From Escherichia virus TH58, in the sequence record MT446423.1: DNA of 64,000 nucleotides, one strand, 5' to 3'. Position 1 is the stretch's first letter. Every line of letters starts with the position of its first letter. The translations under genes and the position numbers were made by a program. The notes under the pieces are model-generated. The model had not been told where the DNA came from. It was given only the letters and a program-made list of their open reading frames with translations, and did not search any database. Positions 1 to 64,000 of this stretch are shown here, piece by piece.

Positions 1-30
1 ATCTCTTATTCTAGCTATTCATTATGTCCT

Positions 31-369
31 ATGAGCCGAGCTCACGGTAAAGATGTATCATATCTTTCAATTCGGAAACGTGTAAACTTCAAACGTAGTA
101 CAGAGTATGTTGGTGGTCTCTTTGTTAAAGATAATAAAATAACCCGTATTAGTTATCCTTTAAGTGTAGGTCAAAAAGATGTTGATGTTGATTTAGACTT
201 AACTGAAAGTAACATTAATCGTATTGCTTCTGTATATTTTGATATCGATGAAAAAATTGTAGTGTGTGGATACGAATTACCACCTGAAGAAAAGGCTGAA
301 ACAATTGAAGTCGAATTAGAAATTTCTGTTGATGACCAAATATTTAATGCATTTATGAATCGAGGTTAA
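31..369 (+). CDS. hypothetical early protein
   Basis: ATG ORF upstream of primase in T4-like 61.x region; no recognisable motif. Confidence 0.4.
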   Translation: MSRAHGKDVSYLSIRKRVNFKRSTEYVGGLFVKDNKITRISYPLSVGQKDVDVDLDLTESNINRIASVYFDIDEKIVVCGYELPPEEKAETIEVELEISVDDQIFNAFMNRG

Positions 370-370
370 A

Positions 371-568
371 ATGACTACTGCAATTTGCACTGGTTCTAAA
401 ATTAGTGTTTTTACAAGTTTTGAAGATTATGAAGTTGTTTCAAAACACCAATGCCATATTAGCGTAAAAGCTAATGATGGTGTAATTTGGAATATTCCAC
501 ACTATGAAGACACTACATATGAAGTCACAGATGCGAACGGTGATAAAGCGATCTTTGTGATTGATTAA
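371..568 (+). CDS. hypothetical small early protein
   Basis: ATG ORF, tightly packed with neighbours. Confidence 0.35.
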   Translation: MTTAICTGSKISVFTSFEDYEVVSKHQCHISVKANDGVIWNIPHYEDTTYEVTDANGDKAIFVID

Positions 569-587
569 ATATACTCAGGAGGTACCT

Positions 588-1055
588 ATGGGTATTATTA
601 ACACTGCAATAGATTCTGTTTATGCATATAAGTTTATTCGACTAATGCAAAAACCTTTTACCGAATGGAAAGCATACGAAGCCAAAATCATCGATGAACG
701 TGGAAGTGTTCTTAAACGCCCTTCCACTCCCGAAGAGAAAGCTGCGTATACACCTTTTCATGCTTCAGTTCGTTCAATGAAGCGAATGATGAGCACTATT
801 CCAGGTCTTAATGGAATGGCCTCAATGATGTCTGCCTGGAGTGCTGTAGCTTCACGCTATAACATTACGGAAGAACAACAGAAAGAAATATTTAAAGAAC
901 TCCCTTTATTTGAGGATATGGTTGCTGGTGATTCAGGTGGCAGCCCTCAAGCTATTGCATCAGGAACAACTACAGGTGCAGTCGTAAATAAAGGTCCAGA
1001 AAAAATTCCTTCCAAGAAAAGAAAGCGAATTAAAGTAAATATTAATAAGTTGTGA
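588..1055 (+). CDS. hypothetical protein with basic C-terminal tail
   Basis: GGAGG RBS 7 nt before ATG at 588; C-terminal KKRKRIK. Confidence 0.45.
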   Translation: MGIINTAIDSVYAYKFIRLMQKPFTEWKAYEAKIIDERGSVLKRPSTPEEKAAYTPFHASVRSMKRMMSTIPGLNGMASMMSAWSAVASRYNITEEQQKEIFKELPLFEDMVAGDSGGSPQAIASGTTTGAVVNKGPEKIPSKKRKRIKVNINKL

Positions 1056-1094
1056 TATGATGGCCTTATTAATTTAAGGCCTCTGGAGAATACT

Positions 1095-2117
1095 ATGGCT
1101 GAATGGATAGATAATGAATTTGCTTATCGTGCGTTTTCTCACCTACCTCGTTTTAGACAAATCAATAATTCAAGCACATTTAAATTAACATTTCGATGCC
1201 CAGTTTGTGGCGACTCCCAGACAGATGCAATGAAAGCTCGCGGATGGTATTATGGCGGTACTCCAGGTAATGTGCATTGCTATAACTGTCAATATCATAA
1301 TACGATTTCCGGATACTTAAAAGAGTATGACGAAGAGCTTTATCGTGAATATCTAATGGAAGTTCGTAAAGAAAAAGCTAGAATGGAACCAAAGATTGAA
1401 AAGGTTCCTGAACATAAACCAGAACCGGAGAAAAAGACTATAAATTCTTTGCCGTCTTGTTCTCGTCTGGACAAGTTGCCTGAAGAGCATCCTATTGTGA
1501 AATATGTTAAGTCTCGGTGTATTCCTAAAGAATCATGGAACAGATTATGGTTCACATTAGAATGGCCTAAATTGGTCAACAAGATTCAACCAGGCACGTA
1601 TAAGAAAGAGATTCCAGAACCGCGTTTAGTGATTCCTATTTTTAATAAAGACGGGAAGGCTGAGTCATTTCAAGGACGTGCACTTCGCAAAGATGCTCCT
1701 CAGAAATATATCACTATTAAAGCGTTTGAGTCTGCAACAAAAATTTATGGTGTTGAACGTGTTAAGGAAGGAGACGTCTGGGTAATGGAAGGCCCTATTG
1801 ATAGTTTATTCATACCCAATGCAATCGCTATTACAGGCGGCTCAATAGATTTAGATGTGGTACCATTTAAAGAACGTCGGGTATGGGTGATGGATAATGA
1901 ACCTAGGCATCCGGATACTATAGCTCGTATGAAGCGATTAGTAGATGCAGGCGAACGTGTTATGTTCTGGGATAGAGCTCCATGGAGTTCAAAGGATGTG
2001 AATGATATGGTAATGAAAGAAAATGCAACACCACAAGAAATTTTAGAATATATGAAACAGAATATTTCAAGTGGGTTGCATGCTAAAATGAGATTATCTC
2101 GTTATTCGAAGATTTAA
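1095..2117 (+). CDS. 61: DNA primase (T4 gp61-like)
   Basis: 340 aa; N-terminal zinc ribbon CPVCG...CYNC; length and context match T4 gp61. Confidence 0.9.
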   Translation: MAEWIDNEFAYRAFSHLPRFRQINNSSTFKLTFRCPVCGDSQTDAMKARGWYYGGTPGNVHCYNCQYHNTISGYLKEYDEELYREYLMEVRKEKARMEPKIEKVPEHKPEPEKKTINSLPSCSRLDKLPEEHPIVKYVKSRCIPKESWNRLWFTLEWPKLVNKIQPGTYKKEIPEPRLVIPIFNKDGKAESFQGRALRKDAPQKYITIKAFESATKIYGVERVKEGDVWVMEGPIDSLFIPNAIAITGGSIDLDVVPFKERRVWVMDNEPRHPDTIARMKRLVDAGERVMFWDRAPWSSKDVNDMVMKENATPQEILEYMKQNISSGLHAKMRLSRYSKI

Positions 2118-2311
2118 ACAAGCCCTATAATAGCAAAGGCCAAATCAACTACAGTATCCAAAGGAACAGAAGGAACCATAACACCATGGGCAACTAACAA
2201 TGGTGCAATCCCGAAGTTCCATGAAATAATGCCACCTACAACTATTGCAGCGATAGCAGTTTTCTTTTTATTGCCTTTAATAGCGTTGATTAACGATGGA
2301 AGTTTAAACAT
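2114..2311 (-). CDS. small membrane protein (two predicted TM helices)
   Basis: 65 aa hydrophobic ORF on opposite strand; strong AAGGAGA RBS 6 nt upstream of ATG. Confidence 0.45.
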   Translation of the reverse strand: MFKLPSLINAIKGNKKKTAIAAIVVGGIISWNFGIAPLLVAHGVMVPSVPLDTVVDLAFAIIGLV

Positions 2312-2340
2312 AATATCTCCTTAGTTACCTTATTATTTAT

Positions 2341-2367
2341 TACGCTTTATAAAATTAATGTTAGAAT
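2341..2367 (+). promoter_or_regulatory. possible MotA-dependent middle promoter for gene 56
   Basis: MotA-box-like TACGCTTTA, 12-nt spacer, TAGAAT -10. Confidence 0.4.
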
Positions 2368-2401
2368 TAACTTCTCTTATACTGAATTGAAAGGAAAAAT
2401 A

Positions 2402-2923
2402 ATGGCGCACTTTAATGAATGTTCACAACTTATTTCTGGTGTTGATAAAGCAGAAGAAGCTTATTTTAATGCTCTGATTCACGAAGATAAAGACCCACTT
2501 CAGGTAATGCTTGATATGCAGAAATCTTTACAGGTTCGTCTGGCAAATGACAAGCCTGATCATAACAAACATCCTGATGAATTGGCCACTGCCGGCGATG
2601 TTGTTGATTGGTTGCGTAATCAGAAAGATTATATTGATGATGAATTCCGTGAACTGCTGACTTCACTTGGTGGTATGTCCAACGGTGAAAAAGCCGCTAG
2701 CTCTGTATGGAAGCCATGGAAAGCACAACATGCTGAATATCGAAATCGTCGTATCGATGAACTGTCTCCTGAAGACCAGCTTGAAATTAAATTCGAGATG
2801 ATTGATATCCTCCACTTTGTTCTGAATATGTTCCAAGGTCTGGGACTTTCCGCTGAAGAAATCTTTAAACTGTATTACTTGAAGAATGCTGAAAACTTCG
2901 CTCGCCAAAACCGAGGTTACTAA
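2402..2923 (+). CDS. 56: dCTP pyrophosphatase (dCTPase, T4 gp56-like, MazG fold)
   Basis: N-terminus MAHFNEC.. and overall sequence recognisably T4 gp56-like; start chosen at internal ATG after RBS. Confidence 0.85.
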   Translation: MAHFNECSQLISGVDKAEEAYFNALIHEDKDPLQVMLDMQKSLQVRLANDKPDHNKHPDELATAGDVVDWLRNQKDYIDDEFRELLTSLGGMSNGEKAASSVWKPWKAQHAEYRNRRIDELSPEDQLEIKFEMIDILHFVLNMFQGLGLSAEEIFKLYYLKNAENFARQNRGY

Positions 2924-2989
2924 TGGCTCGTTTAAATAAACGACAGCTTAAGAAAGCCCACAAGAAACGTATTGACCAGCTATTTAAAA

Positions 2990-3310
2990 ATGATAACAGT
3001 GAGCTTATTTGTAAGCTCCTGTCTAATCAGCTTCAGCATGTTAGTCAATTATCAGACCATCTACATATGGTTGATTGGGTTGCAAATGAAACTTGATTTT
3101 TATGCATGGCAAAAAGCCGGGAGACCGGCTAATAAAGCATTCGGCTCTGATGGATATAGTACTAGACTCCACTGGAAATTTAATACTCCGGATGATTATT
3201 CTCCGGTAATAATTAACGGTGATGTTGTTATATTAGCTAAATTCGGATATTTTATTGTCCCGAAGAAATTTATTATAAATACACCTGTAATTAAACAACA
3301 AAGGAGTTAA
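2990..3310 (+). CDS. hypothetical protein with N-terminal TM segment
   Basis: track ORF starts at TTG 2972; first ATG at 2990; hydrophobic N-terminus. Confidence 0.3.
   Translation: MITVSLFVSSCLISFSMLVNYQTIYIWLIGLQMKLDFYAWQKAGRPANKAFGSDGYSTRLHWKFNTPDDYSPVIINGDVVILAKFGYFIVPKKFIINTPVIKQQRS
3274..3281 (+). promoter_or_regulatory. late promoter (TATAAATA) for soc
   Basis: exact TATAAATA 32 nt upstream of soc ATG. Confidence 0.5.
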
Positions 3311-3312
3311 TT

Positions 3313-3549
3313 ATGGGTGGTTATGTAAACATCAAAACCTTTACGCATCCTGCTGGTGAAGGTAAAGAAGTTAAAGGCATGGAAGTTTCTGTACCGTTTG
3401 AGATTTATTCAAACGAACACCGGATTGCAGATTCTCATTACCAAATCTTTCCATCAGAAAAGGCAGCATATTCTACTGTAGTTTCTGATGCAGCTGATTG
3501 GAAAACTAAGAATGCTGCAATGTTTACGCCTACACCAGTAAGTGGTTAA
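3313..3549 (+). CDS. soc: small outer capsid protein Soc
   Basis: 78 aa; GYVNIKTF...HYQ.FPSEKAAYSTV motif matches T4 Soc; AAGGAG RBS. Confidence 0.8.
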   Translation: MGGYVNIKTFTHPAGEGKEVKGMEVSVPFEIYSNEHRIADSHYQIFPSEKAAYSTVVSDAADWKTKNAAMFTPTPVSG

Positions 3550-3558
3550 ATAATTTAA

Positions 3559-3585
3559 GGAATCCTTCGGGATTCCTTTTTTTGT
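3559..3585 (+). terminator. rho-independent terminator after soc
   Basis: GGAATCC-TTCG-GGATTCC hairpin plus T9. Confidence 0.7.
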
Positions 3586-3592
3586 TTCTACG

Positions 3593-3622
3593 GTTTACAA
3601 CCACTAAAAACTGTGTTAAGAT
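3593..3622 (+). promoter_or_regulatory. possible early promoter (weak -10)
   Basis: GTTTAC -35 after soc terminator; TAAGAT -10. Confidence 0.3.
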
Positions 3623-3650
3623 ATTCTTACTTACTCAAGAGGAGAACAAT

Positions 3651-3878
3651 ATGTTAAATCGTTGGATTAAACCTAATAACACATTAGGTGCTTTGATTGC
3701 TCAAGAAGTTTCGTTGAAATACGGCCTTGGATATTATGATGATGTAGTCGTACACTCATTCATGATGGATGGTGAAGACGTCAAATTTAATGCCGAAATT
3801 CGTTGGGATGATGGTGGTGTTCGTTTTGTTCGAGGAACAATTAATGCTTACGATGCTGAAGAAGTTGTTTGCTGTTAA
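3651..3878 (+). CDS. hypothetical protein
   Basis: ATG at 3651 after GAGGAGA RBS, downstream of terminator and promoter. Confidence 0.4.
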   Translation: MLNRWIKPNNTLGALIAQEVSLKYGLGYYDDVVVHSFMMDGEDVKFNAEIRWDDGGVRFVRGTINAYDAEEVVCC

Positions 3879-3891
3879 ACCAGGCGAAGGT

Positions 3892-4092
3892 ATGATGCCT
3901 ATTCCTGATACACACGAAAAAAGTTGGGAATATATCGGTGACGGAATGATGGAAGAAGTTGTTCGTCCAAAAGCAAAACATGTTAATGCTTCAAGCTCTT
4001 CCGATTATAATCATTCATACGTATCGTCTTGGCCTGGTGATTCTGGGCCAAGTTATTCTGATTGTGGTTCAAGCTCAGGGAGCTGCGAATGA
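3892..4092 (+). CDS. hypothetical protein, Ser/Cys-rich C-terminus
   Basis: ATG at 3892 just after upstream stop; C-terminal DCGSSSGSCE. Confidence 0.35.
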   Translation: MMPIPDTHEKSWEYIGDGMMEEVVRPKAKHVNASSSSDYNHSYVSSWPGDSGPSYSDCGSSSGSCE

Positions 4093-4268
4093 ACAAGATA
4101 GTTAAATGGTTTAAAAGCTGGAATGATGGAGTCGGTCCGGAAGATTGGCTGGATGTTCTTGAAGAGAATATGGCTAAAGAATTCCAGAAACACGAAGAGA
4201 AGCTCGTCGAAGATGAAGGCGAACGTATTGTAAAACTTTATATGGGTGAACCATCGAGGAAATTATAA
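4089..4268 (+). CDS. hypothetical acidic small protein
   Basis: ATG 4089 overlapping upstream stop; coupled to next ORF. Confidence 0.4.
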   Translation: MNKIVKWFKSWNDGVGPEDWLDVLEENMAKEFQKHEEKLVEDEGERIVKLYMGEPSRKL

Positions 4269-4732
4269 TGGATGCTATGTTATTTAAAATGTATTTGCTT
4301 GAAGCCAAGTCGTTTAAACATATACCAGTAGAAGATAAGACTCCACTGGAAATAGCTATTCTCATTAACAAAAGTCTAAATAACCCGCAATATATCGTAG
4401 AAGAATTCTGCAAATTGCAGATTCCTAAAGGTTACAAAATTCGTGTAGAGCGAGTTGGAGCTATTACTCGTTCTAAAAATTCTCCGTTTAGTCTTGAAGA
4501 AGGCATAAAGGACTTAGGTTATGAATCTACGGAAAATGCCGTTTATGTGAATCCTGAAAAGCGTTTAGACTTGTTTGAAAAGCGAGACCATAAGTATTTT
4601 GCCAAAAAATACTTTATTACATCATTAGCAGATTTAACCCATTTGCAACGAGCTATTTGGAAATTTTTTAAGACAAAAGGTGTAGCACTAGAAACATTCT
4701 CTGAACCTGCTAGTTTTTATCTCGGTGAATAA
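4268..4732 (+). CDS. hypothetical protein (occupies T4 mrh position)
   Basis: 154 aa ORF between soc and the Mod genes; positional only. Confidence 0.45.
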   Translation: MDAMLFKMYLLEAKSFKHIPVEDKTPLEIAILINKSLNNPQYIVEEFCKLQIPKGYKIRVERVGAITRSKNSPFSLEEGIKDLGYESTENAVYVNPEKRLDLFEKRDHKYFAKKYFITSLADLTHLQRAIWKFFKTKGVALETFSEPASFYLGE

Positions 4733-4733
4733 T

Positions 4734-4913
4734 ATGGACTTGATGAGTATGTTTGATGAGCCCGAAGTTGAGGCTCCTAAAGTGCATCGTAGTGAACTTG
4801 TTGATGAACTAGATAGTATTATAAAACGACACGGCTTTAGTTTACCTGTCGAAGCCCTGAAAGATCTTGCCTCTTATTATGACGACCCTCCACCATGGAG
4901 TCCTTGGAAATGA
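4734..4913 (+). CDS. hypothetical small protein
   Basis: first ATG at 4734 after stop of previous ORF. Confidence 0.35.
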   Translation: MDLMSMFDEPEVEAPKVHRSELVDELDSIIKRHGFSLPVEALKDLASYYDDPPPWSPWK

Positions 4914-5073
4914 AAGAGAAATTTAAAGAGAAATTCTTACTAGAAATCAAGGAAAAAGACTTTGAGACATGGTATCGAATGGTGAAAGGGTTGACATTGC
5001 TTTTTAAAGCATCATTATTCATGCTAGAACAACCTGGACCTGACGGACCTTTAGTAGGAAAGCTTAAAAAGTA

Positions 5074-5102
5074 GTTTACATTCCCTCCTCTCGTGTTATG
5101 AT
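5074..5102 (+). promoter_or_regulatory. T4-type early promoter
   Basis: GTTTAC -35, 17-nt spacer, TATGAT -10; upstream of Mod ART gene. Confidence 0.5.
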
Positions 5103-5129
5103 AGGCTTATCTTTAAATGGAGGTCTATC

Positions 5130-5711
5130 ATGACATGTCAATCTGAACTTCAAGAACGTGAATACCTAACAAATCTGATTGATAGCAAATTCACCCGCCA
5201 AGAACAAAACATTCTCTGGGCTTGCACTGATTCTAAGGAAGACCCGGATTTCCACTATGAATTAGACCATCTTGTTCGTAAGCATATGACTTCTACAGTA
5301 CCAGTAGAACTCTACCGTGGTGTAACTCCAGAAGAAGTAGAACGTCTTTCCCTTCTTTCTGTTGGATGTCATTGGTCTCCTGGACGAGTAACATCGTTCA
5401 CAACTGATTTCAGTACAGCTCGTCAATTCTCCGGGAGTTGGGAGTATCAGACGTACACTATTCTTAGTCTCAGGAATGCTCCATTCATTTTTGATTACTA
5501 CCAAAACATGATTAACATTGTACTTGCCGGAAAGAACCCTAAGCATGTTATGGAAGAAAAACGTGTTGACGTCCTAGATATGATTGAATCTGAACAAGAG
5601 TACATGGTCTCAGGTATCTCTAGATTTGAGATTGTGGAAATTGAAGACTTAGAATATGACCCTTTATCTCGATTATACAAAATCATTCATTTAAAAATGT
5701 TGAATTTTTAG
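5130..5711 (+). CDS. modB: Mod-family mono-ADP-ribosyltransferase (ModB position)
   Basis: R (LYRGV), S-x-S (FTTDFSTAR) and E-x-E (EQEYMV) motifs; GGAGG RBS; symbol assigned by T4 gene order only. Confidence 0.7.
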   Translation: MTCQSELQEREYLTNLIDSKFTRQEQNILWACTDSKEDPDFHYELDHLVRKHMTSTVPVELYRGVTPEEVERLSLLSVGCHWSPGRVTSFTTDFSTARQFSGSWEYQTYTILSLRNAPFIFDYYQNMINIVLAGKNPKHVMEEKRVDVLDMIESEQEYMVSGISRFEIVEIEDLEYDPLSRLYKIIHLKMLNF

Positions 5712-5740
5712 TGTACAAACTCTTCCGACGATGATACTAT
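5711..5740 (+). promoter_or_regulatory. T4-type early promoter
   Basis: GTGTAC -35, 18-nt spacer, TACTAT -10. Confidence 0.45.
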
Positions 5741-5768
5741 ACTTTTATCAACCACAGGAGAAACCTAA

Positions 5769-6377
5769 ATGTTTATGCCGTATAACGAGTGTGAAATTGA
5801 AGAAATGGTTCGTCGTGCTCAATGCCCGGATTATCAAGATATGCTTCAGTACAAAATCGATGAGCAATTCAGCGACATTGAACAAAGTGTACTATGGCAG
5901 TGTATGGAAAACAAGCCAGACAGCATCCAACAAGATTTAAGTGCAATTGTTCGTAGAAATTGGTCTTCTTCAGTTCCTGAGACAATGTATCGTGGAATCT
6001 CTAAGAAAACTATGGCCACACTTGATGATAAAGGCATAGGTAGTATTATTAAATTTGACAGAGTAATGAGCTTTAGTCCGGTGTTCGGTGTAGCACGTAA
6101 CTTCGCTTCATATAATTTTTACGGAACATTTAATATGTTCTGCATCAAAGATGCACCATTTGCTTTCAACTTCCGTGAACATATGCTTAACATGATTCTG
6201 GCTGCGCCATCTTGTGAGTTCAATGGAGCTTTCCCTGAAGCGACAAGACGGTCTAATGCTAGACTTATATCTGACGAATGTGAATTTATGCTCCCTATAG
6301 GGACTACACTGCGTGTAGATTCTATTATTCAAGATGGACGTTATACAATCTGGAATCTGTCTATTATCGGTTACTGA
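5769..6377 (+). CDS. modA: Mod-family mono-ADP-ribosyltransferase (ModA position)
   Basis: R (MYRGI), S-x-S (MSFSPVFG), E-x-E (ECEFML) motifs; tandem to previous ART; symbol positional. Confidence 0.7.
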   Translation: MFMPYNECEIEEMVRRAQCPDYQDMLQYKIDEQFSDIEQSVLWQCMENKPDSIQQDLSAIVRRNWSSSVPETMYRGISKKTMATLDDKGIGSIIKFDRVMSFSPVFGVARNFASYNFYGTFNMFCIKDAPFAFNFREHMLNMILAAPSCEFNGAFPEATRRSNARLISDECEFMLPIGTTLRVDSIIQDGRYTIWNLSIIGY

Positions 6378-6451
6378 CTGGATTGGAATAACCGGATGGA
6401 ACTCAGAACCATTATAACACATAAAAAATTAAAGCATTTTACGAAAAAAGT

Positions 6452-6480
6452 GTGTACACTACCTGAGGGCGTGATATTAT
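6452..6480 (+). promoter_or_regulatory. T4-type early promoter
   Basis: GTGTAC -35, 17-nt spacer, TATTAT -10, TAGACCTATC downstream box. Confidence 0.5.
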
Positions 6481-6530
6481 AGACCTATCAGCTAAATGAC
6501 CTTAACGTCCGTAAGACAGAGGAAAATATT

Positions 6531-7277
6531 ATGTTATCAAATAATAAAATTAACAAAATCAATCGTCGTCTTGACCACACCAGAGCTTCTGCGAAGAGAC
6601 GCTCTAAGGATTTTAACTTAGACTTTAATTACCTTAAAAACATTCTTGATCAAAAGGTCTGCGCTTACTCAGGTGAATCTTTCAATAACTCTGTTGAAGG
6701 TGAGAAATTATCCTTAGAACGTTTTAATAACGATATCGGCTACATTAAAGGTAATGTTATCCCAGTTAAGAAAAAATATAACACGGCTCGTTCTGATTTA
6801 ACATTAGAAGAACTTATTGAGAAACGTGATGCCATTGCAAGACGTATCGCTAATCCTTCTGCCCGTAAAGTAGAGAAACTTAATCTCGACGAGAAGAAAT
6901 GGGCCCAAATTAAAAAGGTTTATGATACTATTTTAAAAATCCGAGCAAAACGTGAAAATCGTGTTAAGCATATGGCGAACATGATGAAAAATCAACCTTT
7001 ATCTAACGAATCTAAACTTAAAATTGTTGCTTTGAAAGCACGCATTAATGGCTCACATCAAGCAGAAGGCCATGAACTTACTAAACTCAACGTTCTTCTT
7101 AAAGGCTCTGACTGGAAAACTAAAACTAAATTAACTGACGCTGAATCGCTTTTCGATACATATGATAAAGTTATCAAAGGTCTGCAACGTTTTGAAAAGA
7201 TCGGTTTCATTGGTAAATTAAAATTGAAACGTGGCTTACCACTTAGCGCATCATTATTCCAACTGATTAAAGGTTAA
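6531..7277 (+). CDS. hypothetical Lys-rich protein (occupies T4 srd position)
   Basis: 248 aa ORF between mod genes and dda; positional only. Confidence 0.5.
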   Translation: MLSNNKINKINRRLDHTRASAKRRSKDFNLDFNYLKNILDQKVCAYSGESFNNSVEGEKLSLERFNNDIGYIKGNVIPVKKKYNTARSDLTLEELIEKRDAIARRIANPSARKVEKLNLDEKKWAQIKKVYDTILKIRAKRENRVKHMANMMKNQPLSNESKLKIVALKARINGSHQAEGHELTKLNVLLKGSDWKTKTKLTDAESLFDTYDKVIKGLQRFEKIGFIGKLKLKRGLPLSASLFQLIKG

Positions 7278-7279
7278 TT

Positions 7280-7591
7280 ATGGTTTATGTATATGCAATA
7301 GTTTATCGAGATATGGAAGGATTTACTGTCCCGGTTCCACTCGATGAGCATCGTCCTGCAGTATTTTTTAGAAAGGATATTGCAGATAAAGTTTTCGATA
7401 CTTTGAAAACCCAGTATAAAACAGATTTAAAAATGGGAGCTCTAAGAATGGTCGAAACTCCGCGTAAGTTCTGGTTTAATAAGCTTGAAATGAAACACAT
7501 TAAACTAGATGCGGAGACGCAAAAATTGTATCAACGAATCCTGGATACAGGCCGTATTGTTAGTATTCCAATTGCAGGGACTTTACGATGA
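7280..7591 (+). CDS. hypothetical protein (dda.1 position)
   Basis: 103 aa; stop overlaps dda start (ATGA). Confidence 0.45.
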   Translation: MVYVYAIVYRDMEGFTVPVPLDEHRPAVFFRKDIADKVFDTLKTQYKTDLKMGALRMVETPRKFWFNKLEMKHIKLDAETQKLYQRILDTGRIVSIPIAGTLR

Positions 7592-8901
7592 CATTTGATG
7601 ATTTGACTGAAGGCCAGAAAAACGCCTTCAACGTTGTTATGAACGCTATTAAAGAAAAGAAACATCATGTAACTATTAATGGGCCTGCTGGTACAGGTAA
7701 AACAACCCTTACTAGATTCATCGTTGAAGCCCTTATTTCTTCTGGAGAATCAGGTATTATTTTAGCAGCCCCTACACATGCTGCTAAAAAGGTTCTAAGC
7801 AAACTTGCGGGTCAAGAAGCATCGACTATTCATAGCATTCTTAAAATCAACCCAACTACATACGAAGAAAACGTATTGTTTGAACAGAAAAAGGTTCCCG
7901 ACTTAGCCTTGTGTCGTGTACTGTTATTTGATGAAGCGTCAATGTGCGACCGTTCTCTGTTTAAAATAATGTTAGCTAGTATCCCTAAATGGTGTACAGT
8001 AATTGGAATCGGCGACAGATGCCAGATTCGTCCGGTAGACCCAGGCGAATCAACTGCGTATCTAAGTCCTTTCTTCACTCACAAAGACTTCGTGCAATGC
8101 AACCTTACAGAAGTTAAACGTAGCAATGCACCAATTATTGATGTTGCTACTGATATTCGTAATGGCAAATGGATCTACGATAAAGTAGTTGATGGGCACG
8201 GTGTTCATGGATATACAGACCTTAAATCGTATATGATGAACTATTTTAACGTCGTTAAAACTCCTGAAGACCTTTTCGAAAATCGAATGATGGCATTCAC
8301 AAATAAGTCGGTGGACAAGTTAAATTCAATTATTCGCCGAAAACTTCTTGAAACAGAAAAACCATTTATTAAAGACGAAGTCATTGTTCTACAGGAGCCA
8401 TTTACTAAGACATATAAGCTAGATGGTAAAAATATGACCGAAATGCTTTTCAATAACGGCCAATTCGTTCGTATTCGAGATGCTGTAGAAACGTCTACAT
8501 TCGTTAAAGCACGTGGTGTTTCAGGCGAATATATGATACGATACTGGAATCTTACAGTAGAAACATATGGGGATGATGAAGAATATATCCGTGAAGATAT
8601 AAAGGTTATTTCTTCTGAAGAAGAGCTTTATAAATTTAATTTGTTTTTAGCTAAGACCGCAGAAACATACAAATTTTGGAATAAAGGTGGTAAAGCTCCA
8701 TGGAGCGAATTCTGGGATGCTAAACGTATGTTCACTAAGGTGAAGGCACTACCAGTATCAACTTTCCATAAGGCCCAGGGTATGTCTGTTGACACGGCCT
8801 TTGTTTATACACCGTGTATCCATTATGCTGATTCAGAATTAGCTAAACAGTTATTGTATGTCGGCACAACTCGTGGTCGTTTTGACGTCCATTTTATTTG
8901 A
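7588..8901 (+). CDS. dda: Dda SF1B DNA helicase
   Basis: 437 aa; MTFDDLTEGQKNAFN.. Walker A GPAGTGKT; near-colinear with T4 Dda. Confidence 0.9.
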   Translation: MTFDDLTEGQKNAFNVVMNAIKEKKHHVTINGPAGTGKTTLTRFIVEALISSGESGIILAAPTHAAKKVLSKLAGQEASTIHSILKINPTTYEENVLFEQKKVPDLALCRVLLFDEASMCDRSLFKIMLASIPKWCTVIGIGDRCQIRPVDPGESTAYLSPFFTHKDFVQCNLTEVKRSNAPIIDVATDIRNGKWIYDKVVDGHGVHGYTDLKSYMMNYFNVVKTPEDLFENRMMAFTNKSVDKLNSIIRRKLLETEKPFIKDEVIVLQEPFTKTYKLDGKNMTEMLFNNGQFVRIRDAVETSTFVKARGVSGEYMIRYWNLTVETYGDDEEYIREDIKVISSEEELYKFNLFLAKTAETYKFWNKGGKAPWSEFWDAKRMFTKVKALPVSTFHKAQGMSVDTAFVYTPCIHYADSELAKQLLYVGTTRGRFDVHFI

Positions 8902-8910
8902 GAGAAAATT

Positions 8911-9588
8911 ATGAGCACTGATGTTATTATAGATTTTGAAACATTCGGCAATACATCAAAAGCGGCTGTTATTGACCTTGCGGTTATTGCATATAATTCC
9001 GACCCTGAAGTTGTTGAATCATTTGAAGAACTTGTTCAACGAGGTAAGCGAATTAAATTTAATCTAGCTTCTCAGAAAGGGAAGCGAGTTTTCGCTAAAT
9101 CCACTATGAAATGGTGGAAAGAGCAATCGGCTGAAGCACGTAAAAACTTGGCTCCATCTGAAGACGATGTCACTACGCTTGAAGGCATTAAAATCTTTTT
9201 AGACTATTGCCGAGCTAATAAAGTTGACCAATGGAAATCACAGATGTGGTGCCGTGGTATGAGCTTTGACTTCCCGATCTTGGTCGATTTGATTCGTGAC
9301 CTCTATCGTGATGAAGGTGTTCTTGAACCGGATATTGATACTGATAAATTAGAACCGGTTAAATTCTGGGCTCAACGTGATATTCGTACGGCAATCGAAG
9401 CTTACTCGTTGACACGAGGATTAAGTATGTGTCCATTACCGATGGGTACACTAAAAGGATTCGTTGCCCATGATAGTATTCATGATTGTGCTAAAGATAT
9501 TTTGATGTTAAAATATGCTCAGCGTTATGCGCTTGGTCTTGAAGATGTCCCTGAGAATCCTGACCCGTTAAGTGTAAAACAGCGATAA
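8911..9588 (+). CDS. dexA: exonuclease A (DexA, DEDD family)
   Basis: 225 aa; IDFETFG exonuclease motif; follows dda as in T4. Confidence 0.8.
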   Translation: MSTDVIIDFETFGNTSKAAVIDLAVIAYNSDPEVVESFEELVQRGKRIKFNLASQKGKRVFAKSTMKWWKEQSAEARKNLAPSEDDVTTLEGIKIFLDYCRANKVDQWKSQMWCRGMSFDFPILVDLIRDLYRDEGVLEPDIDTDKLEPVKFWAQRDIRTAIEAYSLTRGLSMCPLPMGTLKGFVAHDSIHDCAKDILMLKYAQRYALGLEDVPENPDPLSVKQR

Positions 9589-9593
9589 AACCA

Positions 9594-9623
9594 GTTTACA
9601 ACCAAGGATGGTTGGAGTATAAT
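9594..9623 (+). promoter_or_regulatory. T4-type early promoter with spacer hairpin
   Basis: GTTTAC, spacer AACCAAGGATGGTT inverted repeat, TATAAT. Confidence 0.55.
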
Positions 9624-9653
9624 CTTTCTATCTTAACCAAACAGGAAAACATT

Positions 9654-10148
9654 ATGAACATCAATACTACGGCTACTTACATCCTGAAAGACGAAAAACA
9701 AATCAACTGGTACGGTGCTTCAGTGCGAGCTTATGAAAAGTTTTGTGAAATTTTAGGTGCCACTCAAGGTAATAGTTTCACTATTGTTAACTTCATCAAA
9801 CAAGCTGAAGGTCCTTGGTTATTCTTAGAAATTAAAAATTCATATGGTACAATTTCTACTACCGCCCTTCCAAGCACCGACTTTGAACTGTTGATTGAAG
9901 AAGCACCTGTTAAAGATGGTCTCCACTTTGATATGGATATCGCTTGTATGTACGGTACTCTGATTAAGCCTATTGAGCCTACTGATTTGTTGTGTAAAGC
10001 TGTTTCGATTCGTCGTCCGTTTGCAGGTCCAGTGAGTGGATGGGTAACTGATCAGTGGATTGAAGACGGCGTTGAACTTCTGAACGTTGTTCATGCAGGT
10101 GATTTTAGTGTAGTTCCACGTAGTGCTGTGGTTAATATCCTTAATTAA
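9654..10148 (+). CDS. hypothetical protein, paralog 1 of tandem triplet
   Basis: C-terminal module GWVTDQWIEDGVELLNVVHAGDFSVV shared with next two ORFs. Confidence 0.55.
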   Translation: MNINTTATYILKDEKQINWYGASVRAYEKFCEILGATQGNSFTIVNFIKQAEGPWLFLEIKNSYGTISTTALPSTDFELLIEEAPVKDGLHFDMDIACMYGTLIKPIEPTDLLCKAVSIRRPFAGPVSGWVTDQWIEDGVELLNVVHAGDFSVVPRSAVVNILN

Positions 10149-10150
10149 TG

Positions 10151-10180
10151 TTGTACATCCAAGGATGGATGGAGTATAGT
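10151..10180 (+). promoter_or_regulatory. T4-type early promoter with spacer hairpin
   Basis: TTGTAC, spacer CATCCAAGGATGGATG, TATAGT. Confidence 0.45.
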
Positions 10181-10210
10181 GAATTCAATTTAAACAAAGA
10201 GAGAGAAATT

Positions 10211-10708
10211 ATGATTACTATTGGTGAAATCCTTCGTGTATCTCCTGCTTCTCGTTCTAAAGCTGCAGGTCGTCTGGTTGAAGTAGCAGGGCTTCGTACT
10301 AACGGCATGGGACGTGTTAAAGAAGTTAAAGTTCGAATCATGCCCAGTTTTGGCGGACAAGAGGCCCAGTATGCTTACGTAAGTCCTAAATTCCTGGAAA
10401 AACATATACGAGTCCAATTTGCTTCAAGCGAAGAAGTTGCACCTGCACACTTTGCTTCAAACGATATCGTTGAGCCTACTACACAGTTCAAATGGGCCCT
10501 TTGCAAAGGCGTTGAATTTATAACCGATAAAGAATTTGATTACATCGACGAATACGGTTATCCAAGCAAAACTGATATTATGTGCGGCTTCATTAGTGAC
10601 CAATGGGTTGAAGATGGTAAAAAGTTATACAATATTGTATTTTTAGGTGACTTCCGAGTTGTTGAAGAATCTGAAATCACTCGCTATGTTTCTCCTCGTA
10701 AAGCTTAA
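10211..10708 (+). CDS. hypothetical protein, paralog 2 of tandem triplet
   Basis: shares N-terminal ASRSK..LVEV and C-terminal GFISDQWVEDGKKLYNIVFLGDF with paralog 3; start at 10211 aligns with paralog 3 (an ATG at 10148 is also possible). Confidence 0.55.
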   Translation: MITIGEILRVSPASRSKAAGRLVEVAGLRTNGMGRVKEVKVRIMPSFGGQEAQYAYVSPKFLEKHIRVQFASSEEVAPAHFASNDIVEPTTQFKWALCKGVEFITDKEFDYIDEYGYPSKTDIMCGFISDQWVEDGKKLYNIVFLGDFRVVEESEITRYVSPRKA

Positions 10709-10717
10709 GGAATTATT

Positions 10718-11137
10718 ATGAATATTGCAAATCTCTCTATTGGTGATTATGTACACGTATCAGATGCTTCTCGCTCTAAAGTTGTCGGGAAGTTGGTCGA
10801 AGTTCTTTCTGTGAGTGATCCGGTTTTTGGACGTAACGAAGTTAAAGTTCGTGACGCTGATGGTAACATTGGTTACGTTAAAAGCCAATTCATTGAACCA
10901 GAAGAAAAAGCGTTCAAATGGAAACTGTGCAGATCGGTTTTAGTTGTAAAAGACCATGAATTTACTATTGCTGCTGCAACTGACGGGTCTCCATGGAAAA
11001 CTAAGCAAATAGCCGGATTTATTAGCGACCGTTGGGTAGAAGATGGTGTTAAGCTTTATAACATCGTTTTCGCTGGGCAGTTCATGGTAGTTCCTGAGTT
11101 CCAAATCAAAAAATATTGTCCAGCATCTTTTGCATAA
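10718..11137 (+). CDS. hypothetical protein, paralog 3 of tandem triplet
   Basis: GFISDRWVEDGVKLYNIVFAGQF module; AAGGA RBS. Confidence 0.55.
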   Translation: MNIANLSIGDYVHVSDASRSKVVGKLVEVLSVSDPVFGRNEVKVRDADGNIGYVKSQFIEPEEKAFKWKLCRSVLVVKDHEFTIAAATDGSPWKTKQIAGFISDRWVEDGVKLYNIVFAGQFMVVPEFQIKKYCPASFA

Positions 11138-11141
11138 AGTT

Positions 11142-11170
11142 GTTTACTTCTCCTCTAGATGTGTTACTAT
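11142..11170 (+). promoter_or_regulatory. T4-type early promoter
   Basis: GTTTAC, 17-nt spacer, TACTAT, TAGACCTATC box. Confidence 0.5.
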
Positions 11171-11198
11171 AGACCTATCAAAACAAGAGGAGAATATT

Positions 11199-11426
11199 AT
11201 GAAACGTCAAATCATTAAAAATGTAACTACTGATTCAAACATCGATGAGTTTGAAGATGTTCTGTTTAATCCTGATTTAGTTGTTGTACAGAAAAACTGG
11301 ACCGAATTTTTATGCTACACCGAAGTGGTTTACGTTTACGAAAAACTCGGTGATGAAATGCCTATCTACGGTATCTTCCGTGAAATCACTGAAAACGGTA
11401 CAACTTATTGGAAGGAAACTTACTAA
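11199..11426 (+). CDS. hypothetical small protein
   Basis: ATG 11199 after GAGGAG RBS, downstream of early promoter. Confidence 0.45.
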
Positions 11427-11836
11427 TGGCTAATAAATTCCGCGTTAACTCATGGTACCAATTTATAGATAAACGTGCCCAAGAAGAGTTTATTAAAGAC
11501 CACACTGATAATGGGATTTATGCACGACGTCTTGGCATGGAACCATTTAAAGTATTAGATGTTGACCATCTTGGTCGTCCTACTAAAATTGTGACATCTA
11601 CTGGCATGGTTGGATATGCAACAGGCGGTGATATCCTTGATGAAAACTTTATCTGGCTCTCCACGAATGAAGCAGAGTTCTTTGAAGAAGTTGGAAATCC
11701 ATATCAAGCGTCTGAAGAGCAAGATTCTGGTGAACTTGACGAATTGTCTGAATTTCCTGTGATGACGATTACTATCGAAAATAATGACCAGGCATGGTCT
11801 TTGTATCAAATGTTGAAAGCACATTTTAAGGAATAA
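11426..11836 (+). CDS. hypothetical acidic protein
   Basis: ATG 11426 with GGAAGGA RBS. Confidence 0.5.
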
Positions 11837-11838
11837 TA

Positions 11839-12018
11839 ATGCCGTTATACGACTATAAATGCCAATCTGAAGATTGTGGTCATGAATATGAAAAAATTAA
11901 AAGGATTTCTGAACGAGAAAACGATGTTTGCCCTGAATGTCATCGTCTGTCTACTCGTCGGGTTTCTGCTCCTAAACATGTGAACGGTGGTTTTTACGAC
12001 TTACTTAAGAAGGGTTAA
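11839..12018 (+). CDS. small zinc-ribbon protein (CxxxxC...CxxC)
   Basis: 59 aa ORF absent from track; CQSEDC...CPEC motif; start overlaps upstream stop. Confidence 0.45.
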   Translation: MPLYDYKCQSEDCGHEYEKIKRISERENDVCPECHRLSTRRVSAPKHVNGGFYDLLKKG

Positions 12019-12020
12019 TT

Positions 12021-12446
12021 ATGGCTTTTAAAGGTTTTGAAGTTGGTAAGAAATATCGTATTATCAAAGGACAGGAAGATAATTTCTTGAGACTTCTTAA
12101 TACGACTGGTAAACGTCTTAATACTAATCTGCATACTACTTTATTGTCCAAAGATTTTATTGTGGAAAAGATGATTGGTTACGGTGTTTCTGTGATTGCT
12201 GTAGAAGCCGTAGGCGATTATGGCCGAACTATTCATAGTATGCAAGGTGATATTCTGCTTTATGGTGCAGAATTTAAATTCTTTGAAGAAGTTCCGGAAC
12301 CAGATACAGCTGTCGATTTCAAAAAAGGCTCTGTAGAATTTGTTGATGGTTCGGTGATCGTATCAGGTGATGTGGTCATTACAGTTAAAAGTGAACAAGG
12401 GCGTTTGGCTGCAATTGATGCACTTCAGAAAATTAAATTTAAATAA
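12021..12446 (+). CDS. hypothetical protein
   Basis: 141 aa ORF followed by hairpin terminator. Confidence 0.5.
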   Translation: MAFKGFEVGKKYRIIKGQEDNFLRLLNTTGKRLNTNLHTTLLSKDFIVEKMIGYGVSVIAVEAVGDYGRTIHSMQGDILLYGAEFKFFEEVPEPDTAVDFKKGSVEFVDGSVIVSGDVVITVKSEQGRLAAIDALQKIKFK

Positions 12447-12464
12447 GGGCTTCGGCCCTTTTTG
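12447..12464 (+). terminator. rho-independent terminator
   Basis: GGGC-TTCG-GCCC hairpin plus TTTTT. Confidence 0.55.
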
Positions 12465-12487
12465 CTTTAGATTTCGGATGATAGAAT
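12461..12487 (+). promoter_or_regulatory. possible MotA-dependent middle promoter for gene 39
   Basis: TTTGCTTTA MotA box, 12-nt spacer, TAGAAT. Confidence 0.4.
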
Positions 12488-12509
12488 ACCTTCATAACGA
12501 GGAGACAAC

Positions 12510-14330
12510 ATGATTAAAAATGAAATTAAGGTATTGTCAGACGTAGAACATATTAAGAAACGTAGTGGCATGTATATTGGTTCTTCGGCCAAAGAAGCCC
12601 ACGAGCGTTTTTTGTTTGGTAAATATCAACAAGTTGAATATGTTCCTGGTCTGGTTAAATTAATCGATGAGATTATTGACAACTCGGTTGATGAAGCTAT
12701 TCGTACATCATTTAAGTTTGCAAATAAAATTGATGTGCAAATTAAAAATAATCAAGTTTCTGTTGAAGATAACGGACGTGGTATTCCTCAAGGTTTAGTT
12801 ACCGACCAAACAGGTGAACAAATTCCTGGGCCTGTAGCAGCCTGGACTATTCCAAAGGCTGGCGGTAACTTTGGTGATGACTCTGAACGTAAGACTGGTG
12901 GTATGAATGGCGTCGGTAGTAGTTTAACTAATATCTTCTCTACGTTGTTTACAGGCATCACGTCAGATGGTGAAAATGAAATCACTGTTAACTGTTCAAA
13001 TGGAATGGAAAACAAATCATGGACTTCTAAGAAATCTAAAGGTAAAGGCACTAAAGTAATCTTCACTCCTGATTTCTCTTCATTCGAAGAGCATAATTTA
13101 TCTCAAATTTATTTAGATATTACTTTAGACCGACTTCAAACATTGGCAGTCGTTTATCCTGATATCAAGTTCACATTTAATGGTAAAAAGGTTGATGGTA
13201 ATTTTAAACGATTTGCTAAACAATTTGGCGAAGATAACATCATTCAAGAAAATGATAAAGTCTCTATAGCATTCACAACATCACCAGACGGCTTCCGTCA
13301 TTTAACTTATGTGAATAACATCCATACCAAAAATGGCGGTCATCATGTTGAATGTGTAATGGATGATATCTGCGAACATCTTTTGCCGGGTATTAAAAAG
13401 AAATATAAGGGTATTGAAGTCACTAAAGCTCGTGTTAAAGAATGTCTCACAATGTTGATGTTTATTAGAGACATGAGCAACATGCGTTTTGATTCTCAGA
13501 CTAAAGAACGTTTAACGTCAACGTATGGTGATATTCGTAATCATATCCAATTGGATGCTAAGAAAATTGCTCAGGCACTTCTTAAAAACGAAGCCTTGAT
13601 TATGCCTATTGTTGAAGCAGCATTAGCTCGTAAATTGGCAGCAGAAAAGGCTGCAGAAACTAAAGCAGCTAAAAAGGCAACTAAAGCTAAGGTTCATAAG
13701 CATATTAAAGCTAACCAATGTGGTAAAGATGCAGATACGACATTGTTTTTAACAGAAGGTGATTCGGCAATTGGTTATCTCATTGATGTTCGTGACCGTG
13801 AACTACACGGCGGATTCCCATTACGTGGTAAGGTGATGAATAGCTGGGGTATGTCATATGCTGATATGATGAAGAACAAAGAGCTCTTTGATATCTGTGC
13901 TATCACAGGTCTTATTCTTGGTGAAAAGGCAGAGAATACAAACTATCGTAATATTGCAATTATGACCGATGCCGATCATGACGGTCTTGGAAGTATTTAC
14001 CCGGCTTTGCTTGCTTTCTTTAGTAATTGGCCTGAATTGTTTGAACAAGGACGTATTCGCTTTGTTAAAACACCTGTAATTATTGCACAAATTGGCAAAA
14101 CTCAAAAATGGTTTTATACTGTAGCTGAGTATGAAGAAGCCAAAGATACACTGCCTAAGCATAGTATTCGATACATCAAGGGATTGGGCTCACTTCAGCG
14201 GGATGAATATAAAGAAATGATTCAAAACCCTGTGTACGATGTAGTTAAACTTCCTGAAAATTGGAAAGAACTATTTGAAATGCTCATGGGTAACGACCCT
14301 GAACTCCGTAAAGACTGGATGCTTGGTTAA
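12510..14330 (+). CDS. 39: DNA topoisomerase II large (ATPase, GyrB-like) subunit, fused 39/60 form
   Basis: 606 aa; GHKL ATPase N-terminus and Toprim region; continuous ORF, not split as in T4. Confidence 0.9.
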   Translation: MIKNEIKVLSDVEHIKKRSGMYIGSSAKEAHERFLFGKYQQVEYVPGLVKLIDEIIDNSVDEAIRTSFKFANKIDVQIKNNQVSVEDNGRGIPQGLVTDQTGEQIPGPVAAWTIPKAGGNFGDDSERKTGGMNGVGSSLTNIFSTLFTGITSDGENEITVNCSNGMENKSWTSKKSKGKGTKVIFTPDFSSFEEHNLSQIYLDITLDRLQTLAVVYPDIKFTFNGKKVDGNFKRFAKQFGEDNIIQENDKVSIAFTTSPDGFRHLTYVNNIHTKNGGHHVECVMDDICEHLLPGIKKKYKGIEVTKARVKECLTMLMFIRDMSNMRFDSQTKERLTSTYGDIRNHIQLDAKKIAQALLKNEALIMPIVEAALARKLAAEKAAETKAAKKATKAKVHKHIKANQCGKDADTTLFLTEGDSAIGYLIDVRDRELHGGFPLRGKVMNSWGMSYADMMKNKELFDICAITGLILGEKAENTNYRNIAIMTDADHDGLGSIYPALLAFFSNWPELFEQGRIRFVKTPVIIAQIGKTQKWFYTVAEYEEAKDTLPKHSIRYIKGLGSLQRDEYKEMIQNPVYDVVKLPENWKELFEMLMGNDPELRKDWMLG

Positions 14331-14344
14331 TTGATAGATGTCCT

Positions 14345-14375
14345 AAGCTCCTGAAGGAGCTTCATTTTAATTTTT
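14345..14375 (+). terminator. rho-independent terminator after gene 39
   Basis: AAGCTCC-TGAA-GGAGCTT hairpin plus T-rich tail. Confidence 0.55.
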
Positions 14376-14389
14376 AATAAGGCTTAATT

Positions 14390-15490
14390 ATGAAAGTTAT
14401 GTTTATCCCATCTCGTGCGGTCCCATTTAATCCTGACCGTGTACAAGGTGGCCTTGAAGCAGTACATTTAAATGTGTTGAAATATTTAGTTTCTATTGGT
14501 GCTGATATTGATTATATCGGTTTTGATAATGACACGTTTGGTGACTGGAAAGTTACACACCATCCTGTTGGTCATCTGACTAAATTCAGTCTAGGTATGA
14601 GTTATACTATGGCTCGTAAGATTGTTGAACTAGCCGGCATCCATGAATACGATTTTGTTGTTACTATGGAACCGACTAAACTAACCGTTCAGGCAATTAA
14701 AGACGCAGGTCTCTCTAAAGTTCATAAGAATTTTATGGCAACACCATTTGAACCGGTATCTCGTGGCATTGTTCAAATTTGGGACCAGACTATTCAAATT
14801 CATAAGAATGGTGGTAAGAGTTATGCTCCTACTAAAGCCTTCCGTGAATTTGAACGTAAATATTGTTATATGACTTCAGGTCTGACTGACAAAATTGATT
14901 ATGATTATTGGCGAGCAAATCCGTTGTTTGAAGCCGAAGATTATCCGGTTATTTGTTTGAATGAGAAACCTGAAGTTCTTCCGGCGACTGATTTGATTAT
15001 TAGTGCACAACGTTATGACACTAAAATGCGTCGTACTGATGTTGCTCTTGAAGCGATTAAAGCACTAGGCGAAAATGGTGTAGGATATTGTCCAAGCAAA
15101 TGGGCACCACCAGCTAAATATCCTGTTATTATTGATGCTCAACATAGTGAAATCATGGAACGTCTTAAAACAGCTAAAGCACTTATTAATACGTGTCCTG
15201 ACACAGGTACGGTAGAGAATAGTTCTATTGAAGCCATCTCTAAAGGTGTCCCTGTAATCCAGTTAGTTTTTAAGGATTATCCTCATGCGACATTCGAATA
15301 CGACCCAGATACTGTGCGTGTAGAAATTGATTCCTCTACTCCTAAGAAAGAAGTAGTTGCGCTTTACACAAAAGCTGTATTAGAATTCACTGACACATAC
15401 GAAGCTCGAGTTAAACGTGCTGAAGCAGTATGGAAGAAGTATAATCGAGATGCAGTTGTTGCGATGTGGGATAAAATCTTCACAGCGTAA
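14390..15490 (+). CDS. putative GT-B fold DNA glycosyltransferase
   Basis: 366 aa; N-terminus resembles T4 alpha/beta-glucosyltransferase starts; C-terminal E...EA..G.PVI GT-B-like motif. Confidence 0.5.
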   Translation: MKVMFIPSRAVPFNPDRVQGGLEAVHLNVLKYLVSIGADIDYIGFDNDTFGDWKVTHHPVGHLTKFSLGMSYTMARKIVELAGIHEYDFVVTMEPTKLTVQAIKDAGLSKVHKNFMATPFEPVSRGIVQIWDQTIQIHKNGGKSYAPTKAFREFERKYCYMTSGLTDKIDYDYWRANPLFEAEDYPVICLNEKPEVLPATDLIISAQRYDTKMRRTDVALEAIKALGENGVGYCPSKWAPPAKYPVIIDAQHSEIMERLKTAKALINTCPDTGTVENSSIEAISKGVPVIQLVFKDYPHATFEYDPDTVRVEIDSSTPKKEVVALYTKAVLEFTDTYEARVKRAEAVWKKYNRDAVVAMWDKIFTA

Positions 15491-15582
15491 ATCCTGAATA
15501 GCCTGAGGCACTATTACACATAAGATGATAAATTATATGGTCTTTAGTAATAGTGCCCTAGCAATCTACTGAAGAGAATATT

Positions 15583-15783
15583 ATGAGAACGTATAACGTA
15601 GACTTGGAACTTTTTGATAAAGCAGTGCTCCGGGAATTCCGGCTTATCCAAAGATTTTTTGATATCGAATCAGCTGAAGCCTTTAAAGAACGCTTTAAGG
15701 AAATTCGATATAAAATACAAAACGATACAGCTACTAAAGAAGAACTTCTTGAAGTAGCAGAAATTTTTAAACGTAACTTGTGA
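15583..15783 (+). CDS. hypothetical small protein (rIIA.1 position)
   Basis: 66 aa ORF with GAAGAG RBS immediately upstream of rIIA. Confidence 0.45.
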   Translation: MRTYNVDLELFDKAVLREFRLIQRFFDIESAEAFKERFKEIRYKIQNDTATKEELLEVAEIFKRNL

Positions 15784-15795
15784 TGAGAGAAAAAT

Positions 15796-18009
15796 ATGAT
15801 TATTGAAACGGCTAAAGAAACGATTATTGGTTCAGGCGGTAAGAGCACAGCATTTACTATTCAAGGCAATAGCAAAGTTTATAAGATTTTGTCTAATGAC
15901 CTTTATACAAACAAAGAATTGGCTTGTGTACGTGAATTAATCACAAACTGTATCGATGGACAAATTCTTAACGGTTGCACTGATAAGTTTATTGTTCAGG
16001 CTCCAGGTCGTTTAGACCCGCGTTTTGTAGTTCGAGACTTTGGTCCTGGTATGAGTGATTTCACCATTCGAGGTAATGACGAAGAGCCAGGAATCTATAA
16101 CTCATATTTTGCTTCAACTAAAACATCGAGTAACGATTTCATTGGTGGATTCGGACTCGGCTCTAAAGCTCCACTAGCATATACCGATACGTTTAACCTT
16201 ACGTCTTATCACAACGGTGAAGTTCGTGGTTATGTAATTTATCAAGATGACAGTGGTCCACAAATTAAGCCAACCTTTGTAGATAAGATGGGCCCTGATG
16301 ACCGGACTGGCGTTGAAGTAGTTGTGCCTGTTAACCCAGAAGATTTTGAAAAGTTCGCATCTGAAATTGCATATGTTATGCGTCCTCTAGGTGATATTGC
16401 AGAAGTTCGTGGTGTTAAAGATATCAAATACTTCCCTGAATTTGACGATGTATATTTGGCCAAGGAAGCTCCATGGGGTGAACGCGGTAATATCATGGCT
16501 GTTTATGGCGGTATTGTATATCCAATCGGAAGTGTTATTAAAGAACAAACGTGGATGATGACGCGATGCACTACAGCTTATATTAAATTCCCTATGGGTG
16601 AACTAGATGTAGCTCCGTCTCGTGAAGCATTGTCATTTGATAAACGTACAGTAGCAAATATCCATAAACGTGTTGCAGAAATCGATGCTAAATTGTTCGC
16701 TGAAGATTCTAAGAAATGGATTGATTGTAAATACCCACGTCATGTGTTCCGTGAAATTGATTCTCTTGGCTATACCGCTCGTAAATACATGGAAAAGGCC
16801 GGGTCTAATATTGAATCACTGAAATACTCTAAAGAACAACTAACTTATTCTGAGTTGTACAAACGTTTTAAAATGGGGCCTGAGTGGTGTAATCTTGGTG
16901 TCGTATACGATATCGTTGAATCCCCTCGTCTTCGTCGTATTCGTGAAAGCGGTAGCTCAACGGCAACCATTTCAATTAACAGTCTGATTGGCATTAACAT
17001 TAAAAATGTTGAAATTGTTATTGACGACGTTAAGGGACGCGTTCCATTAATGCGAGCTCTTAATTCAATTGAAATGTCTAAAGACGAGGTTAAATTAACC
17101 GGTAAAGTTCCACGCGGTTTTGGTAAAAGCGTACTATTCGTTGACCCTACAGACGAAGATGCAATGAAACTTCTGGAACGCCTTAAAGTTATCTTTGATG
17201 GCGACAACATTAACATGTACAAGACTTCAGAGCTTTTACAAATCGTTAAGCCATGGATTGAAGTCAGGAAACGGACTAATGAGCCTCGTCCTAAATCGCC
17301 AAGTGCTCATCGATTCTTTAAGAATGAAAACGATGTTTGGGTATCAGAAGACCTCTTTATTCCGGCAAGTGAAGCAGATGAAATCCAAGGTTATGCTATA
17401 GTTCGTAATCGTTCTAATGCTGAATGTCTTGACGCAGATAAAGGTTGGTTGAACTATGACTCCAATTTCTTAACCCGTATTGCTGATTTGTCAGGTATTA
17501 AAGAGTTCACTGTAGTTCGTCCACAGATTGCTAAGAAAGTTCGTAAACTTGGTGAAGTAGAATGCTTGTTCGAAAAATCAATTAATGACTATATTACGCT
17601 AATCGATAAAGTGGATTATGATGAGTATGTATCACCAAGTCGTAGAGCACAGCCTTATTTGAATCATATTACTCGTAATGAAGAGCTTAACTTCCTTAGT
17701 AAGTATTTTAGCTCTAAGAACAAAGAAATCAGTAAAGACTTTGCAAAGCTCTCAACAGTAAATAATCGTTGGGGATGGAATCGATTCGCAGGTGCTACTA
17801 ATACAGACCTGAATAAGAAGTTAGAATTGTGTGCTAAAATTTTCGATAAGCTTAAAGATAATGCTTACGATAATGATGATAAAATGGTTATTGAATTTGA
17901 AACCAATTATCATATTGTGTCAGAATACATGGGACGACGTGGTACTCTTTCTAAAGAACAGGTCGCTCAAATCGTTAAATTCATGAAGGCCGTGGAAGCG
18001 GCCAAATAA
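15796..18009 (+). CDS. rIIA: rIIA protein
   Basis: 737 aa; size, position next to rIIB, GHKL-like N-terminal region. Confidence 0.85.
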   Translation: MIIETAKETIIGSGGKSTAFTIQGNSKVYKILSNDLYTNKELACVRELITNCIDGQILNGCTDKFIVQAPGRLDPRFVVRDFGPGMSDFTIRGNDEEPGIYNSYFASTKTSSNDFIGGFGLGSKAPLAYTDTFNLTSYHNGEVRGYVIYQDDSGPQIKPTFVDKMGPDDRTGVEVVVPVNPEDFEKFASEIAYVMRPLGDIAEVRGVKDIKYFPEFDDVYLAKEAPWGERGNIMAVYGGIVYPIGSVIKEQTWMMTRCTTAYIKFPMGELDVAPSREALSFDKRTVANIHKRVAEIDAKLFAEDSKKWIDCKYPRHVFREIDSLGYTARKYMEKAGSNIESLKYSKEQLTYSELYKRFKMGPEWCNLGVVYDIVESPRLRRIRESGSSTATISINSLIGINIKNVEIVIDDVKGRVPLMRALNSIEMSKDEVKLTGKVPRGFGKSVLFVDPTDEDAMKLLERLKVIFDGDNINMYKTSELLQIVKPWIEVRKRTNEPRPKSPSAHRFFKNENDVWVSEDLFIPASEADEIQGYAIVRNRSNAECLDADKGWLNYDSNFLTRIADLSGIKEFTVVRPQIAKKVRKLGEVECLFEKSINDYITLIDKVDYDEYVSPSRRAQPYLNHITRNEELNFLSKYFSSKNKEISKDFAKLSTVNNRWGWNRFAGATNTDLNKKLELCAKIFDKLKDNAYDNDDKMVIEFETNYHIVSEYMGRRGTLSKEQVAQIVKFMKAVEAAK

Positions 18010-18018
18010 GGAAACATT

Positions 18019-18966
18019 ATGTACAATATCAAATGCTTGTCCCAAGAAGAACAGTTAGAAGCTTACGGCCTGGTTGAATCAGGCAAATGGACTCGTAAAG
18101 AAATTGCTGATTACTTCGACATTTCAACAGATACTCTTCGTAAGATTGTTAAGAATTTTAAAGCTGAAGGCGTTGTCCCTGAAGCAAACGATGCCTCTTA
18201 TGTAATCGAAGAAGTTCCAGAAAATAATGAACCTATTATTACAGGTCACCGTCCAGAAATAGTATGGAACGCGTCATCTAAATTTATTTCAATCATTGAA
18301 GGACGCGTAGCATACAATGCGACCCCATCAAGTCATGCAAATTTTGAAGAAATTAAAGCTAATTTGGTCGCAGGAAACCTTAGTAAAGCTGTCGAACTTA
18401 TTAACATCAAGAAAGCTATTAGTAAGTTTGTTGACGGTAATGTTGTTATTGAAGGTGGTAGTTTATTTTATCAAGGTATAGAGATTCGTTCTGGTCTGGT
18501 TAATCGTATTATTGATTCTATGGAAAAAGGCGAAGACTTTAAATTCTATCTACCGTTCCTTGAAAACCTGTTAGAAAACCCAAGCGAAAAAGCTGTACAA
18601 CGTTTATTCGACTTCTTGGTTGCAAATGATATTGAAATCACTGAAGATGGGCATTTCTACGCGTGGAAAGTAGTTCGTAAAGATTATTTAGATTGCTATA
18701 GCGGTACATTTGATAACTCACCAGGTAAAGTTGTTTCAATGCCTCGTACTCGTGTTAACGATGATGATACACAAACCTGCTCCCGTGGTCTACATGTTTG
18801 CGCTAAATCGTATATTCGTTACTTTGGTTCTAGCTCAGATAAAGTTGTTAAGGTTAAAGTTCATCCACGTGATGTTGTGTCCATCCCAGTTGACTATGGC
18901 GATGCTAAGATGCGTACTTGTCGTTATGAAGTAATTTCAGACGTTACTGAATTATTTGCAGAATAA
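18019..18966 (+). CDS. rIIB: rIIB protein
   Basis: 315 aa; position and size match T4 rIIB (312 aa). Confidence 0.8.
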   Translation: MYNIKCLSQEEQLEAYGLVESGKWTRKEIADYFDISTDTLRKIVKNFKAEGVVPEANDASYVIEEVPENNEPIITGHRPEIVWNASSKFISIIEGRVAYNATPSSHANFEEIKANLVAGNLSKAVELINIKKAISKFVDGNVVIEGGSLFYQGIEIRSGLVNRIIDSMEKGEDFKFYLPFLENLLENPSEKAVQRLFDFLVANDIEITEDGHFYAWKVVRKDYLDCYSGTFDNSPGKVVSMPRTRVNDDDTQTCSRGLHVCAKSYIRYFGSSSDKVVKVKVHPRDVVSIPVDYGDAKMRTCRYEVISDVTELFAE

Positions 18967-18971
18967 TAATT

Positions 18972-18995
18972 GGGGACTTCGGTCCCCTTTTTTTC
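18972..18995 (+). terminator. rho-independent terminator after rIIB
   Basis: GGGGAC-TTCG-GTCCCC hairpin plus T8. Confidence 0.7.
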
Positions 18996-19008
18996 TTTAG
19001 GGGTAATT

Positions 19009-19296
19009 ATGATTCATCCATTTGACGTATCAGAATCCAAAATTGCTAATCTTCGTGGTCATCATAAGTGTAAATCAGTTTATTGTGCTAAATTGGTAAA
19101 ACATCCTGGCGATGCACACTACGGTTGGTTAGAATGCGACGAAGTTGTTATTGAAATCCCACCGGTAGATGCAGAATATCTTGAAGAAGGTGACCGCATT
19201 TATTTTGGCGAACTACACATCAGAGGTATCTATGGTAAAGACGAACTTGGGACTGTTGAGACTGAAGAATCTTCCGACATTTATCCTGTCGAATGA
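19009..19296 (+). CDS. hypothetical protein
   Basis: ATG 19009 after terminator; Cys/His-containing 95 aa. Confidence 0.4.
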   Translation: MIHPFDVSESKIANLRGHHKCKSVYCAKLVKHPGDAHYGWLECDEVVIEIPPVDAEYLEEGDRIYFGELHIRGIYGKDELGTVETEESSDIYPVE

Positions 19297-19312
19297 GTTT
19301 TTGACTAGTGAA

Positions 19313-19789
19313 ATGAAGGTGAAGATTGCTGACACTGCTCGGTATTCCCTGAGCCAAAATCCTGACCAAAACAAAGAAGATGTAGTTCGACGTTGTAAGG
19401 TTGCGGTCTTTGCAGAGTATGTAGTAGCAAATTGGCTAGACGGATATGTTAATAAAGGTATTGAAGATGTAGAAGACCCGTACACGTATGCATGGGACGT
19501 GTTAGCCCATCCCAAATATTGTGGAATTCGTGTAGAAGTCAAGACACACCAGATAGATTCTAAATGGATTTCTGTTACCACAGGATACAGTGGTGATTAT
19601 CCGGGTGGCAACGGAATCAATATAGGGCCCTTCTTGAACCATCGAGTCGCAGATTGCATTATTATATTAGATGTCAAAGAAACCTCACCTGACGTCTTCT
19701 CTTATTCTATAAAGTTCGTGGGAGACCATGAAGACCTAAAGAAAATCGTCCGCAAGAGCAACTACAATGGGTGGTATCTTCAACTTTAA
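19313..19789 (+). CDS. hypothetical protein (occupies T4 denB position)
   Basis: in-frame ATG at 19313; positional only. Confidence 0.4.
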   Translation: MKVKIADTARYSLSQNPDQNKEDVVRRCKVAVFAEYVVANWLDGYVNKGIEDVEDPYTYAWDVLAHPKYCGIRVEVKTHQIDSKWISVTTGYSGDYPGGNGINIGPFLNHRVADCIIILDVKETSPDVFSYSIKFVGDHEDLKKIVRKSNYNGWYLQL

Positions 19790-19801
19790 TTTCATAAAAG
19801 T

Positions 19802-19831
19802 GTTTACAACTAAGTAGGACTATGATATAGT
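19802..19831 (+). promoter_or_regulatory. T4-type early promoter inside inverted repeat (PeSL-like)
   Basis: GTTTAC, TATAGT; arms TAGGACTA/TAGTCCTA flank the -10. Confidence 0.55.
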
Positions 19832-19857
19832 AGTCCTATCTAAAAGAGGATAACATC

Positions 19858-20121
19858 ATGAAATTTAAATTTTTCTACGCAAAACATAAAGTAACAGGCG
19901 AATTTGTTTCAATGTACAACACTGCAGATGACGAAGGGATGATTTATACCCATTTGGGACTATCTCATTGGGACTCAGACGTGCCTTATATGTCATCTGA
20001 AGCCGAAATAACTCGTCTGGTTAATGGACATATGAACGACCATTTTAGTGTTATTCTTTCTAAAGACCTTAAAGAGGTTATCAACAAAGGATATATGGAA
20101 CTCGCGGAAGTTGAGATATGA
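19858..20121 (+). CDS. hypothetical protein
   Basis: 87 aa ORF downstream of early promoter. Confidence 0.45.
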   Translation: MKFKFFYAKHKVTGEFVSMYNTADDEGMIYTHLGLSHWDSDVPYMSSEAEITRLVNGHMNDHFSVILSKDLKEVINKGYMELAEVEI

Positions 20122-20204
20122 GCTCTAAAATGTGGATCGGAATATGGTTGCTTAGTATCCCTATGATTTGTATAATATTTTCAATTGCATTGAGGTACTT
20201 ATGA
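20118..20204 (+). CDS. putative 28-aa single-TM peptide
   Basis: ATGA overlap with upstream stop; hydrophobic; not in ORF track. Confidence 0.25.
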   Translation: MSSKMWIGIWLLSIPMICIIFSIALRYL

Positions 20205-20311
20205 AAAATGCACTTCTTATTGTACTAAGAACAATTTGCGATACAGGTTTTTACATCGCATGTTCGTTCACCGGAACATGGTTGGCTTTAACATATTTTA
20301 ATGTAATTTAA
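20201..20311 (+). CDS. putative 36-aa hydrophobic peptide
   Basis: ATGA overlap with previous peptide; not in ORF track. Confidence 0.25.
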   Translation: MKNALLIVLRTICDTGFYIACSFTGTWLALTYFNVI

Positions 20312-20313
20312 TT

Positions 20314-20343
20314 GTTTACATCAAGGTAGGATTATGGTATAGT
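20314..20343 (+). promoter_or_regulatory. T4-type early promoter inside inverted repeat (PeSL-like)
   Basis: GTTTAC, TATAGT; arms GTAGGATTA/TAGTCCTAC. Confidence 0.55.
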
Positions 20344-20371
20344 AGTCCTACTGAAACATGAGGAACACAAA

Positions 20372-20572
20372 ATGGCTAAGCTTTTTAAAGATGTTGAAAT
20401 TGGTGAAAAATTTGTTCTGAATAATGGTCAGCAGCTTATTCGTGTAGCTTCTATCGCCGGACAAACTCATAACTGTATCGCCCCAACGTGTTGGACTCGA
20501 TTCTTTATTGAAGATGATACTGAATGTTTAACTGTTGAAGAGCTTTTTGAACGTTCTGATATGGCCGAATAA
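20372..20572 (+). CDS. hypothetical protein
   Basis: 66 aa ORF with GAGGAA RBS after early promoter. Confidence 0.45.
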   Translation: MAKLFKDVEIGEKFVLNNGQQLIRVASIAGQTHNCIAPTCWTRFFIEDDTECLTVEELFERSDMAE

Positions 20573-20574
20573 AA

Positions 20575-20604
20575 TTGTACAAACTCTTGAGAGCAGAGTA
20601 TAAT
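20575..20604 (+). promoter_or_regulatory. T4-type early promoter inside inverted repeat (PeSL-like)
   Basis: TTGTAC, TATAAT; arms GAGAGC/GCTCTC. Confidence 0.5.
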
Positions 20605-20648
20605 GCTCTCATGGATTACAAAAACATTAATCAATTGAGGAAATTAGC

Positions 20649-21095
20649 ATGTCCAAATATTTAACTCGTAAAGACCTTCTGGCAGTTGGCGGTGAAGTTG
20701 TTGCAGTAGTTCGTAATGGCGAATACGGTTCTGAAGTTTCTAAAGAGTTTCGTTCTCGTGAAGGTTTTTACTTCTTTGTTAAAGGTTCATCTGATTGGCG
20801 TCAAGTAGCAGCACGATTCTTTGTAGGACGTCAACGTTCTAAACAAGGGTTGGATGCAATTCTTTCTCACATTCGTCAAGGCCGTTCGCAACTAGCCCGT
20901 ACCATGGGCACTAACAATATTGAATATGATGTAATCTTTGTTGCAGCTAAGAACATGAAACCACTGACTACTGGTTATGGTAAAGGACAATTGGCTCTAG
21001 CATTCACTCGCAATCATACATCAGAATATCAAACACTCACTGAAATGAACCGTCTTCTGGCAGATAATTTCAAATTCATTCTGCAGAGTTACTAA
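20649..21095 (+). CDS. ndd: nucleoid disruption protein Ndd
   Basis: 148 aa; FYVGxQRSKQG...LSHIRQ.RSQLART...[12 protein letters not shown] motif block matches T4 Ndd. Confidence 0.8.
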
Positions 21096-21102
21096 TTTAT
21101 AC

Positions 21103-21136
21103 GGGCCTATTAAGTTGGCCCTTTAATTTATTTTTT
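21103..21136 (+). terminator. rho-independent terminator after ndd
   Basis: GGGCC..GGCCC stem plus T-rich tail. Confidence 0.5.
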
Positions 21137-21148
21137 GAGGTAATTAAA

Positions 21149-21295
21149 ATGGTAACATGGATTATTGCATTGCTGTGTTGGACGTTTTTATTCGTTAACA
21201 CTTTAGTTACAGGCGAAACAACAGTATTTCAACAGGCGGTGTCACAAGGTACTTTAGCGGTCTTAGCTCTTTTTAACGTATTAAAAGGCGAGTAA
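21149..21295 (+). CDS. small membrane protein (possibly Ac-like)
   Basis: 48 aa two-TM ORF absent from track; T4 ac lies between ndd and 52. Confidence 0.35.
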   Translation: MVTWIIALLCWTFLFVNTLVTGETTVFQQAVSQGTLAVLALFNVLKGE

Positions 21296-21435
21296 TGATT
21301 AAGAAAATCTTAGCAGGAGCCTTCGGGCTCTTGTTGTTGCTTATGGTTCTGTACTATGGTGTGATGTTTGGACTAATCCAAGTAGTGCTTTTCATTTCAG
21401 ATGTTATAATGACTATTCGTTCATTAATATGGTGA
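21295..21435 (+). CDS. small membrane protein
   Basis: 46 aa hydrophobic ORF; TAATG overlap with previous ORF. Confidence 0.3.
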   Translation: MIKKILAGAFGLLLLLMVLYYGVMFGLIQVVLFISDVIMTIRSLIW

Positions 21436-21439
21436 AAAT

Positions 21440-22765
21440 ATGCAATTGAATTCTCGTAATCTAAAAAGTATTATTGATAACGAAGCCTTAGCATATGCTA
21501 TGTACACCGTTGAAAACCGTGCAATCCCAAACATGATTGATGGATTTAAGCCGGTTCAACGTTTTGTAGTTCATCGTGCATTAGATTTGGCTCGTGGTAA
21601 TAAAGAAAAATTTCATAAACTTGCGTCAATTGCAGGTGGTGTAGCAGACCTTGGATATCATCATGGTGAAATCTCTGCGCAAGACGCAGGTGCTTTGATG
21701 GCTAATACTTGGAATAATAACTTTCCTCTGTTAGATGGTCAAGGAAACTTTGGTTCTAGAACAGTCCAAAAAGCTGCAGCATCTCGTTATATTTTTGCTC
21801 GTGTAAGTAAAAATTTCTATAACGTATATAAAGATACTGAATATGCTCCAGCTCATGAAGATAAAGAACACGTTCCACCAAAATTCTATCTTCCTATTAT
21901 TCCGACAGTTCTTTTGAATGGTGTCTCCGGTATTGCAACCGGTTATGCAACAAATATTCTGCCTCATAGTTTTAAATCGGTCAAAAAGGCGGTATTACAA
22001 GCTCTTCAAGGTAAAAATGTCACTAAGCCAAAAGTTGAATTCCCAGAATTCCGTGGTGAAGTGCATGAAGTTGATGGGCGTTATGAGATTCACGGAACAT
22101 ACAAGTTCACATCTCGTACTCAAATGCAGATAACTGAAATCCCATATAAATTCGACCGTGAAACGTATGTGAGTAAGGTTCTTGACCCGTTGGAAGACAA
22201 AGGTCTAATCTCATGGGAAGATGATTGTGGTGAACACGGCTTTGGGTTTAAGGTGAAGTTCCGTAAAGAGTACTCGCTTCCTGATGATGAAGAGCTACGT
22301 CATGAAAAAATCATGAAAGATTTTAGTCTCATCGAACGTCGCTCACAAAACATCACAGTGATTAATGAAAAGGGTAAATTAGCGGTCTACGATAACGTAG
22401 TGGACTTAATCAAAGATTTTGTTGAAGTCCGTAAGACTTACGTTCAGAAACGTATTGACAACAAAATCCTTGAATCTGAAAAAGCATTTAAACTGGCTTT
22501 TGCTAAGGCACACTTCATCAAAAAAGTTATCAGTGGCGAAATTGTGATTCAAGGCAAGACCCGTAAAGCTTTGACTGAAGAGCTAGCACAAATCGAAATG
22601 TACAAAGAACATGTCGATAAACTGGTGGGTCTTAACATCTTCCATATCACTTCTGACGAAGCACGTAAACTGGCAGAAGAAGCTAAAGCTAAGAAAGAAG
22701 AAAATGAGTATTGGAAGTCTACTGATGTTGTGACAGAGTACACTAAAGACTTGGAGGCGCTTTGA
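21440..22765 (+). CDS. 52: DNA topoisomerase II medium (GyrA-like) subunit gp52
   Basis: 441 aa; N-terminus with ENRAIPNMIDGFKPVQRF GyrA-like block. Confidence 0.9.
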   Translation: MQLNSRNLKSIIDNEALAYAMYTVENRAIPNMIDGFKPVQRFVVHRALDLARGNKEKFHKLASIAGGVADLGYHHGEISAQDAGALMANTWNNNFPLLDGQGNFGSRTVQKAAASRYIFARVSKNFYNVYKDTEYAPAHEDKEHVPPKFYLPIIPTVLLNGVSGIATGYATNILPHSFKSVKKAVLQALQGKNVTKPKVEFPEFRGEVHEVDGRYEIHGTYKFTSRTQMQITEIPYKFDRETYVSKVLDPLEDKGLISWEDDCGEHGFGFKVKFRKEYSLPDDEELRHEKIMKDFSLIERRSQNITVINEKGKLAVYDNVVDLIKDFVEVRKTYVQKRIDNKILESEKAFKLAFAKAHFIKKVISGEIVIQGKTRKALTEELAQIEMYKEHVDKLVGLNIFHITSDEARKLAEEAKAKKEENEYWKSTDVVTEYTKDLEAL

Positions 22766-22841
22766 GTGCCCTAGCCTTAGGATTTCTCGGTGCAATAGCT
22801 GCACTAGTGATTTGGCTGTATTGGTTAGACAAACATGATTA

Positions 22842-22876
22842 GGGAGCTTCGGCTCCCTTTTGTGCATTTTTTTCTC
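22842..22876 (+). terminator. rho-independent terminator after gene 52
   Basis: GGGAGC-TTCG-GCTCCC hairpin plus T-rich tail. Confidence 0.65.
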
Positions 22877-22884
22877 ACAAAACA

Positions 22885-22913
22885 GTTTACATGTGCTTCA
22901 AACATGATATTAT
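22885..22913 (+). promoter_or_regulatory. T4-type early promoter upstream of motA
   Basis: GTTTAC, 17-nt spacer, TATTAT, TAGACCTATC box. Confidence 0.55.
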
Positions 22914-22952
22914 AGACCTATCAAAACAAAACAACCAAATTGGAGAAATAAA

Positions 22953-23585
22953 ATGTCTAAAGTTACTTACATCATCAAAGCTTCTGAAAACGCTCTGAAT
23001 GAAAAAACTGCTGCAATAATGGTTTATATCATTAAGAACAACTTCACCACTGCTGCCAATGTCCGTGAAGCTCTGGAAGCAGAATACAATGCATCAGTTG
23101 TTAACTCTAACATTGGTGTATTGATTAAGAAAGGTTTAGTCGAAAAATCAGGTGATGGACTTGTAGCAACAGGCGAAGCAATGGATATTATCCAAAAAGC
23201 CGCAGACCTCTTTGCCCAAGAAAATGCTCCAGAACTTCTTCAGAAACGTAACACCAGAAAAGCACGTGGAGTTACTCCTGAAATGCATGAATTAGCAAAC
23301 TTTGTTTTTGAAAATATTAAAGATAAAGTTGAAGTTAAAGAAATTGGCGAAAACCGTAGTAACTTAGAAGTTCGATTTGCAAAACGAGTTCTAGGTATTC
23401 GCCAGATCGAAATTCGTCGAGATGGTTCTCTTAGAATCTTTGCGTACAACATGTCAGAAACTGAATCAAAGCTGTTTACTTCTCTTGAAAATGATGTTAA
23501 GATTAAAATCGGTGGTAAATATACTTACATTGACTTCCCTAATGTGTCCAAAGAAATCATTACCCTTGTAACTAACGTACTGTGA
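22953..23585 (+). CDS. motA: middle-transcription activator MotA
   Basis: 210 aa; MSKVTYIIKAS..NSNIGVLIKKGLVEKSGDGL matches T4 MotA. Confidence 0.85.
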   Translation: MSKVTYIIKASENALNEKTAAIMVYIIKNNFTTAANVREALEAEYNASVVNSNIGVLIKKGLVEKSGDGLVATGEAMDIIQKAADLFAQENAPELLQKRNTRKARGVTPEMHELANFVFENIKDKVEVKEIGENRSNLEVRFAKRVLGIRQIEIRRDGSLRIFAYNMSETESKLFTSLENDVKIKIGGKYTYIDFPNVSKEIITLVTNVL

Positions 23586-23595
23586 GGAATACATA

Positions 23596-23925
23596 ATGAA
23601 TAAGCTGAATATTATTAACGAACTTCGTAAATGCGCAGAACCTACTCAGGAAGGATGGGATATTTGGTACCACGGAGCTTATCTTGGAACTATTGTAAAG
23701 ATTAAGACTGGTAAATACATGATTATTCGTGAATGTAAAGATGCTCCAGTAGGTATTCGCAATAATTTCATGGCAGCGATAAGTTCCTTTACAGATTCAG
23801 CTTACGAAATTTACCTTGCTGATTATAAAGAATTCCAGGAATCTCAACCAGTTATTCGCTCAATTGGTGTTAACAAAGCTCAACAGAAAACTTTGTGGCA
23901 ACGTATTAAAGGATGGTTTAAATGA
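23596..23925 (+). CDS. hypothetical protein
   Basis: 109 aa ORF in motA-asiA variable cluster. Confidence 0.45.
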   Translation: MNKLNIINELRKCAEPTQEGWDIWYHGAYLGTIVKIKTGKYMIIRECKDAPVGIRNNFMAAISSFTDSAYEIYLADYKEFQESQPVIRSIGVNKAQQKTLWQRIKGWFK

Positions 23926-24215
23926 ATATAAAGACAATCGAAGAGCAGTATAAAGATTACTCTAAGTTGGTTCATTCAGTAAAAACAATCAGCATTATTA
24001 ATCTTCAGGTTAATAATTTAACTCTTAATTTTGGTAATGAACTGGCTAAATATTGTTGTATTATTAATACAAATCTAACACCAGTTGATATGTATGGTTC
24101 ACGCCAAACTGCTGATATCAAGATTTCAGGTGAATCACTGAATGATGTATTAGATACCGCCGCCAAGATTCGAGCTTTCTGTGCAGTTAACAATTATGAG
24201 GCCTTAATCAAATGA
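23922..24215 (+). CDS. hypothetical protein
   Basis: 97 aa; ATGA coupling. Confidence 0.45.
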
Positions 24216-24673
24216 AAACTTTTAAAGAGCGCCTTGAACTTTTAGACCAGGCTTTATCGCGTGAGACTCCTGAAAGCCTAGCAGCTAAATTACAGTCCTA
24301 TGGTTATAATTATTCTGCTGATGATGTAATGAATGAAGTTCCTGAAATCTGTTGGCAAACGTGCTATTGGAATAATGACCAAAAAGTTCAACGTGTTATA
24401 GTATGTGCAGCTAATAGGTTTAAATTGAAGAGTGGTGGAACTCTGGTTATTCCTGGAGTTCGTCATTACTCTAAAGATATGGCTGAAGTACTTGATATAG
24501 TTGGTCCTCAATTAGTCTCGCAACAAGTTTGTGGTGACGACCAAGGCTTTATCGATCAATACTCTAATTACTGGACTCGTGAAGAAGCAATGATTATTGC
24601 AACGTATGCTGGACAGGTACGTATTGAACGTGGCGGAAGTGAGAAAGAACTTTATTCAGAGGACCTTTATTAA
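24212..24673 (+). CDS. hypothetical protein
   Basis: 153 aa; ATGA coupling. Confidence 0.45.
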
Positions 24674-24954
24674 TGAATATTAAACAACTGCAGAAAGATG
24701 CTATTGAATCACGTATCCAAGATATCAAACGTCTTAATCATATGATGGAAGAAAACTATGGTATGTATGCTAATCAGCCTGGTTGGGATGCTTTAGACCA
24801 TCCTTATTTGGTTAATTTATGTAAAGGTGATACGTTAGCAATTATTCGTGATGGGTTAAAACCTTTCTTGCGTGACATGTATATTAAAATGAACGAAGAA
24901 ATTATTAGCTCGTTGCAATATCAATTAAGGAAATTAGATGATGAGAATAATTGA
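24673..24954 (+). CDS. hypothetical protein
   Basis: 93 aa. Confidence 0.45.
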   Translation: MNIKQLQKDAIESRIQDIKRLNHMMEENYGMYANQPGWDALDHPYLVNLCKGDTLAIIRDGLKPFLRDMYIKMNEEIISSLQYQLRKLDDENN

Positions 24955-25156
24955 TTCTAAAGCAGATTATTTTAATTCTGTTAATGATAAGAATAAAGCT
25001 TTAATTCGTCACTTTATTACTGAGATGGGATATACCGACTCTAAAGATTTGAAAGAGCACATTGTCGAATGTTCTGTGGCTAAAAAGTTTTCTTTCACAG
25101 ACAAATGTTTAAACGAGGTTATAAATCATTATGAACAATCTTGTAGCAAAACATGA
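24938..25156 (+). CDS. hypothetical protein
   Basis: 72 aa, overlaps previous ORF end. Confidence 0.35.
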   Translation: MMRIIDSKADYFNSVNDKNKALIRHFITEMGYTDSKDLKEHIVECSVAKKFSFTDKCLNEVINHYEQSCSKT

Positions 25157-25239
25157 TTTCAATAAGGCTTCCGTCCATAAGGACAAGAAGAAATCAGAAC
25201 TTCAATCTAAACGTAAACAAAAACATAAGGGTAAAGACT

Positions 25240-25539
25240 ATGCTTACTAAAATCAAAGAAAATCCTGCCACTGAACTTGTTATTCGATGTGAAGAACTTG
25301 CAGAGCTTTATCAGGTTAACCGAGAAGTGTATCGTAGTGTTGTTGCAGATATGGCAGACGAAGTATGTTCTCGTATTCCTTTTAGTGTCGATTTCAATCA
25401 CATGAAGCCTGGTGAAATCACTATCGTCTTTGGTTCTGACTATACTGAAGAACGGGCTCTTAATGCCCTAGAATATGAAATGTCATTCTTTGACATACAG
25501 GACTATATTGATAGTTATAAGGAACGATATGAGTCATAA
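25240..25539 (+). CDS. hypothetical acidic protein (candidate DNA-mimic; Arn position)
   Basis: internal ATG 25240 after AAGGG RBS; Asp/Glu-rich; positional guess. Confidence 0.4.
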   Translation: MLTKIKENPATELVIRCEELAELYQVNREVYRSVVADMADEVCSRIPFSVDFNHMKPGEITIVFGSDYTEERALNALEYEMSFFDIQDYIDSYKERYES

Positions 25540-25693
25540 TCTTCAGAACGTAGTAGAGGCCGAACGTGAGCGTGAGGCTTTAGTCTATAATGAACTATTA
25601 GTTCCGTTCTTGGCCTTACACTCGTACGAACAAGAAGACTACATTGATTACGTTAAAAGCGTAGAAAAAGCCGTTTACAATCAACACCGATAA
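25529..25693 (+). CDS. hypothetical small protein
   Basis: ATG 25529 overlapping previous stop. Confidence 0.3.
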   Translation: MSHNLQNVVEAEREREALVYNELLVPFLALHSYEQEDYIDYVKSVEKAVYNQHR

Positions 25694-25736
25694 TGGTACT
25701 ATATCCATATCAACTAAGTGGAATGAATAAAACGTT

Positions 25737-26009
25737 ATGAATAAAGATATTGAAATCGTGCGTGAAATTATTACTATTGCTTCTATTTTGATTAAATTCT
25801 CTAGGGAAGATATTGTTGAAGACCGAGCAAGTTTCATCGGATTCTTGAATGAGATTGGAATTAAAAAAGATGGTCGGCAGCTAAATCAGAATTCGTTCAG
25901 AAAACTAATTACAAATTTAACTGCCGAAGAAAAGAAAACACTGATTAGTGAATTCAATGAAGGTTTTGAAAATATTTATCGTCATTTAGCGATGTATTCT
26001 AACAACTAA
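25737..26009 (+). CDS. asiA: anti-sigma70 factor AsiA
   Basis: 90 aa; MNK.I..VREIIT.ASILIKFSREDIVE.RA.FI.FLNEIG nearly colinear with T4 AsiA. Confidence 0.85.
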   Translation: MNKDIEIVREIITIASILIKFSREDIVEDRASFIGFLNEIGIKKDGRQLNQNSFRKLITNLTAEEKKTLISEFNEGFENIYRHLAMYSNN

Positions 26010-26669
26010 TTATTTAGCCCTTCCTAGTATTCGGACCGCTTGGTTGCATATAGCCGCTAAGCGATCCTCCTCAAGTATATTACTCCCCTTATACCAATAC
26101 ATCGTCACAGTTCCAGCATAGATGTTATCCAAATTAAAGTATGGGCAACTATACATATAAGAAAGTTCGGCAGTCTTAGATTTTGTAGGCAAAAATGCAA
26201 ATTCTGATTTAGATGAGAAATGACGGCCACTTAAATGAATTATATATTCATTAGCCGTTTTATCCACCGGGAATCCGCCAAGGGACTTTTCAGAAATTGT
26301 GCTAGGTAGTTTGCCTTCATAAGCTATAAGGTCGACGAAATAATTTAAGTTTTTAGGTCTGAAAGAATACACAGCACTAAAATCTGCACCAGATGAGATA
26401 TGAACTATTTGCAGTTGTTCTAGAGCCGCAGATTCAAAACGTAAAGCTCGTTCTTTTTGGATTACTTCAGTATAAGTATCATACTTAGCTCTTACATAAT
26501 AATCCAGCAAAATACTTCCTTTGTACCATATTAGTGCCATTAGGAACAAAAGAATAATTACCGCTACTCGGGATATTAAGACTTTCCCAGTAGCGTTATC
26601 TTTGAAAATACGATCTAGCAACCCAAATAGAATATCACTAGGCGAAAATGATACTTTTGGTGTTGCCAT
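26010..26669 (-). CDS. t: holin T
   Basis: 219 aa; near-colinear with T4 T holin. Confidence 0.9.
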   Translation of the reverse strand: MATPKVSFSPSDILFGLLDRIFKDNATGKVLISRVAVIILLFLMALIWYKGSILLDYYVRAKYDTYTEVIQKERALRFESAALEQLQIVHISSGADFSAVYSFRPKNLNYFVDLIAYEGKLPSTISEKSLGGFPVDKTANEYIIHLSGRHFSSKSEFAFLPTKSKTAELSYMYSCPYFNLDNIYAGTVTMYWYKGSNILEEDRLAAICNQAVRILGRAK

Positions 26670-26678
26670 AATACCTCC

Positions 26679-27230
26679 TCACTTAAAGATATTTATAATC
26701 GCTTTAATAATAGATTTGTTTTCAAGGTCAGGGAATTTAGGGAACTCGCCGCCAAGATGCTTGTGTTTTTCTAAAAGGGCAAAGAATTTTTTGAGCTCTT
26801 TAAATTTTTGTTTTTCTTCTCTATTAGCAACCTCAGCATCAATAAGAGAACTTAAAACACTGAATAATTTATAGAGTTCACGAATTTTCTTATCGCGTTG
26901 AACTGTGCGCTTATACACTTCATCTTCCTTCCATCCGTTGCCTGTCCAAAGGTCAAATTCACCCGGTTCTTCTGTGGTGACATTTTGAAGAGGGCCCAGA
27001 GTGTCAATAACAATTTTTTGCTTATCATAAGTCCATACTGTTTTTCCACGATGGTCTTCGATGTATTCCCAGTCCTTTTCACGTTCATTAAAAATAACAG
27101 CGTATCCATCTTTAGGTTCTAAAGGTGGTATTTCCGAGGAGTGTGCCGGTAATCCTAATCCCGGGATTACCGTATGGTCGGTTTCTTTATAAAATTCAAA
27201 TGTGTCATAATAATAGTGATAAATTTTCAT
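26679..27230 (-). CDS. 38: gp38 tail fibre assembly/receptor-recognition protein (T4-type, 183 aa)
   Basis: MKIYHYY.DT.EFYKE...GLGLPAHS...LEPK.GYAV matches T4 gp38. Confidence 0.85.
   Translation of the reverse strand: MKIYHYYYDTFEFYKETDHTVIPGLGLPAHSSEIPPLEPKDGYAVIFNEREKDWEYIEDHRGKTVWTYDKQKIVIDTLGPLQNVTTEEPGEFDLWTGNGWKEDEVYKRTVQRDKKIRELYKLFSVLSSLIDAEVANREEKQKFKELKKFFALLEKHKHLGGEFPKFPDLENKSIIKAIINIFK
26690..26697 (-). promoter_or_regulatory. late promoter for holin t
   Basis: TATAAATA on minus strand, followed by GAGGAGG RBS; lies just upstream of the gene 38 stop. Confidence 0.5.
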
Positions 27231-27256
27231 AATTAAAGGGGCTAACGCCCCTCTCC

Positions 27257-30200
27257 TTAGGCTAAGCGAACGATATAGTTAAAAGCAATGTTTTTAACAG
27301 TGTTTTCGGTGTTACCGGTGCTGTTAACAGTAATTGTATGGCCATGAGCAGCAATAGAAAACGTGTGAGTATGTGAACCTATAGCCACTGTATGGTTATG
27401 TGTACCGATATCAGTATAGTGACTATGTTCTGGAGCGACTGATGTAGTACCTGACCACGTGTGTGAGTGTAGACCATCCTCGTTAGTCCATGTCGTTGCT
27501 GTCTGACCGGAACTGGATGCTGCAAATCTACCGGACTGAACGTTAGCGTTGTTACCAAGTGAAGCAGTGTGTGCGTGCCTACCGTCAGTACTCGTTGTAC
27601 CGGATACTGTATGAGTATGTGCACCAGCGGTGTTAGTATGTTTACGGCCTAGATCTGTTGTACTAACAGTTTTAGTCCCTAAATCAGTAGCGCTTGTAGT
27701 ACCAGACAAAGCAGTAGTGGATGCAGAAGCAATATGGGTATGGGACTTAATACCATCAGCTTCAGCACTCAACACTGCGCGACCGCTCGGTTTACCCTTA
27801 ATAGTCTGCCCTCGCATATCAGGAATTACGCCACTAGGATACGCAACAGCTAGCTTTGGATATGCAGACTTATCAAAGGTCTGGCCTTCCATTAAAGCAA
27901 ATCCGGCTGGAACTGAATCACTCGGCCATGGAATCGGAGCACCGACCGGATAAGGTATCTGGGCATCAGAATACATCATATACACTTGTCCGAGTATATG
28001 GCCTGCAGGTAATTCTTCTACTGGTGTTTGGGCGCCGCTGTTAATCCCAACAACTGACACGGTGGAGTTGGCTGAGCACTCATATTCAACCACCAACGAG
28101 TTTGCATAGGCCCCAACATATACATAAACATCATACACATCACCGGAGGTATTCATGGTAGCAATATTAGTGAAACCCTTATCGGTACGAGACCATAAAG
28201 TAGCGTTAATGGCTTTAGGATTATTATTGCCTGTACGAAGAACAATTTCTGTAATAGTAGCTTGTTCCGGAGAATTGGCATTAAATCCACTACCACCCAT
28301 TACTTTAAAGCTTGCAGTCCCTACAGATTGTGGAATATTTACTGTAGCAAATTTATACCATCCAGCGCTTGCGCCTGCGGCACTCCAACCACCCGTATTA
28401 ACCTTACGGTCTAAAGTGGTGTTCAAGTTAGAAAAGTTACCAGTACCGCCAGTAATATTACCATCAGTTCCTAATTTAGTATTTCCTATTTTAAGAGGCT
28501 TAGTAATATCGACAGTATCAGAGTTTAATGCAATACCATGGGCGTAGGTGTAATTATGCATACGAACAATGTTTCCACCATCACCAATACCTACATACCA
28601 TTTTGTAACATCTGCTTTGCGTCCTTGGATGAAGTTAGAAGACTCTTGTGTTGGAGCATTTATTCTAATAGCATCGGCGGCAGTATTAACTGTTATACGC
28701 TGAGATGCTGTAGTACCTGATGTATCTACTTTAAACTTGCCCGCACCAATATCAACAACGTGATTCATAGAAACTGCGCCGGTGCCTAACTCAATACTAA
28801 ACGGGCGAAGGTTGTTTATTTCACCATTTTCCCCTTCATTTTCGTTAGTTGGGATAATATGTAATGATGTTTCTGAGCGTCGGAAAATGGCACCATAACG
28901 AGAGTTCCAAATTCTTAATGCATTGATGATGCCACCGATTTTAACTGGTCCATTTGCAGTTAAATTGTTGGTAAGTAAATTACCAAATGTCACAGTTTGA
29001 CCTTCACCGACGCCAAGGTTATTACGGGCAGCAGCTACAGAAGTCGCTCCAGTACCACCTAAATTAATCGGTTGAACACCAGATACAACTTCCTGCCATG
29101 CAGTCCACGATCCGCCTTGTCCGTAGCGAACATATACGCCTAAAGCATTACCGCTCTTTGTAGTAAAGGTCTGCTTACATGACCAGTCGCTATCGGAAAC
29201 TTTACGCAAAGACAGAACTTCGAGAACAAAGTTTCCATCAGAGGTAGGTTTGTTCAATATATTAGAACCACCACCAGAAGATGTACATTTATACAGCTTA
29301 CGAGTACCTAAATCTGAACGTCTAATAATCAGGCTATTAAGGTCAATAGTCTGGTCAGTAATATCAACTGCTTCTTCAACACCACGGTAAGTTTGCTTAA
29401 AAACTAAATCACCTTCTACTTCAAGACCGTTAGGTTTAATTAGAATATACTTACTAGGAGATGGAGTAACAACTGTAGGTTGATAACCAAATTGCACGTG
29501 TCCTTCAGGAGTAATTTTAAGCATTGCTACACCAGCGCCATCTCCAATTTTACGAGCAAGAGTTAATCTGCTATACTTATCAGATTCCTCTGAACCTAAA
29601 TCAACAAACGTTCCGTTGGTGTTTTCGACTTTTAAGTTAGCGTTAATAGTCAAGTTACCGGTCATGGTATCGCCGGTTTTACTTACTTTCTTATTATCAC
29701 CAGCAACAATGTCATTTTTAATAGAAGTCAAATAGTTGTTAAGGTTACCACCAAACAATGAACCTGACGTAATGTTACCGTCTTTGGTTAGCATCGCAGC
29801 CCCGCCGATTTTAACTGCTACAGGAACCTCAAATTGGCCATCAGAGCGGAAACTGTACTCGCCGGCAGAAACACCACCTGTGGTTTTTGCCCGAATACGT
29901 ACAGTGCCTAGGTCTGAGGTGTTTGGAGTAGCCCAAATCACACCACGTTCTATACCATTGTTATTTTCAAACCAAACATGTGTATTCGCATCGACATCTG
30001 GAGCACGAGCATAATAAGAACCAGACCGAGCATAATAAGTTGTTGCAATTATAGCGGCTCCAGAATTAATACCGCCCGTGGTATTAATACCAGCTAGAGT
30101 CTGAACATACGCACCATTTAATGTTAATTTACCGTTGATAGTCACATCACCATCGACTTGCCCACCTTTAGCGAAGCCAAGGTCGATAATTTGACCTGCA

Positions 30201-30328
30201 TCATCTTTAGTAAAAATTGTTCTATCTTTTAAGTTTATAGCCAATTCACCTTCGGCTAATACTGAAGCAGCAGGACGTGCACCTGCGGTTTTGCTTCTTT
30301 TAAATTGTATTTGTTTTAAAGTAGCCAT
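27257..30328 (-). CDS. 37: long tail fibre distal subunit gp37
   Basis: 1023 aa; size, order and His-x-His-rich C-terminal tip as in T4 gp37. Confidence 0.9.
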
Positions 30329-30336
30329 AAGTCCTC

Positions 30337-31002
30337 TTAATAATAGCCGAAATCTTGAACAGAATCCTTAATTACGATTTGGTCAAATCGTGGAACATGC
30401 GAAGGTTGAGATGCAGGATTCTGTGAGAAAAAGTTTGGCGCTGTTAAGTTACCTGTCATGGTATCACCTGACCGTAGCACCCTGGAATTTGCGTTATCTG
30501 TAACAATATTTATTCGTCCATCAACGTAATCTTTTCTTGTGAGATCATTCGCTGCTATAGGAGCAGTCGCATCACTTCTTACTTGACCAGCTGCCGACAC
30601 AACACCTTTTGTATTAATATCACCATTACGTGCATTAATTACAACAGTTCGGGCTGCTGAACCCTGTGATGATTTAAAACCAATGCCATTCCACGAAACA
30701 ATATCGATATTTGCTACAGCAAAAGTAGCATTATCACCGTTACCTGGATAAATACCACATGGGTTTGTATTGTTTACAGCATATGGTACTTGAACACCAG
30801 CATTAAATGTTACCTTTGATGCATAAGTACCGCCATTAGCTTTAGAAACGAAATCGTTATCAGCAGCTTGTGGTTTATTATATTCTGAATAAAGTTTAAA
30901 CGTTTTATACAGGACGTCATCACCTGCCGGCATTAAAGGGAAATTACCTTGATGCCATATAACGGCACCACCAGCTGTACTACCAGCTTTTAAATCGGCC
31001 AT
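30337..31002 (-). CDS. 36: long tail fibre small distal subunit gp36
   Basis: 221 aa as T4 gp36; position between 35 and 37. Confidence 0.85.
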
Positions 31003-31026
31003 AGTTGTCTCCTTATATGTATACCA

Positions 31027-31034
31027 TATTTATA
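31027..31034 (-). promoter_or_regulatory. late promoter for gene 36
   Basis: TATAAATA on minus strand between terminator hairpin and gp36 RBS. Confidence 0.55.
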
Positions 31035-31059
31035 CAAAAATGGGAGACCGAAGTCTCCC
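31035..31059 (-). terminator. rho-independent terminator after gene 35
   Basis: GGGAGAC-TTCG-GTCTCCC hairpin followed by T5 on minus strand. Confidence 0.55.
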
Positions 31060-31064
31060 TAAAT

Positions 31065-32192
31065 TTATTCTGATGCTTCTTTAAATTCTTGTCCAAATAC
31101 CTTACCAGTATCAGTTGAAGATTGAGTAGGTAATGTCATTATGTCTGGGGCACTTAAAGATTCTGAAACATAATTTACACGAATACCATTTATACCAAAC
31201 TCAGCAGGTTTTGAAACGCTTCCATTACCTGATACTTCAGTGAATATAATGTTTCTTAATCCGCCTTGTCCTATTGGAGCTGTACGATAACAATAAATCG
31301 TGAACCCGTCAGCACCAGCAGGAATTTCTATGTAGTCTTCATATATCTTCCATTCACCTGCGGCCCCATCAAAGTTTATATCCTTAAATGAAATAGGTGA
31401 AGTAGAAGGAGATTTAAAGAAACGAATAGAAAGACGTGTCGTTCCTTGTGCTAACAAATCAGCATCTGCCGTTAGTTGGAATTTCGTATAAAGGAAATTT
31501 CCGGGCTTCAATTTGTACCCAGCGAGAGGTGTAATAAGGGATGTTGTAGGCATCCTTTTAATTTCGTTATTAGTACCTCCAACAGCAGATAAAAATGTGT
31601 CTATCGATTCATACATACGTCTAGGGAAGCCAGTAGCACCAATATCATCAATCGTGTCATACACAACGTCAAGTGGTGTACTATAGTCAGTTGAAGTTTT
31701 CTTATTACTGTACTTAATATGTTCTAATGCTATAGCATTCTTACCGGAAATATAAAATGCTGAATAAGAAATGTCCACTATATTTAAAACTTGTTGTGCT
31801 AATGGAATAACAGAACTCCCGACTTTAGTAAACCATGCAAGAACTTCAGGAGGAAAGTTTGTTTTAGCATTAGTAACAAGGGCAAATATAAAATTAGAAG
31901 CATATGTGTCCATGTAAGTAACGAATGCACTCGACGTGGCGTCATTTACAGTAGAGAAATTATATGACTTAGATTCAACTACCGCACCTGTTGTAGGATT
32001 TATTACACGAACGTTTAATCCAACAGAAAAAACCTGAGACCCAAGTGGATTATCTTGGAACTTAATATAAGCAGGAGATGTTGATAGCGGGCAAGAGCCC
32101 GCTATGCTTAATTTAAATCGCACCGAATTGCTTTCCGATAAAAATGGCGTTTGGACATATCCTTGTCCAAACTTAGCCATAAATTTTTCCAT
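31065..32192 (-). CDS. 35: long tail fibre hinge connector gp35
   Basis: 375 aa; position between 34 and 36. Confidence 0.85.
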   Translation of the reverse strand: MEKFMAKFGQGYVQTPFLSESNSVRFKLSIAGSCPLSTSPAYIKFQDNPLGSQVFSVGLNVRVINPTTGAVVESKSYNFSTVNDATSSAFVTYMDTYASNFIFALVTNAKTNFPPEVLAWFTKVGSSVIPLAQQVLNIVDISYSAFYISGKNAIALEHIKYSNKKTSTDYSTPLDVVYDTIDDIGATGFPRRMYESIDTFLSAVGGTNNEIKRMPTTSLITPLAGYKLKPGNFLYTKFQLTADADLLAQGTTRLSIRFFKSPSTSPISFKDINFDGAAGEWKIYEDYIEIPAGADGFTIYCYRTAPIGQGGLRNIIFTEVSGNGSVSKPAEFGINGIRVNYVSESLSAPDIMTLPTQSSTDTGKVFGQEFKEASE

Positions 32193-32200
32193 AATACCTC

Positions 32201-35200
32201 TTATTCAATCCACTCGAATTTAACAGATTTATTCACAGGGTCTGGAATAATGCGGACATTACCAATTCGTAAGAAATCACGAATAGTAAGATTCCCCATT
32301 GTAGCATTATCAGACGGTAAAGCACCGATATCAGATGGTTGAGGAGGGTTACCTCCATCAAATACCTGAACAAAACTTGACCAAGAGTTTTTGGTTTTCT
32401 GCCATGTACGTGTCCAGCGAGTGGTACGCGCTTCTGGAGTTGTTGGATAAGTAATCCAATCTTGGTAAAGAGAATCAAGCGTATTACCAAACTGAGTCAA
32501 AGTACCAGGAGATTTAACTTCTTCGCCACGTTCTAAGTACGGAAGTCCAGTCACTTCATTAGTTTTTTCAACCATTTTAAAATAACCTGGGAACTGGTTA
32601 TAAGTGGCCGAATCATTAATGTCAATTGACCAGAATCCTACAGTATCAGATGTTGGCGCACGAGTATATAAATCAGATGTTTTAGTACCCTGAGAACGAA
32701 TTCTCGAGTTAACAGTCAAACCACCTGAATTTATAGTAGCACCTTTGGCAATGATTAAGCTTTCACCAATCGTAACCTGACCGGATTGATTATTAATTGA
32801 TAATGGACGTAATCCATTAAATCCACCGCTCTGATCACCTGCTGCAGTGAGCATAAAATAGGTGTCATTACCAGCATTACGAATAAAGAATCCGTAATTT
32901 CCGTTTATTGCTCTAAAAGCATTTGACGATTTACTGATAATTTCGCCGGTTGCAGTAACTGAACTACCGAATGTTGCAACGCCATTCGCATTCAATGAAC
33001 CCGAAGCATTTACATTTATCGGCATTACAGTACCATTGATATTAAACATTATATTTCCGGCTGTATTGCGCTGAGAATAAAAGTGATGAGATGTTTCATC
33101 ACCAACTTCAAATACAGTAGAACGCGTTGTATCTGGTCTGTCACTAAACTGATTTCCCCAAACTTTGATATCCATCGTCTGTGCTGGGTTAGTTCCAGTT
33201 TGAGGTCCTTTCTCAAAAATCAAACGAGATGCTGTTCCAGTTTTAGAAATAGTTAATGTATTTACCGTAACTGCCCCACCAAACGTAGCAGTACTAGATG
33301 ATACAAGAGGGGCACTCAGATTCGTTTGTTGGGTTAAGGTTAGTGAACCATTAACCGTCTGTGCAATGTCCCTACGAATGAACTGAGATGAATCTAGGCC
33401 ATCTAATAAATTTGCGTCAGCAGCTTTTGCTTTTAATGGCAAATAATTTGCTAATACACGGTTTAATTCATATGGTGATACCGCATAGCTATTTTTCTCA
33501 TATGATTCTAAAGGTTGTGTTGAACCAACTGTATCATCACCAACGAATGTAATAGAACCGGATGAAGTTTTAACGAATCCACGAATTGCCGTAGTAGCAG
33601 CCCATGTTGGTTCAGACTGGACAATCCATTTTAAATTCTTAGGCGATACAGCAGTATTAGCAGAAGTTCCTGTTACAGTTTCAGCCCGAGTAGCAACCTT
33701 AATTACGCCTTCAGACGTTTCAGTGGACTTAGTCCCTAAAAGCTTTTTAGGAGTAATAAGAACATCATCTAAAGTTCCTGCATTAGATTCTGCCTGAGTC
33801 GCTACGCGAAGTGTACCGCGTTGTGTTTCATTTGCTTTAGAAATATCAAGAGTATAATGGTTCCACAAGGTTCCTTCTTCAATAAGTCCGGAATCAGAAT
33901 TAACACTGGTACGGTCAGAAGAATCAAAATAAGTTTTAATTTTCAGTGGAGTCGAGATACGAGTATCATCAGTTCCAGTATCAAATTCAACTTGCGTAGC
34001 AATTTCGGCTATGCCGGATAATCCTTCCGTAGCTTTCCTACCATTTAATGTCTTAGGCGTTACTGCACGTGTATAATCAGTCCCAGCATTAGTTTCTGTT
34101 TGCGTAGCAATTTCAATTAAACCAATACGTCCATCAGTAGAAGTTTTCTTATGTAGTGTTTCAGGAGTTACTACAGCGTGAGAATAACCTGCTTGTGATT
34201 GTCCAGCAATAACTTCACTATCAACAGCTAAAATTACTGCACCTTGTTGAGCATAAGTTGCTTTATATTGGTCAAGGGCTTTAGGAGAAATAGTTAAATT
34301 ATTTACTGTTTTATTATAAACGTTAGTGCCTGCAGCCCCACGAGTTTCAGCAGGAGTAGCAGAAGTAGTCGATACATATTTAACTATACCCGATAGTGTT
34401 TCGGAACCCTGACGTGCCTGTAATTTCTTAGGCGTAATAATCGTTGTGTCATCAATACCAGCATCAGTTTCAGCCTGAGTAGCAATTTCAGCAAGACCAC
34501 GACGAGTTTCAGTTGCTGTACGCTCATTTAGTTTTTTAGGCGTAACAATAGTATCGTCCACAAATGATGCTATGGAATTCTGGTTAACTTGCGCTGTTGT
34601 AGCAATTTTGGCGATACCACGTCGAGCTTCAGTTGCTGTACGATTTGCCAACGTTTCAGGAGTAATAGCCACTTCTTTAGCTGGAGTATTCTCTAAATCA
34701 ACATTTGCTTGCGCTTGAGTAGCAAGAGCAATAACACCTAAACGAGCTCGTGTAGCATCAGATCCAGCATCAACGCGTTCTACCGTAGGGACATTCTGTT
34801 GCACAACCCAATAACGTGTACCAGCAACGGTGTCTTCGATATACGATAATTCTAATACAGGAACATATGAAGTAGTGCCATTGAATTCTAGTTCAGTAAC
34901 AGAGACCCATTGAGCATCAGGTGGATATTCAGAACGTTTAGGGAACTGAAGCAACGCAACAGAAGAAGCAATTGTATCACCTTCGGCAGCTTTAATTTTT
35001 ACTGTTTGGCCTTTACGCATGTAGTTCATTGAAATTTTAACGGTGTCACCACTCAAAATTCCGGTAGGCAGCGTAAGATTAATAGTTCCGGTTGCATCGT
35101 TATTTGTGCCAAAAATAAGAACTTCTTCATTTGGACGAATATTTGAATCCGCACGGATAATACGAAGACGCGATTTCTGGTCGCCTTCCCATATACGCCA

Positions 35201-36073
35201 TAAACTATTTGCAGCATCAAAAACAAAAAACGCGTCGGAGTCATTTCTGCCTTCGGCAATATGAGTCCCGACTTCACCAATAGACGTTGTATCATCAAAT
35301 GTTTTAACAATTGTATGATACAGTGGGTTTAATTTATCTAAATCGACTAGGCTGATTATATCGCCATTGTTAGCATTACGTGGAAGTGTAATGTTGATTG
35401 GTGCTGCACTAGTAAAACGACGAACGATAAAATCATTTGCTTGCGCTTGATATGGTGCTGCAGGTGTAACAGTGATTGATTCTTTACCATAATCAATGAT
35501 ATACATCTGCCACAAACGATTACTAAACACAAACACTAGTTGTGAACGTGGTCGCGTCATTAAAACTGAACGAACTTGTTCACCTCTAAAGTTTAAAATA
35601 CTCTGAACAGACGCGTTAATCTGTACTTTAACTGTCCCGGTTCTTCCACCAATATCAGCCAAAACAACAGTATCACCATCAACCGGTGTATTTGGCAATG
35701 TGAAAACCATATCATTGCCGGCACCAGTGTTAACCGAAATCGAATCACCTGAAGAAAGTTGATAAGTCCCAGAAGCGACAGTTATCCATTGTGCATCGGT
35801 ACGAACTGCACGCCATTGTAAAAGGTTAAATGCCCCGGAAGGAGACACGATATCATTTATTGCTTGATATAAACGGTTGTCATAAAGAACAACAAATCCT
35901 TTGTTATATCCACGCGTAGAATCATATACTTGAACGGTGTTTTCTTGTACCAGGAAGTCAACGTTTACGCCATCAGTACCTACTGTACGGTCGGCTAATG
36001 CTACGTTAACAATCTTGTCGCCACCGGCGTCCAGACCGTCTTCGGCTCTGAACTTACGTTTGATGTCGGCCAT
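32201..36073 (-). CDS. 34: long tail fibre proximal subunit gp34
   Basis: 1290 aa (T4 gp34 1289 aa); late promoter upstream. Confidence 0.9.
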   Translation of the reverse strand: MADIKRKFRAEDGLDAGGDKIVNVALADRTVGTDGVNVDFLVQENTVQVYDSTRGYNKGFVVLYDNRLYQAINDIVSPSGAFNLLQWRAVRTDAQWITVASGTYQLSSGDSISVNTGAGNDMVFTLPNTPVDGDTVVLADIGGRTGTVKVQINASVQSILNFRGEQVRSVLMTRPRSQLVFVFSNRLWQMYIIDYGKESITVTPAAPYQAQANDFIVRRFTSAAPINITLPRNANNGDIISLVDLDKLNPLYHTIVKTFDDTTSIGEVGTHIAEGRNDSDAFFVFDAANSLWRIWEGDQKSRLRIIRADSNIRPNEEVLIFGTNNDATGTINLTLPTGILSGDTVKISMNYMRKGQTVKIKAAEGDTIASSVALLQFPKRSEYPPDAQWVSVTELEFNGTTSYVPVLELSYIEDTVAGTRYWVVQQNVPTVERVDAGSDATRARLGVIALATQAQANVDLENTPAKEVAITPETLANRTATEARRGIAKIATTAQVNQNSIASFVDDTIVTPKKLNERTATETRRGLAEIATQAETDAGIDDTTIITPKKLQARQGSETLSGIVKYVSTTSATPAETRGAAGTNVYNKTVNNLTISPKALDQYKATYAQQGAVILAVDSEVIAGQSQAGYSHAVVTPETLHKKTSTDGRIGLIEIATQTETNAGTDYTRAVTPKTLNGRKATEGLSGIAEIATQVEFDTGTDDTRISTPLKIKTYFDSSDRTSVNSDSGLIEEGTLWNHYTLDISKANETQRGTLRVATQAESNAGTLDDVLITPKKLLGTKSTETSEGVIKVATRAETVTGTSANTAVSPKNLKWIVQSEPTWAATTAIRGFVKTSSGSITFVGDDTVGSTQPLESYEKNSYAVSPYELNRVLANYLPLKAKAADANLLDGLDSSQFIRRDIAQTVNGSLTLTQQTNLSAPLVSSSTATFGGAVTVNTLTISKTGTASRLIFEKGPQTGTNPAQTMDIKVWGNQFSDRPDTTRSTVFEVGDETSHHFYSQRNTAGNIMFNINGTVMPINVNASGSLNANGVATFGSSVTATGEIISKSSNAFRAINGNYGFFIRNAGNDTYFMLTAAGDQSGGFNGLRPLSINNQSGQVTIGESLIIAKGATINSGGLTVNSRIRSQGTKTSDLYTRAPTSDTVGFWSIDINDSATYNQFPGYFKMVEKTNEVTGLPYLERGEEVKSPGTLTQFGNTLDSLYQDWITYPTTPEARTTRWTRTWQKTKNSWSSFVQVFDGGNPPQPSDIGALPSDNATMGNLTIRDFLRIGNVRIIPDPVNKSVKFEWIE

Positions 36074-36103
36074 TCGTTTTTCCTTTATTGTTTCAATAAT
36101 ACT

Positions 36104-36111
36104 TATTTATA
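36104..36111 (-). promoter_or_regulatory. late promoter for gene 34
   Basis: TATAAATA on minus strand about 30 nt upstream of gp34 ATG. Confidence 0.55.
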
Positions 36112-36114
36112 CCA

Positions 36115-36144
36115 GTTTACGCTTTCAAATGAGTATGTTACTAT
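36115..36144 (+). promoter_or_regulatory. T4-type early promoter upstream of rnh
   Basis: GTTTAC, TACTAT, followed by palindrome TAGTCAAGTTGACTA. Confidence 0.5.
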
Positions 36145-36176
36145 AGTCAAGTTGACTAACTGAACAAGAGGTTCAT

Positions 36177-37094
36177 ATGGATTTAGAAATGATGTTGGAT
36201 GAAGATTACAAAGAAGGTATTGCACTTGCTGATTTTAGTAACATTGCATTGGCAGCCGCATTAAACAACTTTGAAGACGGCGATAAAATTACTGTTCCGA
36301 TGGTTCGACATGTAATCTTGAATTCAATTCGTAAAAACGTAGTGATGTTCCGTAAGCAAGGCTATACAAAATTTGTATTGTGTATGGATAATGCTACTTC
36401 AGGTTATTGGCGTCGTGACTTTGCTTACTATTACAAGAAAAATCGTAAAACCGATCGTGAAGCTTCAAAGTGGGATTGGGAAGGATATTTTACTGCACTC
36501 CATCAAGTTGTTGATGAGATTAAGAAATACATGCCATACGTTGTAATGGATATTGACAAGTATGAAGCGGATGACCATATTGGTGTATTAACTAAATATT
36601 TGTCATTAGCTGGACATAAGGTATGTATTGTTGCATCAGACGGTGACTTTACACAATTACACAAATATCCTAACGTTAAACAGTGGTCACCACCACAGAA
36701 AAAATGGGTTAAAATTAAGAACGGTTCTGCTGAAATTGATTGCATGACTAAAATTCTTAAAGGCGACCGTAAAGACGGCGTTGCATCTGTTCGAGTTCGT
36801 GGCGACTTCTGGTTTACTAGAGTTGATGGTGAACGAACTCCGAGCATGAAAACAACGATTATTGAAGCAATTGCCAATGACCGTTCTCAAGCTGAAGTAT
36901 TATTAAGTGCAGAAGAATATAAACGGTATCAAGAAAATTTGGTTCTCATTGATTTTGATTATATCCCTGATAATATTGCTTCAACCATTATAGAGTATTA
37001 TAACTCATATAAACCACAACCTAAAGGCAAGATTTATTCATACTTTGTAAAATCTGGTCTTTCTAAATTAACAAGTGTAATTAATGAATTCTGA
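36177..37094 (+). CDS. rnh: RNase H (5'-3' flap exonuclease)
   Basis: 305 aa; near-colinear with T4 RNase H. Confidence 0.9.
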   Translation: MDLEMMLDEDYKEGIALADFSNIALAAALNNFEDGDKITVPMVRHVILNSIRKNVVMFRKQGYTKFVLCMDNATSGYWRRDFAYYYKKNRKTDREASKWDWEGYFTALHQVVDEIKKYMPYVVMDIDKYEADDHIGVLTKYLSLAGHKVCIVASDGDFTQLHKYPNVKQWSPPQKKWVKIKNGSAEIDCMTKILKGDRKDGVASVRVRGDFWFTRVDGERTPSMKTTIIEAIANDRSQAEVLLSAEEYKRYQENLVLIDFDYIPDNIASTIIEYYNSYKPQPKGKIYSYFVKSGLSKLTSVINEF

Positions 37095-37101
37095 GGTAAA
37101 C

Positions 37102-37371
37102 ATGGCTAAGAAAGAAGCAGTTGAATTTAATCAAGATGTGCATGGTGAAGAACTGGCTAAACTAGTCAAGGAAGCTTCCGATAACAAACTTAAAATTTCT
37201 GGTTATAATGAACTGATTAAAGACATTCGTACTCGTGCTAAAGAAGAGCTTGGCGTCGATGGAAAAATGTTTAACCGTTTGTTGGCTCTTTATCATAAAG
37301 ACGCTCGTGATCAATTTGAAGCTGAAAACGAAGAGGTAGTCGAGCTTTATGACACAGTTTTCACTAAGTGA
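37102..37371 (+). CDS. dsbA: dsDNA-binding late transcription protein DsbA
   Basis: 89 aa from ATG 37102; MAKKE.VEF...HGE.LAK..KEASD.KLKISGYNELIKDIR matches T4 DsbA. Confidence 0.8.
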   Translation: MAKKEAVEFNQDVHGEELAKLVKEASDNKLKISGYNELIKDIRTRAKEELGVDGKMFNRLLALYHKDARDQFEAENEEVVELYDTVFTK

Positions 37372-37687
37372 TATTAAACCGGTTGATGAGACCGGTTTAT
37401 CTGAACAAGAATTAGCAGTAAAACACGATAAAGATGATATCGCTAAATTGCTTGACCGACAAGAAAATGGATTCATTATCGAATCCATGGTTGAACAATT
37501 TGGTATGTCTTATTTAGAAGCAACAACTGCTTTCTTGGAAGAAAATTCTATTCCAGAAACACAATTTGCTAAATTTATTCCTACAGGAATTGTTGAAAAA
37601 ATTACAAGCGAAGCAATTGACGAAAATATGCTTCGCCCATCAGTTGCTCGTGGTGAAAAAACTAATACGTTAGATTTCTTATTATGA
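37349..37687 (+). CDS. 33: late transcription co-activator gp33
   Basis: 112 aa; MTQFSL.DI.PVDETGLSE.EL matches T4 gp33. Confidence 0.8.
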   Translation: MTQFSLSDIKPVDETGLSEQELAVKHDKDDIAKLLDRQENGFIIESMVEQFGMSYLEATTAFLEENSIPETQFAKFIPTGIVEKITSEAIDENMLRPSVARGEKTNTLDFLL

Positions 37688-38337
37688 TTAAAATACGCAT
37701 GCCTCCTGATGGAGAACGTTATATTAACGGAAAATCGGTATACAAACTATACTTGATGTGCAAACAACATTTTAATGGTCGGTATGACGTAATCAAATAT
37801 AACTGGTGCATGCGTGTTTCGGATAATGCGTATCAAAAACGCCGAGATAAATATTTCTTTGAAAAACTAGCAGAGAAATATAAATTGAAGGAACTCACCT
37901 TGATATTCATAAGTAACTTAGTTGCTAACCAAGACGCATGGATTGGTGAGATATCAGACGCTGATGCATTAGTTTTCTATAGGGAATATATTGGACGTCT
38001 CAAACAAGCCAAGGAGACGTTTGCTGAAGATGTACGTAACATCTACTATTTCGGTAGGAAAGTTGAAGTTAGCGCGCTTCAAGAGATATTTGATTATAAT
38101 AATAAAGTTCAGTCGAGCTACATATTTAAATTGCTACAAAGCAATATAATTTCATTTGAAACCTTCTTGTTGTTAGATTCATTTTTGAATATTATAGATA
38201 AGCACGACGAACTCACCGATAACTTAGTCTGGCAAAATTATTCTACCAAATTAAAGGCATATCGAAAAATACTTCAAATCGATGGAAATGCTGCTAAGAA
38301 ATTGTTCATAGAAACAATCAAATCATGTAAGTATTAA
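37684..38337 (+). CDS. 59: helicase loader gp59
   Basis: 217 aa; near-colinear with T4 gp59. Confidence 0.85.
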   Translation: MIKIRMPPDGERYINGKSVYKLYLMCKQHFNGRYDVIKYNWCMRVSDNAYQKRRDKYFFEKLAEKYKLKELTLIFISNLVANQDAWIGEISDADALVFYREYIGRLKQAKETFAEDVRNIYYFGRKVEVSALQEIFDYNNKVQSSYIFKLLQSNIISFETFLLLDSFLNIIDKHDELTDNLVWQNYSTKLKAYRKILQIDGNAAKKLFIETIKSCKY

Positions 38338-38361
38338 GCTTTATTTCTTGTGTGTTAAAAT
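38336..38361 (+). promoter_or_regulatory. possible middle promoter for gene 32
   Basis: AAGCTTTA box, 12-nt spacer, TAAAAT. Confidence 0.35.
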
Positions 38362-38366
38362 TACTT

Positions 38367-38374
38367 TATAAATA
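38367..38374 (+). promoter_or_regulatory. late promoter for gene 32
   Basis: exact TATAAATA about 80 nt upstream of gp32 ATG. Confidence 0.5.
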
Positions 38375-38455
38375 AATCATACCAGCTACGAGGTATAAGT
38401 GTCGTAGCAACCAACTGTAAATAAATTAAATAATCTAAATAAAAGGTAATAATCC
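38375..38455 (+). promoter_or_regulatory. gene 32 5' leader: hairpin plus AU-rich tract (autoregulatory operator-like)
   Basis: stem GCTACGA/TCGTAGC (38385-38408) followed by A/U-rich unstructured run to the start codon. Confidence 0.45.
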
Positions 38456-39358
38456 ATGTTTAAACGTAAATCTACTGCTGACCTCGCTGCTCAAATGGCT
38501 AAACTGAATGGTAACAAAGGTTTCTCTTCAGAAGATAAAGGCGAATGGAAGCTGAAGCTAGATGCATCCGGTAATGGTCAAGCGGTAATTCGTTTCTTGC
38601 CAGCAAAAACTGATGATGCACTACCATTTGCAATTCTTGTTAACCACGGTTTCAAGAAAAATGGTAAATGGTATATTGAAAATTGCTCTTCTACACATGG
38701 TGATTACGACTCTTGTCCTGTATGTCAGTACATTAGTAAAAATGACCTGTACAATACAAACAAAGCTGAATATTCTCAACTGAAACGTAAAACTTCTTAT
38801 TGGGCTAATATTCTGGTTGTTAAAGACCCTCAAGCTCCAGATAACGAAGGTAAAGTATTTAAATATCGTTTCGGTAAAAAGATTTGGGACAAAATCAATG
38901 CAATGATTGCAGTTGATACCGAAATGGGTGAAACTCCGGTTGATGTTACTTGTCCGTTTGAAGGTGCTAACTTCGTTCTGAAAGCTAAGCAGGTTTCTGG
39001 TTTTAGCAACTATGACGAATCTAAATTCTTGGGTCAATCTGAAATTCCTCGTATTAATGACGAAGCATTCCAGAAAGAACTATATGACCAGATGGTAGAC
39101 CTTACAACTTTAACGGCTAAAGACCAGTTCAAATCATTTGAAAAATTAAATGAATCTTTCGCTAAGGTTCTTGGTACTGCCGCTCTTGGTGGTGCAGCAG
39201 CCGCAGCAGCTTCTGTTGCAGATAAAGTTGCTTCTGACCTTGACGATTTTGATAAAGACATGGAAGCCTTTAGTTCTGCAAAAACTGAAGATGACTTCAT
39301 GAGCTCTACCTCATCCTCTGATGATGGTGACCTCGATGACCTGTTAGCTGGTCTATAA
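38456..39358 (+). CDS. 32: single-stranded DNA-binding protein gp32
   Basis: 300 aa; [35 protein letters not shown] and zinc site C..H..C..C; acidic C-terminus. Confidence 0.9.
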
Positions 39359-39364
39359 TAAATC

Positions 39365-39387
39365 GGGAGACTTCGGTCTCCCTTTTG
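39365..39387 (+). terminator. rho-independent terminator after gene 32
   Basis: GGGAGAC-TTCG-GTCTCCC hairpin plus TTTT. Confidence 0.65.
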
Positions 39388-39413
39388 AGTATCTGTAAAT
39401 TGCCGAAAAAGTT

Positions 39414-39442
39414 GTTTACTTCTTCCCTGGATGTGTTAGTAT
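39414..39442 (+). promoter_or_regulatory. T4-type early promoter
   Basis: GTTTAC, 17-nt spacer, TAGTAT. Confidence 0.5.
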
Positions 39443-39471
39443 AGTCATATCAACAACATGAGGAAATCAAA

Positions 39472-39876
39472 ATGGAAATCGGAAAATCTTATATCATTAA
39501 CCCTTTATTTAAAGACGACTTTGTTCAAGAAGCACCACATAATAACGCTAAGATGTTAAAACTGATTGAACTCCATGGGCCTAGTTTTGTTGTAAACGGA
39601 ATGGAACCTGATTATGATAGCGATACGTCAAACGTAGTAAGTGTAACTATGGAAGATGGTACTGTATGTTCTGCCGGTGGTGAAATTGAAACTTATTTTG
39701 AGATTTATCCCGACGAGTTTAAATACTTTATTGAGTACTTTACTGAGGTAGATTTAGTAAAGCCTCAACCTACTAACGAAGGTATAACTTTAGGTGTAAC
39801 AAAAATCCATTGTATCGTAGATGAAACCAACGTCGACGAAATCATCAAACTTTTGCAAAAAACTTTTAAAAAGTAA
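39472..39876 (+). CDS. hypothetical protein (frd.x region)
   Basis: 134 aa after early promoter. Confidence 0.5.
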   Translation: MEIGKSYIINPLFKDDFVQEAPHNNAKMLKLIELHGPSFVVNGMEPDYDSDTSNVVSVTMEDGTVCSAGGEIETYFEIYPDEFKYFIEYFTEVDLVKPQPTNEGITLGVTKIHCIVDETNVDEIIKLLQKTFKK

Positions 39877-39905
39877 TATACAATCAGATAGGGTTATGTT
39901 ATAGT
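39877..39905 (+). promoter_or_regulatory. possible early promoter inside inverted repeat
   Basis: weak -35 TATACA, TATAGT -10, arms ATAGGG/CCCTAT. Confidence 0.35.
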
Positions 39906-39940
39906 AGCCCTATCAAATCAAAAGTGAAGCGGAGAATAAA

Positions 39941-40189
39941 ATGAGATTGCAACGCCAGAGCATCAAAGATTCTGAAGTTAGAGGTAAATGGTACTTCAAC
40001 ATCGTCGGTAAAGACGCTGAACTCCTTGAACAAGCTGAAGAAGCTTTACGCGAAATGGGTTGGAACGAAGAATGTGACAGATGTCCACTCTACGAAGATG
40101 GTGAAAGTGCAGGATTCTGGATTTATCATTCTGACGTCGATCAGTTTAAAGCTGATTGGAAAGTTGTTAAGAAAAATCTGAGGAAATAA
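39941..40189 (+). CDS. hypothetical protein
   Basis: 82 aa after promoter-like element. Confidence 0.45.
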   Translation: MRLQRQSIKDSEVRGKWYFNIVGKDAELLEQAEEALREMGWNEECDRCPLYEDGESAGFWIYHSDVDQFKADWKVVKKNLRK

Positions 40190-40191
40190 TT

Positions 40192-40440
40192 ATGAATGTT
40201 GTTGTTGAATACTCCCAAGGCGCTGATGTCGGATATGAAGTTTATACTTCAGTTAATTTAGACCATCCGGATTTGGCTGAATTCATTGGTGACGCATTTG
40301 ATTTATCCGGGCGATACACAACAAAACCTCGCGTTTGTGTTACAACATTTGACCAAACCGATGGTTTGGAAATTCAGACAGAACTAGTTTCGTCTAAATC
40401 AAAAATCCAAAAAGTTATTAAAGGACTTAAAAATGCTTAA
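40192..40440 (+). CDS. hypothetical protein
   Basis: 82 aa. Confidence 0.45.
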   Translation: MNVVVEYSQGADVGYEVYTSVNLDHPDLAEFIGDAFDLSGRYTTKPRVCVTTFDQTDGLEIQTELVSSKSKIQKVIKGLKNA

Positions 40441-41020
40441 ATTAGTATTCGCATGTGCTCCGTCTAAAACAGTTGATGATAAACTGGAATATGCTTTTGG
40501 GTTAGGTGATGGGCTGCCGTGGAAGCATATCAAACAAGATATGAGTAACTTTGTTGCTCGCACTAAAAACACTTTAATGGTTATGGGTGCTAAGACTTTT
40601 GCATCATTACCTCGTCTACTCCCAGATCGTACTCATGTGGTTGTCACTGATATGGCCAGAAAACTGCCTAGGACTAAAACTGATGAACTTGCACGGTTCT
40701 ATATCACCCAAGCAGAATTTATTACCCTGGTGACTGGTAGTGAAATTAACTTGTTCGGCCCTTCAACAGACGTACCGTTTAAACTTTCTACTGAACATGT
40801 TGATGTATCTGTTATCGGCGGTCCTGCTCTATTAAAACAAGCACTGCCTTATGCCGATGAAATTGTGATGACTAAAATCATTAAGAAATGTCGTGTTAAT
40901 TCCGATGTTCAACTTGATAAAGATTTCGTCCAAGATATTATGCTTCAACGTTCTATGGTAGAATCTCATTACTACAGAATCGATGAACTCACCGAAATTA
41001 CTGAGAGCGTTTATAAATGA
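40433..41020 (+). CDS. frd: dihydrofolate reductase
   Basis: 195 aa; N-terminal VFACAP...GLGDGLPW DHFR signature; adjacent to td. Confidence 0.8.
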   Translation: MLKLVFACAPSKTVDDKLEYAFGLGDGLPWKHIKQDMSNFVARTKNTLMVMGAKTFASLPRLLPDRTHVVVTDMARKLPRTKTDELARFYITQAEFITLVTGSEINLFGPSTDVPFKLSTEHVDVSVIGGPALLKQALPYADEIVMTKIIKKCRVNSDVQLDKDFVQDIMLQRSMVESHYYRIDELTEITESVYK

Positions 41021-41877
41021 AACAATACCAATACCTAATTAAAGATATCTTAGAAAATGGCTACGAAACAGACGACCGTACAGGCACAGGAACAATTGCC
41101 CTGTTCGGAACTAAATTACGTTGGGACCTGACTAAAGGATTCCCTGCAGTAACAACTAAGAAATTAGCATGGAAAGCTTGTATTGCCGAGTTACTGTGGT
41201 TCATGTCTGGTTCTACTAATGTTAATGAATTACGTCTTCGTACTCATGGTAGTCTAATTGAAGGTAAAACTATTTGGGATGATAATTACGAAAATCAGGC
41301 AAAAGACCTTGGGTACCATAGCGGTGAACTTGGTCCTATATATGGTAAGCAATGGCGTGATTTTGGTGGTGTAGACCAATTAGTTGAAACAATCAACCGT
41401 ATTAAAAAATTACCAACTGACCGTCGTCAAATAGTTTCTGCATGGAACCCTGCCGAAATTGACCAAATGGCTCTTCCTCCTTGTCATATGTTCTATCAAT
41501 TTAATGTGCGTAATGGTCATCTTGATTTACAATGGTACCAGAGAAGTGTCGATGTTTTCTTGGGTTTGCCGTTCAACATTGCCTCGTACGCTGCCTTGAC
41601 GCATATTGTAGCGAAGATGTGTAACCTTATCCCAGGTGATTTAGTGTTCTCAGGCGGCAACACGCATATCTACAGCAATCATGTAGAACAATGCAAAGAA
41701 GTTCTTCGTCGTGAGCCTAAAGAACTGTGTGAATTAGTTATTAATGGATTACCATACAAATTTAGACATCTATCAACCGAAGAACAAATCGAATATGTAT
41801 TAAAACTTCGTCCTAAAGACTTTATTCTTAAAAATTACGAATCTCATCCAACTATCAAAGCTAAAATGGCGGTATAA
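41017..41877 (+). CDS. td: thymidylate synthase (intron-less)
   Basis: 286 aa continuous ORF; active-site block PPCHMFYQF. Confidence 0.9.
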   Translation: MKQYQYLIKDILENGYETDDRTGTGTIALFGTKLRWDLTKGFPAVTTKKLAWKACIAELLWFMSGSTNVNELRLRTHGSLIEGKTIWDDNYENQAKDLGYHSGELGPIYGKQWRDFGGVDQLVETINRIKKLPTDRRQIVSAWNPAEIDQMALPPCHMFYQFNVRNGHLDLQWYQRSVDVFLGLPFNIASYAALTHIVAKMCNLIPGDLVFSGGNTHIYSNHVEQCKEVLRREPKELCELVINGLPYKFRHLSTEEQIEYVLKLRPKDFILKNYESHPTIKAKMAV

Positions 41878-42132
41878 ATGATTTTACGTTTTATTAATTC
41901 ATATGGCACAACAATTTTTGAAATGAAAAATCCAAGTGAACTGGATATCCCTTCACCAAATAGTGAAATCACAGTTAAAGGTGAACGATTCATTTGCTAT
42001 TCACACGAACGAATTTATGAATATCGTGAATTTTGTGGTGGATTCGGTATAGAAAAAGAACCGTTGGTTTATTTCGATATCACGGTCTTGACACCTAAAG
42101 AATACGAAGAAATTATTGCTGAGGATAATTAA
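41878..42132 (+). CDS. hypothetical protein
   Basis: 84 aa between td and nrdA. Confidence 0.4.
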   Translation: MILRFINSYGTTIFEMKNPSELDIPSPNSEITVKGERFICYSHERIYEYREFCGGFGIEKEPLVYFDITVLTPKEYEEIIAEDN

Positions 42133-42156
42133 CGCTTCAGTTTAAAAGTGTATAAT
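42132..42156 (+). promoter_or_regulatory. possible middle promoter for nrdA
   Basis: ACGCTTCA box, 11-nt spacer, TATAAT. Confidence 0.4.
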
Positions 42157-42219
42157 AAATTAACGGGATAAATACTATCCCGTTTGGAGTAATGTCTATC
42201 AACCTATACTGAGGAATAT

Positions 42220-44475
42220 ATGCAAGTAACTAAGAGCAGTGGGGTATCCCAAAATTTTGATGCACAGAAAATTATTCAAGTCTTAACTTGGCAATGTGAA
42301 GGAACACAAATCGACCCATATGAATTGTACGAAGAAATTAAGACCCATCTTGTCGATGGGATGAGCACCAAAGATATCCAGAAGATTTGTATTAAAGTTG
42401 CAGCTAACTCGATTTCTGTCGAAGAACCTGACTATCAATATGTCGCTGCCAAAGGGCTGATGTTTGCACTTCGTAAAGATGTATACGGACAGTTTGAACC
42501 ACCTGCTTTTATCGACCATATTTCTTACTGTGTTAATGAAGGCAAATATGACCCTGAGTTGTTGTCTAGATATTCTGCAGAAGAAATCATTTATCTTGAT
42601 TCTCGGATTAAACATGAGCGAGATTTTGACCTGACTTATGCTGGTGCTATGCAGCTTAAAGAAAAATATCTAGTTAAAGATAAAACAACTGGGAAGATTT
42701 ATGAAACTCCTCAGTTTGCTATCATGGCTATTGGTATGGCCTTACACCAAGACGAAACCCATGACCGTTTGAAACATATTATTCGTTTTTATGATGCCGT
42801 TTCTACTCATCAAGTTTCATTGCCAACCCCAATTATGGCAGGTGCTCGTACTCCAACTCGCCAGTTCTCTAGTTGTGTAGTTATTGAAGCAGGTGATTCG
42901 TTAAAATCTATTAACAAAACTTCAGCGTCAATTATCGAATATATTTCTAAACGAGCTGGCATTGGTATTAACGTTGGTATGCTTCGTGCAGAAGGTTCTA
43001 AGATCGGTATGGGTGAAGTTCGACATACGGGTGTTATTCCATTCTGGAAACATTTCCAAACTGCAGTAAAATCTTGTTCTCAAGGTGGTATTCGCGGTGG
43101 TGCTGCTACAGCGTATTATCCGATGTGGCACTTAGAAGTAGAGAACCTATTAGTTCTGAAAAATAACAAAGGCGTGGATGAAAACCGTATTCGACATATG
43201 GACTACGGAATTCAGATTAACGACCTCATGATGGAACGCCTTGGCAAAAATGATTATATTACTTTATTTAGCCCTCACGAAATGTCAGGCGATCTATATT
43301 ACTCATTCTTTGAAGATCAAGATAAATTCCGTGAGCTTTATGAGAAAGCTGAAAAAGACCCCACAATCAGAAAGAAAAGAATCAAAGCACTAGAACTCTT
43401 TGAATTGTTCATGACTGAACGTTCTGGTACTGCTCGAATTTATCCACAGTTTGTTGATAACACGAATAACTACACTCCATTTATTCGTGAAAAAGCTCCA
43501 ATTCGTCAGAGTAACTTATGTTGTGAAATCGCTATTCCAACTAATGATGTGAATGGTCCTGACGCTGAAATTGGTTTATGTACGTTATCTGCTTTTGTAT
43601 TGGATAAATTTGATTGGCAAGACCAAGATAAAATTAATGAACTTGCTGAAGTACAAGTACGTGCACTTGATAACCTGTTAGACTATCAAGATTATCCGGT
43701 TCCAGAAGCTTTAAAAGCCAAAAAGCGTCGAAATCTCGGTGTTGGTGTGACGAACTATGCTGCATGGTTAGCTTCTAACTTTGCTTCATATGAAGACGCT
43801 AACGATTTGACTCATGAATTGTTTGAGAGATTGCAATATGGCCTTATCAAAGCTTCAATCAAACTCGCCAAAGAAAAAGGACCTTGTGAGTATTATTCAG
43901 ACACTAAATGGTCTAGAGGCGAATTACCTATCGACTGGTACAATAAAAAAATTGACCAAATCGCAGCCCCGAACTACGTCTGTGACTGGGAAGAACTTCG
44001 AGCTGAACTCAAAGAACATGGAATTCGTAACTCAACGTTGTCTGCACTCATGCCTTGTGAGTCAAGCAGTCAAGTATCTAACTCTACAAACGGGATTGAG
44101 CCACCACGCGGTCCAGTAAGTATTAAAGAATCTAAAGAAGGTAACTTCCGTCAGGTTGTTCCTAATATAGAACATAACATGGGTCTTTACGACTACGCGT
44201 GGAAACTTGCTAAGAAAGGTAATAAACCTTATTTGACCCAAGTTGCTATCATGTTGAAATGGGTGTGCCAATCTGCTTCTGCTAATACTTACTATGACCC
44301 TGCAGTATTTGAGAAAGGTAAAGTGCCAATGTCAGTAATGCTTGACGATCTGCTTTACTTCTGGTACTTTGGCGGAAAAAACCTCTACTATCATAACACT
44401 CGTGATGGGTCAGGTACAGATGACTATGAATTAGAAACACCTAAAGCTGAAGATTGTTCTGCTTGTAAGCTTTAA
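42220..44475 (+). CDS. nrdA: ribonucleotide reductase class Ia large subunit
   Basis: 751 aa; ATP-cone N-terminus, C-terminal Cys pair; T4 NrdA-like. Confidence 0.9.
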   Translation: MQVTKSSGVSQNFDAQKIIQVLTWQCEGTQIDPYELYEEIKTHLVDGMSTKDIQKICIKVAANSISVEEPDYQYVAAKGLMFALRKDVYGQFEPPAFIDHISYCVNEGKYDPELLSRYSAEEIIYLDSRIKHERDFDLTYAGAMQLKEKYLVKDKTTGKIYETPQFAIMAIGMALHQDETHDRLKHIIRFYDAVSTHQVSLPTPIMAGARTPTRQFSSCVVIEAGDSLKSINKTSASIIEYISKRAGIGINVGMLRAEGSKIGMGEVRHTGVIPFWKHFQTAVKSCSQGGIRGGAATAYYPMWHLEVENLLVLKNNKGVDENRIRHMDYGIQINDLMMERLGKNDYITLFSPHEMSGDLYYSFFEDQDKFRELYEKAEKDPTIRKKRIKALELFELFMTERSGTARIYPQFVDNTNNYTPFIREKAPIRQSNLCCEIAIPTNDVNGPDAEIGLCTLSAFVLDKFDWQDQDKINELAEVQVRALDNLLDYQDYPVPEALKAKKRRNLGVGVTNYAAWLASNFASYEDANDLTHELFERLQYGLIKASIKLAKEKGPCEYYSDTKWSRGELPIDWYNKKIDQIAAPNYVCDWEELRAELKEHGIRNSTLSALMPCESSSQVSNSTNGIEPPRGPVSIKESKEGNFRQVVPNIEHNMGLYDYAWKLAKKGNKPYLTQVAIMLKWVCQSASANTYYDPAVFEKGKVPMSVMLDDLLYFWYFGGKNLYYHNTRDGSGTDDYELETPKAEDCSACKL

Positions 44476-44528
44476 GACTTTTGATTATAATTTACTCATG
44501 GATGAGTTAAACTAAGTGAGAAAATATA

Positions 44529-45668
44529 ATGAGTACAGTTTTTAACACGCAACAAGTCGATGTTTTGAATGAACCAATGTTCTTTGGTTCTGGTCTTGGC
44601 CTCGCACGTTATGATATTCAGCGACATAAAGTTTTTGAAGAACTTATTGAAAAGCAATTGTCGTTTTTCTGGCGCCCAGAAGAGGTAAACTTGATGTTGG
44701 ACTCTGCGCAGTTCAATAAGCTTCCTCAGTTCCAACAGGACATCTTTACAAACAATCTTAAGTATCAATCATTATTAGATTCTATCCAAGGCAGGGCCCC
44801 ATCTGCGGTACTTATGGCACTGATTTCCGACCCTTCATTAGATACGTGGGTTGCAACATGGACATTCAGTGAAACTATTCACTCTCGTTCGTACACTCAT
44901 ATTATGCGAAATCTTTATACCGATCCATCTAAGGTATTTGATGAAATTGTATTAGACGAAGCAATCATGAAACGAGCTGAATCAATAGGTAAATATTACG
45001 ATGATGTTCTAGTCAAGACTCGCCTTTACCAGAATGCTTTAGAAGAATATCACGAGTTTAGCGAAGGCGTAAAACAGGCTAAATACGAACTAATGCGTTC
45101 TCTTTACCTCTGTCTGCACGTAATCAACGCTCTGGAAGCTATTCGTTTTTACGTATCATTTGCATGTACTTTCAACTTCCATAAAAATATGGAAATCATG
45201 GAAGGTAATGCAAAGATTATGAAGTTCATTGCTCGTGACGAACAACTCCACCTCAAGGGTACTCAGTACATTATTCGTCAACTTCAATCCGGTATTGACG
45301 GCGATGAGTGGGTTAAAATTGCCCAAGAGTGTGAACAAGAAGCAGTTGATATTTTCATGGAAGTTAACCGTCAAGAGAAGGAATGGGCTGCACACCTCTT
45401 TAAAGATGGTACATGTCCAGGTATCAATACGCAGAGTATGTGTGCTTTTGTTGATTACTTGACTGTGTCTCGTATGAAACAGTGTGGTTTGCCATGCCCA
45501 ATCACTGATGCTCCGACCAAGCATCCGTATCCTTGGATTCGTGAATATCTGAACTCTGATTTAGTTCAAGCAGCTCCTCAGGAAGTTGAAATCAGTTCTT
45601 ATCTTGTCGCACAAATTGATAATGATGTAGACCAAAATGTAATCAATTCATACAAAAAATATTTCTAA
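44529..45668 (+). CDS. nrdB: ribonucleotide reductase class Ia small subunit
   Basis: 379 aa continuous ORF directly after nrdA. Confidence 0.9.
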   Translation: MSTVFNTQQVDVLNEPMFFGSGLGLARYDIQRHKVFEELIEKQLSFFWRPEEVNLMLDSAQFNKLPQFQQDIFTNNLKYQSLLDSIQGRAPSAVLMALISDPSLDTWVATWTFSETIHSRSYTHIMRNLYTDPSKVFDEIVLDEAIMKRAESIGKYYDDVLVKTRLYQNALEEYHEFSEGVKQAKYELMRSLYLCLHVINALEAIRFYVSFACTFNFHKNMEIMEGNAKIMKFIARDEQLHLKGTQYIIRQLQSGIDGDEWVKIAQECEQEAVDIFMEVNRQEKEWAAHLFKDGTCPGINTQSMCAFVDYLTVSRMKQCGLPCPITDAPTKHPYPWIREYLNSDLVQAAPQEVEISSYLVAQIDNDVDQNVINSYKKYF

Positions 45669-45672
45669 GGAC

Positions 45673-45694
45673 GGGACTTCGGTCCCACTTTATT
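45673..45694 (+). terminator. hairpin (weak terminator) after nrdB
   Basis: GGGAC-TTCG-GTCCC with short T-rich tail. Confidence 0.4.
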
Positions 45695-46105
45695 ATGAAA
45701 GATATCGCCGCCGAATATTCCTTTATTAAATATACAGAATTGGAGCTATTAGAAGATGCAACAATTAAAACAGTTGATGTCCCTAATAAGAAAAATGTCA
45801 TATACGCTATTGCTATAGATGACGAACTTGTGTATATTGGTAAAACCAAGAATTTAAAGAAACGCATTAACTATTATCGAACAGCCATAAATCGAAAAGA
45901 CCAGACTTCAGATTCAAGAAAATCACTTATGATTTTGGATGCCTTAATGCAAGGCAAAAAGGTTGAATTCTGGGCCCGCCAATGTTTTGACCTTTCAGTC
46001 ACCAACGAACTTGGTTCAATGACCATCGCAACAATGGACCTTGAAGAACCGCTTTTTATCAAAAAGTTCAACCCGCCTTGGAATATCCAACATAAGAAAA
46101 AGTAG
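45695..46105 (+). CDS. denA: endonuclease II (GIY-YIG fold)
   Basis: 136 aa as T4 EndoII; VIYAI...LVYIGKT GIY-YIG-like motif; between nrdB and RNA ligase. Confidence 0.6.
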   Translation: MKDIAAEYSFIKYTELELLEDATIKTVDVPNKKNVIYAIAIDDELVYIGKTKNLKKRINYYRTAINRKDQTSDSRKSLMILDALMQGKKVEFWARQCFDLSVTNELGSMTIATMDLEEPLFIKKFNPPWNIQHKKK

Positions 46106-46134
46106 TTTACACACCACAAGGATTGTGGTACAAT
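46105..46134 (+). promoter_or_regulatory. T4-type early promoter with spacer hairpin
   Basis: GTTTAC, spacer CCACAAGGATTGTGG, TACAAT. Confidence 0.5.
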
Positions 46135-46152
46135 TTAAAAAAAACTAACTGA

Positions 46153-47286
<1,134 letters not shown>

Positions 47287-47288
47287 CG

Positions 47289-47318
47289 GTTTACAAACAC
47301 CAAGGATGGTGATACTAT
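47289..47318 (+). promoter_or_regulatory. T4-type early promoter with spacer hairpin
   Basis: GTTTAC, spacer CACCAAGGATGGTG, TACTAT. Confidence 0.5.
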
Positions 47319-47347
47319 GGCTTTATCAACAACACGAGGAGAAAATT

Positions 47348-47848
47348 ATGAATATGCAATTGATTACTAACGATATGGTTGTGGCAGCATTTGGTGATTC
47401 TACAGATGGAATCCGGGTCTTTAAGAAAGGCCGTGCAGTTGGTTATCTTACAGACCTTCGTACTACTCTAGCGAAAAATGCTAAAAAGAAATTAAAGCAA
47501 AAGGAATATTCCACCCGATACGCTGAAGAGAAACGTGAAGCAATGCCGGAAGCAGTTAATGCTATGGTAGAATTTCTTCAAAACAATTTGACTAAATACG
47601 ACGCTAATGTGTTCGTTAATATTAGTCAACCTAACGTACATATCGCGGGTATAAAATTCTACATCATTTGCGACCCTCTTACCGACAAATTCAACCGTCT
47701 CGGAATTTCAAGTCCGTATCATACAGCAGAAGAGTTGTGTGTATTGTTTGAATCGTACAAAATTCAGTGTGATGGTCCGAAAACCGTTCTTATCAATGGA
47801 TTATCCCGAGATGAAATCATTGAGATTATTAAAACATGCTTAAAGTAA
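47348..47848 (+). CDS. alc: Alc, inhibitor of host transcription on C-containing DNA
   Basis: 167 aa from ATG 47348 (as T4 Alc); position between RNA ligase and pseT. Confidence 0.55.
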   Translation: MNMQLITNDMVVAAFGDSTDGIRVFKKGRAVGYLTDLRTTLAKNAKKKLKQKEYSTRYAEEKREAMPEAVNAMVEFLQNNLTKYDANVFVNISQPNVHIAGIKFYIICDPLTDKFNRLGISSPYHTAEELCVLFESYKIQCDGPKTVLINGLSRDEIIEIIKTCLK

Positions 47849-48192
47849 ATGCATCATATATTGTAGTGGCAGCTTTTGCGGTTGTTGCTACTGTAACAAT
47901 AGCATTTCTGAACCATAAAGTCGATTCGCTGAATACTGAATTGGCTTCTGTTAAAGAGACTGCTAAAAACAATGCTAAAGTATTAGACGACTTCAAGATT
48001 CAATATCAGTCTATAGAAGAAATGACATATAAGAATCGTGTTTTAGTTGACCAACTTAAGGCTGAAAATGAAAAGCTCCGTAAGGATTCGAAGAAGAAGA
48101 ACGTGGTGGCAAGTAAGCCAGGATTGGTCGAAAAACAAATCAACAGGTCCTTCGATTCCTTTGCAGAAGACCTCAGGAAGCTCTCAGAATGA
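47836..48192 (+). CDS. i-spanin (Rz-like; T4 pseT.3 equivalent)
   Basis: N-terminal TM helix followed by coiled-coil-like region. Confidence 0.6.
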   Translation: MLKVNASYIVVAAFAVVATVTIAFLNHKVDSLNTELASVKETAKNNAKVLDDFKIQYQSIEEMTYKNRVLVDQLKAENEKLRKDSKKKNVVASKPGLVEKQINRSFDSFAEDLRKLSE

Positions 48193-48479
48193 TTAAATTA
48201 ACTGTGGCTGTATTATCTATTGGTCTCCTAGTTGGATGTACTCAGGATGTGCCAGTAAGCCCTAAAGAAACTTTACATCCTTCATGGCCTACGCCTATTT
48301 CCGAATACAACCAGAAATGGCAAGTAAAGGTTATTGATGGTAATCCATGGGTTGGAATGCCGTTTGAAGACTCTCAAGAATTTCGTATCTGGTTAAACGA
48401 CGTAAAAAGATATGTACATGACCAGAAGACTATGTTATGTTATTATCGTAGTGGTTTAAAAGAGGAAAAATGCCAATGA
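48189..48479 (+). CDS. o-spanin lipoprotein (Rz1-like; T4 pseT.2 equivalent)
   Basis: signal peptide with lipobox LLVGC; immediately follows i-spanin. Confidence 0.6.
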   Translation: MIKLTVAVLSIGLLVGCTQDVPVSPKETLHPSWPTPISEYNQKWQVKVIDGNPWVGMPFEDSQEFRIWLNDVKRYVHDQKTMLCYYRSGLKEEKCQ

Positions 48480-48694
48480 CTAAAGAACAGCATGAATACA
48501 TTAAAGGGCTTATCTATGAATCTGAAATGGCGGCTATGATTTATGGGCGACAGATTCAACGATTAGAATCTTTGCCTCCGACTAATGACCGCTTGTTAGT
48601 TCAGTCTCGTGCTAATCTGAAAAATGAATATCAGAATAAGTGGGCAGTAGCTACTAAAGCTCTTCATGAGTATATTGGATCTTTAGTAAAATAG
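48470..48694 (+). CDS. hypothetical protein
   Basis: 74 aa. Confidence 0.45.
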   Translation: MPMTKEQHEYIKGLIYESEMAAMIYGRQIQRLESLPPTNDRLLVQSRANLKNEYQNKWAVATKALHEYIGSLVK

Positions 48695-48723
48695 TTTACA
48701 AACTCTCGGGAGCGGAGTATAAT
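48694..48723 (+). promoter_or_regulatory. T4-type early promoter inside inverted repeat (PeSL-like)
   Basis: GTTTAC, TATAAT; arms GGGAGC/GCTCC. Confidence 0.55.
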
Positions 48724-48751
48724 GCTCCTATGGATAATTGAGGAAATCTAA

Positions 48752-49050
48752 ATGAAAACATTACTAGAGAATTACATCAAACGGTCCGATGAGTATATTG
48801 ATATCTGCCGTGGAATGTCACTTGCCAATTATGACAAAGATGCAGCAAAGGCATTAGATGAAGCAGGTAAAGCTCTTCGTAAAGCTGCTAAAGAAAAAGG
48901 GGTGGATTTGCAACAACTCAAAAGTCATATGATTAAATTTATTTCTTCAAACGTTAGAAGTAAGTCAATTAATAAAAACGTTGCTGAAATTAATAAAGAC
49001 CGTCGCGAGCATAACATTCGTATTCTTGAAACTTTCTTAGGAATAAAATA

Positions 49051-49051
<1 letters not shown>
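48752..49051 (+). CDS. hypothetical protein
   Basis: 99 aa after early promoter. Confidence 0.45.
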
Positions 49052-50137
<1,086 letters not shown>

Positions 50138-50138
<1 letters not shown>

Positions 50139-50329
50139 TGAAACGATTATATGAAGTGATTGAGGCCATCGAACAGCATAAAGAATATTTGTTTGTAGCC
50201 TGGCCTTTAGTAAATGGACAATTCGGTATTGATGTGCTGGACTATGAGCATGAAGAACGTTTGGACGGCGGTATATTTGATAACGTCGACCAGGCAATTG
50301 AATGGTTAAATGAAAACTATGTACGATAA
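50138..50329 (+). CDS. hypothetical protein
   Basis: 63 aa. Confidence 0.4.
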
Positions 50330-50534
50330 ACATCATGAAATCGAAGATGAAGCATACAAAATGCTTCGTAAACTAGTGGGACTTAATATGAGTCCTACAT
50401 TAATTAACAAACTCGCAGGAATTCGTAATGATCTGAATACTCGTTACAAAGGCGAATATCATGTAGAGTTTGTTCCTGTAGGTGAACCGACCGAGCGATT
50501 TGTTGTTCGAGTTAAAGTAAATACTGTACACTGA
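50310..50534 (+). CDS. hypothetical protein
   Basis: 74 aa. Confidence 0.4.
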   Translation: MKTMYDKHHEIEDEAYKMLRKLVGLNMSPTLINKLAGIRNDLNTRYKGEYHVEFVPVGEPTERFVVRVKVNTVH

Positions 50535-50541
50535 GGTAATT

Positions 50542-50817
50542 ATGTTCCCAACTTATTCTGAAATTGTAAAGGTAGTCTTCAGTCAGATTATTGCTAATAA
50601 TATGTTTGAAGTGCTTGATAATGCAGCCGAACTCAGAGTTCATTCTCAACTAACTCATGTACTCAATGCTTTGCTCCCAGACCAAGTAGATTCTATTGCT
50701 ATTACTCTTCTCCCTGGGTCTGCACACGCCATAGTGGTATTTGATCTTGACGGCGATTTAGTTATCCAATGTGATATCAATTTCGGTACACAAAAAATTG
50801 AATGCAAAGCAATTTAA
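50542..50817 (+). CDS. hypothetical protein
   Basis: 91 aa. Confidence 0.4.
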   Translation: MFPTYSEIVKVVFSQIIANNMFEVLDNAAELRVHSQLTHVLNALLPDQVDSIAITLLPGSAHAIVVFDLDGDLVIQCDINFGTQKIECKAI

Positions 50818-50819
50818 TG

Positions 50820-50849
50820 GTTTACAACATGGTGGAGTTGTGATACTAT
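50820..50849 (+). promoter_or_regulatory. T4-type early promoter with spacer hairpin
   Basis: GTTTAC, spacer ACAAC..GTTGT, TACTAT. Confidence 0.5.
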
Positions 50850-50877
50850 AACTCTACCAACAAATGAGGAAATAGAA

Positions 50878-51114
50878 ATGCTAAGTGAAAACCCAATTAC
50901 AGTACACGAATTTCAGATTAAAGTAAAAGAATTTGCTCAAGCACTCATCAATAAAGTGTCTGAACGTTTCCAAGATGCAACATTACGAGTTATTCAAGAA
51001 TCTCCACGTTCTTTTCTCATAATCGTTAATCCTAAAGATGGTGACCAAATTACTAATCTTAAATTAGGCAGTGATGGTCTTGTTGAAGCAACTCGAGTAT
51101 ACGGAACACTATAA
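50878..51114 (+). CDS. hypothetical protein
   Basis: 78 aa after early promoter. Confidence 0.45.
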   Translation: MLSENPITVHEFQIKVKEFAQALINKVSERFQDATLRVIQESPRSFLIIVNPKDGDQITNLKLGSDGLVEATRVYGTL

Positions 51115-51234
51115 TGAGAGCTATCTCATTACTATCGAGAATGGTCATAAATCTGAGCACTACCAACTTAGCCTGTCTAATCCGGTTAAAGGTATTGTTG
51201 AATCAGAATCTTTTTATATCTCCTAAGGATTGTT

Positions 51235-52227
51235 ATGTTACCTGTCGTCAGAAAACTTATTTCTCCAAAAGAACTGGCTGAGATTATTCCTTTGTCGGAA
51301 GCTTACGCATCACAAGTGGCTTCTCATCGCGAACAAGTTAATTCGATTATGAATGGTGAAGACCCACGCAAACTTATTGTTGTAGGTCCTTGTTCAATTC
51401 ATGACCCTATTGCTGCTGTTGAATACGGCAAACGACTGGCTGAACTTCAAACTCGTCTTCCTAATGTTCTGTTAGTGATGCGCGTTTATTTTGAAAAGCC
51501 TCGAACTACCGTAGGTTGGAAAGGTCTTGTAAATGATCCATATCTTGACGGAAGCTTTGATATGAACCACGGTCTTATAGTTGCACGAACATTGTGTCGT
51601 AAACTTCTACGTATGGGACTTCCATTAGCAACTGAAGTATTAGACCCATTCACGATTAAGTATCTTTCTGGTATTTTCTCATGGGTTGCTATTGGCGCCC
51701 GTACGACTGAAAGTCAGACACATCGTGAAATTGCTTCAGGTCTACCGATGTGCGTAGGCTTCAAGAACGCAACTAATGGTTCTATTAAAGTAGCTACAGA
51801 CGCGATGTATAGTGCCGCCTGGCCTCATCGGTATATGGGTATGGACGTCGATGGTACTGTAGGCATTGTTGAAGCTGAAGGTAATCAGAATACGCATATC
51901 GTATTGCGTGGCGGGACTAACGGCCCGAACTATCATTCTTCTGATATTCAAGAAGCTTCTAACAAAGCAAGTGCATTAGGTCTGAATCATTATGTAATGG
52001 TTGACTGTAGCCATGCAAACGCTGATGGGTATTATAGCAATCAAATTGGTATTGGTAAAAATTTAGCAGCTAATGATTTGGTCAAAGGAATTATGATAGA
52101 ATCATTCCTACATGAAGGAAATCAAAAAATTTCTGATAATATGTCCTATGGCGTTTCCATTACCGATGCGTGTATCAGTTGGGAACAAACTAAAGAGCTG
52201 TTAACTTATATTAATAAGGTTCAATAA
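51235..52227 (+). CDS. class I (AroG/AroF/AroH-type) 3-deoxy-D-arabino-heptulosonate-7-phosphate (DAHP) synthase
   Basis: 330 aa; blocks VGPCSIHDP, RVYFEKPRTTVGWKGL, IGARTTESQ and VESFLHEGNQ match E. coli AroG active-site regions; TAAGGA RBS. Confidence 0.8.
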   Translation: MLPVVRKLISPKELAEIIPLSEAYASQVASHREQVNSIMNGEDPRKLIVVGPCSIHDPIAAVEYGKRLAELQTRLPNVLLVMRVYFEKPRTTVGWKGLVNDPYLDGSFDMNHGLIVARTLCRKLLRMGLPLATEVLDPFTIKYLSGIFSWVAIGARTTESQTHREIASGLPMCVGFKNATNGSIKVATDAMYSAAWPHRYMGMDVDGTVGIVEAEGNQNTHIVLRGGTNGPNYHSSDIQEASNKASALGLNHYVMVDCSHANADGYYSNQIGIGKNLAANDLVKGIMIESFLHEGNQKISDNMSYGVSITDACISWEQTKELLTYINKVQ

Positions 52228-52808
52228 TGAAAGCTAGCACATATCTTCAAATTGCTTATTTGATTTCTCAAGAATCAAAATGTTGTTCATGGAAAGTTGG
52301 TGCCGTCATTGAAAAAGATGGACGCATTATCTCTACTGGATATAATGGTTCACCGGCCGGTGGCGTTAACTGTTGTGAACATGCATCTGAAAATGGTTGG
52401 TTGAAGAATAAACCAAGCCCGGTCATCGTTGCTGGCCATAAAGAAGGCACTACAGCATTTGGACGGGTAGATAATTTTGTTTTAGCTAAAGAACATCGGG
52501 CCGCTCATAGTGCATGGTCTGCTAATAATGAAATCCATGCAGAATTGAATGCAATTTTGTTTGCAGCTCGTAAAGGTAATTCTATTGAAGGTGCTACGTT
52601 ATATACGACGCTTTCCCCATGTCCTGATTGCACTAAAGCTATTACGCAGTCAGGTATTAAAAAGGTTGTATACGCAGAATTATACGATCGATCTCCTGAA
52701 AATTGGGCAGACATTCTAAAACAAGCAGGTATTGAAGTAATTCAGTACTCTCGTAATAATCTTCGTTCTCTGAATTGGGAACAAATTCGAAACTTTTGTG
52801 GTGAATAA
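52227..52808 (+). CDS. cd: dCMP deaminase
   Basis: 193 aa; zinc motifs HAE and PCxxC (SPCPDC); start overlaps DAHPS stop (TAATG). Confidence 0.85.
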   Translation: MKASTYLQIAYLISQESKCCSWKVGAVIEKDGRIISTGYNGSPAGGVNCCEHASENGWLKNKPSPVIVAGHKEGTTAFGRVDNFVLAKEHRAAHSAWSANNEIHAELNAILFAARKGNSIEGATLYTTLSPCPDCTKAITQSGIKKVVYAELYDRSPENWADILKQAGIEVIQYSRNNLRSLNWEQIRNFCGE

Positions 52809-52809
52809 T

Positions 52810-53106
52810 ATGATTTTAACTGAACAAGAAACTATGGTTCTTCGTGAACGTATTAAAACTATTCTGTCTGTAGGCGTTCATTGTGTTGTATTTGAAAAGG
52901 CTAACGGCGAGGTACGCACCATGTTTGCTTCGCGCGATGAACTTGAAGTCAAATATGAAAATAACAATCCAGCAACAGAAGTTCGTTATGAACCTCGTGA
53001 ATCAGTTCGAGCATTCGATACCAAGTTAGGTCAGTGGCGTTCTTTCCGCCTTGATAAAGTAATTTCGGTTGATGGTACTCCGGTAGAACGTTTGCTTCTT
53101 ATGTAA
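52810..53106 (+). CDS. hypothetical protein
   Basis: 98 aa from ATG 52810. Confidence 0.45.
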   Translation: MILTEQETMVLRERIKTILSVGVHCVVFEKANGEVRTMFASRDELEVKYENNNPATEVRYEPRESVRAFDTKLGQWRSFRLDKVISVDGTPVERLLLM

Positions 53107-53133
53107 TATGCTTTACGAATAGTATGGTATTAT
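53107..53133 (+). promoter_or_regulatory. MotA-dependent middle promoter for gene 31
   Basis: TATGCTTTA MotA box, 12-nt spacer, TATTAT. Confidence 0.5.
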
Positions 53134-53163
53134 TAATCTATCGTCAAATAACAAGGAAATAAG

Positions 53164-53496
53164 ATGTCTGAAGTACAACTCCCAATTCGTGCTGTTGGTG
53201 AATATGTCATTCTGGTTTCTGAACCCGCTCAAGCAGGTGATGAAGAAGTTACCGAATCAGGACTTGTGATTGGTAAACGTGTTCAAGGTGAAGTTCCTGA
53301 ACTATGTGTAGTTCATTCTGTAGGTCCTGATGTTCCTGAAGGTTTTGTTGAAGTCGGTGATTTGACTCCACTGCCAGTTGGACAAATTCGAAATGTTCCA
53401 CATCCATTTGTGGCTTTGGGACTTAAACAACCTAAAGAAATTAAACAGAAATTCGTAACATGCCACTATAAAGCTATTCCATGTCTTTATAAGTGA
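53164..53496 (+). CDS. 31: GroES-like co-chaperonin gp31
   Basis: 110 aa; almost identical to remembered T4 gp31. Confidence 0.9.
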
Positions 53497-53504
53497 TATA
53501 AATA
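53497..53504 (+). promoter_or_regulatory. late promoter upstream of rIII
   Basis: exact TATAAATA immediately after gene 31 stop. Confidence 0.45.
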
Positions 53505-53620
53505 ACTATATGAAGAGAACACTCTTCTAAGCGGTAGCCTACAACTGAGAGACTTGTCGAAAGAAGGTGAAATTCAGACGAACGTGGCTACTAAATATTA
53601 TCTCGAATTGAGAATTTAAA

Positions 53621-53869
53621 ATGATTAAACAATTACAACACGCTCTCGAACTGCAACGCAACGCATGGAATAACGGTCATGAAAACTACGGTGCATCTAT
53701 TGATGTTGAAGCCGAAGCTCTTGAAATCTTACAGTATTTCAAACATCTGAATCCAGCACAAGCCGATCTTCGCGATATCCTGGTCCAGAAAGATGAATTG
53801 AAATATGCTAAGCCTCTGGCTTCTGCAGCACGTAAAGCAGTTCGTCATTTTGTTATTACCCTGAAGTAA
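53621..53869 (+). CDS. rIII: rIII lysis-inhibition accessory protein
   Basis: 82 aa; near-colinear with T4 rIII. Confidence 0.8.
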   Translation: MIKQLQHALELQRNAWNNGHENYGASIDVEAEALEILQYFKHLNPAQADLRDILVQKDELKYAKPLASAARKAVRHFVITLK

Positions 53870-53947
53870 GTTAAATCGAGGAGCCGTCGAACTGTTTGAT
53901 TAATGATTTGCGAATCATTATAGTTTTAAGACCTCAACAGTTTTACG

Positions 53948-53976
53948 GTGTACCTCTTGAATGTATTTTGTACTAT
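53948..53976 (+). promoter_or_regulatory. possible early promoter
   Basis: GTGTAC -35, 17-nt spacer, TACTAT -10; begins long structured leader. Confidence 0.4.
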
Positions 53977-54133
53977 CACGCGTCAGAAAAAGGTTATCTG
54001 TCTAAGTCGTGGTCGGTATGATGACGGGTTTATGGTTATCCTGTCGTTAAATATCCAAAAACCTATGTTCCCCTCGAGGGCTTGCGCAGGCAATGTCAAT
54101 AAGTCCTGCATTTTCATTTAAAGAGAATTTATA

Positions 54134-54313
54134 ATGGCAAAACAAGCTAAAGCAAAGAAAGCAGTTGAAAAGAAAGTTGATGGTACCTCTAAACGCGCTG
54201 GATACAAGCGTGGGTCGAACTCTCGTATTAATCAAACAGTTGAGAAGATCATGCGCAGAGCACGTGCAGTTCTTCGAGATGATGCTTCTCGTTTTGGAAA
54301 GGTTGTTGCATAA
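54134..54313 (+). CDS. small highly basic protein (59 aa)
   Basis: ATG 54134; Lys/Arg-rich; followed by strong terminator; not in ORF track. Confidence 0.45.
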   Translation: MAKQAKAKKAVEKKVDGTSKRAGYKRGSNSRINQTVEKIMRRARAVLRDDASRFGKVVA

Positions 54314-54318
54314 TTTTA

Positions 54319-54341
54319 GGGAGACCGAAGTCTCCCTTTTG
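54319..54341 (+). terminator. rho-independent terminator after small basic ORF
   Basis: GGGAGAC-CGAA-GTCTCCC hairpin plus TTTT. Confidence 0.65.
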
Positions 54342-54373
54342 TGCGTTTAGGGCAGAAAAAGTTTAAAAAAGAT

Positions 54374-54402
54374 GTTTACTCTCCTGTAGGATGTGTTACT
54401 AT
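54374..54402 (+). promoter_or_regulatory. T4-type early promoter
   Basis: GTTTAC, 17-nt spacer, TACTAT, TAGACTTGTACC box. Confidence 0.5.
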
Positions 54403-54443
54403 AGACTTGTACCACCTAATCAATAAAACAATCGGAGAATAAA

Positions 54444-54812
54444 ATGAAAATCAATCTGAACTCATACATCAAATGTAAAGACCACGATGGTTATAAAGCT
54501 ATCGAAATTAAAGAATTCCAGTGGATGTTATACAAAGAGCAATTTGAGTTCGTAGGTTGTATGACACCTGAAGGTCCTTCAGATGATTTCTCTTGGAAAA
54601 TTGTGTTAGCAAACTTTTTCACAGGTGACACATACGAATTAAAAACTATTATTACCGGTAAAATTCGTTCAGAAACATATGTTGACGAAGAAACTGGTTA
54701 CTCTGAAGATGTTACATGGTATCAAAATGGACGCATTACAGCAGATAACCTGATCGAAAAAATGAAAGCCAAAGGTGTTTTAAATTTAGACAATTGGATT
54801 AAAGTTGCATAA
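54444..54812 (+). CDS. hypothetical protein
   Basis: 122 aa; own early promoter cassette; GGAGAA RBS. Confidence 0.5.
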   Translation: MKINLNSYIKCKDHDGYKAIEIKEFQWMLYKEQFEFVGCMTPEGPSDDFSWKIVLANFFTGDTYELKTIITGKIRSETYVDEETGYSEDVTWYQNGRITADNLIEKMKAKGVLNLDNWIKVA

Positions 54813-54816
54813 AACA

Positions 54817-54845
54817 GTTTACTTTGGTACAGGTTATGTTATTAT
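54817..54845 (+). promoter_or_regulatory. T4-type early promoter inside inverted repeat (PeSL-like)
   Basis: GTTTAC, TATTAT; 10-bp arms TTGGTACAGG/CCTGTACCAA flank -10. Confidence 0.55.
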
Positions 54846-54886
54846 AGACCTGTACCAACAAACAACTTAAACATCTGGAGAATAAA

Positions 54887-55252
54887 ATGAACTACACCAA
54901 CTTCGAACGTAAATATGTTTCTAACGGTATCGCTGGTTCTATTGATACGATTTGTTTATGGAAACATAAAAATGGTTCAGTATGTGAAATTGAGCAGTAT
55001 ATGACTCCTAATTACGTTTATATGCGATTTGAAAATGGCATCACGGTTTCAGTCACAATGGAAGGTTCCAACTTCAAAATTGCATTAGATGACGATTTCC
55101 GTCAACGTGATTTAGGTACTCATCCTTGCTGGAACGGTGTTAATCGTAAACTTCTGGTTAAAACTTGGATTCGTCATATCCTGAGTAACCGAGCTAAACC
55201 TGAACATCTCGAAGCAATCTTTGATGTAGTTCTTAACGAATTCGATATCTAA
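54887..55252 (+). CDS. hypothetical protein
   Basis: 121 aa; own early promoter cassette. Confidence 0.5.
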   Translation: MNYTNFERKYVSNGIAGSIDTICLWKHKNGSVCEIEQYMTPNYVYMRFENGITVSVTMEGSNFKIALDDDFRQRDLGTHPCWNGVNRKLLVKTWIRHILSNRAKPEHLEAIFDVVLNEFDI

Positions 55253-55287
55253 TTTAACTGGGAGCCGAAGCTCCCAGTGAGGAAATT

Positions 55288-55902
55288 ATGTTTAAAGTTA
55301 ATACTTTTTATAAAATGAATTTTAAAAATGGGGATATTACTCCACGCCTTAAAAACATGTTCTCATATGACCTTATTGAGCCTTTTGAAGTTTTAGAAGT
55401 TACTGATGCCGGCTCGGTTTGTGAAATTAGAACTTCTGAAGGTAAAATTTATCAGGCAGGTGTTGGTAAATTTAGTAATTGTTTTACTTTAATATTCTCG
55501 ACCGATTTAGATGAGCATTTTATTGAATGTCCTAACCCTAAGGTCTACGAAGTTCCACATCAAGAAACTAAGAAAAACGGCCCGCACGAATATACGAAGG
55601 TTGAAACTCCTCACGGCGTGATGTGGCGTCATAACTCTCCTTTTGGAAGTAAAGGAACATTTGCTCAACCATCTAAACCGTATGACGATGAAAAATACAT
55701 CGTCGTCTTTTTATCTGAACAGGGTACTCAAGACCGTGGATGCCAACGAAGTGGTTTACTAAGTGAACTTGAAGCTCATAACCAAGCACGTGAATTCGTT
55801 GAGAAAAATCCTGGTTCTGAAGCTCTAGTCATGAAAGCAATTACTCAATATATCACTGCTCAACCTGTTGTTCATCCGGTAGAAATTAATTTCGTTAAGT
55901 AG
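55288..55902 (+). CDS. hypothetical protein
   Basis: 204 aa. Confidence 0.5.
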   Translation: MFKVNTFYKMNFKNGDITPRLKNMFSYDLIEPFEVLEVTDAGSVCEIRTSEGKIYQAGVGKFSNCFTLIFSTDLDEHFIECPNPKVYEVPHQETKKNGPHEYTKVETPHGVMWRHNSPFGSKGTFAQPSKPYDDEKYIVVFLSEQGTQDRGCQRSGLLSELEAHNQAREFVEKNPGSEALVMKAITQYITAQPVVHPVEINFVK

Positions 55903-55932
55903 TTTACATCCAAGGACGGATTAGAGTATAAT
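55902..55932 (+). promoter_or_regulatory. T4-type early promoter with spacer hairpin
   Basis: GTTTAC, spacer ATCCAAGGACGGAT, TATAAT. Confidence 0.5.
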
Positions 55933-55955
55933 GATTTCTTTAGTAAGTGGAAAAT

Positions 55956-56153
55956 ATGAAATTTTTAATAGCACAAACAGTCCAATTAAAAGGTGTTGGA
56001 ATCCCTGGGATGATTTTTAAAGTTCTCCATGAATTTAAAACCGCTGCTGGAATTATCAATGAAGCGTATGCTGTTCAATGGGTTGATGGGACTTCTGACA
56101 TACGTATGGGTAAAGAGTTATCTCCTATTAAAGGGTTGAAACATGTTGAATAA
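55956..56153 (+). CDS. hypothetical small protein
   Basis: ATG 55956 after early promoter. Confidence 0.4.
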   Translation: MKFLIAQTVQLKGVGIPGMIFKVLHEFKTAAGIINEAYAVQWVDGTSDIRMGKELSPIKGLKHVE

Positions 56154-56355
56154 ATTAATCCAGAAATTTTTTGGTACGGAAATGATTGAAGTTACGTATC
56201 GTGTGACTGATGTAAGCCCGTGGGCCCGAAAAGTTGAACCATATACTAAAACAATTAAAATGCTGAAATATGACGGTGGATTATCTATCAAAGACCGTCT
56301 ACCGGCTTATGGACATTGGGCTGATGTTGAAATTATAAGTGTTAAAGATGTCTGA
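56143..56355 (+). CDS. hypothetical small protein
   Basis: 70 aa. Confidence 0.4.
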   Translation: MLNKLIQKFFGTEMIEVTYRVTDVSPWARKVEPYTKTIKMLKYDGGLSIKDRLPAYGHWADVEIISVKDV

Positions 56356-56806
56356 GTTAGAGATTAGAAGCAATTTTAGATGGCCGTCATGTGCATTAAG
56401 TAACTTTGCTCAATGGCCTTTTGTTATGGATGGTATTCAATTCGGAGGTCTTGAAGGATTTCTCCAAGGATGTAAGGTGAAAAATGTTGAACAACAAAAA
56501 CGTATATTTGGGTTGTCTGGATTGGCTGCACAGCAAGCTGGAAGGTCTTATGCAAGAGCTCAGGACCGTGGGACTCTCTTCTGGTTAGGAGTTCCATTTT
56601 CAAGATACTCCGAAGCGTGGAAAGAATTATACACAAATGCATATTTTGAAGCCGCGATCCAAAATAAGGGGTTTCGTGATGCCTTACAAGCCTCTAAAGG
56701 AAAAATTTTGAAGCACAGCATGGCCAGCCATCTAACAAAAGATGATACAATATTAACCGAAGCCGAATTTATTGATGTGTTAAACCTATTAAGAGACTCT
56801 TTATGA
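56348..56806 (+). CDS. NADAR (YbiA/DUF1768)-like protein
   Basis: LSNFAQWPF..DG..F...E..LQ..K resembles the NADAR N-terminal signature. Confidence 0.5.
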   Translation: MSELEIRSNFRWPSCALSNFAQWPFVMDGIQFGGLEGFLQGCKVKNVEQQKRIFGLSGLAAQQAGRSYARAQDRGTLFWLGVPFSRYSEAWKELYTNAYFEAAIQNKGFRDALQASKGKILKHSMASHLTKDDTILTEAEFIDVLNLLRDSL

Positions 56807-57627
56807 AACCTACTATTTTGACTGATATTGATGGTGTATGTTTAAGCTGGCAATCTGGACTTCCTTATTTTGCCCAAAAATATAATCTTCCATTAGAACA
56901 TATTTTAAAAATGATTCAGGACGAAAAATTTATTTCTCCTGGTAAACTATTCAATACCGATGATAACCTTGGTAAACAATTAATAGAAAAATATAATAGC
57001 TCTGATTTTATTCGTTACTTAGCGCCTTATTCAGATGCTCTTCGAGTTATCAATAAACTAAAAGAAGACTATAATTTTGTAGCCGTGACGGCGCTAGGTG
57101 ATTCAATTGATGCTCGATTGAATAGACAATTTAATTTGAATGCTTTGTTCCCAGGCGCCTTTTCTGAAGTAATGATGTGTGGACATGATTCTTCAAAGGA
57201 ACAATTATTCGAACTAGCTAAAACAAAATATAACGTGATTTGTTACGTTGACGATTTAGCTCATCACTGTGACCATGCAGCAGAAATTCTTAATGTACCG
57301 ATTTATTGGTTGGCTCGTGGTGAACGTGATGATATTCCTCGCGCTGCACAACGTGTACACACGTGGGATGATATTGAATCTCGTTTGGTTCCACCAGAGC
57401 ATAATTCAGATTCAGATCGTGAAGACCTTTTAAAACGATTGGCGGATTTGCTTAAAGAATCTGGTGCAACAAGTCCAGGTGCATGGCCTAATCAAATTGG
57501 TGGCCCCTCGACAACACGTACTCCATATACCTGGCGAACCCCAGGACCAACTGATATGCAGCCGTGGTGGACGATTCAAAACTTTCCTTTAGATTCGTCT
57601 AAATGGACTTGGTCTATAAATTGTTAA
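56803..57627 (+). CDS. HAD-superfamily phosphatase-like protein with Trp-rich C-terminal tail
   Basis: N-terminal HAD motif I (TDIDGV); ATGA coupling to NADAR gene. Confidence 0.5.
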   Translation: MKPTILTDIDGVCLSWQSGLPYFAQKYNLPLEHILKMIQDEKFISPGKLFNTDDNLGKQLIEKYNSSDFIRYLAPYSDALRVINKLKEDYNFVAVTALGDSIDARLNRQFNLNALFPGAFSEVMMCGHDSSKEQLFELAKTKYNVICYVDDLAHHCDHAAEILNVPIYWLARGERDDIPRAAQRVHTWDDIESRLVPPEHNSDSDREDLLKRLADLLKESGATSPGAWPNQIGGPSTTRTPYTWRTPGPTDMQPWWTIQNFPLDSSKWTWSINC

Positions 57628-57636
57628 GGGTTAATT

Positions 57637-57906
57637 ATGTTTGTAGTTCATGATATTACAGATGGCAAAAACACCACACGTGACTACGGTCACGTTAACA
57701 TGTTCTTTCGAGACTGGCCATTGTTTCGTTCAGTAAAAGACGCAGAAATATTTAAAGAGTGTGTTGAACAAGGGTTCATCTACATTTCAGAATACTATGT
57801 TGAAGGACTCGGTAAATGGATTACCACTTATCAGAAAACGCTGAAATCGCTTCTAGATGAAGTGGCTTATAATAGAACCGTAACCAAAATCGAGGACATC
57901 AAATGA
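57637..57906 (+). CDS. hypothetical protein
   Basis: 89 aa; coupled to ligase start. Confidence 0.45.
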   Translation: MFVVHDITDGKNTTRDYGHVNMFFRDWPLFRSVKDAEIFKECVEQGFIYISEYYVEGLGKWITTYQKTLKSLLDEVAYNRTVTKIEDIK

Positions 57907-59396
57907 TTTTAGATATTTTAAACCAAATAGCTGCGATCGGTTCTACTAAAACAAAACAAGAAATCCTTAAGAAAAATAAGGACAACAAATTACTTGAACG
58001 TGTGTTTCGTTTAACATATGCACGTGGTATCCAGTATTATATTAAGAAATGGCCAGGACCGGGTGAAAGGTCTCAAGCATATGGTCTTCTTGAATTAGAT
58101 GACATGTTGGATTTTATTGAGTTCACATTAGCCACTCGTAAACTCACTGGTAATGCTGCAATTAAAGAGCTCATGGGTTATATCGCTGACGGTAAACCTG
58201 ATGATGTAGAAGTCCTTCGTCGTGTAATGATGCGCGACCTTGAAGTAGGTGCTTCAGTGTCTATCGCGAATAAGGTGTGGCCTGGACTTATTCAATTGCA
58301 ACCGCAGATGTTAGCATCTGCATATGATGAGAAATTGATTACTAAAAATATTAAATGGCCCGCATTTGCCCAATTAAAAGCAGATGGTGCTCGTTGTTTC
58401 GCTGAAGTTCGCGATGATGGCGTTCAATTCTTTTCTCGTGCCGGTAACGAATACCATGGTCTTACTCTATTAGCAGATGAACTAATGGAAATGACTAAAG
58501 AAGCTCGTGAAAGACACCATAATGGGGTTTTAATCGACGGTGAATTAGTTTATCATTCATTCGATATTAAAAAGGCTGTGAGCTCAGGAAATGACCTGTC
58601 GTTCTTATTTGGTGATAATGAAGAATCCGAAGAAGTACAAGTTGCAGACCGTAGCACTTCAAATGGTTTAGCAAATAAATCTCTTCAAGGGACTATTTCT
58701 CCTAAAGAAGCGGAAGGTATGGTTCTTCAAGCCTGGGACTATGTTCCTTTAGATGAAGTCTATTCTGATGGCAAAATTAAAGGTCAGAAATACGATGTTC
58801 GTTTTGCTGCTCTTGAAAATATGGCTGAATGCTTTAAGCGAATTGAGCCAATTGAAAATCAGTTAGTTCGTAATCTTGATGAAGCTAAATTGGTTTATAA
58901 GAAATATGTTGACCAAGGTCTTGAAGGTATTATCCTTAAAAACCGTGATTCATATTGGGAAAACAAACGCTCTAAGAACCTAATTAAATTTAAAGAAGTT
59001 ATTGATATCGCTTTAGAAGTTGTAGGATACTATGAACACTCTAAAGACCCTAACAAATTAGGTGGTGTCGAACTCGTATCACGTTGTCGTCGTATTACAA
59101 CCGATTGTGGTTCAGGGTTTAAAGATACAACTCATAAAACAGTTGACGGTGTAAAGGTTCTTATTCCTTTAGACGAACGTCATGATTTGGACCGTGAACG
59201 ATTAATGTCCGAAGCTCGTGAAGGTAAATTAATTGGACGTATCGCTGATTGTGAATGTAATGGTTGGGTTCATTCTAAAGGCCGTGAAGGTACTGTAGGT
59301 ATTTTCCTTCCAATTATTAAAGGGTTCCGTTTTGATAAAACAGAAGCGGATTCATTTGAAGACGTATTTGGACCGTGGTCCCAGACAGGTTTATAA
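57903..59396 (+). CDS. 30: ATP-dependent DNA ligase
   Basis: 497 aa; KADG adenylation motif; near-colinear with T4 DNA ligase. Confidence 0.9.
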   Translation: MILDILNQIAAIGSTKTKQEILKKNKDNKLLERVFRLTYARGIQYYIKKWPGPGERSQAYGLLELDDMLDFIEFTLATRKLTGNAAIKELMGYIADGKPDDVEVLRRVMMRDLEVGASVSIANKVWPGLIQLQPQMLASAYDEKLITKNIKWPAFAQLKADGARCFAEVRDDGVQFFSRAGNEYHGLTLLADELMEMTKEARERHHNGVLIDGELVYHSFDIKKAVSSGNDLSFLFGDNEESEEVQVADRSTSNGLANKSLQGTISPKEAEGMVLQAWDYVPLDEVYSDGKIKGQKYDVRFAALENMAECFKRIEPIENQLVRNLDEAKLVYKKYVDQGLEGIILKNRDSYWENKRSKNLIKFKEVIDIALEVVGYYEHSKDPNKLGGVELVSRCRRITTDCGSGFKDTTHKTVDGVKVLIPLDERHDLDRERLMSEAREGKLIGRIADCECNGWVHSKGREGTVGIFLPIIKGFRFDKTEADSFEDVFGPWSQTGL

Positions 59397-59584
59397 TGAA
59401 AGCTTATTTAGAAACAGTTATTGTAGCTAAGAAGGAAGGTGGAGATGTTTCCACCTCTTGTTCCCAAATTGTATTAGATTTTCCTAATAACGATTCCTAT
59501 AATATTTTTATGGACAATTTTGATAAGTACGAAAAAGGCCCTAATTTTGAAGTTTATCGTACTTTGCTCCTGATTGTGGATTAA
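59396..59584 (+). CDS. hypothetical small protein
   Basis: ATG overlapping ligase stop (TAATG); followed by terminator. Confidence 0.4.
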   Translation: MKAYLETVIVAKKEGGDVSTSCSQIVLDFPNNDSYNIFMDNFDKYEKGPNFEVYRTLLLIVD

Positions 59585-59603
59585 GAGCCTTCGGGCTCTT
59601 TTT
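59584..59603 (+). terminator. rho-independent terminator upstream of alt
   Basis: AGAGCC-TTCG-GGCTCT hairpin plus TTTT. Confidence 0.6.
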
Positions 59604-59605
59604 GG

Positions 59606-59619
59606 CATAAATATAAATT
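59606..59619 (+). promoter_or_regulatory. possible late promoter for alt (near-consensus)
   Basis: CATAAATATAAATT, two overlapping near matches to TATAAATA. Confidence 0.3.
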
Positions 59620-59639
59620 ATTACTAAAAGGAAAACACT

Positions 59640-61727
59640 ATGTCTGAACAATTAAATGAAGTGTTTGAATCTGAAGGCAGTCTTCCTGTCGTCAATTTGA
59701 ACCCTAAAGCTAAAGTTCCACAAGTCTGGAAAATTGGTGATATCGATACAAACATCGTAGTTCGTTTATTCTCTTACCTTTCCGAAGGCGATGCTGTAAA
59801 ACAAGTTAAACTTGGTGACAAATACGCTCATGTCGTTATTATGAGTCTTTCTGAAAAGGGTAATCTCGCTGAATTGAAAAATGGCCTTGGTCCTGCTCCT
59901 ATTGATGCAATCAACACCATTTTCAATACGGTATATGAACAGGTTAAAGCTCTTCGTATGGATGCAGTTCTGTTCCGATTCCCTACCAAGAAATTGAAAG
60001 GACGTGGACAACAACTTCAAACTCTTCTTGCTCGTTTAGTTTCTACTAAAACCGGTGGTCGTTTTAAAGTATTGTCTGCAATGTATCAATTCACAGGTAA
60101 ACACACATATGTGATGATGGTTCGTAAAAATGCCGACATTGAAGATATTAAAGGCATCCCTAACATTAACACAGAGTTGTACACGAAAGTAGATTCTGAT
60201 GTTGGTGAAGTTTATGTGAGTAAAAAGACTGGCGAAAAAGTCACCAAAGAAATGGCTATCGCTGGTTCTATTGCTGCTGTAGAAGAAAAACGTAAAGATA
60301 AGCCTGTTATTGCTCGTACTAAAATTTCTCGTCGCGCTATTGCAGCAAGTCAATCTTTAGAAGCTGACCGCCAAGAAGGTGAGCTATTCCAGAAATACGA
60401 AAATTCTGCTAAAGAAGTTAGTGGCCCAGCTACAGCTGAATTACTTCCTGAAGCATATGAAATCGTACTAGCCCAAGCATCGTCCACAGCAAAAGGCACT
60501 TTAGTTGCTGATATCGAAAATAAGATTTATAATCGTATTGATGAATCCTTTAGATTTGCTGATGAAGTTTCTTATGGCAGTGTTATTAAGCCAACTTTAG
60601 AAAAGTTTGCTAAGAAAATTAAAACTGAAAAAACAACATCTGTTAAAGCATTAGCTGCTTTTGTTGAAGCTGCAAACGAAATTGCAGACTCTATTAAAGA
60701 CGAATGGTTTGAAGATTTTAGACGAGATAATTTCCAACTGGCTGACGACGTTTTAGCTGAAGTATCTGAAAAAACTTGGAAACAACGTAAATCAGCGTTC
60801 TTGTCTAATGTGATGTATACTTATGCACGAGAATCGGCTAGAGGCACCTTTAATATAACAATGAATCGGGACCCTAAACAATACTCTGTTGCTGAAAAAC
60901 GAGCTATTCGTGAATATGCCTCTTCTGCGTATACCGATATCAATAATATGTTGTTAGGCCGTTATAAACCGGATTTTTACGATGTTGCAGATGAAGATGA
61001 AGTTAAACGCGCTATCGATGGTCTTGATTCGGCGTTTTTAAATGGAGACCGTTTACCTGAAGGACTAACGTTATATAGAGCTCAGTCTATCAGAATGCCT
61101 ATTTACGAAGCAATGGTTAAAAATAAGGTATTCTACTTCAGAAACTATGTTTCCACTTCACTAGCTCCTATTATTTTCGGTGGGTTTAAAGAGAACGTTG
61201 CCCTTGGACTTGCTCCTGAAGAAGTTCGCAAAGAGCTTAACATTGACAATAATGACGAAGGTGTTACTATTTCTCCTAGTCAAGTAAGAACAGCTATGCA
61301 TGCACCAGAACAAATCCGTGTTAACGTTGGATGGGCTATTGATGGCGCCCATAAAGTTAACGTGATTTATCCTGGACAGTTGAGTAATCACCCTAATGAG
61401 CAAGAAATTATTTTGCCTAGAGGCATTCTCTTGCAGATAAATAAAATTACGGATGCGTCATCTGACACTGGTGCAGGTTTAGAATCCAACCTTAAATTTA
61501 TTCAAGCTGAAGTCATGTCCTCAGACCAGTTGGACGAAGCTGTCATTTACGATGGTGATGTTCTCATGGAAACAGGCGAGGTTGTTGCTATGACTGGTGA
61601 AATCGAATCGGATGAGCCGGTATCGTTCTCTTCATTTGTAGAAAAAACTAGTGCTCCTAAAGGATTGAAATTGTTAGCATCTTTAATGGATTTAGAATCA
61701 GTTCCGTTTAAATTTGTCCAAGGATAG
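59640..61727 (+). CDS. alt: Alt ADP-ribosyltransferase (virion-packaged)
   Basis: 695 aa; R (LYRAQS), STS (YVSTSLAP), E-x-E (EQEIILPRG) in C-terminal part; T4 Alt size and position. Confidence 0.85.
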   Translation: MSEQLNEVFESEGSLPVVNLNPKAKVPQVWKIGDIDTNIVVRLFSYLSEGDAVKQVKLGDKYAHVVIMSLSEKGNLAELKNGLGPAPIDAINTIFNTVYEQVKALRMDAVLFRFPTKKLKGRGQQLQTLLARLVSTKTGGRFKVLSAMYQFTGKHTYVMMVRKNADIEDIKGIPNINTELYTKVDSDVGEVYVSKKTGEKVTKEMAIAGSIAAVEEKRKDKPVIARTKISRRAIAASQSLEADRQEGELFQKYENSAKEVSGPATAELLPEAYEIVLAQASSTAKGTLVADIENKIYNRIDESFRFADEVSYGSVIKPTLEKFAKKIKTEKTTSVKALAAFVEAANEIADSIKDEWFEDFRRDNFQLADDVLAEVSEKTWKQRKSAFLSNVMYTYARESARGTFNITMNRDPKQYSVAEKRAIREYASSAYTDINNMLLGRYKPDFYDVADEDEVKRAIDGLDSAFLNGDRLPEGLTLYRAQSIRMPIYEAMVKNKVFYFRNYVSTSLAPIIFGGFKENVALGLAPEEVRKELNIDNNDEGVTISPSQVRTAMHAPEQIRVNVGWAIDGAHKVNVIYPGQLSNHPNEQEIILPRGILLQINKITDASSDTGAGLESNLKFIQAEVMSSDQLDEAVIYDGDVLMETGEVVAMTGEIESDEPVSFSSFVEKTSAPKGLKLLASLMDLESVPFKFVQG

Positions 61728-61756
61728 TTTACAAACACATGGATGTGTGATACTAT
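61727..61756 (+). promoter_or_regulatory. T4-type early promoter with spacer hairpin
   Basis: GTTTAC, spacer ACACATGGATGTGT, TACTAT. Confidence 0.5.
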
Positions 61757-61785
61757 CATCCCATCAACAACATGAGGAAAACGTT

Positions 61786-62079
61786 ATGAAATCTATGCTT
61801 CGCTTTAATGGTCAAGAACTAGTAGTTGAAGATGCTATCCCAGCGGATGATGTTTTTAACGAAGCTGTGATTGACGAATTGAATCGAGTATTCCCAGGTG
61901 CATTCCATATTGCTATGGAACCTCTTAAAAACTTTCGTGACCCTGAGCACACTGATCAAATTTTTGTCGGTGTAGTGACAGGTCATTTAGAAACAGAGGT
62001 ACCAATGGTCGTATTAGTTAAATACTCTAAAGATGATACTCCATTCCGAGCACCAGCATTCCTTTCATTCCGTAAATAA
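61786..62079 (+). CDS. hypothetical protein
   Basis: 98 aa from ATG 61786 after early promoter; followed by terminator. Confidence 0.45.
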   Translation: MKSMLRFNGQELVVEDAIPADDVFNEAVIDELNRVFPGAFHIAMEPLKNFRDPEHTDQIFVGVVTGHLETEVPMVVLVKYSKDDTPFRAPAFLSFRK

Positions 62080-62088
62080 ACCCCTAAA

Positions 62089-62112
62089 GGGAGACAACGT
62101 CTCCCTTTTTTC
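62089..62112. terminator. terminator between convergent genes (alt-distal ORF and gene 54)
   Basis: GGGAGAC-AAC-GTCTCCC hairpin plus T7 on + strand. Confidence 0.6.
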
Positions 62113-63075
62113 TTATAGACCTAAAACTCTTGATGTAGAATTCACCATACCTGTCATTGTGTTTATATTAGACACACCTCCAGCGGTCCCACCTAATCTA
62201 GAAAGTCTTGATACTGCACTTCCTAGCCCAGAATCATTCTGATTATTCCCAAACATTCCTGAAACACTACTAATAAGTCCTGATTCCAGCCATTCTAAAG
62301 CAGCCTGTCTATTTACAGCACCTGATTGCATAACGCGATAAGCAAATGTTACATCAAAAACTGTTATCTGATTATCACCATCATACGTTAACTCAGGAGA
62401 AGAGACACTAACAGGAATACATCCTGTGAACATGACAGCGGTATGTGGTAAACCATTTCGTGCATGTAAATTAACCTGAATATCTGCTTCGACGTCTTGT
62501 GGTAAAGCACGAAGACCTGTTACAGGGTCTTGGACCGAGTTTACCCAGTCTTGCATTGCTCTAAAGTTAGATGCTTCGGAATCCATTCTAAAGCTTATTA
62601 CTAACGGGTCCATTTCACGACCGGTAATTCGGATATTCGGGGAGTTATAGTTGAAATCCGTTTCATAAGATAATCGGTTCTCAGGCATTTTTACAGAATA
62701 AATCATTAAACCCGTATTATTATATGCCATATTGAAGAAGTCTATCAGATAAGTTCCTACTGTGAACTCACCTAACAAGCTTTGTACCGTACGTTGACTC
62801 ATTGCTCCAATCAGATATTTACTTGCACCCGATTTTCGAATTAATTTCTGTGTTCCTGCTGTAATCAAGGTTGTTACGCCCTGATTGATATCACCTTGAG
62901 ACAATCCTAGCCAATCTGAATCCAACCCTAAGTTATTATAAGCAAAACTACCAATTGACGAAATTAGTGAAGACGATTTGGTTGATGGTGTAGTAGCAAA
63001 TACACAACTAAACATATTGTTTCGTTGGAAATCTGCATTTATAGCTTGGTTATTAAATTCTTCTAAAGAGTACAT
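62113..63075 (-). CDS. 54: baseplate tail tube initiator gp54
   Basis: 320 aa as T4 gp54; adjacent to alt and 48. Confidence 0.8.
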   Translation of the reverse strand: MYSLEEFNNQAINADFQRNNMFSCVFATTPSTKSSSLISSIGSFAYNNLGLDSDWLGLSQGDINQGVTTLITAGTQKLIRKSGASKYLIGAMSQRTVQSLLGEFTVGTYLIDFFNMAYNNTGLMIYSVKMPENRLSYETDFNYNSPNIRITGREMDPLVISFRMDSEASNFRAMQDWVNSVQDPVTGLRALPQDVEADIQVNLHARNGLPHTAVMFTGCIPVSVSSPELTYDGDNQITVFDVTFAYRVMQSGAVNRQAALEWLESGLISSVSGMFGNNQNDSGLGSAVSRLSRLGGTAGGVSNINTMTGMVNSTSRVLGL

Positions 63076-64000
63076 TAGAAAGTCCCCGCATAAAGTGAAG
63101 AACGGTTTAATGTAATAATTTCTCGCATTGTTATCTCTAACGTAAATGTTGACGGTAAGTTAGGAGCAACAGCAAGACCATTAAATTGTCCATTTGGAGT
63201 TTTATCAAAACGTACGCTTTGAATTTGGCATGGGCCAAATACGTCAGTTAATCCATCAAATTTAGACGTATAACCAAAGTTTTTAACCATCCAAATTGTA
63301 GGGTTGCTTACAACTAATACGTTTGTTAATGACGCAGTAATCTTTTCAAACAATGTCTTATTTTTTACTGCATCATCCGGCGTCATAGGCTCAATAAACG
63401 TTGAACGGTACCATTCGTCTAAATAACTTTTAATCTCTTGGGCGTACTGTGATTTACCGGTCTCACCATATGAGAAATAGTTAAAATACTGGTAAATGTT
63501 TATAATAGCCATAAGGTCTTCAGTTGAACGTGGAGTTAAATCCCATGTAAAGACTTTAGTACGGTTCTCAGCACCGCCATACATACTACGAGAAGTCGTA
63601 TAAATCTGTTCGTTATTATCAGCCATAAGCCCTTGAGTAATAGAATCTAATGCACCAAAAACTGCAGTAGAAGCAATGTTACTTAAAACACCTGTAGCAG
63701 TACCTCCACCTTTAGTAATAAGGCTATCACCGATATCATTAAAACGATGTGAAGTTGTATCAACGTCAGATTTGGAACGTGGCAAAAGTATATTAGCAAC
63801 AGGAGTTTTATTTATAGTAGGTTTATTAGCTCCGGCAGGAAGCAACCCATTAGAGAATTTAGTCACTGCATCTTTCACATTATCAGTTAAATCTGATATG
63901 ATACCGTTAGATGAAGTGCCGGCATATGCAGGACGTAAATTCCTGAGGGATCCTGAATCGCGTGCAGACATATTGTACGCGGTAAATAATAATCCGTTCT
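63075..64000 (-). CDS. 48: baseplate tail tube cap gp48 (partial, 5' end beyond window)
   Basis: reading frame stays open to window edge; T4 gp48 is 364 aa; order 48-54. Confidence 0.7.
   Translation of the reverse strand, partial: NGLLFTAYNMSARDSGSLRNLRPAYAGTSSNGIISDLTDNVKDAVTKFSNGLLPAGANKPTINKTPVANILLPRSKSDVDTTSHRFNDIGDSLITKGGGTATGVLSNIASTAVFGALDSITQGLMADNNEQIYTTSRSMYGGAENRTKVFTWDLTPRSTEDLMAIINIYQYFNYFSYGETGKSQYAQEIKSYLDEWYRSTFIEPMTPDDAVKNKTLFEKITASLTNVLVVSNPTIWMVKNFGYTSKFDGLTDVFGPCQIQSVRFDKTPNGQFNGLAVAPNLPSTFTLEITMREIITLNRSSLYAGTF

What the first reader, a model, noticed from the sequence alone, without database searches (positions are those of the whole stretch)
56348..57627. Translationally coupled NADAR-like and HAD-like genes just upstream of DNA ligase
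ORF 56348-56806 carries an FSNF-type N-terminal signature (LSNFAQWPF...DG..F) reminiscent of NADAR/YbiA domains, which can remove ADP-ribose from guanine in DNA. Its stop overlaps the start of a HAD-motif (TDIDGV) phosphatase-like ORF. The same genome encodes three ADP-ribosyltransferases. The pair could be a counter-defence against DarT-type DNA ADP-ribosylating toxins or part of nucleotide or sugar-phosphate processing.
Basis: partly seen in the sequence, partly recalled or inferred. Interest (0 to 1): 0.55.

Follow-up and report, generated by a model that had tools for sequence, protein, structure and literature searches.

The report
Known anti-DarT NADAR gene plus HAD phosphatase
The first gene is an intact copy of adfN (T4 gene 30.3), a phage enzyme already shown to strip toxic ADP-ribose from phage DNA and defeat the bacterial DarTG1 defence. 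Its overlapping neighbour is an uncharacterised nucleotidase-like HAD phosphatase that tracks with the DNA ligase gene, so the finding is correct but already published.

Summary
ORF 56348-56806 (152 aa) and ORF 56803-57627 (274 aa) overlap by 4 nt (ATGA). They sit in a tightly packed early operon of an RB69-like Mosigvirus, just upstream of 30.1, DNA ligase and Alt.

ORF1 is gene 30.3 (Pfam Phage_30_3, E 1.6e-69) and is 147/152 identical to T4 gp30.3. T4 gp30.3 is AdfN, a NADAR DNA ADP-ribosylglycohydrolase. It hydrolyses guanine-ADP-ribose in vitro and is necessary and sufficient for T-even resistance to DarTG1 (Toxins 2024; Nat Commun 2025). The window copy keeps E36, K43 and H123 and the C-terminal helix. 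It lacks the single-T frameshift that inactivates the RB69 allele.

ORF2 is gene 30.2. It has a C1-capped HAD fold, all four catalytic motifs are conserved, and it is closest to NT5C-type 5'(3')-deoxyribonucleotidases. It also has a hypervariable, disordered C-terminal tail. Its function has not been tested.

Gene linkage argues against a NADAR-HAD module. 72 of 78 loci with 30.2 have ligase directly downstream, but only 37 have 30.3 upstream. In many T4-like genera the two genes lie about 55-60 kb apart. 4-nt overlaps are routine in this region.

Verdict: correct, but already known. The only open point is what 30.2 does.

The parts
55903..55932 (+). Sigma-70-like promoter candidate (TTTACA-18-TATAAT, 11/12) ahead of the gene chain 55947->59396
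   Evidence: Consensus scan only. The total number of sites is not above the shuffled expectation, so this is weak evidence.
55947..56153 (+). Small early ORF (68 aa, phrog_1690, unknown function), first gene of the packed chain
56143..56355 (+). Gene 30.4 homologue (70 aa, phrog_2042). Its stop overlaps the adfN start by 8 nt.
   Evidence: The RB69 annotation has gp30.4 at the same position.
56348..56806 (+). adfN (gene 30.3): intact phage-type NADAR DNA ADP-ribosylglycohydrolase, 152 aa. Catalytic codons: E36 = 56453-56455, K43 = 56474-56476, H123 = 56714-56716. The C-terminal helix (residues 138-151) is present.
   Evidence: Pfam PF08010, E 1.6e-69. 147/152 identical to T4 gp30.3. The model has pLDDT 92.8 and hits only NADAR structures. 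The family profile hits YbiA 2B3W, and 14/37 members hit Pfam NADAR.
56757..56758 (+). Position where RB69 carries an extra T (gene position 411) that creates a premature TGA. The window and T4 lack this insertion.
   Evidence: Three-way DNA alignment. The RB69 30.3 is annotated as 137 aa. The frameshift is described in PMC11825919.
56803..56806 (+). ATGA: the start of 30.2 overlaps the stop of adfN
   Evidence: The same junction occurs in T4.
56803..57402 (+). Gene 30.2, catalytic part: C1-capped HAD phosphatase core (residues 1-~200). Motif I is D8/D10 (56824-56826, 56830-56832), motif II T96, motif III K132, motif IV D150-D151. Closest to the NT5C family.
57403..57627 (+). Gene 30.2, C-terminal tail (residues ~201-274). 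It is Trp/Pro-rich, predicted disordered after one helix, and hypervariable or absent in relatives.
   Evidence: pLDDT <50 for residues 227-241 and 259-274. The tail cannot be aligned with T4's. Tail length ranges from 0 to about 150 aa in the family.
57637..57906 (+). Gene 30.1 (DUF3045, 89 aa), 9 nt after 30.2 and overlapping the ligase start by 4 nt
57903..59396 (+). Gene 30, ATP-dependent DNA ligase. It is the conserved downstream partner of 30.2.
   Evidence: Pfam E 8.4e-26. Ligase lies downstream of 30.2 in 72/78 viral loci.
59640..61727 (+). alt, ADP-ribosyltransferase (context only)
   Evidence: Pfam ADPrib_exo_Tox, E 6e-28

Best explanation
The interval holds two adjacent early genes of an RB69-like T-even phage (Mosigvirus). 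They are co-transcribed and translationally coupled like most of their neighbours, but they probably do separate jobs.

**Gene 1 (56348-56806)** is adfN (gene 30.3), a free-standing phage-type NADAR enzyme.
- When a host DarTG1 toxin-antitoxin system senses infection, its DarT1 toxin attaches ADP-ribose to guanine in phage DNA and blocks replication.
- AdfN hydrolyses the guanine-ADP-ribose N-glycosidic bond, using E36, K43 and the clade-specific H123, and so restores a replicable template.
- It does this without binding the toxin. It acts as an 'orphan antitoxin' carried by the phage.
- This copy is intact. RB69 itself carries a one-base frameshift, so this phage is predicted to be DarTG1-resistant.
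- What is shown and what is inferred: the activity and phenotype are shown in the literature for the 96.7%-identical T4 protein. Here they are inferred from orthology, fold and residue conservation.

**Gene 2 (56803-57627)** is gene 30.2, a Mg-dependent HAD phosphatase with a helical C1 cap and all catalytic motifs.
- It is most similar to NT5C-type 5'(3')-deoxyribonucleotidases.
- It most likely dephosphorylates a (deoxy)nucleoside monophosphate or a similar small phosphomonoester, as part of the phage's DNA and nucleotide metabolism.
- Its conserved genomic partner is the DNA ligase gene.
- Its substrate is inferred, not shown.
For: **adfN**
- Pfam Phage_30_3, E 1.6e-69.
- 147/152 identity and equal length to T4 gp30.3. 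None of the 5 substitutions falls at E36, K43 or H123.
- E36 and H123 are invariant and K43 is nearly invariant in 37 family members.
- The family profile hits YbiA 2B3W at E 0.0035, aligning LSNF...DG...E..FQ..K.
- 14/37 members hit Pfam NADAR, best E 1.5e-7.
- The AF2 model (pLDDT 92.8) hits only YbiA, Phytophthora NADAR and Geobacter DarG1-type NADAR in the PDB.
- No RB69-type frameshift is present.
- Literature: T4 gp30.3 hydrolyses guanine-ADPr in vitro (PMC11125620). It is necessary and sufficient against DarTG1, E36A and K43A variants and the C-terminal truncation are impaired, and no DarT1 binding is seen (PMC11825919).

**30.2**
- D8, D10 and K132 are invariant, and T96, D150 and D151 are nearly invariant, in 42 homologues.
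- The model is confident for residues 1-220.
- The wider family profile hits 3bwv (putative 5'(3')-deoxyribonucleotidase) over its full length at E 2.3e-5.
- 14/47 distant members hit Pfam NT5C, best E 4.2e-10.

**Independence of the two genes**
- Ligase follows 30.2 in 72/78 loci, but 30.3 precedes it in only 37/78.
- Only about 21 of 80 loci with 30.3 have 30.2 within 6 kb.
- The same contigs carry the two genes about 55-60 kb apart in several genera.
- Overlapping junctions are common in the region.
Against: - No experiment was done on this phage.
- The window protein itself does not reach Pfam NADAR or any PADLOC DarG model. NADAR membership therefore rests on family-level profiles and the predicted fold.
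- AdfN-T4 does not protect uninfected E. coli or non-T-even phages. The mechanism in vivo is therefore incomplete and needs an unidentified T-even factor.
- For 30.2 the fold searches do not discriminate between HAD substrates. Dehalogenases, sugar phosphatases and nucleotidases all score alike.
- The window protein has only sub-threshold HAD Pfam hits (E 0.014).
- T-even phages are thought to recycle host dNMPs, which sits awkwardly with a general dNMP phosphatase.
Confidence: 0.85

Rival explanations
1. The two genes form a functional two-enzyme module. On this view gp30.2 is the unidentified T-even-specific factor that AdfN needs for full activity. It might stabilise or localise AdfN, or process a phosphorylated product or intermediate of ADP-ribose removal.
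For: - AdfN-T4 works only during T-even infection, and the authors postulate an unknown T-even factor.
- 30.2 is translationally coupled to adfN in T4, T2, RB69-like and related phages.
- Both genes occur in nearly the same set of T4-like phages: 1510 versus 1438 records, with similar genus counts.
- RB69, which is rescued by ectopic AdfN, has 30.2.
- gp30.2 has a variable disordered tail that could be an interaction module.
Against: - In most loci with a 30.3 homologue there is no 30.2 within 6 kb. In several T4-like genera the genes are about 55-60 kb apart.
- 30.2 stays next to ligase in 72/78 loci.
- In a jumbo-phage context the gene after the NADAR is not a HAD (hhalign probability 0.14).
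- ADP-ribose released by a glycohydrolase has no phosphomonoester for a HAD phosphatase to attack.
- About 100 T4 genes of unknown function are equally eligible candidates.
- Overlaps are generic in this region.
Confidence: 0.07
2. gp30.2 is a nucleic-acid end-healing 3'-phosphatase. It would resemble the HAD domain of polynucleotide kinase-phosphatase and prepare nicks for the adjacent DNA ligase.
For: - There is very strong conserved linkage of 30.2-(30.1)-ligase, sometimes with directly abutting or overlapping genes.
- One distant family member weakly hits Pfam HAD_PNKP (E 0.0032).
- cdN-type enzymes also act on 3'-nucleotides (general knowledge).
Against: - The model has a substantial helical C1 cap (residues ~16-86). 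By general HAD-superfamily knowledge, such a cap closes over small substrates, whereas macromolecule-acting HADs are cap-less.
- The best sequence and profile links are to NT5C, not PNKP.
- The phage already encodes a polynucleotide kinase/3'-phosphatase. It is annotated in a relative that is 97% identical over the queried 56100-57950 segment.
Confidence: 0.1
3. The NADAR's main role is not anti-DarT. On this view it balances the phage's own ADP-ribosyltransferases (Alt, ModA, ModB) or degrades soluble ADP-ribose-derived immune signals.
For: - Three ARTs are encoded in the window, and alt lies 2.8 kb downstream.
- Comparative genomics noted co-expression of NADAR with ARTs in T4-like phages and proposed soluble ADPr derivatives as substrates (PMC9503650).
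Against: - Direct experiments show guanine-ADPr hydrolysis on DNA and a clear DarTG1 phenotype on deletion.
- Alt and Mod modify proteins (T4 record annotations), not guanine.
- No experiment supports the alternative roles. They could still be additional functions rather than exclusive ones.
Confidence: 0.05

Closest known systems
AdfN (T4 gp30.3), anti-DarT factor NADAR (Johannesman et al., Nat Commun 2025, PMC11825919; in vitro activity in Toxins 2024, PMC11125620)
   Same: - 147/152 identical residues and the same 152-aa length.
- Same genomic position: 30.4-30.3-30.2-30.1-ligase-alt.
- Same ATGA junction with 30.2.
- E36, K43 and H123 and the C-terminal helix are retained.
   Different: - Five conservative substitutions: K51R, E89P, I120V, M125I, H128G.
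- The host genome is RB69-like (96.5% nt identity to RB69) rather than T4.
- Unlike RB69's own allele, it has no frameshift.
DarG1 / DarT1-associated NADAR antitoxins (BC4488 family; Geobacter lovleyi NADAR 8BAT; Schuller et al., Mol Cell 2023, PMC11543638)
   Same: - Same fold (Foldseek probability 0.99).
- Same Glu and Lys catalytic residues.
- Same chemistry: guanine-ADPr hydrolysis. It acts enzymatically rather than by binding the toxin.
   Different: - There is no adjacent DarT gene, so it is an orphan.
- It lacks the N-terminal extension of DarG1.
- The third catalytic residue is His rather than Asp.
- No PADLOC hit.
- The T4 orthologue cannot replace DarG1 in uninfected cells.
E. coli YbiA (PDB 2B3W), the housekeeping NADAR and N-glycosidase of riboflavin intermediates
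   Same: - Best structural match: TM 0.69 over 157 columns.
- The shared N-terminal motif xSNFA.WP..DG....E..FQ..K aligns.
   Different: - About 16% identity.
- YbiA has Glu where the phage clade has His123.
- Different biological role.
NT5C family 5'(3')-deoxyribonucleotidases (cdN/mdN; 2JAO, 2I7D, 1MH9; S. epidermidis 3BWV)
   Same: - HAD core plus helical C1 cap and a DxDGV motif I.
- An aromatic residue (W16) sits where cdN has the Phe after motif I (alignment).
- Top Foldseek hits and the only full-length profile hit in the PDB.
   Different: - Only 15-19% identity.
- The window protein itself is below every Pfam threshold.
- It carries an extra 70-aa disordered, hypervariable tail.
- Its substrate is unknown.
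Phage T5 Dmp, 5'-deoxynucleoside monophosphatase
   Same: It is a precedent for a phage early gene that dephosphorylates dNMPs and tunes nucleotide pools.
   Different: - T5 discards host nucleotides, whereas T-even phages recycle them.
- Homology between Dmp and gp30.2 was not tested here.

Membership tests
NADAR superfamily | [quoted passage not shown] | tested here: met
   The AF2 model has pLDDT 92.8 and pTM 0.88. The only significant PDB matches are 2B3W, 8BAU and 8BAT, at probability 0.99-1.0.
NADAR superfamily | Conserved catalytic Glu and Lys in the N-terminal E..[FL]Q..K motif | tested here: met
   E36 is invariant and K43 is >=90% conserved in 37 homologues. The motif aligns to YbiA sEhyFQaqK. 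Both residues are needed for full AdfN-T4 activity: the E36A and K43A variants gave only partial rescue.
NADAR superfamily | Charged catalytic residue at the last beta-strand (Glu in YbiA, Asp in BC4488, His in the phage gp30.3 clade) | tested here: met
   H123 is invariant and lies at the end of strand 120-122 in the model.
NADAR superfamily | Match to Pfam NADAR (PF08719) | tested here: inconclusive
   The window protein has no hit at E<=1. 14 of 37 family members do hit, with best E 1.5e-7. Pfam keeps the clade as a separate family, PF08010, which is matched at E 1.6e-69.
NADAR superfamily | Hydrolysis of guanine-linked ADP-ribose on DNA | not testable with these tools
   Shown for T4 gp30.3 in PMC11125620 and PMC11825919.
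AdfN (functional anti-DarTG1 allele of gene 30.3) | Orthology to T4/T2 gp30.3 (sequence and synteny) | tested here: met
   96.7% identity, and the same neighbours and junctions.
AdfN (functional anti-DarTG1 allele of gene 30.3) | Full-length protein with the C-terminal helix (no RB69-type +T frameshift at nt 411) | tested here: met
   DNA alignment of window, RB69 and T4. Helix 138-151 is present in the model.
AdfN (functional anti-DarTG1 allele of gene 30.3) | Confers plaquing on DarTG1-expressing hosts | not testable with these tools
   Needs plaque assays.
DarTG1 toxin-antitoxin system | NADAR gene adjacent to a DarT ADP-ribosyltransferase gene | tested here: not met
   The neighbours are 30.4 and 30.2. 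There are no DarT Pfam or PADLOC hits in the flanking proteins. It works like the antitoxin but is not part of a TA operon.
HAD superfamily phosphatases | Rossmann-like HAD core fold | tested here: met
HAD superfamily phosphatases | Four catalytic motifs (DxD; S/T; K; DD/ED) | tested here: met
   D8 and D10 are invariant, T96 is >=90% conserved, K132 is invariant, and D150/D151 are >=90% conserved in 42 homologues. D8, D10 and K132 are still invariant in 47 distant members.
HAD superfamily phosphatases | Pfam HAD model above threshold | tested here: not met
   HAD_2 scores E 0.014 and 16 bits, against a cutoff of 23.8. Membership rests on the fold and the motifs.
NT5C 5'(3')-deoxyribonucleotidase family | Sequence-profile membership (PF06941) | tested here: inconclusive
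   The window protein has no hit. 5/42 close members and 14/47 distant members hit NT5C, with best E 4.2e-10. The family profile hits 3bwv at E 2.3e-5.
NT5C 5'(3')-deoxyribonucleotidase family | dNMP phosphatase activity and deoxyribose/base-specificity pocket | not testable with these tools
   Only W16 aligned to the cdN Phe after motif I. Enzymology is needed.

The most novel reading that the evidence does not exclude
gp30.2, the HAD phosphatase translationally coupled to adfN, could be the still-unidentified T-even-specific factor without which AdfN-T4 cannot neutralise DarT1. It might act as a partner through its variable tail, or as a second catalytic step. Published work leaves that factor open, and my linkage data weaken this idea but do not exclude it.
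Probability: 0.07. Interest if true: 0.6.

Novelty: already known. Interest (0 to 1): 0.2.

Why it matters
The NADAR gene is a textbook-quality example of a phage 'orphan antitoxin' counter-defence. It is already published, so the value here is confirmatory.

It shows that this RB69-like phage carries the intact allele. The phage should therefore resist DarTG1, whereas RB69 itself is sensitive because of a single inserted base. That is useful for predicting host range in T-even phages.

The remaining open point is gene 30.2. It is a widely conserved HAD phosphatase of T4-like phages, linked to the ligase gene, with no known function. Knowing its substrate would fill a gap in T4 nucleotide and DNA metabolism. 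It would also test whether it has any role in the unexplained T-even dependence of AdfN.

Tried and rejected
- **Single-sequence search of gp30.3 against PDB sequences.** No hit at E<=10. The family profile and a fold search were needed.
- **NCBIfam and PADLOC for both proteins.** Nothing useful.
- **Literature on 30.2.** Searches for 'gp30.2', and for '30.2' together with 'phage T4' and 'haloacid dehalogenase', returned no papers.
- **Fusion proteins in the 30.2 family** (P0257, P0305, P0205, P0248). Pfam gave no informative extra domains.
- **Recombinational import of a T4 allele.** I considered that the near-T4-identical AdfN in a Mosigvirus reflected import from T4. I rejected this: the gene is 95-98% identical at the nucleotide level to RB69 and only 88-92% to T4. 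The high protein identity therefore reflects purifying selection.
- **NADAR-HAD adjacency outside T4-likes.** In a 308-kb jumbo-phage contig the downstream 254-aa gene is not a HAD.
- **T4's annotated overlapping gene 30.3'.** In the window that frame carries a stop codon.
Full report
**What is in the sequence.** The window around 56-58 kb is a run of same-strand early genes.
- ORF 56348-56806 (152 aa from the ATG) ends with a TGA that shares three bases with the ATG of ORF 56803-57627 (274 aa), giving an ATGA junction.
- The first ORF's own ATG overlaps the stop of the preceding 70-aa ORF by 8 nt.
- The second ORF is followed after 9 nt by an 89-aa DUF3045 gene, which in turn overlaps the ATP-dependent DNA ligase gene by 4 nt.
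- The statement about three ADP-ribosyltransferases also holds inside the window. Alt is at 59640-61727 (Pfam E 6e-28), and two Mod-like ORFs are at 5130-5711 and 5769-6377.
- Antisense and alternative-frame ORFs in the interval match nothing in PHROGs.

**Whose genome this is.**
- The 1.85-kb region is 97.5% identical to Escherichia phage 55, which is classified as Mosigvirus.
- The stretch 56140-61800 is 96.5% identical to RB69. T4 is more distant, at 55-92% identity depending on the gene.
- The gene order gp31 - rIII - 30.9...30.4 - 30.3 - 30.2 - 30.1 - 30 (ligase) - alt.1 - alt is the same as in T4 and RB69.
- The two ORFs are therefore T-even genes 30.3 and 30.2.

**Gene 30.3 is AdfN, a NADAR enzyme.**
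- The protein matches Pfam PF08010 (Phage_30_3) at E 1.6e-69.
- It is 147/152 identical to T4 gp30.3 and has the same length.
- The single sequence finds nothing in the PDB. A profile of 37 family members hits E. coli YbiA (2B3W) at E 0.0035 across the motif LSNFa..P..vDG...sE.fFQ..K.
- 14 of the 37 members individually hit Pfam NADAR, with best E 1.5e-7.
- An AlphaFold model built on the family alignment is confident (pLDDT 92.8, pTM 0.88).
- Its only meaningful PDB matches are the three NADAR structures: YbiA (TM 0.69), Phytophthora NADAR with ADP-ribose, and the Geobacter DarT1-associated NADAR.
- E36 and H123 are invariant and K43 nearly so. H123 ends the last strand. That is the position where the YbiA family has Glu, the DarT-associated family has Asp, and the phage gp30.3 clade has His.

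**What is already published.**
- De Souza and Aravind placed gp30.3 proteins in the NADAR superfamily (cited).
- Schuller et al. (2023) showed that NADARs reverse DarT1's guanine ADP-ribosylation (PMC11543638).
- A 2024 study showed that purified T4 gp30.3 hydrolyses guanine-ADP-ribose, but not thymidine-ADP-ribose, on DNA. It also showed that the protein cannot rescue DarT1 toxicity in uninfected E. coli (PMC11125620).
- Johannesman et al. (2025) renamed the gene adfN. They showed it is necessary in T4 and T2, and sufficient for RB69, to overcome DarTG1.
- They also showed that the E36A and K43A variants and a C-terminal truncation are impaired, and that AdfN does not bind DarT1.
- They found that RB69 is DarTG1-sensitive because a T inserted at gene position 411 truncates AdfN by 15 residues (PMC11825919).

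**What is specific to this window.**
- A three-way DNA alignment shows that RB69 reads AACTTGAAG where the window and T4 read AAC-CGAAG.
- The window thus carries the intact allele on an otherwise RB69-like backbone, and the C-terminal helix (residues 138-151) is present.
- The prediction is that this phage, unlike RB69, resists DarTG1.
- I first suspected a recombinational import of a T4 allele, because the protein is 96.7% identical to T4's while ligase is only 63% identical and gp30.1 only 55%.
- That suspicion is wrong. At the nucleotide level the gene is 95-98% identical to RB69 and 88-92% to T4.
- AdfN is simply the most strongly conserved protein of the region.

**Gene 30.2 is an NT5C-like HAD phosphatase.**
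- Sequence evidence for the single protein is weak: HAD_2 at E 0.014 and cdN 2JAO at E 0.2.
- In 42 homologues the HAD motifs are conserved. D8, D10 and K132 are invariant, and T96 and D150-D151 are nearly invariant.
- The AlphaFold model is confident for residues 1-220. It shows a Rossmann-like core with a helical cap inserted after motif I.
- Foldseek's best PDB hits are cytosolic and mitochondrial 5'(3')-deoxyribonucleotidases and other C1-capped HADs, at E about 1e-7.
- An exhaustive profile search shows a large family: 1,094 clusters at E<=0.001, mostly 190-220 aa.
- A profile of 47 distant members hits 3BWV over its full length at E 2.3e-5.
- 14 of those 47 members hit Pfam NT5C, with best E 4.2e-10.
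- The nearly invariant W16 aligns with the Phe that follows motif I in cdN. From memory, that Phe contacts the base, so this point is inference.
- The most likely activity is therefore a (deoxy)nucleoside-monophosphate phosphatase. I put this at roughly 40-50%. The HAD phosphatase call itself is much firmer.
- No paper on gp30.2 function was found, and PHROGs lists it as unknown.
- The last ~70 residues are Trp/Pro-rich and predicted disordered. They cannot be aligned even with T4, and they range from absent to about 150 aa in relatives.

**Are the two genes a module?** I tested this with gene linkage.
- Of 80 viral contigs carrying a 30.3 homologue, only the T-even-like ones have 30.2 abutting it. 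A few have it 0.7-1.2 kb downstream with small genes in between. About 60 have no 30.2 within 6 kb.
- Of 78 contigs carrying a 30.2 homologue, 72 have the ligase gene immediately downstream, but only 37 have 30.3 upstream.
- Several T4-like genomes carry both genes about 55-60 kb apart. One example is contig 2974666281, with 30.3 near 71 kb and 30.2 near 128 kb.
- In a jumbo-phage context the gene after the NADAR is not a HAD.
- Overlapping junctions are generic here. In the 22.7-kb early region of a relative 97% identical over the query, 14 of 39 adjacent pairs overlap, six of them by 4 nt.
- The adjacency is therefore lineage-specific gene order. The conserved partner of 30.2 is ligase.
- This lowers, but does not eliminate, the idea that gp30.2 is the unknown T-even factor AdfN-T4 needs. 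I give that idea about 7%.

**Verdict.** The NADAR and anti-DarT reading is right but already published as AdfN. The HAD call is right, with a nucleotidase-like assignment added here. The pairing is probably incidental. Novelty: already known. Interest is low, apart from the untested function of gene 30.2.

Noticed in passing
window 55288-55902 (+): A 204-aa ORF (phrog_17531, no Pfam hit) fills a slot that has no counterpart in either T4 or RB69. The DNA does not align to either over 55300-55900. It occurs in only 120 phage records, nearly all Escherichia or Shigella T-even-like phages. It looks like an accessory gene in a hyperplastic region between 30.7 and 30.4.
   Followed up: partly
window 56484-56711 (+, frame +1 relative to adfN): T4 annotates an internal overlapping gene 30.3' in this frame. 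In the window the frame is interrupted by a stop codon (...GLSSG*EFH...). The overlapping ORF is therefore not conserved and is probably not a real gene.
   Followed up: yes
L161 (PQ572755.1) 17047-17427; proteins P0103-P0105: Public annotations of close relatives start gene 30.3 at the internal Met27, giving 126 aa. This cuts off the conserved N-terminal strand and the LSNF motif. Several shorter database entries (89-109 aa; e.g. from phages SV76, UGJNEcP4, NR1) suggest either further mis-annotation or more disrupted adfN alleles like RB69's.
   Followed up: partly
window 57403-57627; L001 4550-4792: The C-terminal tail of gp30.2 is hypervariable. The HAD core is about 87% identical to T4's, but the tail is unalignable apart from a short TWRTPG motif. 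Many lineages lack the tail altogether, and others share a G(I/V)EYL..(Q/R)PT(A/S) motif. This could be a fast-evolving interaction module.
   Followed up: partly
window 56348-59396 vs L001: Conservation relative to T4 is very uneven. AdfN is 96.7% identical at the protein level, the gp30.2 core about 87%, gp30.1 55% and DNA ligase 63%. AdfN is under unusually strong purifying selection for a non-essential counter-defence gene.
   Followed up: partly
L163 (RB69) 12225-12268: The RB69 frameshift not only truncates AdfN. It also replaces the ATGA overlap with a 42-nt untranslated gap before 30.2, which could lower 30.2 translation in RB69.
   Followed up: no
window 54300-54800: The 30.8-like gene (54444-54812) drops to 64-73% nucleotide identity with RB69, while its flanks are 90-99% identical. 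T4 does not align here at all. This is another mosaic patch in the 30.x region.
   Followed up: no
L164 5001-10294 (308-kb jumbo-phage contig): A His-type gp30.3 homologue in a jumbo phage lies near NUDIX and Thg1-like genes. This is a different, possibly NAD/ADP-ribose- or RNA-repair-related neighbourhood.
   Followed up: no
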